DNA of 63,381 nt, filler included, from Asterionella formosa (lineage: Eukaryota): assembly GCA_002256025.1 (NCBI GenBank). It is 13 parts of 13 records of this genome, joined end to end, with 100 filler letters (N's around TTAATTAATTAA, not from the genome) between each part and the next. Parts side by side here need not be neighbours in the genome. Positions count along the whole stretch, not along the records: positions 49,799 to 51,220 come from NKIB01002516.1; 12 more parts are not named here. The stretch is one strand, 5' to 3'. Position 1 is the stretch's first letter, and the number at the start of each line of letters is the position of its first letter. Positions 1 to 63,381 of the stretch are shown here, one piece after another. Position numbers and translations under genes: made by a program. The notes beneath the pieces are model-generated. The model was not told the origin of the DNA and made no database searches. It was given only the letters and a program-made list of their open reading frames with translations.

Positions 1-722
1 ATGATATCCACATTGGCCATCAATGTTATTTATTCAAGGAACAAAGTTCGAGGCATGCAAAAAGATGAAGAAAAATCATGTTGACAAAAAATTGCAAGAC
101 AAGGGTCCCCTATCTGCTCAGGTGGGAGATTAAATAAAAGCCCCTATATCATTATTGGTTTCATGGTATTTGTTGCTGGTGACTCTCAAGAAAAACCCAA
201 CCTACAATTGAAGGACAAGAAACAAGGATTCCTCCTTCTTCATCAGATTTATTCATGAGTGGTTTCATAAATTCATAAGTAGCCTCAGACTCTGCAACTC
301 TCCCACTCGACTTTCTCTTATCACCCCCAAAATGGGAGGTTCATTACTTGTCAATTATGAACATAAAAGAAAGAACTTTGGATATTCCTTATATACTGGT
401 ATATAATAACCATTGCTGGCCTACTACACGACGTTCCACAGTATGATACCGGGGTATATCGGGGCATATTTTCCATCCGTTGAGTGAAATATTATTTATG
501 TACATTTTGCACATGTACTAATTATTCAGCAATGACATACCGGTAATTGCGATCTGGTAAATCTGGTAACATCTCGGAGCCGAGAATCCATCAACCGCAC
601 AACAGCGCACACCCAACCTCTACATCCCGATGACTAAAGAACGGTTGTGATAGTGGTCATCTATTCCATCAGTATCAGTTTTAATACTATTTACTATTTA
701 AGCACCATCATTCAGTTACAAT

Positions 723-1285
723 ATGGACATGGAAGCTGCCGACACAGCAGCATCATCCGAAGCTGACATTGCAACCAAGTCAGCCCTTAATCAAGCGTCG
801 CCTGGCAAGTCGCCTCTTTCCGCCTATCTGCAAAAAATGGAAGACATGCAACGTGAAGCTTTGGAAACAATTTACAATGTCGTAGACCAACCATGCCGAA
901 TGATGCCGACGGAAGAAATGGATGGATTCCTAATGGTACGTAGTACTAGTCTACCAAGAGTTGAACTCGTGAGCATGTCATTTCTTCCTATACGCTAGGT
1001 ATGCTCGAACACACTTGGAATTGTTATTAACATTATTTATTTACTGTTTATGCTTATTGTTAGCCTTTTCGGCAGAAATTGTCCTTTTTAGATGTCATTG
1101 TGGAAGACCATCATGATAATCCATCTCCTGACTATAAGTCGTTGGGATTTATTCCATCAGGATCTGCCTATGTGGTTCCAATTCGTTGTGAATATTGTGG
1201 ATCCGATACGACGGCTCTTTGTTCCTTGAGTTGTCAACGTCCAAAATTATTCTTGCAAAAACAGCAACCTCCATTTTTTCATTAG
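723..1285 (+). CDS. Hypothetical 2-exon protein (~144 aa) with C-terminal Cys cluster
   Basis: Exon1 723-935, intron 936-1063 (ATG|gtacgt...ttgttag|CCT), exon2 1064-1285. The splice joins the 723 and 1079 ORFs in frame, giving ...DGFLMPFRQKLSFLDV...RCEYCGSDTTALCSLSCQRP. Confidence 0.65.
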
Positions 1286-1957
1286 TATTGACACTATAAT
1301 GGATGCTGTTGATGGTTTGTCACAACGATTCATAATCAGCGAGACAGATTGCATATGTGTGTGTATGTTACAGCATAAGTGAAGATATACATTTCTTTGT
1401 GGCGCAACAATTTGTCGGGATGTAATGTAATTATGCTGAATGAAATTTTATATTTGGATAAGTATAGGTTGTTTTCAACGGAATCGAAAAATAACTTTTT
1501 TGGCAATCATTGTCAACGATGATGAGGTATGTTTCTGTGTGTGTGTGTGTGTGTATCTTAGATACCAAGAATGAAGCTAAACTTAAATGAAACATCCCAT
1601 TCTTTCTCTAGAGATGGCTGGCCTTTGGATCCATTAAATAATTGTAGCATCGAATCTTTTTTCACGAAAAGGTTAGTGGAAAGGAATCCATACTGATATT
1701 ACATCGTCTATACTTGCATAGGGGAGATGCCGTATATATATATATATACGTACACTTTTAGAGTGTTCAAACAAAACACGAGAGTCTAATGCATGTGATC
1801 TAAAATGAGGGTTCACCATTCGCTCCTAAGTTCCTTGTTAGCTATTTACAGTGTTGTTGTGGTTGTCAGTACATACTGAGAGGGTGGATTGCAAGAAAAT
1901 TTCTAGGTAAATCGATGTGAATTTAAATACCCTTCTTGTTACTATATCTTTCCAATT

Positions 1958-3041
1958 TTAAAGCTGAGTATCATTGTCCTTGTTATACTCCAACACTCGA
2001 TCAATCAATCCATATTCCACTCCTTCAGCTGCACTCAAAAAGTTGTCCCGATCCAAATCTTTGGTAATTTGCTCTGTCGTTTGTCCTGTCATCATGGAGT
2101 ACATTTTACAAATATTATCCCGAATGCGCATAATTTGTGCCGCCTCGACTTTAATATCTTCTGCTTGCCCCTGTGCTCCACCCATGGGCTGATGGATCAT
2201 GATTCTTGAACTGGGCAATGCCAAACGTTTGCCTTTGGACCCTGCTGCCAAAATAAAGGATGCCATGGATGCGGCGAGGCCTAAATTAATAGTAATAACT
2301 TCAGACCTAATATGCTGCATGGCGTCGTAAATGGCAAGTCCTGAAATGACGGACCCTCCAGGGCAATTGATGTACAAATAAATGGGTTTGGAGGAGTCTT
2401 CCGAGTCCAAATACAACATGACCCCAATGATTTGATTGGCAAGTTCGTCATCAATTTCTGATCCCAAGAAGATGATGCGTTCACGGTAGAGGCGGTTGTA
2501 AATGTCGACCCTGATATAAGATATGTGAGTGAGTCCAATGGTTTTCGACGAGACCAACAATAAAAACAGCAACAAGAGGTAATATAAAACTGCTACAGCG
2601 CGACCTTCCCACGACGCTCACCAATCCGCACTTTGAGATCCCGGAACACGGTAAGCAACCTTGGGGACACCAATGGGCATCATTTTGATATCGTTGTTGC
2701 GCCTGGCATTCGTATTGGAGTAGATACTGTTCAAGTCTCGCACGTTCTTGGGCAGGGAGGTGATGCTGGCAGCGCCAGAAAGTCGAGGAACAAAGGATGG
2801 TGCTGGCAGCAGACAGAGTGGTGAGTGTCACAGAGCAGCAGCGCGATTGTCACATTTGGTATCCACCTGAGCCACAACGACGAGCGTGGCTTCAACTTGT
2901 CAACTATTCACTGCAAGTCCGGTTTGTGACAACAGAATAGCAAGGAATGTTCAGTTTAGTAGTGAGCTGCTACTTACCATAAGCACCCACCGTACTGGTG
3001 AAGACGCCGACAACGACCAACAAGGATACAAGCTTCATCAT
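1958..3041 (-). CDS. clpP: ATP-dependent Clp protease proteolytic subunit, plastid-targeted, 3 exons (265 aa)
   Basis: Exons 3041-2978, 2802-2622 and 2510-1958 with GT-AG introns splice in frame. Signal peptide [20 protein letters not shown] then YAPSF; mature [37 protein letters not shown] (catalytic Ser), MIHQP (His), DRDNFLSA. Confidence 0.95.
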
Positions 3042-3653
3042 CCTTATTAACAATTCAGTAATGAGTAGTGTAGGTTGTCGTAATTTACACCAGCAATCGA
3101 TCTGTTCTGTTGTTGGCAGGCTGAGGATAATTGAGGCGCAGATAACTGATGTGGTGTGTGGTACTCCTTAGCGTTAGGGTTAGGGTTCTGGTAAACTGTG
3201 GGATAGTATGCACTGTTTCTACTATACCAGTCCCTGTAGCATTCCTCCTACACTCTACATAGTACTACCTCGTACCAGGTACTGGTACTTACTATAATGA
3301 AATGAAGTCGTGGGCAGTACGGACAGGTGGAAGGAAGCAACAAGCAAATGATCACTACATACGATTTGTACCAGCTATGTCCAAACGACGGTATTTCTAT
3401 TTCGATCTACCGGTACCTGGTAGTAAGACTGACTCTATCATACACAAAATTTTCCGACTTCTTGGACTAAACACAAGGATGACAGCCCAGGAGTTCGTCC
3501 TTGCATGAGCAATTCAATCATGCATGACCCCATTTGTGCAAAAAAAATCATCTTTGTTTACTTGGTACATGGCAGACATAAAATAGGAATTACCGTTCTC
3601 ATAATTCATATTATTTACATCTATTTCGATATCAAGCACTTCACTGAACGAAA

Positions 3654-4010
3654 ATGAATTGTGAGAACAACTTGAATGTGTCTCTCCAATGCAAAATTGG
3701 TACAGCGGGATTTGTTACCCTTGTTGTGTCATTAGTTGCTTCTTGGAAAGCAGGTGCTTTCAGCACTCCTAACGCTTCTCCGGCTCCCCACATGCCTGGA
3801 TTTCCTCATACTCTGGCTCCATTCCATTACCCTGCTCCAAATCCAGTTCAAGTTCTTCCTTCTTTACCTGCTCCGACATTCTTCCAACCCGCCGCTTCTC
3901 CTCCAAATCCTGCACCATTCCAAGGATACTTTCCCCCCATTGCACCACCTCCCTTCCAAGGATATCCTTCCCTTATTGCTCCCATCACCAATCCAGCCCC
4001 CCCTTTTTGA
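3654..4010 (+). CDS. Possible small Pro-rich protein with one hydrophobic segment
   Basis: 118-aa ORF; hydrophobic GFVTLVVSLVASW followed by PAP/PFQGY repeats; no recognisable family. Confidence 0.3.
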   Translation: MNCENNLNVSLQCKIGTAGFVTLVVSLVASWKAGAFSTPNASPAPHMPGFPHTLAPFHYPAPNPVQVLPSLPAPTFFQPAASPPNPAPFQGYFPPIAPPPFQGYPSLIAPITNPAPPF

Positions 4011-4930
4011 AGATGGACATAAATGGGTTCATTCCCCAATTGAAGTATTAATTCTTTGGAATGCTGAACCATATAGGTGCGTTGCTTGAGTCAAGCAAGG
4101 ATACATTTAGATTAGAACAAGCAAGTGTGTGGGTGATGTAATGATTCTTTGATTGTTTTTGAAAGTTCCCTATAATTGTCGGTTTAAAAATAAGTGCTTT
4201 TTTGTTATTGTGAATTTTAAATTATGAGCTTAAGAAAGCTTAGTTCATTTATATTAGCTCATGGTTAGTGAGTTTCTACCAAGGCTGCAATCCCAGTTTC
4301 TCTTTACTTAGTTATCAAGAGTGTTCTAGAGAGCTTCTTAGACTCTTTGTCTGTGAGCTGTAAGTGTCCCCAATACTCAGTAGTAGAATTTAGCCTAGTA
4401 TTGCTATGTCTACTCATGTACATGTTGTGTACCAATAGTTATGAATAGTTATGACATATTATCAAAGAAGAAGTCGGTGTCAGCAAAACATGTCAATGGA
4501 CCATACATATGCAGGATGATTTTGAGTATGATAGAGTCATAGAAATACTGTGGTTGTGACATTGCTGGAGAATATACATACTACATTCAGTGCATAGGAT
4601 GCCAGCAGAACGGCAAACAACAACAGCCAGCCAATCAAACATGGCTGTGCTATATTTTACGGGAGCTCGAAACTAGTACCCATTGTAAGTCTCCTATATT
4701 ATATATACATTGATATTAGCACCGGAACAGGATAGCTACTTTCCTTGGCCTGTCGCTTGTTGGCAATGTCAAGCAACAGCCAAATAACATGATCAAATCT
4801 ACATGTGAAATTGGAAGTCTTCTTGACCAGATGATGACAAGAGTCAATAATTCTTCCCTCCACAGCAATTCAAACATAGCCAATAAAATACTGCAGTATA
4901 ATACAGTTCAGACTAACAATAAAATCGGTA

Positions 4931-5971
4931 CTACATCATGGACTCCCAGTCTATGGGTGAGTTCCTTCCCTTTCCAACTCCATCATATCTCCAAAATGGA
5001 CCCATGTAATTTGCTACTGCTGGCCAATCATCAACTGAGATAAATCCATACCGTTGCTTCAATTCACTAAATGCATCAGACCCACTGGGGCCCAAATCCA
5101 CAACACTTACCCCCTCGGCATCAATTGCTCGTTTAACCAAGTCTCGCACTGAATGGAACCACACATACTTCTGGGAGGATATATCATTCCCATAGAACCA
5201 TTGACCTCGAATAGTAGATCCCTTGCGAACCTCATGAGCAAAGGCTATTACTTTACCATCAAGGCGGTATTCATGAATTTCTCCCGTCATTCGGGTCGTA
5301 CCCACATACCGAGACACTGCTTCGGCGAGAGCATCAAAGAACGATTCACTAGAATAAGAAAGCAGTCGTAATTCATGATCCACAACGCATCGGAAATGAG
5401 CCAATGATGAGTGCGGAGCTGGCTTGTCAGGATAAATGGGCTTGGCTGTCACGGTAAAGTTTTGTTGAGCTGCCTTTTGGAGTGTCCGTTTGCACCCACG
5501 AGGCAGAGATTGGTGCCACTCGTCCACACTGGAAAATTGAGTAACATCTAGCAATGCATGAGGTCGTGTCTTCCATTTACCAGTCCACTGAGCCGCCCCC
5601 ATGGCGCCGAGAGAGGCTTGTTCTCTGTCAAATTGGCCATACGGAGTGCCGCAGGGAAATTCCTCGGGTGGCAAGGATGCCATGGCCGTTTCTACCATTA
5701 TCACAGGAACGGAGTCTTGAGGAAGATTTCCGAATATGGCAGCGAACGCCAGCATGAGGTTGTCGTATCGACGGTCACCAGCAAATGTGCGGCTGAGCCA
5801 GGCAAAGAGTTGGGTGACTTTCTCATCGTCCAGTTCTGCCTGCAGCTGTACTGTAAATGGTTTATTGGAGTATAGTGAAGACGAGCGGATTGATCTTGCA
5901 GGAGAGAGAGACTGGAACGCATCTGCTGAAGAGAGGAGAAAGAGAAGAACGAAGAACGGTACCATCGTCAT
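4931..5971 (-). CDS. Plastid-targeted GNAT-fold (Acetyltransf_6/FemAB-like) protein
   Basis: Likely start ATG 5971: MTMVPFFVLLFLLSSADA-FQSLSPARS (signal peptide, Phe, Ser/Arg-rich transit peptide). Downstream SLPRGCKRTLQKA, DGKVIAFAH and VVDLGPSG...LKQRYG resemble FemAB-like GNAT motifs. Confidence 0.7.
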   Translation of the reverse strand: MTMVPFFVLLFLLSSADAFQSLSPARSIRSSSLYSNKPFTVQLQAELDDEKVTQLFAWLSRTFAGDRRYDNLMLAFAAIFGNLPQDSVPVIMVETAMASLPPEEFPCGTPYGQFDREQASLGAMGAAQWTGKWKTRPHALLDVTQFSSVDEWHQSLPRGCKRTLQKAAQQNFTVTAKPIYPDKPAPHSSLAHFRCVVDHELRLLSYSSESFFDALAEAVSRYVGTTRMTGEIHEYRLDGKVIAFAHEVRKGSTIRGQWFYGNDISSQKYVWFHSVRDLVKRAIDAEGVSVVDLGPSGSDAFSELKQRYGFISVDDWPAVANYMGPFWRYDGVGKGRNSPIDWESMM

Positions 5972-8900
5972 TGCAGGCCGCCTTAGTTCCTTTAGTGAAA
6001 TCGAATTTAGGCAATTAGGTATGTCGTCTTTCACAAAAGATACCAGGAAATTCACCTGGTACCCAGTGTGATGGCTCCGACCTGGTACCGGTACCAGTAC
6101 TCCTTCTGGGCGAAAACAGTTGCGTTAATTTGCAGCGACACCAGTGCCCAGGAAGGTGCCGTAATTGCGCCAAATGCGCGCTTTTTTGGTTTCAGCCTGC
6201 CTAAAGGACTTGCAAGTATGACCGACCATTGGAGTTGGCTGTCTTCCTATCCATGTTTGTCCTTTTAAGTAAATTTAAATTATAATTTTTTCATCCTACC
6301 TCGTTGTTTTCATGGTTGAGTTCATTTATGATGAACTTGAAATCGAAGTCCATTGCACAGCAAAGAAGGTTCTTGCTTGTGAAAGCGCTAAGAAAGAAGC
6401 TATATTGTTACTGCTATAGCACCCTGTTTGAGGAATTCCTGTACAGTTTCAACTCCAGGTACCCTGCTGTCAAGCTCAAGAGGTTTTTCACGTGATTTGG
6501 TTGGTCATGTAGGCGCGGATTTGCCATGCTCAACACTAACAAATAGGTCGTATATAAACAAACAAAATTGTGTGCTCCAGCACCGCTTGATGTGTTTACT
6601 GAAAGCGCTGATTATGGCGGTTATGTTGATAAATCAAGCGGCGCGGGAGGTTGCAAAATTGATGATTTAACCAATAGAATAATACTGACATGAGCAATGT
6701 GATTTTAAGAAGAGTTTTTAGGCGCAAAATATTTCCAATAAATACATGATGCACAGGGTCAGGTTTCTGCTAGTACTAGGCCTAGCTAAGCATAAGAGAA
6801 AATCGAAAAAGCCCAAAAACGGTTTTTGATATGTTGTTCTTGCCAATTTCAAATCAACTGCATATACATTATAAATGGATCTGTAGCTAAGCGCAATACA
6901 CATAGTAGGGCGATTAAGCCGGAGAAAATCATAGGCGCCAATGTCAGATATAATGGAATCATCATTCGTCTGATGAAATATTTACAATGCGACTACATGT
7001 TTCCAAAGAGAAGACGAGCAATCCAGCAATCAACCGCATTCGCTTGACGATGAATTTCTGCTTGCTTCATTAATTAACTAATTTCGCTTCAGATTGGGCA
7101 AGATGGACGATGATCGGTAGTATGGTGAAAGTTGAATTACCGTAGTCACTTTACAGGCGACGAACAAAAACGATGTAAATACAAGAAATTGTAGAGTATA
7201 TAAAATAGTTTCCTTAAGAAAGCTCTTACCGATTTTGGCAATCTCATGGCTAGAATTGTATTGCCAAAATGCTAACATAAGAAATAAAAAAGATGTATTA
7301 ATGATGGGTAAAATCGGAACCTTGGCAATTTTTCATGTGAAGATAGGAAATAGAAAATATATATGTTAAATGATGGGAAATAGCCAGCTAAAAGTAAAAT
7401 TCATGCTCAAGGAGTGGGCACCAGTAGGTAAGCAAATTCCGTAACAATAGGTAGTTTGTTGTGAATTGCCTCAACAATCGCTCACCTTCTTGGTGGCTAC
7501 ATGTCTTCTTGTATACATTTGTACACAGCTGGGATGGCACTGATCGTAGGGTGACCTTCTTGAAGCGCTGGGATTGCCACACATACGGTCGACCTACTCG
7601 CGCCACCCAATCTCGAACACATGTATACTTGCAGGCATGAGACCACCTCGGGTGTGTATTGCCTTCAGCAATATATTTCACAGCATAATGATGATGTTCA
7701 CGAGATAACAAATAGAGTCCAACCGTGCACCCAGCCACAGTTTGATTGTAAACAATACATAAATGCATGTATTTCTATATTTATACTTAACAAATGACGA
7801 TAATTGTTTTACATATGAGATGATATATTGAAAGTATATGAGCATGTGATCGTCATTAGTATAAGATGCATCACACGAATAAGATATCTTCTCTTTGCAG
7901 ACGCATGAAGCAAACTCAGGTTTGAAACTTGCGTCAGGATCTTACTAGCCAGCCAGAATTTGTATATTGGCCTTTTGTGACTTGTAACCATGGTCTTATT
8001 CGCTGGCAATTTGCCACTATGAAAGCATGTATCAAAAGAAAATGCTCCTTTACTTAAACGGGAAAATATCAACTGCGAACCCTCAGCGTGACTACTAACT
8101 GAAACATTACATATGAGATATTTTCATGAAATCACCAAGGTCATCTGCGAAATGAGTTCTTGAAACAAGAGGAGGACCACTGGAAAGATGAGAACCGGAA
8201 GTGATTGATGTGCGAGGTCAGAATGAGTTCTTGATAAATATGCTGGTGTGGTGATTGGCACTTGAACCCGAATACCTGGTACCAGTAATTATAGTATCAA
8301 TAAAAGTAATAAACAATAGGTTTTTACGGTAAAAATCAACTAAAATATTACACGGTTTGGGTGGTGTTGTACTAGAAAGCTTCATGTCTAGATTAAAAAA
8401 TATGGAATGATAGACAATAGACAAGTCAAAATGGGTGATATACAATCAATGTCAGGGCACTCACCACGCATTTTACCGTTCAGACCAAAAAATTGTATGC
8501 TAATGCTCTATTTTTCTCCTGATTTTGACTCCATCAACAAAACTTGAGGGTATAGTCAAAAGTGTAACCCCACCGCCCCCCCCCCTTGGCAGTAAATCCA
8601 CAAGTGATCCCTGAAAATGCTTACCACAAATTCCATCTTTTGACGAATATTTTATCCAGACAACATTTTGCATACATCACGATCTGAGAAATAGGAAATA
8701 GTAAACTCCTAGCGAAATCAGTGCAAAAATTTATTTCTTAAACTGCCAATTGTTATATGTAGTCTCTTGTTTATGATGCTTAAAATATTGTAATAGTTTG
8801 AGCAGCTGGACCATGATCACCAATTCATTTTTCTTCCACATTGTCATTCTTCCTCATCTTGTCCTCACTCATGATGTTGCTTCTCTTTCTTTTTCATTTT

Positions 8901-9718
8901 TTCTTGGACACTGCATCTACGTTAGGTTTCTCATTGAGATGTGGCTGAATACAATAGCTGGGATGACAGTGATTGCTTTCAATGCTTGCAAACACATCAC
9001 CATGTTGAATTTGCTCCTTATGTGCTGAATTACTATTGATCATTGCTATGTATGTATTACTTTAGCTAATACATACATATCAACAAGCAACAATACATGT
9101 CAACAATGATAATAATAGCCTCTGGCTATTAATAAGACTAGCAGCAGGTGAAGTTAGAAAAGTGGCTTCCTTTGAAGGATTAGCTTGTTGCCATTCTTCC
9201 AATGAAACCATCATGGTCATCTCATAAAGAGGGGTCTCAAAAAATCGTGTAATCATCAATTTACAAAGTAGATTACTATAGGAGAAGATGAACAAGCTAA
9301 ATTGATATTTTCATTTAAGTATCATTTTTTACTACACGTCTCAAGTAGGTGACATACCAGTACTACCCGTAGAGTAATGTTCGAGTTTGCCCCTGTGAAG
9401 GATTGCTCCATGTAACCGGTACTGGTACCAGTACTCAGGACATAGTTGTCTGTAGGTATTGGGTTCTGAATATTATAGACGGGGATGAATCAAGTATAAT
9501 TATTTTGGAGGAGGAGCCGAACAGGAGAGATATACTACAATTTTTAAGATTCCGCTATCTCTCATATATTAATTGACTCGTGGCACATCGATTCATTCAT
9601 TCATTGAATTCCGTAGCAAAGAGCAACGATTCATTGGTGGATCATCCTCGGACTAAAGGACACAGTATGTCTATAATCTCGTCAGAAAGGAGAGAGATCT
9701 GACACTGCAATTGATATA

Positions 9719-11176
9719 ATGCCAGTGCAAAATCGGCCGGCATTCGTGTTGAGTGGTTCGTCAACAGCGCCCTCTCCAAGCCTGTGTCCGAATCAGCAGC
9801 AGCAGCAACAACAACAACTGAAGCAGCATCAGATGCAACTACGTGGAGGGAAGCTCTACCCAACTATTCGAATCCGTGGCTTCCTCCTCAGAAAGCAGGG
9901 CTTGCTTGTCATCATTACAGCCCTGTCGGTGTTGACAATGGTCCCCTTGCTCTTGTTACACTTCGAGTACACATGGGTGTACCAACGCTGTCTGGTTTAC
10001 TACATTGCGCCTTCGACGAACCGTCTACTTGTGTGCCAAGAAGCTTGGAGTCATATGTTAGCCAATCAAGATCCAACACTCTTGTGGACGTCCAATCTGC
10101 TCGGCGATGACATATCCGACCCACTTGCCATTCGACGAGCCGAAGCGACTGTGGCACAGGCACTTCGCGAGACTCCTCCCATCGATAATGTGCATGTAAC
10201 CTTGACTGCTCCACTCGACAATGCCAGTACTCGAGATTTGGCAAAGTGTAGTATTGAATCTGTCGTTCGATTGTGTGCTTCGTGCCGACTCAACATTTGG
10301 GTCGTCGACCAAGCGGCAATGTCAGTCGCCTCTGACACTTTTGTATTACAAACCAACCAACATACCAGCAAAGTTGTGTCTTATCTGCTGGAACTGGTGG
10401 CACTGATACATCAGTCCACAATCCATCCTAACTATTGCATTCGGATCATTGACGATCCCCTCACTTACAAGTTCGTGGATGTACCATTCCTTAATTTTAC
10501 ATCAGGCTGTCCTCCGCCAACAAATAGATCGAACCATGCTGGGAGACGCATACGGAGATGGCTTGCTAGCGATATGGTACGGGAACACCAAATACCAGAG
10601 CATTCCTCGGATGCGTGGAGACTTGTTGCATTGTTGGAGTGGGGTGGACTCTATTTGGATTTGGATGTCATTCCATTGTCGCATCACCTATTTCAACTTC
10701 CTTTCAATAGCGTCCCAGTGCAACATCGAGTAGGAGCATATCGAGTGAATGGAGGTGTCATGAGGTTGGGAGATGATGAGCTAAATGAGAGACACCGTTT
10801 GACAGGGAGGCTGGGGAAAAGTCAGCAAAAAACATTCCTACAGGCACTGGAAGATGATCACATGTACTGGGCTCCAATACTTGCTAGCATTTTTCCATCT
10901 ATCCAAAAATACGGATTTTTGGGACCAGCATCCTTGACACGAGTGTATACAGCTCGGGCCTATTCCAACCCTGTGACTATTCTGCCAGAAGAATTGATTG
11001 AGTCCAGTATTGATGAGTTCATATGCGCGAGAAAGGAGAACTCAGAATCACTTGCTGCACATTTTAGTGGAAAAGTGCGACATGAAACGTGGACTCATTT
11101 CCTGAAGGACTATGAATGCTTGGATGGTATTGTTCAAGAGGTTTGTCCTCGAACTAGAGATTCCATAACTTTCTAG
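9719..11176 (+). CDS. Glycosyltransferase, DXD sugar-binding family (GT32 / alpha-1,4-glycosyltransferase-like), type II membrane protein
   Basis: 485-aa ORF; poly-Q N-terminus, single TM, SDAWRLVALLEWGGLYLDLDV motif, GPASLTRV. Confidence 0.85.
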   Translation: MPVQNRPAFVLSGSSTAPSPSLCPNQQQQQQQQLKQHQMQLRGGKLYPTIRIRGFLLRKQGLLVIITALSVLTMVPLLLLHFEYTWVYQRCLVYYIAPSTNRLLVCQEAWSHMLANQDPTLLWTSNLLGDDISDPLAIRRAEATVAQALRETPPIDNVHVTLTAPLDNASTRDLAKCSIESVVRLCASCRLNIWVVDQAAMSVASDTFVLQTNQHTSKVVSYLLELVALIHQSTIHPNYCIRIIDDPLTYKFVDVPFLNFTSGCPPPTNRSNHAGRRIRRWLASDMVREHQIPEHSSDAWRLVALLEWGGLYLDLDVIPLSHHLFQLPFNSVPVQHRVGAYRVNGGVMRLGDDELNERHRLTGRLGKSQQKTFLQALEDDHMYWAPILASIFPSIQKYGFLGPASLTRVYTARAYSNPVTILPEELIESSIDEFICARKENSESLAAHFSGKVRHETWTHFLKDYECLDGIVQEVCPRTRDSITF

Positions 11177-11327
11177 GTTGTCCAATCAACAACAACAATT
11201 GTTCGGACTACATCACTTTCAATAAATGCAGGTTGCAAAAGTCCATTTAAAAAATAAAAAGATCTACAATTATAGTCGATTAGAAACCTAAGGACCACTT
11301 GCAGTACACAATACGTAGCCAGCTTAC

Positions 11328-13259
11328 TTATGGCGGCACTTGCTCCACTATGCCGACTGCAACAGTATCGCCCCCTCGTCTCAACACGAATCGACCCAAG
11401 GCTCGACAATCATTGTACGCTTCCACACACACCTTAGTCTTCAACGTGATCTCAACTGATGCACTTGCTCCACTCAGCAAAGCTCTCGGGTTCTCCTTAA
11501 GTCCCTCCCGCGTTGTTGTTGAAATTAATTTTGTCAAAACTGCAGGAACGTCAATTGAATGCATGTGTAGCAGAACATTCGCTCCACGAATTATGGGAAC
11601 ATTCAAATCATCCATGACTAGGATTTTACAAAGAATTCTCTTCTTGATTGGCGGTCGCAATTCCCAATGAGGGTGAGACAGAATATTCCCAGGTGACAGC
11701 CGAGCCATGTCAATGCCCAACAAGACAATGTCAGTCGTATCACCTGCAATGGCATACTTGAACCGATTGGTGCTCTCTCCTGTCATGACACTATGTTCAA
11801 TTTTACTGACAGTGGCATCGTCACCTATTGGTAGCACAACCAATTTGTCGCCAACTTGTACAACACCTTGGGCGATCCGACATTTGACTGTTACACCCTT
11901 GCCTTCTGAGAAAACGTCGCTTATGATAATTCTTAGTGGCTTGTCGAAATTTCGTTTGGCAGGGAGGAACGAATCCATTGCCGCTAACAGTGTTGGTCCC
12001 CTGTACCATGCTGACAAGGATACACCAGCTGACGCTTGCTCCTTGACATTGGTTCCATCCAATCCACTAATTGGAACAAACTTAATTCGCTTACTCGCAA
12101 ATCCAGATTTGATTAAAAATGGAGTCAGTTTCTGTTGAATCTCTTGTAATCTCACTTGACTCCAATTGCATAAATCCAGTTTGTTGACTGCAACAATTAA
12201 TTGTGACACCCCCAAACCCCTCGCCAATATGATATGTTCTCGCGTTTGTCCTCCCCCATCAAATCCTGCCTCGAATTCTCCCATGGTAGCAGCAATGACC
12301 AACAATCCTACATCCGCGGCTGCAGCTCCTGTAATCATGGACGGCACAAAGTCCGCGTGTCCTGGAGCATCCAGAACCGTAATGTCATGGTGAGCGGTCG
12401 ATAGACTCTTGGTGGCCACTTCCATGGTCACCCCCCGCTCCCGTTCAGCGGTATCTTCGTCCATGACCCATGCGAGGGCGAACGATGCCTTTCCCAATTC
12501 TGTCGCCTGTTTCTGATATTTGTTAATTGTCCGTTGTTGTACTTGGCCCATTTGTAGCAAGACTTGTCCCATTAAGGTTGACTTTCCAGCATCGACATGA
12601 CCCAAGACAACCATGGAAAGCCGAGATTGTTGATTGGCCAATTCTTGTTGAATGGCCGGTGGAATTTTCGGTAAGGGCCCATAGTCTTTTCTGGGTTGAT
12701 CCGTCGTCGAAGGCTTGTTGATAGCAGTTGGTGGTAATTGTGGTTTGATCCCGGTGAAAGGTTTCGCTGCCTTGAGTTCGGAGGTCTGGGTAGCCAAACC
12801 AGCCGCGACGACAGTTCCAAGTGGCCTGCCAAATCCTGCAGGTGGTTTAGTTATTCCTGATTGGTGGGATTCTGTTGGTTTTGAAGAGCTCAAGGATGTT
12901 GAGCCGAGCAACAAATCAACAGCAGCCCGAACATCCCCTTTGGTTGCTAGCAAGGCAGTCTCCGCTTGTTCCTTCGCGAAGCCCATTCCCATGAGAAGTC
13001 TGACATTCTCTTCGCTTGTCTGTGGCAGTACTGCTGCTGCTACTGTTGCTACTGCTGCTGCACTTGTCTTTTGCTGCTTGGCTGGCATTGACTTGATAAC
13101 TGGCGCCACCACAACTTGTTGCTTCTTGTTACTTTGTTGATGATAGTAATAGTCATCGTTGCTCTCGTCTCCTTCCTCGTAGTTGTCGTCATCATAGTCG
13201 TCGTAATCATCATAATAATCGTCTTGAGTGAGATTCCGAACGTCTCGGTGTCGAGACAT
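11328..13259 (-). CDS. HBS1: HBS1-like translational GTPase (eRF3/EF1A family) with UBA domain
   Basis: MSRHRDVRNL N-terminus, UBA (LMGMGF...GDVRAAVDLL), GHVDAGKST, ERERGVT, DAPGH, NKLD, C-terminal LGRFVLR. Confidence 0.93.
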   Translation of the reverse strand: MSRHRDVRNLTQDDYYDDYDDYDDDNYEEGDESNDDYYYHQQSNKKQQVVVAPVIKSMPAKQQKTSAAAVATVAAAVLPQTSEENVRLLMGMGFAKEQAETALLATKGDVRAAVDLLLGSTSLSSSKPTESHQSGITKPPAGFGRPLGTVVAAGLATQTSELKAAKPFTGIKPQLPPTAINKPSTTDQPRKDYGPLPKIPPAIQQELANQQSRLSMVVLGHVDAGKSTLMGQVLLQMGQVQQRTINKYQKQATELGKASFALAWVMDEDTAERERGVTMEVATKSLSTAHHDITVLDAPGHADFVPSMITGAAAADVGLLVIAATMGEFEAGFDGGGQTREHIILARGLGVSQLIVAVNKLDLCNWSQVRLQEIQQKLTPFLIKSGFASKRIKFVPISGLDGTNVKEQASAGVSLSAWYRGPTLLAAMDSFLPAKRNFDKPLRIIISDVFSEGKGVTVKCRIAQGVVQVGDKLVVLPIGDDATVSKIEHSVMTGESTNRFKYAIAGDTTDIVLLGIDMARLSPGNILSHPHWELRPPIKKRILCKILVMDDLNVPIIRGANVLLHMHSIDVPAVLTKLISTTTREGLKENPRALLSGASASVEITLKTKVCVEAYNDCRALGRFVLRRGGDTVAVGIVEQVPP

Positions 13260-13930
13260 GCTGATGTTGGCTACCCGGTAGTAATGAAATTTTATGTTTT
13301 GATGAGGATGTTTTGTTGATTTAGTTTAATAAATTACTCCTCTGCCTCCTCGCTTTAGGAGAGCAAAAGTCACTTTTGAAGGTTCATATTAATGAATGCC
13401 TTACCACCCGATTCTCTCCGGCCAGGCTGAATTCAGTCTTATAGACTTTATTCAGTCTGTATGTTCAATTCATTGCCCCTTGTTCCATTCATATCATAGA
13501 ATATATTTCATTTCTGAAAACAAGATACTCTTTTACAGGGTACGTAAACTACCTGGTACCTGCAAGTTGCGGTCATTCTGTTTAAATAAACAATTTAATA
13601 TGGGATAAAGAAAGCTAAATCTTTAGTTTCTGCACAATTACCAAAACTTGCTGGTGCCAGTACCTGTTCATTCTTGATCCGATCCAAGGATACGCATGTA
13701 CGCCAATAGAATCAAAACATGATACATATGTTATATAGGGGTGTATATTAAAATGTAATGCCGGTACCGGTAGGCATGGTTCATGTTGTACACAGTCATG
13801 ATATTAACAGTCATCATCCAACAAATTATCCCACATTGCTTCATCCTTTCTATTGCGTTTCATTGCATCAAAAGTTATTATAGTATTTGTTTGTCCCCCC
13901 TTCTCGCCTCTTGTCACCGCCACTGCTGTC

Positions 13931-14644
13931 ATGACCTCATCAACTGCTATAGAAACCATCGCTACGTACTGGGTCACGGACCAAACGGTGATGAAAATCA
14001 GCAAAGGATCAGTGGTTGACTTCGTCACTGACGACGACGCCGCCGCCGCCGCAATTGTCAATGCGGCAAACCCAACCTGCATTGCTGATTTCATGCGGCC
14101 GGGCAATACCATCGATCAAGCCGTATCTAGAGCGGGTGGGGAAAGATTCCTAGCCGCTCGGTTGGAGTTGCCCATTGTGGAGGGGGGTGATACTCGTTGC
14201 ATCGTGGGTGACGCAAAACTTACCTCTGGGAAGTTTGGACGATTGGGGACCAACAACGTTATTGATGCAGTGGGCCCAAACTATCATGACTATGAATATG
14301 AAAACTACAGAGACGCGGACAAATTACTGACGTCATGCTATGGAGCCGCATTGGAGCGAGCCAATGATGCCAATTTGAAGCAAGTGGCATTCGCCTTGCA
14401 GTCGGTCAATGATCGGGGTCAGCGATCCCTGAAGCAAATTTGTGCACTTGCTGTTTCCTCCGTGGTTTCCTGGGTACAGACGAATCCAGACACTACGATT
14501 CATACAATACTCTTGTGTGCTGCAAATGAAAAAGAGGCACAGAAATTGTTTGAGAGTTGCCAGAAATTTGGGTTTGTAAGTGAGGAAGAGGCTGAAAAGT
14601 TGGAGGCAGGAGGAAATGGCGAAGGAACCGCAACCAGCAAATAA
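13931..14644 (+). CDS. Macro-domain (ADP-ribose-binding, MacroD/YmdB-like) protein with divergent active-site loops
   Basis: ATG 13931; KGSVVD..AIVNAAN, GDAKLT, VIDAVGPNY, LLTSCY..AL, QVAFAL. Confidence 0.85.
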   Translation: MTSSTAIETIATYWVTDQTVMKISKGSVVDFVTDDDAAAAAIVNAANPTCIADFMRPGNTIDQAVSRAGGERFLAARLELPIVEGGDTRCIVGDAKLTSGKFGRLGTNNVIDAVGPNYHDYEYENYRDADKLLTSCYGAALERANDANLKQVAFALQSVNDRGQRSLKQICALAVSSVVSWVQTNPDTTIHTILLCAANEKEAQKLFESCQKFGFVSEEEAEKLEAGGNGEGTATSK

Positions 14645-16054
14645 AGCTCAATTCAATTTTGATGTTACAATGAGAATCACCACTATACTTAACTAAGTCG
14701 ACAATTTAGCGCCAATTCTGTTTCAATGGGTTAGAATCAATGGGAGATTACCAAATAAGTTTAAAATTTTCCAGTTATTGCCAATGGATAGGGATTAATG
14801 GTTGGACCTACAGAATTGACTGGCCATTACCAATTGCTATTGTCCCCATCAAACCCCGCCTCCTACTAGAATAATTGCAAAAGCAAAATTTTAAGTATTC
14901 TTTATAGAATCTCGACAACAGTGGAGTTCTTTGGGTTGCACCATGGCAACGAACTCCCGGCAGTGACTAAAAGTGTTACATAGGATGGGTGGGGTGTTCA
15001 AATTGCATCCCAAAGTCTTCTATTGGTTTCTTGTAACCCTTGAGGATATTTCAGGAACCAAATAGGCTGTAGATATGAACAACAAGGGGACAGAGATTGA
15101 TAGGAACCACACCTAAATGATTTAATAGAATTATGGGTTTTACTGGTGATGCAGATTGTTTTCAAATTCTGATCTAGATACGGTATTCTTTTGATTCAAT
15201 GTATACATACATGTAAGTACTTTCATACCGGGATGCTTCTTAAAATAATTTCTCCAACAAACTCCTGCTGGACATGGATGCTCACTTGGAGTTCATAATA
15301 TGTGTACGAAAATGTATAAATTTTGTACCCACCAATTGGTTTTGTCATATAATCTGATCTGCACTCTTTGCATTCGTTGGACAGTACTTTATCTTTATTT
15401 CCTTTCTTTCAATAAGATCAGTGATGTAAAAATACTTGTTTTTGAACTGTCATGTGCATTTTCCTGAACTTGCTTTCCATTCTCTTCCAGCTACATTGAG
15501 CTAGTGCCGTCATGACATTGAGTCTTTGTTTTTATGTCAATTGTTCCTGTTATCATCACAGATTCAGTCATGGTGGTGGAAATAGCTGCTACCTCGTCAG
15601 CCTCTTTCCATTTATTTTTGTTGAAAACTTTTATTGGCACAAGCCCTGCTGTTTATACTCTTGTATCTCTTTTCAACAAAGAAAGATAGGTTTTCCAACT
15701 TAAGTCCCTTTATGAGCTTGGTCATTTCGTCAATCCTAATTGCTGGTTCAAATACAACTCTATTGAGTAGCTAGTTGCTTCATTTCTTTTGTATGCATCT
15801 GTTCCTTTTTAGCCTTAGTAACTTTTAACTTACCGGGATACATCCTGCCTGGTTATTACTTTTTTAAATTCCAGTACATGGCCTACTGCCATTCTACCCT
15901 GCTGTTGCTGCTCTAATCATTGCCCCTCATGGCGCTTTCGGTTGCCGCAGTGTTAGGGGTAGGGTTAGGTACTCAATTGCTTGAAAAGATTGTTCAAATG
16001 GAAACACTTGGTCAATGACTGGTTTCACTTTACCTTGCTCCAAAAGTTTGGCGA

Positions 16055-16603
16055 TTAACTCAATAAGTTCTCGATTTGCTTTGCTAAACATGCTATGTTC
16101 GGGACAAGAAAATCAGCAATAGTACAAAGGTCACTGCCAGCACTCTCCTTAAGAATGAGTTTTCCCATTCCCACTTCTTTGTTTGTATCGAAAACAACGT
16201 CAGCCCAGCCCTTCAACTTTTTACCAGCATTTTTTAGTTTTATAGTCCACCACAATATCAGCACCATATTGCTTGCAAAAGTCGATTTTGGCAGTTGTGG
16301 AAGCTGTTGTGGCCACTACTTTGGCTCCAAAGTGACTTTTTGCAATTTGGAAAGCATGAATACCAACTCCTCCAGCTCGTCCCCCAGACACGAAAACAAG
16401 GTTGGCATCAACGACAGCATACTCCGCGACGGCTCTGCTCGTTTTGGGTTCAACTCTTCTCCGCTCGATGAAACCAAAGACATGATCCCCAACTTGGAGT
16501 GATGTAACATCTGAGCCGACATCATCCACAAAACACCAGCAACATCAAATCCAACAATGACTGGAAAAACCTTATCTGTCTTCAAAAACTTGAATCCCAT
16601 CAA
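16055..16603 (-). pseudogene. Fragment of an MDR-family NADPH quinone/alkenal oxidoreductase, frameshifted and internally deleted
   Basis: PVIVGFDVAGV, VGSDVTSLQVGDHVFG, AEYAVV, GGVGIHAFQIAKSHFGAKVVATTAST, GADIVVDYK and DVVFDT are spread over three frames. Confidence 0.8.
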
Positions 16604-19050
16604 TTGGAAAAATGCAAAGTGTGTCTGCTATTGAATAATTAAACTCTCTCTTTGGATTGATTGGATATCCCCATATCTTTCACACAGATAATGGTTCTGA
16701 GTTCACAGCTGAACAAGTTGTGGGTATGATGAAAAGGTGGAATCAAACAGTACTGACAGTCACTGGTAGGCCCCAAAAGCCCAGTGATCAGGGTTCAGTC
16801 GAAATCATCAACAAACATGTGAAACATGTAATGAACAGTGCACTTGCAAGTGAAGTTCAAAAGGGAAAACTCTGTCCAAACTGGACCAAATACCTTGGAT
16901 AAGATAATTCAATTCTGAACCGACAACGTGGTTGGGCCAAAAATGATGTTTCTGCAAATGAAACCGTTTTTGGGATTGATTTTGATCCCATTATGCCAGA
17001 CACCAGAGACAGCATCTGCAGATGCACAACTATTCAAGAGCGCATGGATGTGGCAGCTAGCAGTAGATTCCGTGCTGTTGTGGAATCCATGTATGAATTG
17101 AACCTTAATCCCAATGATGCCAATGACTCTGTCTCCATTGACTTGACATCGCCACAGGTTGGCAATGTCTGTGACACCACTTTCATTGGCTGTAACTTTT
17201 CACAACATTTTGCTGAAATTATGGAAGGACCTGATGTTAGGAACAGTGTTCAAGCTCAATCAACAAATGATTATGAGAAAGCCAGTGACTTCGATATCAG
17301 CAGCAGCAATGATGAAAAACCTGAGGTAAAGAGCAGTTTTTCCATGTCTAGTACTGCCACAGTAAAGATAAAATTCTGCATCAAAATCACTTGTTTCAAC
17401 ACATACAGCTAGATTGTGGCACAGACAACTTGCTGCCGTCTTCTTCCACAGGCAACTCACTCAAAGGCATAGACAAGATACTGCAATCTTCTGCCAATTA
17501 TATCACAGAACAAAAGGAGCCGGATGGGGATTGTATAAGTTATGAAATCATTGCAGTTCCTCCACAAACAAGAAAAAGAAAAATGACAACAAGAAGAATA
17601 AATGCCTTATCAGTTCAAGAAGCATTGGAATTAGTTGAAGGGTCAATTCATATTTGGGGAGGACAAAAATTCAAAAGGTTATATCCCACACTCAATTGCA
17701 TTTCATGTTGCTTTTCAGGACACCATTTAATCACAGTTTGCAATGAAGAATACTACTCTAAACGTGAGAATACCAATGCTTGGTATGAAACTAATTTTAT
17801 ATCAAGTTTTGCAGCACTGATTGCTCACAAGAACTATGTTGGTTCCATTCAATTTGTTCATTGTCTGTTACCGATGGAAGAAGTAGAATCGCAAATGTGC
17901 AAGAAATCGAAAGTCAATGTAAAAAGAGTTGTAAGTGTCTTTCATGGCAATGATCATTTTTCAGAGACGGAGAGCAACCTTGACACCAATGTCATAACAA
18001 TTTTTGATGGCCTCAATCTAGGTCTAAACAACTGGTTCCACCATATCACCAATGTGCTGAAACGGACAAAACTAATTGGAAGGAACTCTTTGCCAACTTT
18101 CCATTCCAGTGGTAAAACAGAATTTGAGCTGGTTACTACTGACATAGCTGGATCATTTCAAAGTCGATCATTGTACATCAAAAAGATGGGTACAATTGTG
18201 GCCTGATTGCTTGCCTTGTCCTGGGTTCGATTTTTGAACCAGAAATTGTAAACAAATCTCTATTTCTCCACATAAATATCGCCCTTTAGTTGTAACAATG
18301 TTCAAAGAAATGGTTAATCAATTCAATACTGAATTGATCTTACCAAGTGACCTACATGATACTGTTACAATGACACAGCAAGTGAATACTGAGCAAGTGG
18401 ATTTAGATGGTGAACTGTTGCTAAATGAAATGGTAGCAAGAAAATTACGTCTTGGGAATGAGAACAGATGTGCAAGACATGCTATAAGAAAGAGTAGTTA
18501 AAGAAACTCCCATGAAATCAAAGAAAAATGCAAGACAAAAACATGCACAGTATGTTAGAGCACAACGACAGAAGGATCAAAGCAAATAAAATGAAAGGCA
18601 TACATATGCAGTCAAGGCAAAAGGCAACTATTGGGTCTATAGTTACATTTACAATGGACTACAGAGATGTAGGCAACCCACATGGAATTCCTGCCATTGT
18701 AGCTATAAATGAACTTGGACGAGGAATACAAGCAGTAACTGATCATGGCATTGTATGTTCTGGAAAAGAGAGAAATGAGAAGATATACTTTATACCTAAA
18801 GAAAGATACATTGTCCATCCAAATGAGGCAGTCATTTCACCATATTTGAATGAAAAGAGACAAGCCATACTTGATGGAACTTTCGCTTGTGAAAATTATA
18901 GAAAAATGAGTATGCAGCAAGCTCATGAATTCTGCTGATTTGGATTTCATCAGATACGATGTAACAGATCATGCTGTGACAGTGTACCAGGTAGAGTTGG
19001 TACCTCCTGCTGAGAGGAAAGTTGTGGAAAAGACGGTTTTTACTACAAAG
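16604..19050 (+). mobile_element. Decayed integrase-type (Ginger/GIN-like) transposon with Ulp1-like protease domain
   Basis: FGLIGYPHIFHTDNGSEF...GRPQKPSDQGSVE (rve core). Downstream FHGNDHF..IFDGL and, after a frameshift, HQKDGYNCGLIAC at ~18176-18215 (C48 triad). Many stops and frameshifts; termini not identified. Confidence 0.7.
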
Positions 19051-19279
19051 AAAAAATGTCTAGTAATTTCTCATTTGCACCATTCCTTGATGTTCTATTA
19101 TTTTCCAAAAAACATACCAGTATATTGTACAGCAAATAAAGTACAAAAGTGTTTCCATGTGCATTAAATGAGTCGCACTTCAAATTATCAAAGCACAACA
19201 GAAAAAAGTATGTTAAAAGTGGATCATTTTGATAATCTATATTGAATCATCAGGCAAGCAGGCAGGGAACACTTGGATG

Positions 19280-20689
19280 TTAGTGTCCACCACCAGCATC
19301 TTCAGCAGAGCTACTACTAGTTGTACTGCTATTATCTATGGACGGATATACAACTGCCAGAGTTCCAAGGGCAACCAAAAGGTTACCAATCCACCCTTGT
19401 AAACCTGGAAGCTCCCCCACTCCCATAGAAAAGGCAATAATTGATGCCAACATTGGTTCCAACAAGGTTGCCACAGCAATAATAATACTGTCAAAATATT
19501 GGAGACTCCGAACAAATCCCATAGTTCCCACCAAATTACAAATCAGCACAATCCACAGCTCCACCCCAAGCCTGTCGGCACTTAATTCCATCCAACCAAA
19601 GAGTCCATGAGTTGGATTCATTGACAATGTAAATTGCTCCCCTACCAAAATTATGTAAAAGAGAATCAGAAAGGAACCACCAAACATCATAAGGAATGTA
19701 AACATGGTAACACTGGTGGTAGATCTCGCAGATTTGGCAAATGTCAAATATCCAACGCCACAAAATGCTGATGCAAGAGCATAAAAATCTCCAAGGAGAG
19801 CTTCGGCTTTGTCACCATTGTCGTCTTTGTCGTCATTGTCATTGTGTTCACTTGAGGCACATACAATTGCCCCACTTGATGCAACTAGAGCACCAATCCC
19901 TTCCATACATACAACATGTGATCCTGTCAATATTTTTCCCATCAATAATAAAACAGCTTGAGAGTTGGCAAATATGACTGTATTCCCAATGGTTGTTTTG
20001 GAAAGTGCCGTAACAAAGCACAAATTTTGAACCGTGAAACAAGTGATGGCCACAACGACGGTGGTCCATTGTCCAGTGTTCAGTCTAGGGAAACTCGATT
20101 GTCGGACAATCACTACCAAAAATAGCAGTGCGGCAACGGCACTCATGCGCCAATACAACTTGAGTGCCGGTGCGACGCCATGTTGGAGGGTCAAGGCTGT
20201 CCCATGAGACGAAATGGCAAAGACGGCTGCGAGCAAAGCGAGTATTGGGGGGAAGGTTGGAGGATGAGTGTCTATACGGCCTGTAGTTTCTTCAACAAAG
20301 TCCACAAAGTCATCTGGCCGTAAGGACAAGGTTCGAGTCATGGTGGTGTCCATAAAGAACATGCGACCATCTTGTGCGTCGTGAAGGTCGTCAAGAAAAC
20401 TTTGTTTGACATCGCCAGCTGCAAACTTCACATCTTCTACAATCGTCCCAAGGCCAACCGATACTGAATCAATCAGTCTAGACACACTTGATTGGCGACG
20501 ATGATGACCTCCACGCTTCTTCTTGGGCGCAATAAAGAAGGAAAGGTCTGAATGGCTGCGTCTATGAGAATTTATTGTTGCGCCTTGCTGCTGTTGTTGT
20601 TGCTGTTGCAGCAATGAATCGGATTCGAATGCGCCAAAGGAATCCTCAATTCCATCGTCGCTGACATCGTCAGCTCGAGTATCGCTCAT
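19280..20689 (-). CDS. EamA/DMT (drug/metabolite) superfamily transporter
   Basis: 469 aa; long hydrophilic N-tail then ~10 hydrophobic segments; LYWRM, GDFYALASA, LLEPMLAS..GE motifs. Confidence 0.88.
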   Translation of the reverse strand: MSDTRADDVSDDGIEDSFGAFESDSLLQQQQQQQQGATINSHRRSHSDLSFFIAPKKKRGGHHRRQSSVSRLIDSVSVGLGTIVEDVKFAAGDVKQSFLDDLHDAQDGRMFFMDTTMTRTLSLRPDDFVDFVEETTGRIDTHPPTFPPILALLAAVFAISSHGTALTLQHGVAPALKLYWRMSAVAALLFLVVIVRQSSFPRLNTGQWTTVVVAITCFTVQNLCFVTALSKTTIGNTVIFANSQAVLLLMGKILTGSHVVCMEGIGALVASSGAIVCASSEHNDNDDKDDNGDKAEALLGDFYALASAFCGVGYLTFAKSARSTTSVTMFTFLMMFGGSFLILFYIILVGEQFTLSMNPTHGLFGWMELSADRLGVELWIVLICNLVGTMGFVRSLQYFDSIIIAVATLLEPMLASIIAFSMGVGELPGLQGWIGNLLVALGTLAVVYPSIDNSSTTSSSSAEDAGGGH

Positions 20690-21229
20690 GACTCTTCACA
20701 CTGCATTCAGTGCACCAAGCCAAAATGTAGTCAATCGAATGTCTATCAACTGGTGTTGCTTGGCAACAAAAATGTTGGCTAATACATAATATAATCAGAA
20801 TCATAAAATGCATCATCCGCCCACAAATCAATAACTTTAATACCAAACAAGAGCGAACAAAACTGATATGCCACCGACACAAATAATGAAGAAGGAAAGT
20901 CGCACACAGACCACGGATTTTGGGGGTCACACCGTCATCGACTGACATCCCAAGCAAACCCGGATAATAGGAAAAGCACGCCAATGGATCCTATATGTTT
21001 GTACATAAGTTGTGGTCGTCATACACATCATCAGTCTCATCAGTCAAAATCATGCATATACATATGTATGTACTGACGACTCAACTTCATTCGGACATTT
21101 TGTGAACCGGGTATTTCATTTCAGGCCTGATGGTATTGCCGGTCCCCTTCGACGAATACTACCTACTACCGACTGCCTTGTTCCTCTCGATTAAGGAAAC
21201 GCACATACTGCTGAATCCACTGACGCATC

Positions 21230-21919
21230 ATGAATACTCCTTCCTTCGGTACAGAGGATGGCACCAATCCATTCGAATCATTCATTAACAAACTAAAAAG
21301 TGGCTTTTGTGACGTTACAGATCATTCACATTCTAATGATGACGATGATGACGATGACGATGACGATGATAACAATGGTCTTGTCAATCGAGAGGTATTC
21401 ATTGCTGAGCCTCCCGTTGGAAATGTTCTTTTGCTAGTCCACAACGAATCAGAAGTGACTACAATTACTACGAATGTTGAGGACAAGGAAAGCGAGTTCG
21501 AAGTGATGGAGGCGCCTGTGATGATGCATCAACAAGAAGGACGTACTGCAACACGACGACGTCAACGAGTCCATCGTATCATCGAAACCAAGATTTATTC
21601 CATTTTGTTGGTAATCTTAACATGCTTGGCCTTGTATCAATTGGGATATCGATTGGAATTTAAGCTTGACAAGAATCCTAGTACTACTACCACCATGTTT
21701 CACCTTAATCATCCACACCGTGAGGTCGTACCGGTAGTAGTACCACCGTCAGAAGAGAGCAAGTTAAATAAAGTTCAAAACTCGAAAATGAAAACAGAAA
21801 GTAATGAATCCATGGATCCCAATGATGATCACACTGGGAACCCTGTGACTACTACTTTCGCTATTCCCCCAAAATTGACGAATCCTGAGAATGGGCTACT
21901 GCTTGAGAATGAGCTGTGA
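21230..21919 (+). CDS. Hypothetical single-pass membrane protein with poly-Asp tract
   Basis: 229-aa intact ORF, poly-D run, one hydrophobic segment (IYSILLVILTCLALY). Confidence 0.6.
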   Translation: MNTPSFGTEDGTNPFESFINKLKSGFCDVTDHSHSNDDDDDDDDDDDNNGLVNREVFIAEPPVGNVLLLVHNESEVTTITTNVEDKESEFEVMEAPVMMHQQEGRTATRRRQRVHRIIETKIYSILLVILTCLALYQLGYRLEFKLDKNPSTTTTMFHLNHPHREVVPVVVPPSEESKLNKVQNSKMKTESNESMDPNDDHTGNPVTTTFAIPPKLTNPENGLLLENEL

Positions 21920-22368
21920 ATATTTTACCAAATTATTCATGCAACTATTTGTATATAAGACGTGTGAGGGCTTAATTATCTGGCTCCAATCTGCTGGGTA
22001 GAAGAAATGTTGTAGCAGCATTCTCAAGATTCTTTGGAGTGACCAAGATTCAACTGTGTTCACCTTGTGGCATGTAGTAGTCTATTGTGAATGACCCTGG
22101 TTGATGGCAAAATCGACTGATTTGAAGTAGATTCTTTTTTTTGTGAACCTATACACCCTCATCCAGTGAATCACAGAAGTGCAAAAATGACCTAAATAAA
22201 CCATGCACAAAAAAGTTCACATATCTCGATTGACCAAGAGTACATTAGACATTTACATCTACGTGTCACCCAATCAGGTGCGATAATAAGGCAAATAAAA
22301 GTCGATATTGTTTCATAGGTAGGTATGCCGGCAACTGAGGTGCAATGCATGGGAACACAGGTTCGAGC

Positions 22369-23327
22369 TTAATTGTCACCCTTCAGTCGTTTTTTCTCGC
22401 GAAATGCATCTCGCTTGCCTTCAGCGCGATACTGGCGCTTTTTATTCGTCTTACGTGCAATTTCCTTAGCCTCGTCCGTCTTTGAATTCTTTTTGGCTTT
22501 TTCAATGTTCTTTTGAACTTTCTTCTCCTTTCGAATCGAAACCTTTTCGTTTCGAATGGTGTTCAAGGCCTGCATGAAAGTAAGCTTCTTCTTTTCATCT
22601 TTCTCCATGACAACTGCCCTCTTTGTAGCGTAGCTCTTTGTCTTTCGCTTCGTTGCTTCGTTCTTTGGCTTGCTCGCGTAAGGCAGGGCAGCCTCAAGGC
22701 GTTTGGGTACAAAGAGCTTCTTGAACTTACGCTCTGTTCGTTCGATTGGCTTGTAGATGGAATCTGGGTTGACTTCAATTGGGGTGCTGGTTTCTATTTG
22801 CAGCTGAGCCTTGGTTTTCATTGCACGCCATCCCTCGTTTCCAGATGACAAGTGGTTGGTGATTGGGTTGTAGTACTTCTTTACATCCACAGGCATCCAA
22901 GTACGACAAAAGACTATATCGCTCATCAAAATCTTATCCTCGAAAGTGGCTCGGAAGGATCCAGGATGTCCTTCTCGCAACGCCTTCTTGACTTGACCAC
23001 GAACTCCACTAACAGTCTTAATACTTGCCCCTTCAAATCGACTCACTTCTAGATCAGTGTTGAACATACCGCTGATAAAGCATGTATTGCGGTAGATTTT
23101 TGTTGGTGTTCCAACCAGTTTTAGCTTTTTTACCACGTCAAAAGAAGCGTTGAGCTCCAAAGCCACTCCGGTGGCAGCGATCCGAAATCCTGAGACATTG
23201 TTGGCCATATTTTGGATAGCCAAAATACCCGTGTTTGGAGGAACTTGAGGTCCATAGAACGTTGCATGACAATGCATATGCTCAGGTGTATACTTAAGAT
23301 AGCGGTGACGTCCATTTTGATCTTCGG
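22369..23327 (-). CDS. BMS1: Ribosome biogenesis protein BMS1, C-terminal part (5' end cut by contig end)
   Basis: Frame open from contig end: [81 protein letters not shown]. Confidence 0.93.
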
Positions 23328-23427
23328 NNNNNNNNNNNNNNNNNNNNNNNNNNNNNNNNNNNNNNNNNNNNTTAATTAATTAANNNNNNNNNNNNNNNNN
23401 NNNNNNNNNNNNNNNNNNNNNNNNNNN

Positions 23428-24849
23428 TATTATTCTTGTATTTTTATCAACGTTCGCTTGTTAGTTTTTGGTCCCACCCGATTAGTTTCCATAAATTACG
23501 TGGAGGCATGGCAACATAAAAATTATCTTTCCGTATCTGTTCCAAAACTTCTTGCGGTTTCAGAGATTTCCTTGATTCCTGTGGTTTCAAAGCAGGACAA
23601 CAAATGCTGCCAAAAGTATGTTATGAAATGCAACAACGCTCAATTCAGTTGTATCATTGCATAAGGTGTCTCCTCGCTCTTTCAAAAAACATACGTTAAT
23701 GAATTTTCATTTCAGTTGAACTTTTCAAGGAACAAATACACGCTAAGAGAATGGTTGTTGTGTTGGAGAAAATAACATTTCCCCAAAGAAGTAGTTTTGC
23801 AGGAACTGTGTAGGAACTTGATCCATCTCCCTTCTCCCAGTTCACTTCGACCCAGTCAAACCATTCATGACCAGAAATTCCTGCCTTTGAATCATTATTA
23901 CATTTCGGATGGCATCTGAAAATAGTAGTTTGGCCGGGAACGTTGCTTTCAATTTTAACATGATAATAAAAGTCAATCCTTACAATGGGAAACAGGCCCA
24001 ACCCCATCTTCAAGACTTTTTATTCATGCTATTTCTATTGCTGAATTCGCAATGTTCTTTACGTAGTTGGCCCCCTTTGGTAAATCAGGATGAACCAATT
24101 GAGACAAGGGTGCATCTTTACTCCGTGATACATGCCCAATCTTATTAGGGACACCTGCTATAGTCCATAGACCATTTGATGATGAAGCAAAAAATTGAAC
24201 TTTAACAGGAAGGGCTGGTGAATGGATTTTGGTAGGCGATATTTCCAAATTTTCAGGTGACCTACTAGGCAACATCATTGTGTCCGGAATCATTCCTTCG
24301 AAATCAATTTCTGTTGAAATACCCTCATTTACATTGCATTTTCAGGGAGAAAGCCGGTACAATCTTGAAAATCTGAATATTGCATGGTTTCTGAATTCAA
24401 CCTTTGGAGAGTTTTTAGTCTCAATTGTTCGTCTTGTTGTGACTGAATATTGTTATAAACTGAATCATCGCTGTCTTCATGAAGTGGATAATTGTGGTCA
24501 CTTGATTCAAGGATAGGACACATAATCTCTTCTTGTCTATTCTCCCTAAATGCTGCAGCAGTTACACTGCCATCATTAACTTCTTTCCTTGAATGATTAG
24601 ATGCACTACCGCAATACATAGTTTCACTATGTATTCCAGGAACTCGATGTTCCTGCATGCAATGTCGACAGTGACCATATGCATAAATAGCACGGTTGCT
24701 ACAATTTCGGTTGTGAGACTCAGATGGGGGTTTGTTCTTCCGAAATTTGTAGTTACACAGATAACACCATTGCAATGTGCGCAAAGACATTGCAAATTGC
24801 AAATGATGAACAAGTCAGGATATGAAAAGGATAGAATGAAAATGAATTA
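23428..24849 (-). mobile_element. Internally deleted Plavaka-like DNA transposon copy
   Basis: 24331-24849 is the reverse complement of ~32381-32898. 23696-24013 encodes FRCHPK...WFDWVEVNW...VPAKLL, resembling Plavaka-type transposase C-termini. Confidence 0.55.
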
Positions 24850-24949
24850 NNNNNNNNNNNNNNNNNNNNNNNNNNNNNNNNNNNNNNNNNNNNTTAATTA
24901 ATTAANNNNNNNNNNNNNNNNNNNNNNNNNNNNNNNNNNNNNNNNNNNN

Positions 24950-27900
24950 AAAACTGAGACGCTAGATTTCAAACGTGATCATTCAGATGTTTTGTACTAT
25001 TTCCAAGGAACTCGTGGAATTTACCCAGGTGGGAGTGATATCTTATCTGCAGAGGTCATCACAACGAAATTGACCAGTATGGACATTAATGAAGCTCACG
25101 CTAAATACGGACATATTGGGGAAGCGGCATTGCGGGCTACTATGAAATCGCTTGGTATCAAAATGACAGGTGTGATGTATACATGTGAAGGATGTGCGCT
25201 AGCTAAGGCTAAAGCAAAAAGTGTTCCTAAAATCACTATGAGCAAGGCTACTCAACCGGGCGAACGTTTGTGCACAGATATCAGCGGTCCATATAAAAAG
25301 TCGATTTTAGGAAATGACTATTGGATCCTTGTTGTTGATGATTACACCGGAAAATCTTGGAGTTTCTTTGTTAAGAAGAAGTCACAGCTTGCTTCAAAGA
25401 TTGAAGATTTGTTGACTAAACTCAAAACGGCTGAGTATGTTACCAAGTTTCTCCGTTGTGACAATGCGGGTGAAAACGTCTCAGGTTTGACAAAACTATG
25501 CGAGAAATTCAATATTCAAATCGAATTTACGGCACCCTACACACCACAACAGAATGGAATTGTGGAGCGAAAGTTTGTAACCATTCGTCAACGAGCATGT
25601 GCAGCAATGTTTGCTGCAAAATTTAATGATGAATTTCAAGGTTTACTTTGGGCAGAGGCCATCAACACCAACACACGAATCACGAACATTGTGGCCACAT
25701 CTAATGATGTAAAAAGTGCAGATGAGAAGTTTTACAAAAAGGTTCCAATGTTTTATGATCATCTAATGCATTTTGGCAGGATCGGATGGGTAAAAATTGG
25801 TCCTAAGAAAACAAATAAACTCGAAGAAAAGGCCATTAAATGTGTGATGGTTGGTTATTCTCATGATCATGCTGGAGACACTTACCGAATGTTTAACCCT
25901 CAGACAAGAAAGATTTTTAATAGTCGAAACATTCGCTGGGCTGATTGGCATGGCCAAACAAGTCCAATCGCAGGTTTGAGGGATTTCAATGTGGAAGGGG
26001 ACACAGAAGTGGGTGTTATTCCAATTGATGATGAAAAGCAGGACGAAGATGTTCTTCCTGTTGTGCCACCTATCCAGCAGGATATTGATTTGGAAACACC
26101 TGTTCCAGTTGTGAAACAAACAAGATTTCAGCTATCCGAAGCAGTGGGGAAGTTAGGTGATGAGATCAACAAAGATGCTTCGAAGAAAGCAAAATTGGAA
26201 CGAGAATTGAAACGCCTTGATGGTTGGAAAGAAGTTACTGGCAAACGCAGTGCTCGGCGCAGCTTACAACTAGGTGACAAGGACAAAGGATCAATTGAAG
26301 AAATAGATTATTCTGAAGCGGCCTATCAAGATGATGATGAACTATTTGAAAGTGAAGAAGGAGTAGAGAGGTTCTATGCATATTCTACAACGCTTGCTTC
26401 CGATCCTGGGGAGCCAAAGCATTACAAGGAGGCTATGAAAGGAGACGAGAGCAAGCAGTGGACCGTTGCTATTAAAAATGAAATCAACAATTTCTACAAG
26501 CGAAATGTTTGTAAAATGGTTCCTCGTGACAATCTCAAGGGCGGAAAACCCTTAGGCACACGCTGGGTATTCAAGAAGAAATCCGAGCAGGATAAAAGTA
26601 TTCGATACAAAGGACGTATTGTAGTGAAAGGCTACGTTCAGATCCCAGGACTGGATTTCACTGATTCATTTGCTCCAGTTGCAACAGATGCTTCAATGCG
26701 TATGATATTCGCTTTCTCGTTATACAAATGGGATAAGTCTGAAGGAATACGATGGGTCTGTGAAATCATTGATGTTGAAGCTGCTTTTCTTGAAGGAGAC
26801 ATGGACGAGCAAATCTATATTGAATGGCCAGATGGGGTTTTAGACTTTGGTTTCGAAACACAGGAAACAATGAAAAACAAATGCATTAAGTTGGAGAAGG
26901 CCATGTATGGCACAGTTCAAGCAGCGCTACAATTATTCAAGAAGATGGTTCAAAACTTAACCAAAGTTGGATTGAGGCAAAGCAAGGTCGATCCATGTGT
27001 ATTCTTCATCAAGGAAAACAATGCACTAATCCTAATTATTGCCACACATGTCGATGATTGTGCAATTGCTGGAAAGCCAAATGATATTAAATGGTTCAAA
27101 AATGAAATCAAGAAACACTTCACAATTAAGGAGCTTGGCCCATTGAAGAAGCATTTGGGAGTGTGGTACGATTGGGGCCAAGATAAAGTAGGACGCTACT
27201 TGGAGTCGAGCATGGAGGATTTTGTGCATGTTATGCTCCAAGATTATCATGATATTTTTGGAAAGTATCCAAGAGATGCATCAACCCCAGCATTTCCAGG
27301 AATTTTTCTCAGAACGAATCCAGACAAAGTGATTCTCCATAAAGAATACAGTTCAATGGTTGGAAAATTGTTGTATTTTGTGAAGAAAGTTGGACCAATA
27401 TGCGCGAATGCATGTCGTGAACTTTCTCAACATTTAGAGAATCCAGGTGATGCCCATTGGAGTGCTGTTGAACATTAGTTAGGTTTCATTGCAACTTATG
27501 AAAGGAACAGAAAATTAAAAATGAGACCACCACATGAATTACGAGTTCAAGACGTGGTAGACAGCTCATTTGGGGACAATCCAGATGCAAGGAAATCGAC
27601 AAGTGCATATTTGGGTACGATTGGTGGTGCATCGCTAGTGAATTGGATTTCGAAAGGACAGAAGATTGTTACTGTTTCCAGCACTGAAGCAGAGTATGTG
27701 GCTCTATCAGATGGATCAAAGGAAACTAATTTTATAATGAATCTACTCAATAAAGTTGAATACGTGGAAATGCCCAGTATCATTGCAGAAGACAATACAG
27801 GTGCGATTTTTCTATCAAAGAATCAGCAGGTTGGTTCACGAACTAAGCACATTGATGTGAGATATCATTTCATTCGAGAAAAGTTGAAGGCTAGGGATAC

Positions 27901-28039
27901 TAGAGTTGACTATGTGAATACTTTAAAGAATCCTGCAGACCTACTTTCAAAGAATGTCACTCAGAAAATTCATGACACTCATGCAACCCACATGATGAAT
28001 GGGACCATGGATTGTTGGTTTCGAGATCAGGGAGGGTGA
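24950..28039 (+). mobile_element. Ty1/Copia retrotransposon pol (integrase-RT-RNase H), 5'-truncated by contig end, one in-frame stop
   Basis: HAKYGH/CEGC zinc motif, DISGP, CDNAGE, QQNGIVE; RT DVEAAFL, MYGTVQA, THVDD; RNase H DSSFGDNPDARKSTS, SSTEAEY, EDNTGA, KHIDVRYH. TAG at 27476-27478; the 27521 ORF is in the same frame. Confidence 0.95.
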
Positions 28040-28550
28040 TAAAATATATGGAATCCGACGAATCGAAAATCAATACTCTTAGTAGTGATTGGAAACCAAG
28101 ACCCAGAACATTTTGACATTTATTGACAAATGACTGGAGATGTTTACTTATTGACAAATGACTGGACTGGAGATGTTTACTTATTGACAAGTGAAACAGA
28201 TGCTTACTTATTGTCAAAAGAATAAGTGATGCTCACTTATTGTCAAAAGAATAAGTGCTGCTCACTTATTGTCAAATGAATATGCTTACTTATTGTCAAA
28301 TGAATATGCTTACTTATTGTCAAATGAATATGCTTACTTATTGTCAAAGTAAGCAAGATCATTTTCGACGAGACCAAGGAAAGTGTGAGAAGTCTTGTTC
28401 GGGATTACATGAGTAATCAGGCAAGAACAAGACCTAGATAGACTATTAACAGAAAGCTCACAATATTACAAAGTGTAAAGTGAAAATACGTTTTCAACTT
28501 TAGAGATCTAAAAAGTAAGATCTGTGATATTTCAACCAGACAATTTAACA
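28037..28550 (+). repeat. 3' LTR of the Copia element (~514 bp)
   Basis: Follows polypurine tract AGGGAGGG; begins TGATAAA and ends TTTAACA (imperfect inverted termini). The right boundary is inferred. Confidence 0.7.
28118..28347. repeat. Tandem array of nine (C/T)TTATTG(A/T)CAA cores inside the LTR
   Basis: Cores near 28119, 28146, 28180, 28206, 28235, 28264, 28288, 28312 and 28336, period 24-33 bp. Confidence 0.9.
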
Positions 28551-28705
28551 CAATATGACGGGGTGTCTCAAAAACATTCCTGAACACGTGAACTGGTGGG
28601 AGGAGTTCGAATCCTCCCATGATGCCCCCCAAGCACCCCACATCGATGGGGCAGGCGGGCAAAGCGGCCGGATAGGCTTTCTCCTGGCGCCTTGGAACAG
28701 CAAAA

Positions 28706-29810
28706 AAAGCATTGTTCAAAATAGATTGAAATGGATCGTAATTTAACTATCAAATTTAGCAATGCTATCTATTAATCTACATGCCAGCGACCCGAGTTTT
28801 CTCTCTCTACTCGGCTCAATGTATGTTGTTCCTGTCTCACCCTTTTCTTCCTCTGTTCTGAATCGTGTGCGAGGCCGTGCCTTACTGATGCTGCGTCTCT
28901 TTCCCTGCTGTAAGTGTCATTTTGAACTTGCCGACTATTCCGTTGTTTAATTGTTTTTATTGTCCTATGCATGCAGTTACAGTAACAATGAGAAGGAATG
29001 ATTTGTTAGCTAGTCATGTTACATTGACACAAGAACACGCAATTCCATCGTATCCTCTTGCTTCACTTACCACAAATCAATGCAACTGAGGATGCATAAG
29101 TCTGTAATAGTAACTTGTCAGTAAATTCATGACTAAGTAAGTTTCGGGTATCCAATGTTGTTGAATAAAACTTACCAGTTCATTTTTTTCAGCTTAACTT
29201 TGAGAGAAGGTAAATGTTTTGTCAGTTTTGTTCCAGCAGAAGTGAATAGGTCCAACAAGCGACAAGAGCACTTACGCAATTTGGTTTTGTTTTACATTGG
29301 TGCTCCCCAACAAGCGAAACGAGCAGTTGAATCAACTGAGAAGAAAGGAAATGTGGCTGCGTTTAGTTAACAATTTGTTGTTGTCCTGCCTCCCAACAAC
29401 TGTCATCCAAGTACCACATTGATGGCTTCATTACCTTAATCATTCTCCATCCTTCGAATGCCCAATGTGTCGAAGCCACAATGTTTTTCGTTATGTATTG
29501 CGTAAACTTTCTTTTCTTGTCATGTGCTTCACTACGACGTATCTTTTCATGAAGCAGCAGGCATTGTTTGTTAACATGACAGAACGATTTCAAAAATATA
29601 TATGCCATGAATATAGTAATAAAATTTGTATATATATATATATATGAAGTGTTATACATTTATAAAATTCAAAGGCGCTCTCGATATGGAACATCTGATA
29701 TGGTTGAGATGATCATACTTGCATGTACATAATTCGAAAATACTCAATGCACTACATGTCCATTGTTTTCCACGACTACGTGTACCGGTATTATTTCTGA
29801 AATTTGTTTG
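28706..29810 (+). repeat. Dispersed repeat; internal non-coding part of the TCTGCAAA element family
   Basis: Direct homology to ~37503-38200 (AAGCATTGTTCAAAATAGATTGAAATGGATCGTAATTT...) and weaker homology to 45030-45430. Confidence 0.85.
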
Positions 29811-30266
29811 CATCGATATTTTCTACGTCTGTTGAAACTAATCATTTGTACCATTCAATTGGTGTAAGTCATAACCGCAAGGGTTTTGGTAACAAATTGT
29901 TTAAGCCCCTTTTTTGGGCGGGAGCTCTTCATGTGTACCGGTAGATCATATGACAAGAACAATAAATCATATATACATACATACAGAGTACCAGTAGCAA
30001 GTAGTAAGTGATATACTGGGGGTAGTCGGAGTAGTAAACTAGCAACAGAACACCATATGTTCAGGACTGTTGCTACTGCAGTGGGACAGTAAATCATCAT
30101 AGTTTTAGGATCGTATGATCGTAAAACTAAAAACCAATAGTCGGTGTAATAAGCAAGCAACAGAAGACCATATGTCTATGACTGCTGCTACTGCAGCGGG
30201 ACAGTAAATGAATTTAAGATCATCTAACTTTAAGGAAGACAACGAAAACAGTTATCAAGTAGTACA

Positions 30267-32133
30267 ATGTCTTCAAGAAACCATAAAGAGGTTCATGGAA
30301 GCAAGCGACCTGAGGCAAATACTGCTGGTAAGGAACAAAGAAGCAGGTTCCAAAATGAGTTAACAAAGAAAAAGCGAATAGGTGATTATCCAAAGCAACC
30401 CAATCGGCGATTGGGAGACGTTGGGGATAATACCCCATCGTCGATGGGGACACCATCAGCTACAAGTACAAAGGATCCCGTAATTGATACTGACAGCCAT
30501 GATGACGTTTCTTCTTCAGTTATTGATACAAGAAAATTGGCTCCTGTCGATGATACCATTAATACCTCCCGGATGCAGATGGACGACATGGTACCATATC
30601 ATAAATTTTCTAATCGCACAGACCAACAAGTACATGACAAACTGAGGGAAAAAACATTTTGCACTTGCCAAAGGATATTATCAATTGGTCAATGAACTCA
30701 ATCACTACAAAGGTCGTAATTCGGTTCAAAACTCGTCCATACGAGGTTATCAAGACTCTTCAATTTCAGCAGCCTTATCAGAACGTCGATCTCGCTTAGC
30801 TAAAATTGAACCATCAATTGTCACAAAGGTTGTGAGTTTTATTTTCAAGACCAAGAAGTTTTGCTGTGAACATGTAAGTTTGATGTTATAGTTCGTGAAT
30901 TGCAGGTACTGTAAAGCAGAATATCAATCTAATGTGCTTTTCTCTGGTCCCAAAAGAGAATGAAACATCCCGCCCTATCTGGTCCAAGTAGTATGAAAGG
31001 CATTTCCAATCACAAACAGGATTGGTTTGCCGAATGCTGCCTATCTCGGCTATACACAGTGAAACCGGAGTTAGGCAAAGAAGTGGAGAGTGACCCAGAG
31101 CTTGCCGATTTCATATGGAATGGTTCTGATGCACTACTTCCGATGAATCAGACCATTGAACGTACCAACAAGGCACGTTTAGATTACATCAAATCAACAT
31201 TTGTTGGCATGTGCATTAAAAAGTTGACAGAATGTCAGAATGTATTGAATAATCAATTTAAAGGAATCTTAGGTAAGTTCTTGGAGGGAGATGCTTCGAA
31301 AGCATGATGTTTTGTGTCAGTGATTATATTCTTATCAAATATGTTTGCTAACATAAATTCATGACACACCAGCTGGTTTAACAGAATATAACTTCCAGAC
31401 CATGGATATTGATGACTTTATTAGGTGGGCGTTGACGCTTTATCGTTTTGCGCAGTCAAAGGATATTGACAAGGGAAGCCATGGATATCAAGTCTGGCGT
31501 GATGTTCTTTTTCCGGTGTATTTTAGAGGCAGGACAAGCCGTGGAGAACCATTTTTAACAGGAGACAAATCTGGTGTGACCAAATTTCAACTCAGTCTTC
31601 GGGCACAGTGTGAATTGCAAGCACTTTTTGTTGGTTCGCTGATCAGTGCCAGTACAGAAGCATTTTGCTTCTTTGTGCTGAAAGGAAGATTCCGATTGCA
31701 ACAAAAATATTTGGGTTTCAATCCAGATACCCATGAAATTTCAGAGAACGATATTCGTCATTCTACCGATTTTGTTGACATTGGTGGGAAACCACTTATT
31801 AAAAAAAGTGTGAGGCAAGAAAGTTCATTTTCAAATGGTCTCACTGATCAATGGACTGATGATTTACTCGTTAAACATAAGAAAATCTACACTGGACTTT
31901 CACAAAAGAATCGACCTGAATATGAAAGGAATCCTAGTGGAATTGCATCTTCCACCACAAATATCATCTACTAACCACACTCATACTACTTCTCATTTCC
32001 CAACGTAAGTGAAGAGGATATGCATCAATATGTTGAATCACTTCAACCAAATGTTCCTGAAAAGAATATTGATTATAATGACCGCATGAATCAACGGGAC
32101 ATTGATGACGATGTTGATTTTGAATGGATCTAA
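30267..32133 (+). pseudogene. Spliced, frameshifted hypothetical gene, probably an accessory ORF of the DNA element
   Basis: ORFs 30267, 30685, 30960 and 31402 on one strand. Intron 31273-31372 (gtaagt..gctaac..cag) joins 30960 and 31402 in frame; the other junctions need frameshifts. Confidence 0.5.
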
Positions 32134-32380
32134 TAGAATCCAATGCATACTTAGTAGTTACATAATAATTATAGTTAGTGTGAGACTTCTACAATGCAAG
32201 CCATATCATAGATGATAGAAAAACATTGATTCTTCTCTATACTACTATTACTATTAGTGCCGCCTGTACTACATGTAGCGGTATACCTCCATTTTTACTA
32301 CTATGGTGGAGTGATAATTTCACGATTCTGTATTTTCCAGCACAGCATGTTCGAAGTGGCGCTCAATTTATTAATTTTTA

Positions 32381-33240
32381 TAATTCATTTTCATTCTATC
32401 TTTTTCATATCCTGACTTGGTCATCATTTTCAATTTGCAATTTCTTTGCGCACATTGCAGTTGTATTATCTGTGTAACTACAAATTTCGGAAGAACAAAT
32501 TCCCATCTGAGTCTCACAATCGAAATTGTAGCAACCGTGTTTTTTATGCATATGGTCACTTTCGACATTGCATGCAGGAACATCGAGTTCCTGGAATACA
32601 TAGTGAAACTATGTATTGCGGTAGTGCATCTAATCATTCAAGGAAAGAAGTTAATGATGGCAGTGTAACTGCTGCAGCATTTAGGGAGATTAGACAAGAA
32701 GAGATTCTGTGTCCTATCCTTGAATAAGTGACCACAATCATCCACTTCATGACGACAGAGGCGATTCAGTTTATAATAATATTCAGTCACAACAGGACAA
32801 ACAATTGAGACTAAAAACTCTCCAAGGGTTGAATTCAGAAACCATGCAATATTCAGATTTTCAAGATCGCACCGGCTTTCTCCCTGAAAATGCAATGGAA
32901 ATGCCCGTTCCTCCTCAATTTCAACTTCCAAGTAAACATTCTCTGAACATGCATCCTATCGAATTAGAACTCATGTTATTCCTCAACGAGAATTATCTTC
33001 CACCAGTTTACTTTGATCATCTAATGAAATGGCTGTTCAAGGCAAAAGCAATGACATATTTTGATGGAAGCAAGGTATCAAGCTCCATCCTACCAGACTT
33101 TGAAAAAACACATGGATATTTCATTTCCACCAACATTAGGAAGACCAACTGTTTGGGTTTCCTCTTCGAAAGCAATCTTTCCTTCTTTTCAATCTCAGCC
33201 ACTACTGTATCGGCATGATACTTCATCATTTTTTCTGGAG
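32381..33240 (+). mobile_element. N-terminal remnant of a Plavaka-like transposase
   Basis: Shared with the 23428-24849 contig; continues MHPIELELMLFLNENYLPPVYFDHLMKWL..YQAPSYQTLKKHM; stops and frameshifts. Confidence 0.45.
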
Positions 33241-34194
33241 TATTATGAATCTGTTCAAATTCATTTGATATTTGAGTTTATTCAAAGGAATCTTCGATTG
33301 ATTTCATAACTTTCTTCATCTTCTTTTCCGAAAACATAAAGTCGTCTAGTGTAAACAATGGAAGTAAGTCTCGTTTCTTGTTTGACTGATCCTTTCCATG
33401 AAATCCGTGAAATGCCATTTGGAGAGTTGTCAAAGGGCCAGGAGACTATGATGTAAAACAGTGGAAGGGAAACGCGGAGCTTTTTGCGGCGCTTGTGGAG
33501 GTGGAACTGGTGTGATGGTAACCGAGTGTAGTAATTGTTGAACAGAGCACAGTGTAATACGCATGTTCCGCCAGCGTAGTGTTTACACAATACACATGCC
33601 GGCATATATATAGCTAAAACAACGAAAGACGACAACAATGAACGTGATGGCTGGTTGTTGAGGATACCGGTATGTGATAGGCATCAACGCATGTCACAAA
33701 TCATATTATAGTGATGTACATATTAATGCATCAGTATACTTAGATCCTATCCACTGTATAATACTATCATATTAACTGTTGACTTTAAATGTATACATTA
33801 AACGACAAACATGTATATTAATTAACATACTTTATGATTGCTTGATTTATTTTCTATGATGTCGTGGTAACACTTGCGTACATATTTTTCATATTTTATT
33901 TTCATTGTACTATTTTAACATAATCATATTTTGATCAAAATTATATCATAAACATTTTATAAAATCATCATAGTTTTATGATCAATGTATCGTAGCTATG
34001 TGATGTACTTTATTCAATATTACGTATCATACTTTGGTGATGTATGCATCAATGTACCCTTATCATGATATCACATTATCATCTTATCAATCATGATGAG
34101 ATGATTGGGAAGCAACTGTATTCTGCATCGTGCTACGGGAATATATTATTATATCACGCAATTTAGTAGCTAAGTCACCCCGCCTATAATGTAC

Positions 34195-34625
34195 AAAAGT
34201 CGACAGTGCACATACTCACACGCTAATCAATTTTGAGGCCACGGACAGTGGTTCCAACGAGCGAATGATGATACCACGAGTACCAATTTTTCCAGGGAAA
34301 GAACTTGTCTCTCCATTAATGAGGATGACACGGACACCGACTTTTCCAGGAGCAAAAAACAATGAAGAGACCCACTTCGTCTGCGTCGCTCTATTGATGG
34401 TAACAAAGATGCGGACAAGTTCAACAGTGAATACAAGAACAACATACCAATGAAAACAAGTCGACAGTGTGTGTACGCACACGCCAAGCAGCAGGTTTCA
34501 GGCAACGGACAGTTCCAACAAGCAAATCACGAGGCAGATATCAAATTTTTCCTACGAGGAAACAACAATGAAAGGAGCCACTTGCTTTCGCTCTCTTGAT
34601 GGTATCAAAGATGCTGACAACGTCA
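34195..34625. repeat. Imperfect tandem duplication (~260 bp period)
   Basis: AAGTCGACAGTG..CACACGC..CGGACAGT..TTCCAAC at ~34197 and ~34458; AACAATGAA..CCACTT..TTGATGGTA.CAAAGATGC.GACAA at ~34358 and ~34564. Confidence 0.7.
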
Positions 34626-35349
34626 ATAGTTAATTCAAGTACAGTATACCAAATGCAGAAACGAGCGAGCGATATGAAAATGAAATTCTAATCAGAATCA
34701 TTCTATAACTATAGCTATGTGAACAGTAGTCTGTTACGCACATTTTCGTATCTCCTTCTATGCTGAATCTTAATAGTAGATGTAGTATCATGTGAGAATT
34801 GAAAATGGCAACGAGAACAAGTAGAATGTGTTTGTTTTCGGGTTGATTGGCGAAATTGTCATTCTGAAGTCGACGAAACGGATTTACTTTGTGCGCTGTG
34901 TGCGGAACCATTACGAGTTCGAATGGTTTCTTCTCTCCTGTAAACTCTTAATTGAATGATTATGAACAAAGGTTCACTGCACATGACGATTACTCGAAGA
35001 TATAATGATCACTTGACCAACAAATTGAAGACGTTATCGCAAACATTCATTCCAATGGTCATCGCTAGTATTTCGTTGTTGTTGCAAAGATCAGCGTGAT
35101 GACGGATGGAAATGACGAGCCAAATTACATTACTTGAAATGGTACATTATCCTACCAAGAAATTCGAATACAGGAATCAAATAGAAACAATTCATATAAT
35201 AATTAAATATAAGTAGTCAAAAGGGTTACTATTTAAAAAAAATGGCATTTATCGAAATTATTAGATGACATAACGAAATATTATGATCAGATTGTCGCAA
35301 TCCTATTATGCATCATGGAAATATGATAGTTTTTATTTGTAGACGAGGT

Positions 35350-37137
35350 CACAGGTGCGAAATGAAATTTGGAGGGGTGTCTCTTTATCCTTCTGGAAGA
35401 TATTATCCCAAGCTGTGAAAGGTTGATAAGGGAGTAGGAATGGGAGACCCGATAATATTTGGTGATTTCACCAGCAAGGAGACCAATACCATTGTGGAGG
35501 ATATCATTACGGCTGCGCCAATGATTGAAAGCTTGGTCATGGAGGGCCACAATGAAAACCAAATACAATGCCTGGGAGAGAGATTCACATCAGGGATCAT
35601 CAGGAGAGGCAAGGTGGATGTGGCGCCAAACTGGAGTGCTCAGGCGGGTGGTCAACATGGTGAACCACTCATTGAATTTTGTAGGATCCCCATTGAAGCA
35701 TCGTGGAAGGCTCATGGAAAGCTCCTTCTTATTATCGGAAGATGTAGTAATGGAGGCCACATTGGCAGCCTGGATATCGGCCTTAGTGGCAACAGAGGCA
35801 GCATGGGAAGAGACAATGGTGAAGGAATCAGCCACAGAGGCCAAGCCGCTGGACTAAACAGGGAGAGGGGGGATGGGGGAGGACTGGGGGGATTCATAGG
35901 GGGGATGAAAGGAGAGGTCCTTTATGGGAGAAGAGCGTGACACCTGGAAGGCAGGTGCAGACAGGGGAATGGGTAGGGGCCGATGACGGAAAGTTACATG
36001 AGGCTGGGAGAAGAGGGCCTGATAGAAGAGTGCAGGGTCCAGACCAAGACGGCCAAAAGGGATGGAGGCAGCAAGGGTGGGGGGCACAACCCAGGATAGG
36101 GTCATAGGGGTCGATGTCACCAGCATGCTGAAGGTATGCCTAGGCAGCACAAGAAAAATCGTTGAAACCATCAACGTGGCCCTGAATCGGACCCCAGTGG
36201 TAGCCAGCAGTCAATGCCCATGCAAGAGGCCAGCTGTGAAAGATGCCGCGGTGGCGGTCACGGTAAACAACATAATATCGTTTGTTCGACCGATCCATGG
36301 AGCGATCTGTACCCAAATAAGACAGGTGTCGGGGATGAGTAAAGCCATCAACTAGATAAGGAAGAGGCTCCTGAGAAGCAGACTGGAGGCAATGGGGAGA
36401 GGTGGTGGGTTGATGGTAATGGTTGGGGGTGGGAGGAGGTGCATGAAGGGGTATGGTAGGCAGGAGAGCCATAAGCTGCAGAGCGAATGGGTGGTATGGT
36501 AGAGGTATATGGAGTGAGCCAAGCAAGCTCGGCTTGAAAATGGGCCACCCCCGAGCTGTGGGAGTGGGAGTGGGAGTGGGAGGAAGGCCTGGAAAGGGCA
36601 GACCAGGCAGAGCAGAGGCATGGTCAGAAAGGTGTAGATAGGATGCCGGGGAAGCCGAAGGCAGAGCCCTGGGTGAAAGATGGGGTGGTGGGTAGGGACT
36701 TATAGAAAAAGGGGCTGAATAGTAAAGAGGAGGCGCAGACGTGCGGGGGTCATCCATAGCGAACTCAGATGATGAGGGCGGCACAAAATGCGGAAGGGGA
36801 GCATTAGTGGAGAACTGGTGATGGCAGGTAGGGTTAGGGTTAAGCGGTGCCACCAAAAGTTCACCATGGGGAGTGCCATGCAGCCAATTCGCCACTGAAT
36901 CCAGCTGCATCAGTGTCATTGACATCATGAGGCAATGGAGATCGCATGATGGAGGGAAGTCTGGTAAGGGATCAGTAACCTGTGTGTGTTGAGAGGGAGG
37001 AGAAACACTTGCAACGGGTGCCAGTGGCAGCTACATTAACAAGGAACTGAGATTCTTAAGTAGTATTTAACTAGCTGTAGAGGGACCAGCACTCACTGGA
37101 ATTAAGCACTTACAGGAATCTTGGTAGGATATATGGA
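35350..37137 (-). mobile_element. Decayed Ty1/Copia 5' portion: LTR, PBS, Pro-rich gag region with RNase H1 N-terminal (HBD/Cauli_VI)-like domain
   Basis: 36981-37137 is the reverse complement of the LTR at ~61318-61471. PBS-like GGTTACTGATCCC at 36980-36968; RYYVVYRDRHRGIFHSW...VDGF; gag-like LPRCFNGDPTKFNEWF. Confidence 0.8.
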
Positions 37138-37139
37138 CA

Positions 37140-38200
37140 TCTGCAAATGAAAAGTATCATGCATATAGTAGGATCAACCCGCTAAGTGGCAAAGGATTTT
37201 CGTAGATATGATAATTTTGGATCAAAACCATGATCAAGGTATCCTATAACTATGATGATTCATTAATATTTTACTGACCTTGAAGTATAATGATAATAAG
37301 AACATTATCATCACACAATGTAAATCAACTGATCAACAACATTACTTATCAACATCATAAACCTTCTCATTTTATTTTCAATTCTTGTGATTGCCCGACG
37401 TAAATTATTACTACAACGCATCCTAAAATCAGCTCAACTCTATACTATCATGTAAATTGTTTCATCGTAAGTCTATCGTAAACATGATCATATTTCTAAT
37501 CACAAGCATTGTTCAAAATAGATTGAAATGGATCGTAATTTAAATATCAAATTTAGCAATGCTATCTATTATTCTACATGCCAGCAACCCAACGTTTCTC
37601 TCTCTACTCGGCTCAATGCATATTGTTCTTATCTCGCCCTTTTCTTCTTCTTTTCTGAATCTTGTGCCAAGCAATGCCTTACTAATGTTGCGTCTCTCTC
37701 CCTGCTTCTAGTGTCATTCTGAACTCGCTGACTATTCCGTTGGTTGATCGGTTTTATTGCCCTATGCAGTTACAGTAACAATGAGAAGGAATGACTTGTT
37801 AGCTAGACATGTTACACTGACACAACATCACGCCATTCCATCGTATCCTCTTGACTTACCACAAATTAAAGCAAGTGATGCATAAATCTGTAATAGTAAA
37901 TTTTCAGTAAATTCTTGAATAAGTAAGTTTCAGGTTTCCAATGTTGCCGAATAAAAATTACCGATTCATTTACGTTAGCTCAACTTTGAGAGAAGGTAAA
38001 CGCGGCGTGTCTGTCAGTTATGTTCCATCAGAAGTGAATAAGGCCAACGACAAGAGCACTTACCAATTTTGGGGAACGTCTGGTATTGTTGAGATGATCA
38101 TATTCGCATATAGATAATTCAAAAATATTCAATGCACAATATGTCCATTGTTTTCCGCGACGTCGTGTACCAGTACTGTTTTTTAAAATTTGTTTGAGTA
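37140..38200 (+). mobile_element. TCTGCAAA-terminus element, subfamily A copy (truncates the adjacent Copia LTR)
   Basis: Starts TCTGCAAATGAAAAGTATCATGCATATAG, shared with 40069, 44744 and 62771; internal part matches 28706-29810. Confidence 0.75.
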
Positions 38201-39010
38201 ACGGGTATGTGGTACCAGCAATAGTCAATAGAAACCGAATTATTATGTCGTAGAATCACTACCAGTACATTTAGGACGCACCATATATATATAACAATAG
38301 CTATACGGTACTGGCACTCTGGTACCAGTACCACGGTACCACACTGGCGAGAACAACGCACAACAACAACAAATCAACAATCGAGGATGAGCGGCAATTG
38401 ACAGATGTTGTTACCGGTATGTTCCTGTAATTGTTGTGTACCTGGTAATATGTACTCGGAGTATATATTTACGGCACTACCGACAGCAGCATCGCACAAA
38501 TTGCAGGAAAAACTAACTAATTCCCAAATAGGAATGATAACATTTCATTTGTAAGAGTAGACTAATAGAAATATTTTACTTTTTTATAATGGTTTTGTCA
38601 TCCTACGTCAAAGTAGATGGGTGGTTGACAACATTTAGAATTTCCCAAAACCCGATAGCATCGATTTTGCATCAGATTGACCAAAACCAAAACCAATCCA
38701 AAAATAAGTTTTTGGGTTTTGGTTTGGGTCAACGGTTAGCAACGGCCTTATACGTGAAAGTGTCGATCGACCTTTTTTGGACAAAATCGCGGTTTACCAC
38801 GACCTCGGAGTATACAGGCATAGCTATGTACACATGAATGAATTAGGTAAAGCTTGTTATCAAATATTTAGTATTTATATCGCACATACATTAATTTAGC
38901 CCCATAGTAATTGTACCAAATGAGTTCATTGATGGCGCGCCCATCACAACATGCAATAAAATGTGCACCAGACTAATAATATATGATCCATTTTTTTCAT
39001 CAAAAACATC

Positions 39011-40068
39011 ATGTCGATGCCAACAACAAAGAGGAAAGCCCCAAAATATTCCATCTCTGATAGGGAGGTGATGAATCTCATACTCACAAACATGGTGTCA
39101 AAATTAGAGGTTCAGAGGGCAAATAATCACGGCATTTTGCCCTATGGGGCAGTCAAGAAAATCGTCGAAAAAAGACTGGTGATTCTCCCTTAGATTAGCA
39201 AACAAAAACATTTACTATATGATTCGGAAGTTGAACAGCAAAGATGCCATTGTCACATACATCAAAGGCAGCTATGGGGGAAGATCTACCCATGATAACT
39301 GAAATTGTTTTCCTTCAGCATAATCTACCCTAACACCAGCAAGTACAGATATGGTGAACAACATGGAAGACATGTGTGTTGCTGATACTATGATTTCTAT
39401 TTTGAATGGAGATCAAAACTTCGCTAATAGCATAGTTACTACAAGGACAGCAGTTGTAACTACTGAAGCTTCTAGTTCTGCTGTTGGGGGTGGAAGGCCC
39501 AAGGGCGCAACCAAAGTAGCCTCAATTTCAATGTCAACAAAAATCAAGCGTTGTTACCATTTGTCCGTCGAAGAGTACAAAAGTGTGAGAAAAGAGAGTA
39601 AACAGAAAGTTAAAGCAAGACTTGAGAAGGGCACACTCATCTGTACAGCTTTGATGCAAAATGAAGCGCTTGGTGTTCCTCCTGAGACGAAAATAAAATT
39701 AGAAACAATCAAAAGCAGATCAAAAATCATAGGAGGAGAACATAACAGAATTACAGCTTCGCCAATGATTGAGATCAAACCATAAAATGTTGAGATGATA
39801 GAACAACTTACCAAAATGCGTCAACCCATCACATGCTGTCTAGGACTAGAACTTGCTAATTCGCTTGTTGAGGGAAAGTCAATTATGACGATAGTGAATG
39901 ACCGAAGACGCAAACACTATAGCGCATTCAAACAAATTCATAAGGAGGGAGCAGGCTCAATCGTGATGGGGCCTGGTTACTGGAGAGGGTTCATGCAGAG
40001 AAATGGGCATCTTGTGAAAGCAAAGAGAGGAGTAAAATTTGATGTCAAACGATTTGAGTGGTGTACCG
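39011..40068 (+). pseudogene. N-terminal part of a Pogo/CENP-B-like DDE transposase, disrupted
   Basis: GGRPKG, LETIKSR..SPM.EI, MRQPIT..GLELANSLVEG, GYWRGFMQRN..KRGVKF...EWCT; in-frame stops; cut at 40069 by another element. Confidence 0.55.
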
Positions 40069-40523
40069 TCTGCAAATAAAAACTATGATGCATATAGGAT
40101 CAAGGGTATTGTACGCTAAGTGGCACAGGATTTTTACATATATGATAGTTTTTCGATCAAAAATATGATCAATGTATCATATAATTATGATCATGCAGTA
40201 ACTTTTACCAAGCTTGAAGTATGATGATACTATCATAGTTATAATACCATTGCATATAATTAGTTAAACATGGTCATATGATGTGTATACTTTTGTCATA
40301 CATCTATCTTAGCATAATCGTAATTCTCATCAACATCACTGTTTAAAATAGGATGAAATTGATCGAAATTTAGAACTATATTTAAAAATGGTTTTATGTT
40401 TCTATATCTTGAGTGGCTACAGAATGTTCTACAATTCTCTCATCGCAATGATTGGTGCTTCAGCTTTCACTTTCACTTCCACATTCCCCCCAATCCAATT
40501 CTAGAGGTTGTTGTACTGGTTGC
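40069..40523 (+). mobile_element. TCTGCAAA-terminus element, subfamily B copy (interrupted by a Copia LTR at 40524)
   Basis: Near-identical to 44744-45198 and 62771-62990. Confidence 0.85.
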
Positions 40524-42801
40524 TGCAGTGAAAGAGGGAACGGTAGCGAAGGACGACGATGATGATGAAGGAGGAGGAGAGTGGTGTGAGTCAATTAACT
40601 AACCTGACAAGCTCAAGAGGAGTTTGGAAGGGAGGGATGTTAAAAGAGTGATTATAGTATATTTAAAGTAGACTTTGTAGAGATAGAGAGTAGAGCGAGA
40701 ACACAAGAAAGGCGTTCACAGAAAAATGAATCTACATCCTGGTAGGACAGTGATTAATAAAATCAAGCCCATCTCATGAAAGAATGAGAAACCTGGAAGA
40801 AAAGTAACAGGAATTGTCTGATGGTCTTTGGGACTGGTGAGGCTAAGGCAAGCAAGAGTAGGTGATCAAAATCAGCCAATTGATGGAATTTAGAGTCCAT
40901 CATATTCATGTAATGATGCATAAGAAGCACCAAAAGGCAAGGTAATGAAAGAAACTTGGCATCAAGAGGAAAAACAGTGGAGTCAATCTGGAACAAAGAG
41001 ATTTGACTAATTTGGGTGTTTGCGTGTAGGCATCAAGTGCTGGTCCTTTCGCAAACAGAAGGAAAATAGGATGCACAACTCTGTTGATTCCCGAAACTTG
41101 TCAGGGCATGAATTTGATTGTTCAATCGATTCAGAAGGACTATATGGCCACTAATTTGATTGATCGATTGATTCAGAAGGACAATAAGGCGACTAAGACC
41201 ATATTCCAGTGTTTCTCCTAAAACAATAGAGAAGACAGTGAGCACTGTGTGTTGAGGCACAGTAGAATATGGTAACCTGGAATCAAAATAAAGCTGACGA
41301 GGAGTGATGTGCATCACCAATATTGCTGGACAGAATGGAGCAGAACTGATTTCTTGAATAGATGGGATTCCAAGTGCAAGTAGTTGCAAAACGTATAGGC
41401 AGAATTCAATGGATTTCACTGTTGGTTGTACTAAACAAAAGAATACCGTAGCCATTCCCATGCAGTCATTAGGAGGATGAAATAGCATGCACGTGTTCAT
41501 GAGAAGTGTAATAAGTAGAAACCAGAGTAAATGTCCAGAAAAAGTAAGAATAGATGCATCTAGTTCAATCTTGTAAAATGACTCACAATGGAGATGAACA
41601 TCGATATCAAACAAAGGAGCAGGTTTTCCAATCCAAAGAGCTGAGCAATCTTCTATGTGAGGCAAAATGGCCATGGTATGATCTTTCCAATGATATTCAT
41701 ACAGTAATATGTAGATAACTCTGTAAATCATAAATTCGCCAATGTCAGGATGCTTAAATATTTCCAAAACCAGGAGATCTTGCAAATATTGCATTGTGAA
41801 ATGCCGGCAATCTTTAAGTGGAGAATGTGTACAAACAATTCGGATTATGAACCAAAGATGTCCCATAAAAGCTGGATGCAAAACATAATTGACTGATGAT
41901 TGGTATAGTGAATGGAAACTGGGGACAACATGGTGCATGTTATGGTGCAAGATGTAACATTGTAAGCAGATCATGGAAAAGATTGTTAATGCAGATATGT
42001 ACCAATGGCAAGTAAAACTTTGATAGACATAGCCAAAATGGTTGGTGCAAAAGATTCAGCGTAATCTACTCCGTTGATTTGGAAACTGCCATTCACGCAG
42101 AGGCAAACTTTTCGATCATTGATTTGTTTTGCAGTATTAAGAACATGTATGAGGACCAGTACAGCTTGAAGTATCATTGCATTAACAGGAGGGAGTGATG
42201 GGGGTCCAAACGTTCCAATACTGTGACAACTATCAAGATGTGAGAATAGTGCCACAGTCCATTCCCCTTTAAATGGTCATTTCATTGCTTTGTGGAAAGA
42301 TCGAGGGCATTGGCTGGCTGGCGTAGAGGTTATCGAAGAGACTGTGAGCCCTGATCTGAGCATACTGAGATCAGCTGCACCAAAAGTGAAAGTGACATGC
42401 CATAGAGCATTAGCGCGAGGTTTCTTCACAGACCCGATCGATGGTCAAGTTTGTAAGAATACCAGGGACAAAGTGAGGATGATAGTGATCACTTAAGGAT
42501 AAATTACCATGAGTTGCGCTCACATATCCATCTAATAACTCTTCTGCATCATTAACCGTTCGAACATCATTACCGTTGATCTGTAACAGAATGCGACCAC
42601 GTAGTAATTGCGTAGGTCCTTTGGTCATACGTCGCTCGTCCAAAAGCACTGCAAGGTTCAATACCAATAATTTCGCAGCAAGCCAAATCAGGGAGATATT
42701 CTAACATGAGTCCATGTGCCTCATCAGGGAGAAGATCTGAAATTTCCGTTGTAGACTTGTCATGCGGTAACCACGGCGAGCAGCAGCTATCTCGAGCTAC
42801 A
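40524..42801 (-). mobile_element. Degenerate Ty1/Copia: 3' LTR (~40524-40765) plus decayed RT/RNase H and INT-RT spacer
   Basis: LTR homologous to ~53214-53450; RT motif KVCLCVNGSFQINGVDYAESFAPT; numerous stops. Confidence 0.75.
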
Positions 42802-42803
42802 TA

Positions 42804-43329
42804 GGATTTCAAATGCAGGAACGAACGGTACTTGCAGCCCCGCAGTCATACATCGCGAAGTCTTTTTTCCAAAATAATTTTATGATGTACTTCAATCTAC
42901 AAAGTAGCTACATACAAGTAAATAATATAGTTAAAGGAAAAATCAGCTTTCACCAATACGACCACTTTGCATATGCTTATAAATACACCAGTCATTGCTC
43001 GACTTAGGGGTATGATCTATATTCAGATATGGTAGGCACCTCATATCTGGAGAGAAATGGTAGGTAACCCTAGGAATCGTAACTATCCCAAAAAAGGGGC
43101 TAGGAAGCTTTTGAAAAATCTACGGGGGATAATTGCTTGAGCAATGACTGTATACACGCAGATGCAAAGTGGTCGTATTGGCTGGTGAAAGCTCATTTTT
43201 CCTTTAACTGTTATATTTACTTGTACGTACTCTGTAGATTGAAGTAAATCATACAATCATTTTGGAAAAAAAGACCTCGCGATGTGTAACTGCGGGGCCG
43301 CAACCTCAAGGTTCCTGCGTTCGAACCCC
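42804..43329. mobile_element. Fold-back MITE with ~200-bp inverted arms, flanked by TA
   Basis: 42804-43001 is the imperfect reverse complement of 43138-43329; TA at 42802-42803 and 43330-43331. Confidence 0.85.
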
Positions 43330-44010
43330 TAGGCAAAAACTAAAATATTGCTTATCAGGGTTGCGGAAATTCCTTGAAACTAAGAACTTTTATCTGCTAA
43401 TTTTAAATCTCAATGATTCCGTTTGAAACATTTAAATCAGTGCAAATTTGCACTTACAAATCTAGATTTCTTCTCAAATGCAATAAATATATAAAAATAG
43501 ACTCTGAATCGCTGAATGTATATGCTGCTACTTAACTGGTACTAGTGTACCTACTATGTATGATCCGACGGCTTGGAAAAACATTTGAATGTGTATCCTA
43601 GTAATGCACTGGTACACGTGCACAACCCTGGTACTATGACCAATCGGCCAACACCCAAGAAGCAAAATGTTGCATGTGCATCCAGTGTCAAGGCCAGCGT
43701 GGGATTGCAAGACCTCGCAAACCGTGCCAATCGAACAGATGTAAGTATAACCAATCAGAATATGAATAATGCAGCGGGCAATTACAATGGAACATTTGTA
43801 CAGGAGATTTTATGGCAAAAAATCTTCGCACAAGACTATCATTCTGATGATGACGTTTCGACGATTAGTGATGCTGATTCCGACATTCTGGTGACCGTTG
43901 AAAAGGCCGATATTATCGAATTTTTGGACTATAATAGCTCAACGTTTGCAGGGTTTCAAGAAGAGTTAAGTACATCGGTAATCTTCAAATCTCCCCAGAA
44001 GTTAATTTTC

Positions 44011-44134
44011 GGCGATAAAGTGCAGAAAGGAACTTCGGGTTTTACTAGACCAAAGAAACGAGTTGGCCCGCCCGATAAAATCCACTATTTTCAGCATAGT
44101 TAAAAACCAAAGTTCCTTTCTGCACTTTCTCGCC
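44011..44134. mobile_element. Miniature inverted-repeat element (124 bp, ~33-bp TIRs)
   Basis: GGCGATAAAGTGCAGAAAGGAACTTCGGGTTTT versus AAAACCAAAGTTCCTTTCTGCACTTTCTCGCC. Confidence 0.7.
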
Positions 44135-44743
44135 AGATCCTATATCCTGACAAGGATGTATAGCGTTGACCTATACCATCCTGCTTACTTTCAGCAATGA
44201 CTTTTTCTAAGCATACCGAAAGGGTGGATATTGGTGAAAGCTCCGTTTTGCGATATACATTGGTGTTTTAGTCGTATGGAATGTATTTTTGACTACTCTG
44301 ACTTGATACTATTTTTTGCATACCAGTAGAATGCACTTTGCCTTGAAAGAATGGGAAGAGTGCATTGCATTTCCTTTGATGGTCATTTCTTCCCCAGTGT
44401 TTGCATTGTTCATTTCTCGTTGTGTTCTCTTTCCATTCCTCTGCCTCCTCATGAAATTCTGTTAGCGCCACACCCTAGCTGTAAGTTTTACCCAATTTTT
44501 TGTCTTGTCTTGTCTTGCTAGTATTTTTCGTTTCGCTTCCTCTTCTGTTTCAGTTTCGCTTTGTAGGCTTTATTGTCGTTGCGTCTCTTTTCCTTTGCCG
44601 CCAAAACGATTCTCGGAGTTCTGACAATTCCATTACAAATTGCTTGTATAAAGTCTCTGTGCATTGTGTTGCTACTTGAGTGTTATGCCCAGCAAACAAA
44701 GCCACTATATATTGAAGGCCACCAGATCCTGCGAAAATCTTTG

Positions 44744-45430
44744 TCTGCAAATAAAAATTATCATGCATATAGGATCAAGGGTATTGTACGCTAAGTGGCA
44801 CAGGATTTTTACATATATAATAGTTTTTAGATAAAAAATGTGATAAATATATCATATAATTATGATCATGCAGTAAACGTTTACCAAGCCTTTAAAGTAT
44901 GATGATATTATCATAGTTATAATGTATACCATTGCATCATATAATTAGTTAAACATGGGCCTATGATGTGTATACTTTTGTCATACATCTATCTTAGCAC
45001 GATCGTAATTCTCATCGAAATCACAGTCTAAAATAGGATGAAATTGATCGAAATTTAGAACTATATTTAAAAATGGTTCTATGTTTCTATATCTTGAGTG
45101 GCTACAGAATGTTCTACAATTCTCTCATTGCAATGATTGGTGCTTTCTCTTCCACCTTCCCTCCAATCCAATTCTGAATGTTGTTGTACTGCTGGTTGCC
45201 TTGCCCTTGTTCCCGCCCTGTTTTCCTTTTACTCCTGAGGGTTCTGAGTTTGCATTCACGCATTTTCCCATCACTATTTAATCTGTTTCGTTGTACCTAT
45301 CATACTATCAAGAAGAGAATCAATTCCTTGTTAGCTAGCTGTTCATGTTTTGCTTACACAACAACATGCATTTCGCTTCTCTCTTCACTTACCACAAATT
45401 GAGGAAGTAACTGATGCATATTTCTGTAAA
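44744..45430 (+). mobile_element. TCTGCAAA-terminus element, subfamily B copy
   Basis: Same start as 40069 and 62771; 45310-45430 also aligns to 28990-29110. Confidence 0.85.
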
Positions 45431-46767
45431 ATAATGTGCGTGGCAGTTAAAGATTGAATAAGAAAGTATCGATCAATAAATGGGCTCCAATGCTGCTGGT
45501 TGTAGCTTACAAATACTGTTTGTCTACCATTATCCTGAAAGAAGCAACACACATGTGGCAGTTTTTTGAACAGTTGTGGATTGATCCAAAGATGATAGCA
45601 CTTACCGATTTATTTTGTCACCTTGATGGTTGTCCACCAAATCGAAAAGGAGCTATTGAATCACTGAAAGGGGACGAGTCATTCCGTATTTATAATCCCA
45701 ACAATTGATCATCCTGGCCTTTGCTCTGGAAGTGGTACCATGCACAGCTTGTTGATTCCGCGCTTCTCCATCATATTCACTCCTTCTTAGCCGCATGGTG
45801 TATCATCGTGTTGTCTTGTCACTTCAGTTTTTCGCATCATGTGTTGCCTGAGATCCTTCACTTCAGGAAGTGTATGCATGATAGGGAACATGAAAGGCAT
45901 TTGCTCTTGACTTACCATCATCAATTGATTCCGCCCTTCTCCGTAGTCACTCCTTCTACGCCGGTTGCAAGAATCATTTCATCATGTGTGATGATCCTTC
46001 ATTTCAGGATCAAAGTGTATGCATGACAAGGAACATGAAAACATGATTTCAAATGTTTCAGCCATGCAAACGAATATATAACGATTTGTAAGTTTAAATG
46101 TATACATAGATGAACATTTGCATAGTTTTAAACACGCTCATTATATGGCACATCCTGTGTATGCTAACATCAATTTTGATTATACATCATTCAAATATAA
46201 ACAGTGCATGTTGAGTTCATAGTTTTCCATGACCTGTTGAAATTTTTTTTTCATTTGTTGTGTGTCAATTCTTGTACCTACAAGTCAGTGGCTGATTTAA
46301 TTAAGCCCCTTAATAAATGGGAGTCATACCAATTTTTCAAATGGTCTAAGTCATACATTTATGAATATAGACATATTGACCATATGATACATTCGAAAAA
46401 TTCATATGGCCTACCGGTAATAGTAGTACTGTCTACTTGCTGGGTAGTTTTACTTCTATCATGGGAGTACCACAAAAGTGCAGCGGAAAACTGAAAATCC
46501 TTATGTGTTTAGGATAATTTGATCATATTTTAATGATCAATTAATCCTGATTCCTGAAAAAAATTGATCTTTCATTTTCTCATCAACGACACCGTTTATC
46601 ATATGATCAATTTGTTATGATCAAAGGTATAGGATAAACGAATCAAATTTTATTGTTTAGAGATCATACTATATACCAAAGTAGTTCTTGCTCATGCATG
46701 CGGGGGGGGGGGGGCGGGGGGGGGGGGGGGGGGGCGGGGGGGGGGGGGGCGGGGGGGCNNNNNNNNN

Positions 46768-48173
46768 CCCCCCCCTTATACAGTACAGAAGTGATAACCC
46801 CCAAGCTACCAAATTTTTATGTCTTGTAAGAATAATTGCCACATGCATGCATATATGATTCCTACTGGTATATACAATGCGGAAATGATGACCACCAGAC
46901 CACCAGTCCTATAGGTCTTGTAGAACTAACGCAACACGGCTGCATATCTAAGCAAGGAAAAGGCGGGAGGAGTCATCCATGCACCTGTGTATGAAATATG
47001 GAAATGATCAAATATAGTCTACACAAGGAGCAGTGCATCATCTATGCCCTGTTTTTTTAATTCCTATGAAATCTCTTGATCTGTTCTGCGCTTTTCGCCA
47101 CAATTGTGCTGTTTTCATTGTTTCACTGGAAAGCATTCTAATTGATTGTGCTCCGAACAAAGCAATGATCAAAGTCCACCCCATTGCAGAATGGTGAGTG
47201 TCAAAACTATTTATCAGCCGGTCGATTAAAAAGGGACCGTCTTTGGTTGTGCACCCTTCCTTGATGTGTTTGTACATTGAATTGGCAACTGTCAGCCAAG
47301 AGCAGCCATGGTATACCAGAATATATTTTCCATACGAATTTTCGAATGCGTTCAGCTATGATAACAATTGCTCCCCCCTCCTAAACACTATCTCACCACC
47401 CTTGTCATAGATTTTTCTCTATCCTTTAGCTGCACAGGCCCAGGTTAGCTACTCAATGCCTTCACCTGCAAGTTCAGCCAAGCGCATTGGCGTCAAGAAA
47501 ACCTCAACCCCGATTTTTCTCCTTTCTGCTCCGCCCATCATACTTTCTTCATTGATTAAGAAGGAATCGAGGTAGCTACATTGACAATGTCAGGTGACGC
47601 AGGCTTGTATATAGATTGTTGATGCCGAAAGTATTGCTTCCTTTTTCCGGTAGGTACACATTTGTCAACATTGTTTGAATCAATCCATTCTTATTCCCTC
47701 AAGACCAGCAAAAATCCCTTTACTTCCCCTCCCAACCTTCCTTTCTCTTCCACAATTGCGCTGATGTTTGCAGAGAATTTTTAATTCCCTTTTGCTTTTT
47801 CCACTGGTTTTGATCCCTTGGGAATTCCAGTCACGAAACAAGCAACTCATTGATATTTCTCGAGGTTTTGGTCAGTGGCACCATACAGCAACAATCAACC
47901 GATCATGGGGGCTGCCCTCCATTTTCTGTAGCAAGTGACATACAAGAAGGGTCTGGGATCATTGGGGAGAAAAATTATTAGGATTCTCTATGTTTGCCCC
48001 CCCCCCCATGGCTTTGGCATTCTACCATTTCTTCCTCTCAATCAATAACAGTAAAATTGAAAACCATAACTAGATGAAATGTGACTTCCGTTCTCTCATA
48101 TTTTACATTGTTGCACTACTGAAACTTGAATCCATAAATTGGCATTCAACTTGGGCTTTTTGAATTTTTGCAG
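46768..48173 (-). mobile_element. Decayed IS630/Tc1-like DDE transposon, 3' part and terminal region
   Basis: Minus strand GVEVFLTPMRLAELAGEGIE*LTWACA (~47430-47515) and an upstream WID motif; 46768-47160 matches 62992-63381; 48014-48173 matches 53788-53947. Confidence 0.65.
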
Positions 48174-48273
48174 NNNNNNNNNNNNNNNNNNNNNNNNNNN
48201 NNNNNNNNNNNNNNNNNTTAATTAATTAANNNNNNNNNNNNNNNNNNNNNNNNNNNNNNNNNNNNNNNNNNNN

Positions 48274-48410
48274 AGTAAGGTCAATAGCAAAAACTAGCAC
48301 AAAGGCTAGCAGCAGAAAGAAGATAACAATACTACCGGTAGTGGTATAACATGCAAGTCCTACGTAAGAGGAAACCCGTCAGACGGGAAGGAGTATGAGA
48401 TCTTTCAACA
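48274..48410 (+). repeat. Partial Copia LTR (3' or solo) ending TTTCAACA
   Basis: Reverse complement of 59703-59833. Confidence 0.88.
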
Positions 48411-49011
48411 TATATGTACAGTTGAATGTTGGTACAAGGCCACACTGCCTACCACACGAAAGAATCAAACGTCCTTTTCAGGTTCTTTGAGTATTTAGCT
48501 AAATGTACGGAAAACCGACTCGCTGTTGCTTTCCATCACTTTGCGTTCCACAAAGATAAAGTCCTGTTTCTTCGAAGGATACTGGGGGATGCACTACTGG
48601 TAGCTATTGACACTGACACTGTAGCACGAGACGACTCTTTGCAGTGACGGATGAGAGATTCCGGCTATTGAGACAGGAAAGTGAACATCACATCCATCTT
48701 GGCTCGACCTACCAGCATACACGTAAAGGAGGCATCATTCATGATACAACTCCTGCTGATGCTGCAGTAAAACATGAAGAAGGAGCAAAAATACGCCGTA
48801 GTCGTCATGTTCATGTTCATGATCATGGTGAACAAAAGGGTACTACTCGACGAGAACTGACATTGCAACATGCCGGAAGGGAGAAAGCTGTTGCTACTAC
48901 AGCAACAACAACAACTACTACTACTACTACTTTCAATGAGGCATGTGATATCAATGCAGTTATATCTTAATCAATTTTTATCATGACTACATCAAGAAAA
49001 CTGATAACATA

Positions 49012-49698
49012 TCACTTATTGTTCTTCCTCCGAAGTGTTGAGCGTTTTGGCTGTTTTTCCATCTTCATGCTGTCAAGTTCTTCCTGCAGCTTTGCTATCA
49101 CATCACTTAAAGCTGTAATTTGTTCTAAAGCTTTCCTTTCTCTTTCCATTACCTCCTTTATGTCCTGAGTATTCCTACAAACTTCATCCTTGTAAGCTTC
49201 ACGATGATCTGCATACATTAGACCACCATCACTTTGTGGAGGGGCCTTCATCTTGGACAAATCTTTTTTAACTGCATCTAATTCGCGCTCAACTTTGGCT
49301 CTATCTGCAAGAGAATCATTCAACCTCTGGGAGTATTGCTTTTGAGAATCTTTCAATGTCTTCACTTCTGCAGCAAGAGAATCCACATCAACTCCACTGG
49401 ATCCTTGGATGATCAAGGCATCTTTATCACTGACCACTTTCGTTTTGTCAGTTACGCAGGATTTGATGTCTTGATTCAAAACAGAACCATTATTTGCATT
49501 CATGGTAGTGACTGTATTCGGAAGTTGAATCTTTGGTAGTTTCTTAACTTCATCAATGGTCATGTTTAAGGTATTTGCAGCAAGACATTCATGCAGGTTT
49601 ATCTCGAAATTGAAACTATCAAAAAGATTGTAGAGAGGAGTATCTACTCCTGGCTTCATTATGTGAGCAAGAGCACAGTCAGCAACTGCACATCCTTT
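49012..49698 (-). CDS. Hypothetical coiled-coil protein, 5'-truncated
   Basis: Frame open from the contig end; heptad-rich C-half (LAAEVKTLKDSQ..., LEQITALSDVIAKLQEELDSMK). Confidence 0.6.
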   Translation of the reverse strand, partial: KGCAVADCALAHIMKPGVDTPLYNLFDSFNFEINLHECLAANTLNMTIDEVKKLPKIQLPNTVTTMNANNGSVLNQDIKSCVTDKTKVVSDKDALIIQGSSGVDVDSLAAEVKTLKDSQKQYSQRLNDSLADRAKVERELDAVKKDLSKMKAPPQSDGGLMYADHREAYKDEVCRNTQDIKEVMERERKALEQITALSDVIAKLQEELDSMKMEKQPKRSTLRRKNNK

Positions 49699-49798
49699 NN
49701 NNNNNNNNNNNNNNNNNNNNNNNNNNNNNNNNNNNNNNNNNNTTAATTAATTAANNNNNNNNNNNNNNNNNNNNNNNNNNNNNNNNNNNNNNNNNNNN

Positions 49799-50287
49799 TG
49801 ACAATACCAAGGAAACCATTGGCACCACCACCACTGGTACAGTGGACAGAGCGAGCGTTGGCAAAGAGTTCCTTGCGAAGGCGGGTTACAGTGAAGGCTG
49901 TAGGTTTGCCCTCGATCGGCGTCAAGAGCGGATGAGGGAATGGGAAAACAGCGGAAACGATTGGAGTCGTCATGGTGGAAGAAGGCCTGAGAGACAGGGA
50001 CAGCGAACGGGCAAGCGGTGCTGGACGGTTGATTGTTGAGACCAGTGCTGGTTTGCACTGTCGACAAGACCCGCAACTTCGCAGGTGCGGACAAGAGAGA
50101 AAGAACAGATATTGTTGTTCTGTTGAGGGGAACCTTATCGTGAATAAAGGTGAACTACAATATTATGACTATTCTATTGCTGTTCCAAGTACATCGTTGT
50201 TAGCACTCACGCATGTACCTAATCTGGTGGCTGCGCCGGTATGGTTCGTACGGCGCATGTATGGAGCATCATATGCAGATATTAACA
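49799..50287 (-). mobile_element. CoDi-type Ty1/Copia 5' end: 167-bp LTR (50287-50121), leader and gag start (49973)
   Basis: LTR TGTTAAT...TCAACA; gag FPFPHPLLTPIEGKPT..LRKELFANARSVHCTSGGGANGFLGIV. Confidence 0.85.
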
Positions 50288-52082
50288 GCTATTATTGCTC
50301 TTTTTTTCATTTTGTGTAAGTACCGGTATACATGTAGCACCTGGTATCATATAAACAACGATACACACGTGACCACAAACTAGCTCTATTTTCTATTCGC
50401 TAAAAATTTGAGCGGGAGATTTGACTATTTTAGGATTTGGTCGATGCGGTGGGAAAAAATTTCACTATGTACCGGTATTGATAAACATTTCTCGACCAAG
50501 TGATGTGTTTTGATATTTGCAACTTTAATTGGCTTTGGTATTTGGTCGCTGCACTGCAGATGCTCGAATCCTATTATGTATGTGTCAACGTCAGCGCTTT
50601 AAATGGCTGGCTGGCTGTACAAGAAGATTTTTCTTGCAGCAACGGAGGGACGATACCGGTAGATTCGTTCATTATCTACCGGTACCGTATGTAAATATAG
50701 GTATGTAACAGTTGCGTGCACTGTGTACCAAGTGCCACTGCTCCAATGATCACATTTTTTCATACATAAACCTGTATCACATGACAAAAGCTTTTCCAGC
50801 AGTACGCTCGTATGACGACAAGAATACTTACTAAGGTACCAGGTACTGGTATATGTATGGTGAACGCAATCCTACCTGGTAGTACCTGGTACCTGGTAGG
50901 GTGTATGTAAGATGTACGTGTACATGTCGTTGGTACGCTGTACCAGGTACTGGCAAAACTATACCGGTAGTATGCATCAGCATTCCTAACAGAAATTGCC
51001 GGTACAGCTGTTTGTTCGATGCATCCCATGGAATATCGTAGTGTGCAACGTCCATTTAGTTGTAGTCAGCTGTTGCACGAAGACTAAAACTCAGTCGAGA
51101 GTTGTGAAGGCTCCGGAACTATCAGCCTCCTGGGACATATTATCTCTCTACTTCAGCGCCCGAAAGTGGAAAAGGAGAGAAATTCCCGGCAATCTGGCAC
51201 CCCATCCCGTCTTCCAAAGANNNNNNNNNNNNNNNNNNNNNNNNNNNNNNNNNNNNNNNNNNNNTTAATTAATTAANNNNNNNNNNNNNNNNNNNNNNNN
51301 NNNNNNNNNNNNNNNNNNNNAACTCATGCTTGAGGATGTGCTTGAGTTGATCATTGAATGATTGTTGACTCTCGAAGTAAGCCAAAACCAAGCGAATCAA
51401 TTATTTTGTGTTCTTTTCATTGTTCCATTCAAACACTTGTTGCCACGCATTGTCGATCAAGCAAAATGACAATCAACCTCAAATCTTCCTTGGCGGAAAC
51501 CTCTTGATCTTCTGGATGAGTTATCATGAGTTTTAGGAGCTTCTTTAAGGTCTTGAGACAGGCAGCGAAGTCGATTATAAACATGTTGAAATGTTTTATT
51601 GAGTAATATCATGGCATCCAGCCACTGTTATTGACTCTCAGAGATATCATGAAGAAGGTAATCTTCCAGTCACATCACTATGACTTTCTTGTTGAGACTT
51701 TTATGATGGGACTGAGCATCTGAGTGTATTGCAACGCTCATCCAGTCAGACAGGACGATATCTATGAGTCATCTTTTGTAGCAGTAGGTGAACAAGCAAG
51801 GAATCTGCTGGACTGAAGATATATGTGTTAGCCATATCACAGGATTTACTGAAATCAATAAACAAGCTTCCCCTGAGCGTCAATTGATCATATCTTTGCT
51901 GTAAGACTCCAAATGTCGACCTGGCTTGTAAGGATACACAAAGAAGTTTGAATCTTGATGTTTAGTATGTTGTTATCCTTCATCAATGGGACCACTGGAA
52001 CTTGAGAGGACATCAACAATATTAATTCTAATTGGACTCTTTTTGAATAATAGATGAAGAAAAGAGTTGTGGCAATGTTGAT

Positions 52083-52741
52083 ATGGACTCTGATTGTTCA
52101 CAGAAAGGGAAGCCAGATGAAGCAGAAAAAGACCCTGACTATGTTCTTAATTCGCAAAATAGCAGTGATGACGATGACAAATCATTGACTCTTCCTCCTC
52201 CTGTTGCAAAGAAGGCAACAAAAAAGAAAAAGGCTACAGTAGCAAAATCAACTCCTCCAAGCAGTGTTACATGTGCTAACACATATTTTCGTGTCATCAA
52301 TGTGTACATGTGTGAGCAACACAGAAGTGATGTGTTGATGCTTGGTCAGCCTCCAACTATGGCTGAACTGGATGTAAGGAAATTCAGGCACAAATACATT
52401 TTCGATAGACTCATAACTACATTCCTTGATGATGAAGATGATGACAGCAATAATCTTGCATTTTCACAAGATCCTTATTGGGAACAAATGGGAATAGACA
52501 GTTGTTACCCAAAGACGTATGACGCTCTGTCCTCTGTCGAATTTTCTATGGCAATGGGGTACATTAACTATCATTACCAAATTGCATACAGGAACAACAA
52601 AAAGTCAGGAAGTCATGATGACTTTGTTAATTTTGTTGGAAGCCGACCTTATATATATTACTACCATTTATGGTTGTGCCAAGTTCCTCACCTTCTCAAT
52701 TTCGCTGTTCCATTGCTTCCAAAATCATCATTCCGTGAAAG
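52083..52741 (+). CDS. Hypothetical protein (3'-truncated), possibly TE-associated
   Basis: 219+ codons open; acidic/Lys-rich N-terminus then YFRVINV...KKSGSHDDFVNFV...YYYHLWL. Confidence 0.55.
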
Positions 52742-53213
52742 NNNNNNNNNNNNNNNNNNNNNNNNNNNNNNNNNNNNNNNNNNNNTTAATTAATTAANNN
52801 NNNNNNNNNNNNNNNNNNNNNNNNNNNNNNNNNNNNNNNNNGCAACGTAGGAAGTCGAATGTTAAAGACTGTAAGCTACCGTTATTTACTCCATATTCCG
52901 ACTGAAAATGCTTAATGATTTTGTCGATCTGTTCGAAACCTGATGCATGTACTAAGTGTATGTTGCTAGTGCTCAACAAATAAGTACTTGGTAATCAGTT
53001 TTGATTCAGTGTATTGCGCCATGCAAATTCACTTAGCTTGCATAATGGTAGTGGTGGCTTACAAAGTATCATGATCATAGCAAAGATCCAATATGATACT
53101 ATTATTCACCATCGGTATGTATTCTGGTAGTCACAACTTGGGAAGAAAAGGTAGTCTACAAAATTGCGACTTAAAATGACATTGGATACATAAAATCATA
53201 GTGGATTTCTTAA

Positions 53214-53461
53214 TGTGTGTTATAAATCACTAGACTGTCCTGCTGATCTATCTGTTTGCCTCAACACATGAAATGTTGTGCACTTGTGTGACTCATTTCT
53301 CTAGTCCTGATAAACTACTCTAATAACTCTTTAACAAACACACCTTCCAAACTCCTTTCGAGCTTGTCAGATTAGTTATCAGACTCACCCCTTCCCTCAT
53401 ACTCTTGTTCATCAACATTATCAATCTCCCTCGTTCCCTCTTTCATTACAGGTTATGAGCC
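53214..53461 (+). repeat. Copia 5' LTR plus PBS GGTTATGAGCC
   Basis: Homologous to the LTR at 40524-40765; ends TTCATTACA at 53450; PBS 53451-53461. The left boundary is approximate. Confidence 0.75.
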
Positions 53462-53787
53462 TAAGCTTTTTCCTTGAAAGAAAAGAAATTGTTGATTGCC
53501 ACTTCAATCTCACCATTGGCGCCAACCGCAAAATTTCATTCATATTCGATTGTTTTCGCATCATTCATTTGTCATCTACATCTGTCTAGCTGCATACTAG
53601 TACACTTAAAAATGTCAATTAAATTTTATAGTACATAAAAGCTATCCAATAATTGCACTCAGGCCCACCAAATAGGTGGACACAATTAGTACCGGTTTTA
53701 TTCGTCCATATGGTACAACGGGACCTGTCGTTTTGTTCCGCCTAATGGTACTAGTACAGGGTCGAACTTTTGACTTGCATCTGCCCG

Positions 53788-54110
53788 TTTGGCATTCTTC
53801 CAATTTTCCTCTCAATCAATACTAGTATAGCTAATGAAAACCGTAATTAAATTAAATGTGACTTCCGGTTTCTAATATTTTACATTGCACTACTGAAACT
53901 TGAATCCATCAATGGGCATTCAAGTTGTGCTTCTTGCATTTTTGCAGTATAGAGTGGCTGTTGGTCGATAGGCCAAAGTGTCTGGCTTTTCATGAACATC
54001 TACAAAGTAGTGCTTTTGTCGAGTTTTGTGTCTTAACCAACTGCTGCCATCCATTGAGCCATTCCAGATACATCAAATTATATGCTCCTGTTGTCAAAGC
54101 CAAGGATCTA
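53788..54110 (-). pseudogene. IS630/Tc1-like transposase fragment
   Basis: Minus strand KHYFVDVHEKPDTLAYR...AH*WIQV; overlaps the repeat shared with 48014-48173. Confidence 0.55.
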
Positions 54111-56095
54111 GTACGATGACAAAGGGAATCTAACGAGACAAGAAAATTACAAAACCAGAATCACTCTGTTAATATGATACATAGACAGTCTCTCGCTTCT
54201 TTGTGCATATCGCCTGCTATGCTGCATTTCAATTCTAGATGTATTATGTTCTCATTAGAGAGNNNNNNNNNNNNNNNNNNNNNNNNNNNNNNNNNNNNNN
54301 NNNNNNTTAATTAATTAANNNNNNNNNNNNNNNNNNNNNNNNNNNNNNNNNNNNNNNNNNNNAGATGGGACCACGCGTCGCCGTAGAGTGGATCGAAGGA
54401 ATACTAGTGAAGACATGTTCGATCCGCTAGATAATGGGGACTGAAAAGCAGAAATTCAAGGAGCAGGCAGCGGGGACAATGAGATGAAAACTACCGTACG
54501 GTAGGGAGGTTATTATTATATTCAAAGCACGCGTCAGACTTCATTTTGAGTGGCAAGTCTGGATGTGCTAAAATAACCAACCCTCTCACCTCTCGTTTAT
54601 ATTTATGATGTATTAGTATCGGTATATTATGTACATATGTATAGAGCTTAGAAAATAGGTGGTACTCGTGAACCTACCGGTATGATATTCACTTTGTACC
54701 GGTATTGTTGGACAGAAAATTATACCCGTAGTGACAGCTAGTGCACTAGTAATCAACTACCGGTAGCACTGTGGCTGTACAAAGGTAGTAGTGATAAAGA
54801 ATGTTAGTAATTTCGCTGTAATCATCGTCTTGTTACAACCGAAACAAAACTCTCTTTCTCCTTCCCATTTTGTCTGTCTCATCCCTTCGTTTGAATTGAT
54901 TTCATTACCACATAATCTATACAACATCTTCCCAAATTACCAAAATGATTCATTCCAATTTAATCATGTCTTACACAAGTGGAAAATTCGCAGCTCAAGC
55001 AAAGCAGGTTACAGCACATGATAAGACTGGCTGGTTGTCCGGAAAACACCATTCTTGCATAGTAATGAAGAAAAATGGCAGAATTCCTTGATTCTTCCTT
55101 GTTGCGCCTTTCCGTCCAAGGTGGATGGCATCCCATCTACAACAGTGACAGAATAAAAGTTCTTTGGCTTTCTATGGTATCAATCAAGATGTCATCAGCA
55201 ACCCAGAGGATGACCAGGTCAATGTAAACATGTGGAAGAAATTTTTTCTGATGATGATTACAAATCTGTAATTTCCAACACTAATTTGATTTCAGACAAG
55301 CCAATTGGATACAGTGTACTCAATCAATATCAATCAGTCACCCTAAAAAGGTCACCTGTTCTAAGGAAGGAGAACCTATGCTCAAGTAACCAGTAACTCA
55401 TGAGTAATATATAAGAAGTCTCAAAGTCAGCATTGAACCTCACATAAAGAAACTTGTGGTTTATAATACCTGATGTCTTGCATATGGGTGCTCAAGCTAG
55501 ATGACTAGAAAGGTTCACAATGACATGATACAGGGCTCACATCATCCCTTTTCCAAGCCCAGCTCAACCAAGCAATCGAATATAGAATAAATAATCTTTA
55601 GCTCAATTGTTTTAATCCTTTTGCTTTGTTTGTTAACTCATAGCTTGTTTAGGAATGATCACCTAGATAGTATGGGGCAGATATTTTCATTTTGGGTTGC
55701 TGTTGGCATTTGTTGCAGCAAAAGCAACTTTAGAAACACTGCCTCTGACCATTTTATGTGCCATCATTCATGAAATATAATCNNNNNNNNNNNNNNNNNN
55801 NNNNNNNNNNNNNNNNNNNNNNNNNNTTAATTAATTAANNNNNNNNNNNNNNNNNNNNNNNNNNNNNNNNNNNNNNNNNNNNCTGAGATTAAATTGTTAG
55901 CAAAGAAAGACGAGGTAAGGTAGTCGTCTACTGGTATAGGACAAACCGCTATCATGGATGCAAGGCAATTGGTTGTTTCTCATCCAATGACTCACCCGAC
56001 TACCGGTAGCGAACTTACTTGTACAGCTCACCTGGTCTTGCTGGAAGGTACCAGGTGAAGTATCTAACTAGAAGTAGTAGTATTTGTTGAATATA

Positions 56096-57302
56096 TGAGC
56101 TTATTAATTAATCCTTATGTATAACTCATTTCCTGAACTGACATCAAAGTATAGAATGGGTGTTAGTCGAGTTCTCTCATTATTGAATTCCGATATATTT
56201 GACATAACCCCAACTCTATATATATCTGTATCGATGTGCAGGATTGCTCACTCTCCCACACTTGAGGGAAAACCTTTTACCTATGAAAAGGTTTGATACG
56301 ACGAATATTAATTCGTTCGGTAATATGCATAGTGCGTTGAAAAGTAACTGTACCATTGGCATGTACTTGAATAATAGTATAAGGACCTCGTCCACGATCA
56401 TCCAAAGTAGTAGGATTATCCAATAATATTAAAATCTCGTCACCCACTTTGTAATCATAAGATCGACGACGGAAATTTGCACGACGTAAACGTTCGTCAA
56501 TTATCACCTGTCGACGTTGATGTATTAATTGTAAATCTGTAATCAAAGGAATATTTAATATCATATCACGTTGGAAAACCCATGCTCCTGGTGAAATACG
56601 TAATATACTATGAATAGTAGCTCGAGCTGCATATGACGCAGCTGCAAAACATGTATCCACAATATTTTGGGCTTGAAATTCATTGATTGGAGGATGAGCC
56701 TTTAACATAACTCGTAGACTATTGCTGATAGATTGATGGAAACGTTCACAGATAGCATTTGCTTGTGGATTCTTTACTGTGGTAGTCACATCTTTGATTC
56801 CATTCAATACTAACATGTGTAAGAAAGGAGCACCAGTAAATTCACCTCCATTGTCATGTATACAACGTTCTGGACGGGGATATCTGGCTAACCAATCATT
56901 TTCAAATTTCATTGCAATATATTCTGATGTTTTATTGATGATACGTGAAATTTCTGCTAAATTGGTGACTGTGTCAATACAAGTTAGAGCACGAAATTCA
57001 ATCGTTTGAGCAGCCACTGTTATCTTCCATGGACCAATTAGATCTACTGCGACTTCTGACCATGGTAATAATAATGCATTCCTGGGTGGAAGTTCACCAA
57101 AACCAGTACCAGGTAATTTTGTACGTTGACATGCTTCACATACTCTTACAATATGTTCCACTCTTGTTTTTAATATAGGGTGATAAAAATGTGTAGCAAT
57201 TGTAGCATTTAATCTTGTCATACCCACATGAGCTAACATCTGATGATACCAATTAATAATAGGATCCAATAATGATGTAGGAATAGCAATACGCCAAGTA
57301 TC
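56096..57302 (-). mobile_element. Ty3/Gypsy integrase (56277-57302) plus PPT and 155-bp 3' LTR (56250-56096)
   Basis: HHCC (YHQMLAHVG..CEAC), PWSEVAVDLIGPW, DNGGEF, PQANAICER, GPY motif. PPT GGGAGAG then TGAGC...GCTCA. Confidence 0.92.
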
Positions 57303-57949
57303 NNNNNNNNNNNNNNNNNNNNNNNNNNNNNNNNNNNNNNNNNNNNTTAATTAATTAANNNNNNNNNNNNNNNNNNNNNNNNNNNNNNNNNNNNNNNNNN
57401 NNACATCACCACTTGTATTTGAAGCCATTCTTTTTCTAAAGATGAACCGTCATTTTTGGAATGATGTTATTGTAGGAAAAGCGATGGGAAGGACACTTGC
57501 TCCTGCAGATGAATTCTAGAAAATAATCCATTAAAATTTACCTATGTTATTCTTTGCTTAATATAAAAATATATGGACCACTTCATTTGCAAACTATTCA
57601 CATCACGATAGCAAGATTTGATAAATTATCATCTATTCATTGATCTCCGTCTACTTTTTCTCTGGTAGAAAAATAATGTGAAATAATGTTTAATTGCAAG
57701 TGCAACATTTCCAAATAACTTTTAAAAACAATCTACCTACAATATACTAATTAAAGCAGGATTTAACAATATGAAATCAGGCAAATAATGACAATGATGA
57801 AGTTTCTTTCCAGCTACTGATTCTTTAATAACGGTATGATGATTAAGTCTTTTCGTTACAATGGACAGTACCATCCATTTGGAAAAGAATAGAATAAGAT
57901 AGTATCCCAACGCCATGGAAAGGGCCAGTTCATCATTCATGTTGTAAAA

Positions 57950-58822
57950 TCTACTCACAAAATTGAAATGATATGTTTCTACTAGGCTACTACTGGCTGC
58001 TGGATATACCATTTCTTTACAACCATAAGACCGTTCCGTTATGTTGAACATTTCAATTGACTGGGGACTAGAATAGTTTGGAAGTGTATCCATATCTCTT
58101 TCTTGGAACAATGACAAACGACATAAAATGGTCATCATGTATTGTTGTCGCATAAATACACAAAATTGAAATGATAGGTTCCTACTACTGGATATTCCAT
58201 AAGAACTTTACAACCATGAGACCTTTCCATGATGTTGAACATCTCATTTGATGGGGCAATAATATAGAATGAGATTATACACTTACCTCATTCTTGGAAC
58301 AATGACAACCCACATAAATACACAAAATTTAAATGATTGGTTCCTAGTACTGGATATTCCATAACTTTACAACTATGCGACCACTCCATGATGTTGAACA
58401 TCTCATTTGACGGGGGAGTAATATAGAGTGATATTATACCCATATCTCACTCTTGGAACAATCACCAACGCCAAACAATGGTGAGCATGTGATGTTGCAG
58501 CATAAATACACAAAATTGAAATGATTGGTTTCTACTACTGGATATTCCATAACTTTGCAACCATGAGACCTTTCCATGATGTTGAACATCTCATTTGACG
58601 AGCCAATAATAAAGAATGAGAATCAACCCTTATCTCATTCTTGGAACAATGACAAACGACATAAAATGGTCATCATGTGATGTTGTCACATAAATTCACA
58701 AAATTGAAATGATAGGTTCCTACTACTGGATATTCCATAACTTTACAACTATAAGACCTTTCCATGAAGTTGAACATCTTAATTGACTGGGGATTAATAT
58801 AGACCGAGATTGTATCCAAATC
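57950..58822. repeat. Tandem repeat, ~5 units of 160-200 bp
   Basis: CACAAAATT(G/T)AAATGAT recurs at ~57956, 58159, 58321, 58509 and 58697, each followed by TACTGGATA..CCAT and GTTGAACAT motifs. Confidence 0.9.
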
Positions 58823-58922
58823 NNNNNNNNNNNNNNNNNNNNNNNNNNNNNNNNNNNNNNNNNNNNTTAATTAATTAANNNNNNNNNNNNNNNNNNNNNN
58901 NNNNNNNNNNNNNNNNNNNNNN

Positions 58923-59885
58923 TGTGGCCATACTTGCCACACTTACGACAGTCACCTTTGAACTTCCCTTTCGTGTAGAAGGCCTGTTCACTCTTGTTCT
59001 TGTCAGTCGTTTTGACGTCATCCCGGACATATAGATCGTAGTAGTCCCGGATGTCTGTCTTAATCTCTTCGACCGTTAGCGTGTTGCGCGCCAGGCCGAA
59101 CCTTCCTACTACCAAACTCTTGTAGCTCTCCGGTAGGTTGTTGATCATGTGTGCCACATAGGCACCATCCGAAACGGCAGAGCTTGTATTGCCCAATCGT
59201 TCCCGGATTCGATCCAACTCCACATACCAGCTGTCGGGGTTCTCGTTTTCCCCTAGAGTGCACTTCGTCCATTGGTGGGACAAGGCAATGACATTCGCCA
59301 TGTTGCCTGACTCATACGTCGAAATGAGCTTGTCCCATGCTTCTTTAGCATTGCCGTTAGGAAACTCGGCACTTCTTGCATTATTTACGTGTCCGAATGG
59401 CCCACTCTGGCATGCCATTATCAGACTTGCGTAAGCAACTGTGTTGCTCCTTCGGATGCGTCTCTCGTCAGCATCCGACAACACGATCGTATCGCCCTTT
59501 AGGTCTTTCTCTCCTCTTGGTAGTTCGTCACCGTTAAGTATTTCTTGAAAGTTCTTGTAGCACGCGTATGCGAGAAACTTCGCTTTCCACATGTGCCATT
59601 TAGCATCTTGCCCATCGAATGTCGGCAACCTCACTGACGTGTCTTCGTCACTTCCCATCGTTCCTGAGTAGCCTGTGGCCTTAAAGTGGACGCTTTAAAG
59701 CGTGTTGAAAGGTCTCGTACTCCTTCCCGTCTGATGGGTTCCTCTTACGTAAAACTTACCTGTTATACCACTAGTATTGTTATCTTCTTTCTGCTGCTAG
59801 CCTTCGTGCTAGTTTTCGCTATTGACCTTACTCTGTCAATTCTCACTGTTTCTTAATTATAAGATTAAACTAAAACTAAGTTTCA
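58923..59885 (-). mobile_element. Ty1/Copia 5' end: LTR (~59885-59703) and gag with zinc knuckle (59658-58923, truncated)
   Basis: LPTFDG..W.MWK.KF, AWDKL, NNLPESY, CRKCGKYGH; LTR shared with 48274-48410. Confidence 0.9.
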
Positions 59886-60442
59886 ATCCCATTCATCACA
59901 CTTCGAGAACCTGTTCTTCGTGTTCCCTTTTCGTTGATGTAAACCTTCTTCTGATTGATCTACTAAGACATCAATCTCATTAGCAAGCTTCTTGACATGG
60001 GAACGCACCATTTGACTCATTGGACTATAGTCGAGTCCACAGTCCTTGTGACTCATTATAGCCATTGATGCTATATTCTTGACAACCGGGTACTGGTACC
60101 AGGTACCGGTAGTTTTGACTTAACGGTATAATAAATATCTATAGTACCTGGTACCTGGTACCAGATAACAAGTCTACCCGGTACTGGTGAGCGATCTCGC
60201 GAATCAATACAGATGTATATAGGGTTAGCCGATTTTAGCATGACAACCAGAATAAGGGTAATATGCATAGAGATGGTACAACAAGAGTAAAACACACAAG
60301 AATGATTGTAACATGCAACATCAATGAAAATTGAACATGATGNNNNNNNNNNNNNNNNNNNNNNNNNNNNNNNNNNNNNNNNNNNNTTAATTAATTAANN
60401 NNNNNNNNNNNNNNNNNNNNNNNNNNNNNNNNNNNNNNNNNN

Positions 60443-61471
60443 ACCCCTTATCGCTCTGGCCTGGTCTATGACCGCATTGTGCCTGATGGTGCTGAACTTT
60501 CCCCCAAAGCTCGCGCGGCCATTATTACACAATACCAGTCACTCATTGGGGCTCTCAATTGGCTGGCTGTCAGCACACGTCCTGATGTCTCTGTGGCCCT
60601 CACTCTCCTGGCTCAGCACAACTCCTATGCCACCCCTGCTCACCTTTTAGGTGCCAAGTATGTGTTACGATACCTGGCTGGCTCTGCCGATCATGGCATT
60701 GCCTTTACCTCGCAATTTGCTTCCTCATACCTCTCCACCACCTTTGGCTGGCCCAAGGACACTCCCACTCTCACCACTTACACCGATGCCAACTGGGGCC
60801 CCCAAGATGCTTCCAAACCCAACCCCACCGACATCATCTCTCTTGCCGAGTGTTGCTCCCTTCTTGGTTCCATCAGTACACGTACAGGTGGCCCCATTGC
60901 CTGGCATGTCATTCGTGAACCTCGTGTGAGCCGCAGTACCTGCGAATCTGAAATCAAATCTGCAGATGAGGGCACCAAGGTTACCCAATTCATCCGCCAT
61001 ATCCTTAGTGACCTCCACATGCCTGATGTAACTCTCCCCACCCCTCTTTGGAATGACAACCGAGGTGCTGTGGACTGGTCCCACAACTGTGCTAACAAAA
61101 AGATGCGGCATATTAATATCCGCAACATGGCTGTGCGCGACGCTCACCGTTTTTCCGAAATCTTTGTCACCCACCTCCCAGGGGATACCAATGTTGCTGA
61201 TCTGTTCACCAAAGAACATAAAGATGATGCCCATTTTCTCCGCCTCCGCAATATTATTGTCCCGTCTCATGGGAATTTTCTCACTTGAGGGGGGTGTTGG
61301 TACCATATACCGGTTACTCCGTATATCCTACCAAGATTCCTGTAAGTGCTTAATTCCCGTGAGTACTGGTCCCTCTACAGCTAGTTAAATACTACTTTAG
61401 AATCTCAGTTCCTTGTTAATGTAGCTGCCGCTGGCATCCGTTGCAAGCGTTTCTCCCTCTCAACACACACA
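60443..61471 (+). mobile_element. Ty1/Copia 3' end: RT C-terminus/RNase H (to 61288), PPT and 177-bp 3' LTR (61295-61471)
   Basis: YQSLIGALNWL..TRPD, YTDANWGPQDAS, SRSTCESEI, NDNRGA, NVADLFTKE; GAGGGGGG then TGTTGG...CACACA. Confidence 0.93.
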
Positions 61472-62770
61472 AGCATGTGAGCAGTGTACCATACGTTGTG
61501 ATCCGGTAGAACCAGGTACTTTGGTGCAACGCAATATGTTTCATGATGAGCGAATGTCGTTAAAGGGACCACGAGCCATAAAGTGCTTGGCTGGTGGGTG
61601 TAACTGACAACAGTATCGGTATTAGATCAGTATCGTAGAATACAGATCATGGTGCAAAGAACGCATGGCTACTACCAGGTACCTGGTACTGTACTTGACT
61701 TGGCCGTCGTCCTCCTCGCTCGTCTGCCTGCAGTCAGCCAGTTCCCCTCCTGAGCAATGGTGCCCGAGTCCCAAGCACGTCTGTCCTTCCCACACATTAC
61801 TGCTTACCTGTTTCCCAATAAATCAGCATCAGCATCAGCATACGGTACCGGTGTAGGGAAAGNNNNNNNNNNNNNNNNNNNNNNNNNNNNNNNNNNNNNN
61901 NNNNNNTTAATTAATTAANNNNNNNNNNNNNNNNNNNNNNNNNNNNNNNNNNNNNNNNNNNNATAAATGGTGCTTGGTTGCCGGTTGGTAAATTCAGGGA
62001 ATATCTTCATGAAAAGTACTGTCATTGCGATGATGTACAATTCAATAATAATAAATTGATAAGTTAGTGAAAGAAGTTGTTTCCAAACCTTTTTGGAAAC
62101 AAATGAGTTCGAGTTTTTTAGAGGCAAGAAGGTGATCATGGTATTCCAATATGTGTATCAAATGAAGAGCAAAACTAGACAAAGATTATATCTAGGCTAT
62201 GTTACAGGAAATTCAGTAATGGCGGTGCGTTAATAAGCTCCTTACTTATGTGAATTCATCTGCATGGGAGGAGAAATGTATCCCATTGAAGAAGTAGCTA
62301 AGAAGAACAAGGAGTGGAAGTTGGGGTTGTGATGATCAACATTATCGTGATGGTCACAGGGCTGTGACATCACCTACTATTAATGCTTCACCGCGAACAT
62401 TAGATAAAGAAGTTGCCCTTCTACTTACTACTTTTAGCTAATTCCACCAGTACAAGTACTATGACTAGTGTAGGAGAAAACGGAAATCACCAAACTGGAG
62501 AAGAACAAGTAGAGATGGAGGTAGAAGTGGAAAGAAGCAGCAACCACTATATTATGATTGCTACAGGAGGAGGGAATTAAGGGATGTGAATGTTCAACAT
62601 AAGCAGATACTGATTCATTGTACTAATTCGAAGACTTGGGATCATGTGAGACTGCTTGTCCAGGTGAAATCACCCATAGTACCTGATCTCCCTTACATTT
62701 GCTGACTTTTGTTTACTTGGTGATGAAACAACAACCTATCTTAATTATCGATTTCAAAGTCGTGGGGACC

Positions 62771-62990
62771 TCTGCAAAAAAACTATCATGCTGCATATAG
62801 GATCAAGGGTATTGTACGCCAAGTGGCACAGGATTTTTACATGTATGATAGTTTTTGGATCAAAAATATGATCAATTTATCATATTATTATGATCATGCA
62901 GTAAAATTTTGCAGAGCTTGAGCGAAGTATGATGATATTATCATAGCTATAATACCATTGCATCATATAATTAGTTAAACATGGGTCTAT
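62771..62990 (+). mobile_element. TCTGCAAA-terminus element, subfamily B, truncated
   Basis: Matches the 40069 and 44744 starts; ends at a C-run. Confidence 0.85.
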
Positions 62991-62991
62991 G

Positions 62992-63381
62992 CCCCCCCCC
63001 TGTATACAGTATGAAATGATTACCCCCAGGCTACCAAATTTTTATGTCTTGTAAGGATTATCGCAGCATGCATGCATACAACTACATGATTCCTACTGAT
63101 ATATACAATGCGGAAATGATGATCACCAGACTACCAAACCTATAGGTCTTGTAGATTTATCGCAACATGGCTGGCTGCATATCTATTGAAAGGGAGGAGT
63201 CATCCATGCACCTGTATATGAAATATGGAAATGATCAAATATACACAAGGAGCGGTGCATCATATATGCCCCGTTCTTTTAATTCCTTTGAAATCTCTTG
63301 ATCTATTCTGCGCTTTTTCGCCACAATTATTTTCATTGTTTTACTGGACAGCATTCGAATTGATTGGTTGCTTCGAACGAA
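62992..63381 (-). repeat. Second copy of the terminal region of the IS630/Tc1-like element
   Basis: Colinear with 46768-47160, both beginning with a C homopolymer followed by T(G/T)..TACAGTA. Confidence 0.85.

Follow-up and report, generated by a model that had tools for sequence, protein, structure and literature searches.

A diatom Ty1/copia lineage with a primer-binding site complementary to its own LTR: a candidate for Tf1-like self-priming in Asterionella formosa

Priming of reverse transcription on the element's own RNA was demonstrated experimentally for Tf1/Tf2 of Schizosaccharomyces pombe, members of the Tf1/sushi group of the Ty3/gypsy chromoviruses (Levin 1995, 1996, as reported in PMC7175516 and PMC10085805). 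The Tf1 primer corresponds to exactly the first 11 bases and is provided by the 5' copy (Maxwell 2020, PMC7175516); according to the S. osmophilus genome paper, a "pretzel" of three duplexes is needed (PMC10085805). In case of the plant Ty1/copia lineage TAR, including Houba and Osr-1, sequence data led to the prediction of self-priming (Neumann et al. 2019, PMC6317226), and an earlier proposal for Houba and Osr-1 is cited there. The criterion applied to TAR is that at least 10 bp of the 5' LTR are complementary to a region which begins 0-5 bp past the LTR (PMC6317226). Self-priming in a Copia lineage has therefore already been predicted and is not new as such; in the literature examined, the experimental demonstration is confined to the Gypsy-type Tf1 group and the prediction to this one plant Copia lineage.

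The CoDi elements of diatoms are placed on a branch that is separate from the majority of Copia lineages (Llorens 2009, PMC2774666). The main text of that study does not use the term "PBS", and the main text of the description of CoDi families mentions neither tRNA nor priming (Maumus et al. 2009, PMC2806351). GalEa, a Copia element of the branch that also holds CoDi, resembles the element described here in the absence of a tRNA PBS and in an inverted repeat located right past the LTR; however, the partner within its Conserved Hairpin Site (CHS) is situated downstream of the LTR with no complement in U5, whereas the partner in the diatom element lies inside the LTR (Donnart et al. 2017, PMC5445492). 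Nothing relevant is contained in the accessible text of a Symbiodinium paper (PMC5776459), and no report of self-priming in diatom elements was returned by a full-text literature search, the reach of which excludes most subscription journals, GyDB, and Repbase entries.

The element and its 5' end

The window analysed here is a stretch of 63,381 nt from Asterionella formosa in which 13 contigs are chained with N spacers between them. The feature under study is situated on the minus strand of a 1422-bp contig (G000:C2516, window 49799-51220), which comprises flanking DNA, one LTR, the leader, and 58 gag codons (Table 1). Since this 1.4-kb contig carries only a single LTR, the LTR ends were fixed from other copies. 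A DNA search for family copies gave 271 candidates, 40 of which were scored (93-100% identity), and a search with the LTR only gave 260 candidates, again with 40 scored, among which four other LTR copies are 100% identical to the LTR of this locus. The repeat 50287-50121 was recovered as 37 distinct 5' copies, each followed by the PBS and preceded by unrelated flanks. As 3' copy, the same 167-bp LTR was found 22 times, with a common purine tract upstream and unrelated DNA past the CA, and two solo-like copies occur among the loci fetched. Due to the fact that the LTR end is fixed independently by the 3' copies, the PBS can be seen to adjoin the LTR with no base in between.

Table 1. Features of the element's 5' end and its flank (window positions).
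Feature	Position	Strand	Basis
5' LTR, 167 bp, TG...CA	50121..50287	-	ends fixed by other copies
Initiator-like TCATA; start predicted at 50166 or, by the diatom TCAH+1W convention, at 50165	50164..50168	-	fixed-register motif in relatives
LTR 12-mer able to pair with the PBS; predicted duplex-forming portion of the self-primer, which ends 3' at C50152	50152..50163	-	covaries with the PBS
Inner hairpin ACCTT/AAGGT with stacking onto the duplex of primer and PBS	50132..50151	-	present in MFE structure
Segment between LTR 12-mer and PBS, role inferred	50121..50151	-	geometry; loop of relatives
Predicted PBS, no spacer after the LTR; private mismatch at 50116	50109..50120	-	family copies
Untranslated leader past the PBS, opening with a pyrimidine-rich run	49974..50108	-	sequence; conserved in family
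Start of gag (ATG at 49973), truncated by the contig end	49799..49973	-	sequence
Copy-specific flanking DNA	50288..51220	.	upstream flank differs among 5' copies

Three natural full-length copies of 5546-5597 bp are present, with 156-160 identical bases over 164-167 columns in their LTR pairs. A clean 5-bp target-site duplication borders the full-length copy L031 and the solo LTR L056, while those of L035 and L036 are not clean. With direct terminal repeats of the form TG...CA, a purine tract before the 3' LTR, and a target-site duplication, the element is an LTR retrotransposon. Longer natural copies run from gag into PR-IN-RT-RH, and this pol order assigns it to Ty1/copia. In L031 and L035, a Gag zinc finger is followed by PR, IN, RT, and RH, as judged by motifs that we assume to be diagnostic rather than by a library. 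The full Gag of the family comprises 364 aa and has 64 homologues; a Pfam search with it gave no match, and cluster look-ups for Gag yielded no named organism. Pfam matches on the genome's own copies are weak (SH3_retrovirus, E 1e-4; RVT_2, E 0.01), RVT_2 is recorded for many among the 120 listed RT/RH homologues, and the ESM Atlas returned unnamed clusters only, with RVT_2 on 16% of one of them.

For the RT/RH region, 1013 homologues were found among 8000 scored, and the organism-named matches among the best 120 derive from Fragilaria (3), Nitzschia, Cylindrotheca, and Fistulifera, with 54-60% identity. A further RT/RH relative of 1075 aa (P0141) is labelled Marinobacter shengliensis and located on a contig of ~5.4 kb; most likely it represents diatom DNA in a bacterial bin. 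The diatom host together with the diatom RT relatives fits a CoDi-like copia lineage of diatoms. The Copia (CoDi-like) label given in a preceding sequence-only reading of this DNA was borne out with regard to the domain order and the diatom lineage. Similar to CoDi families such as Blackbeard with its 163-bp LTR, the element is a diatom Copia within the 5.2-8 kb range, has a short LTR, and carries one stop between gag and pol; some CoDi families also occur without TG/CA termini (PMC2806351). With TAR it shares the Copia superfamily and, measured by the TAR criterion, a complement of 12 bp at offset 0. Unlike TAR, which is found in plants, it has a diatom host, and its named RT/RNase H relatives among the best 120 are diatom proteins. 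Considering the published placement of CoDi (PMC2774666), its self-priming would probably have originated separately from that of TAR. A multi-copy diatom Ty1/copia element of ~5.55 kb, amplified recently and consisting of gag, an in-frame stop, and PR-IN-RT-RH, has its 5' end at this site.

A single in-frame TGA or TAG separates gag and pol in 49 of the 74 frames scored (41 TGA, 8 TAG; L032 3547-3544 and metagenome loci L091-L168). Three or four bases past the gag stop, a conserved purine-rich G(A/C)GGG(A/G)AG-like motif is situated, and stop and motif together possibly form a signal for programmed readthrough or re-initiation. Among viral contigs, 85 pattern matches were obtained, with no relative of the element among them.

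Other parts of the window contain further repeats. A Copia pol piece with rve, SH3, and RVT_2 is located at 24950-27478 (+), a Retrotran_gag_2 ORF at 58867-59694 (-), and an Integrase_H2C2 ORF at 56277-57350 (-). The regions 24326-24849 and 32381-32903 form an inverted duplicate of ~520 bp with 93-96% identity across two contigs, which probably belongs to another repeat family, and tandem arrays with units of 24-33 nt and ~188 nt occur at 28132-28351 and 57961-58822. In case of a host gene in the window, the three organism-named homologues are from Seminavis, Fistulifera, and Attheya, and the host is accordingly regarded as a diatom.

A PBS-LTR duplex kept by compensatory change

Immediately past the TCAACA, GAACAACAATAT is located at 50120-50109 (-). 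It is complementary at 11/12 positions to ATATTGTAGTTC at 50163-50152 (-), and the inverted repeat ACCTT/AAGGT occupies 50151-50132 (-) between the two 12-mers. Both 12-mers, the 11/12 complementarity, and the inner stem had been described in the sequence-only reading, and all were found at the coordinates given there. Within the family, pairing is 12/12 in 33 of 37 5' copies, and the four exceptions have one single mismatch each, all of them different. A T at PBS position 50116 is present in 36 of the 37 distinct 5' copies, so that the mismatch is private to this copy; the pairing base at 50116 also occurs in the contigs of all four RNA runs compared. TGG is absent from the first 25 nt past the LTR, in agreement with the former claim that no TGG tRNA PBS exists here. 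The 55-nt stretch of this copy folds with z = -3.0 (3/200 shuffles) and that of a family copy, in the same test, with z = -5.3 (0/200 shuffles); since the hairpin had guided the choice of both fold windows, the genuine test against chance is provided by the blind scan described below. The inner stem is contained in the MFE structures of this copy and of a family copy. Among the distinct relatives, however, the 5-bp inner stem was observed in only 7 of 31, all belonging to the near subclade, and the rest are without a common loop structure. The ACCTT/AAGGT stem of the former reading thus holds for this family and does not extend to the lineage, and an inner hairpin as a general requirement was rejected.

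Metagenome contigs were searched with a 14-sequence Gag alignment, since an alignment of 41 sequences was too diverse as a seed. Out of 116 Gag relatives, the best 80 were taken, which correspond to 78 loci; 15 of these were excluded because of too little upstream DNA, leaving 63 testable loci with gag relatives of 32-94% identity. Up to 400 nt before gag were scanned blindly for all perfect inverted repeats enclosing a loop of 15-80 nt, with a cut-off of 10 bp, and the LTR end was not used. A perfect duplex of at least 10 bp (arms 10-15 bp) was detected in 50/63 loci, compared to 0/63 gag windows of the same length and 3/315 dinucleotide shuffles. The 13 misses are made up of five loci with an imperfect duplex at the same place, five contigs that are too short upstream, and three loci without a recognisable site. 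The 50 positives reduce to 31 distinct PBS 12-mers, with arms of 10-15 bp and loops of 20-55 nt (mode 31). On average, each PBS pairs with its own LTR at 11.8/12 positions and with the LTR of another family at 6.8.

For the analysis of covariation, this copy and 29 sequences chosen from the scan positives were aligned with MAFFT. In this 30-row alignment, two-sided changes were observed at 10/12 pairs (80 cells), and covariation amounts to 0.60 compared to 0.16 after shuffling. Paired cells make up 93% as against 28-38% in slid registers, and G-U was encountered in 1/357 cells and in 0/31 at the outer edge; the pairing percentage and the lack of G-U are inflated because the rows were picked from scan positives, which leaves the blind counts unaffected. 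RNAalifold returned the same helix as consensus and nothing else. The innermost C-G pair is invariant in 30/30 rows, and the predicted cut is followed by A in 27/31 and by C in 4/31, this base never being paired. The 12 nt past the LTR show Watson-Crick complementarity to an LTR segment 31 nt upstream, and this complementarity has been kept by compensatory change in the lineage. The compensatory changes that had been named beforehand as a check are abundant, with 31 distinct PBS tracking their own LTR.

The bases before the 31 PBS are CAACA (14), CAATA (11), CAGCA (3), CATTA (2), and CTTTA (1). Before 14 of the 31 distinct PBS, the LTR accordingly ends in TA and not in CA (CAATA, CATTA, CTTTA), and in L146 and L159 the TA end was confirmed by a second LTR. 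A second repeat copy is available for 11 loci, and in six of them (L146, L159, L169, L172, L173, and L174) the start of the duplex coincides exactly with the end of the shared repeat; two of these six LTRs end in TA. The LTR ends of L168 and L185 are ambiguous, and a direct repeat in L127 was rejected as an LTR pair. In A. formosa itself, only 11 out of 20 diverged copies reach the 10 bp required, and two compensatory subfamily variants were identified. L186, a distant family of this genome with 35% Gag identity, has a duplex of 14 bp.

Proposed priming mechanism and competing explanations

As in Tf1, the PBS follows downstream from the 5' LTR and is complementary to a segment of the LTR where the RNA 5' end is predicted, it shows no complementarity to a tRNA 3' end, and a tRNA site is missing. 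A duplex of 11-13 bp is common to the Tf1/sushi group and the diatom element. The order of domains is that of Copia and not that of Gypsy (PR-RT-RH-IN), so that the element is not a member of the Tf1/sushi group, though it would work like one. In contrast to the first 11 bases used by Tf1, the diatom primer is predicted to have 14-17 nt with 2-4 unpaired 5' bases. Further differences from Tf1 are the loop of only 20-55 nt and the LTRs of many relatives that end in TA instead of CA. The pretzel of Tf1 has no counterpart here: one duplex is common to the diatom lineage, and a third duplex was not found in folds including 40-90 nt past the PBS. The best reading is that reverse transcription in this lineage is primed by the element's own RNA in a Tf1-like manner, which from comparative sequence data we consider quite probable. 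Points against it are the missing pretzel, the predicted unpaired 5' bases, the 13 misses of the blind scan, and the count of only 11 passing copies among 20 in the genome itself. The type of mechanism itself is not new, and the comparative data argue strongly for a real, lineage-wide feature. A self-complementary PBS, the absence of TGG, compensatory changes, and the absence of a cytosolic tRNA match in an incomplete tRNA set all support the self-priming originally suggested for this locus.

The position of the transcription start can be predicted from a motif in fixed register. The A of a CAYW motif is situated 15-17 nt before the primer 3' end in 28/28 distinct loci with enough upstream DNA, and at any other position CAYW occurs in at most four loci. 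TCAH+1W was proposed as diatom initiator by Kadono et al. (PMC4686930). Due to the fact that TCAHW is common, being present in 68% of 80-nt promoter windows (PMC4686930), only the fixed spacing of the motif is informative. For this copy, a start at 50165-50166 is predicted, i.e., 2-3 nt upstream of the paired 12-mer and not at 50163 as in the sequence-only reading, and the predicted primer has ~14-15 nt with 2-3 unpaired 5' bases. The stretch is contained in 14 RNA runs, in all cases as contigs. RNA contigs of four runs span LTR, PBS, and gag, though contigs cannot show RNA ends; since some of them continue into flanking DNA past the LTR, they may derive from DNA.

Starting from TCATA, transcription would place the LTR segment at the RNA 5' end behind two or three unpaired bases. 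By analogy with Tf1, this RNA 5' end would fold onto the PBS and be cleaved after C50152 (50152/50151), probably by the RNase H of the element. The cut is presumed at this base because the innermost C-G pair is invariant and the next base is A or C. Cleavage would free a 3'-OH on a primer of 14-15 nt, from which the reverse transcriptase would copy 31 nt only. As this short strong-stop DNA would have to jump to the RNA 3' end, a poly(A) site is expected within 50151-50121 of the 3' LTR; a poly(A) run of at least 12 was observed in none of the 63 metagenome loci checked. In the weakest step of the model, the PBS of the progeny would be re-templated from the primer, and this would explain the strict Watson-Crick pairing with almost no G-U.

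An alternative that we regard as unlikely is a structural role of the duplex, in packaging, dimerisation, translation control, or as a switch hiding the site, with priming by something else. A precedent is given by fungal GalEa, in which a conserved hairpin replaces the PBS and the mechanism is not known (PMC5445492). In the diatom lineage, however, the 3' arm directly adjoins the LTR, exactly where a primer must end to set the LTR boundary, and the invariant innermost pair and the near absence of G-U, including the outer edge, likewise speak against a structural role. In addition, another primer site could not be recognised within 25 nt.

Distinctly improbable, in our view, is self-priming by the 3' LTR copy, in which the RNA 3' end, ending or cut exactly past the 12-mer, would anneal to the PBS in cis or on a partner RNA with no release of a 5' primer. 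The 12-mer is present in both LTRs, and covariation and sequence therefore cannot separate this model from the 5' model. The absence of the Tf1 pretzel speaks in its favour as well, and loops down to 20 nt would hardly accommodate a strand-transfer repeat in the 5' model. On the other hand, a non-polyadenylated 3' end at a precise base would be needed, for which a precedent was not found in the literature examined, the fixed distance between initiator and primer end (28/28) is a prediction of the 5' primer, and Tf1 uses the 5' copy (PMC7175516). If true, priming by the 3' LTR copy would proceed by DNA synthesis straight from this RNA end, via a covalent RNA-DNA intermediate, and represent neither tRNA priming nor Tf1-type cleavage.

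Most LTR partners end in TAGYTC, which we take to resemble tRNA positions 8-13, and this was the motive to consider priming by a host tRNA fragment, namely the 5' portion of a tRNA with its end in the D arm. The PBS was compared with 64 distinct ARAGORN tRNA records, the loci of which cover most of 62 Rfam hits (63 of 3876 candidates scored). The best match among them has 10 nt and is the 5' end of a tRNA-Asp(GTC), which matches the family PBS over this length; three records with next-best matches are long intron-type artefacts and were disregarded. Sequences resembling such a tRNA 5' end were located by pattern search at 38 places; one of these is the tRNA-Asp, and 12 others were examined, without any tRNA among them. 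The set is incomplete in that the nuclear initiator tRNA is absent from it and was recovered by pattern search in two copies, which leaves this explanation some room. However, the matching tRNA-Asp is located on an AT-rich (29% GC), tRNA-dense, organelle-looking contig, the 31 PBS sequences track their own LTR, several of them without TAGYTC, and the TGG site for a mature tRNA end is missing. We therefore give a tRNA fragment very little credence. The check for a host tRNA complement, which might have contradicted the initial proposal, yielded no cytosolic match in the 64 ARAGORN records and the pattern search, this set being incomplete. That the inverted repeat arose by chance in AT-rich sequence is next to impossible: the duplex is short and AT-rich, and one extra match with one mismatch is expected about half the time in 63 kb, but the 50/63 loci compared to 0/63 and 3/315, the fixed place, and the changing letters already refute it.

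Some additional tRNA-like sequences were encountered. A further multi-copy repeat (L238-L249) carries the tRNA-like pattern at ~30 places and is not a tRNA. At window 53441-53466 (+), a CA at 53451 is followed by GGTTATGAGCC, 11 nt of which can pair with the anticodon arm of the genome's initiator-type tRNA-Met (L250, L251); judged by its sequence, this is likely a candidate half-tRNA PBS of a different LTR element. Sites of the tRNA type are therefore recognisable in this genome. Near the primer, the conserved words CTCATAA and TAGCTCA presumably resemble the tRNA-Met anticodon loop and the D arm/box A, respectively. Their order is wrong for a tRNA remnant, and they probably represent a coincidence with the initiator, although the self-primer may derive from a captured tRNA piece.

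Implications for diatom LTR elements

With self-priming on the element's own RNA as the preferred reading, a widespread Copia lineage of diatoms would follow the same logic as Tf1 in a stripped-down layout, i.e., one duplex, a loop of 20-55 nt, and a fixed distance between initiator and cut. Annotation procedures that require a tRNA PBS or a CA end would miss or mis-trim such elements. The finding also bears on the question of whether LTR elements began self-primed and took up tRNA later, as proposed by Benachenhou (2013, PMC3601003).
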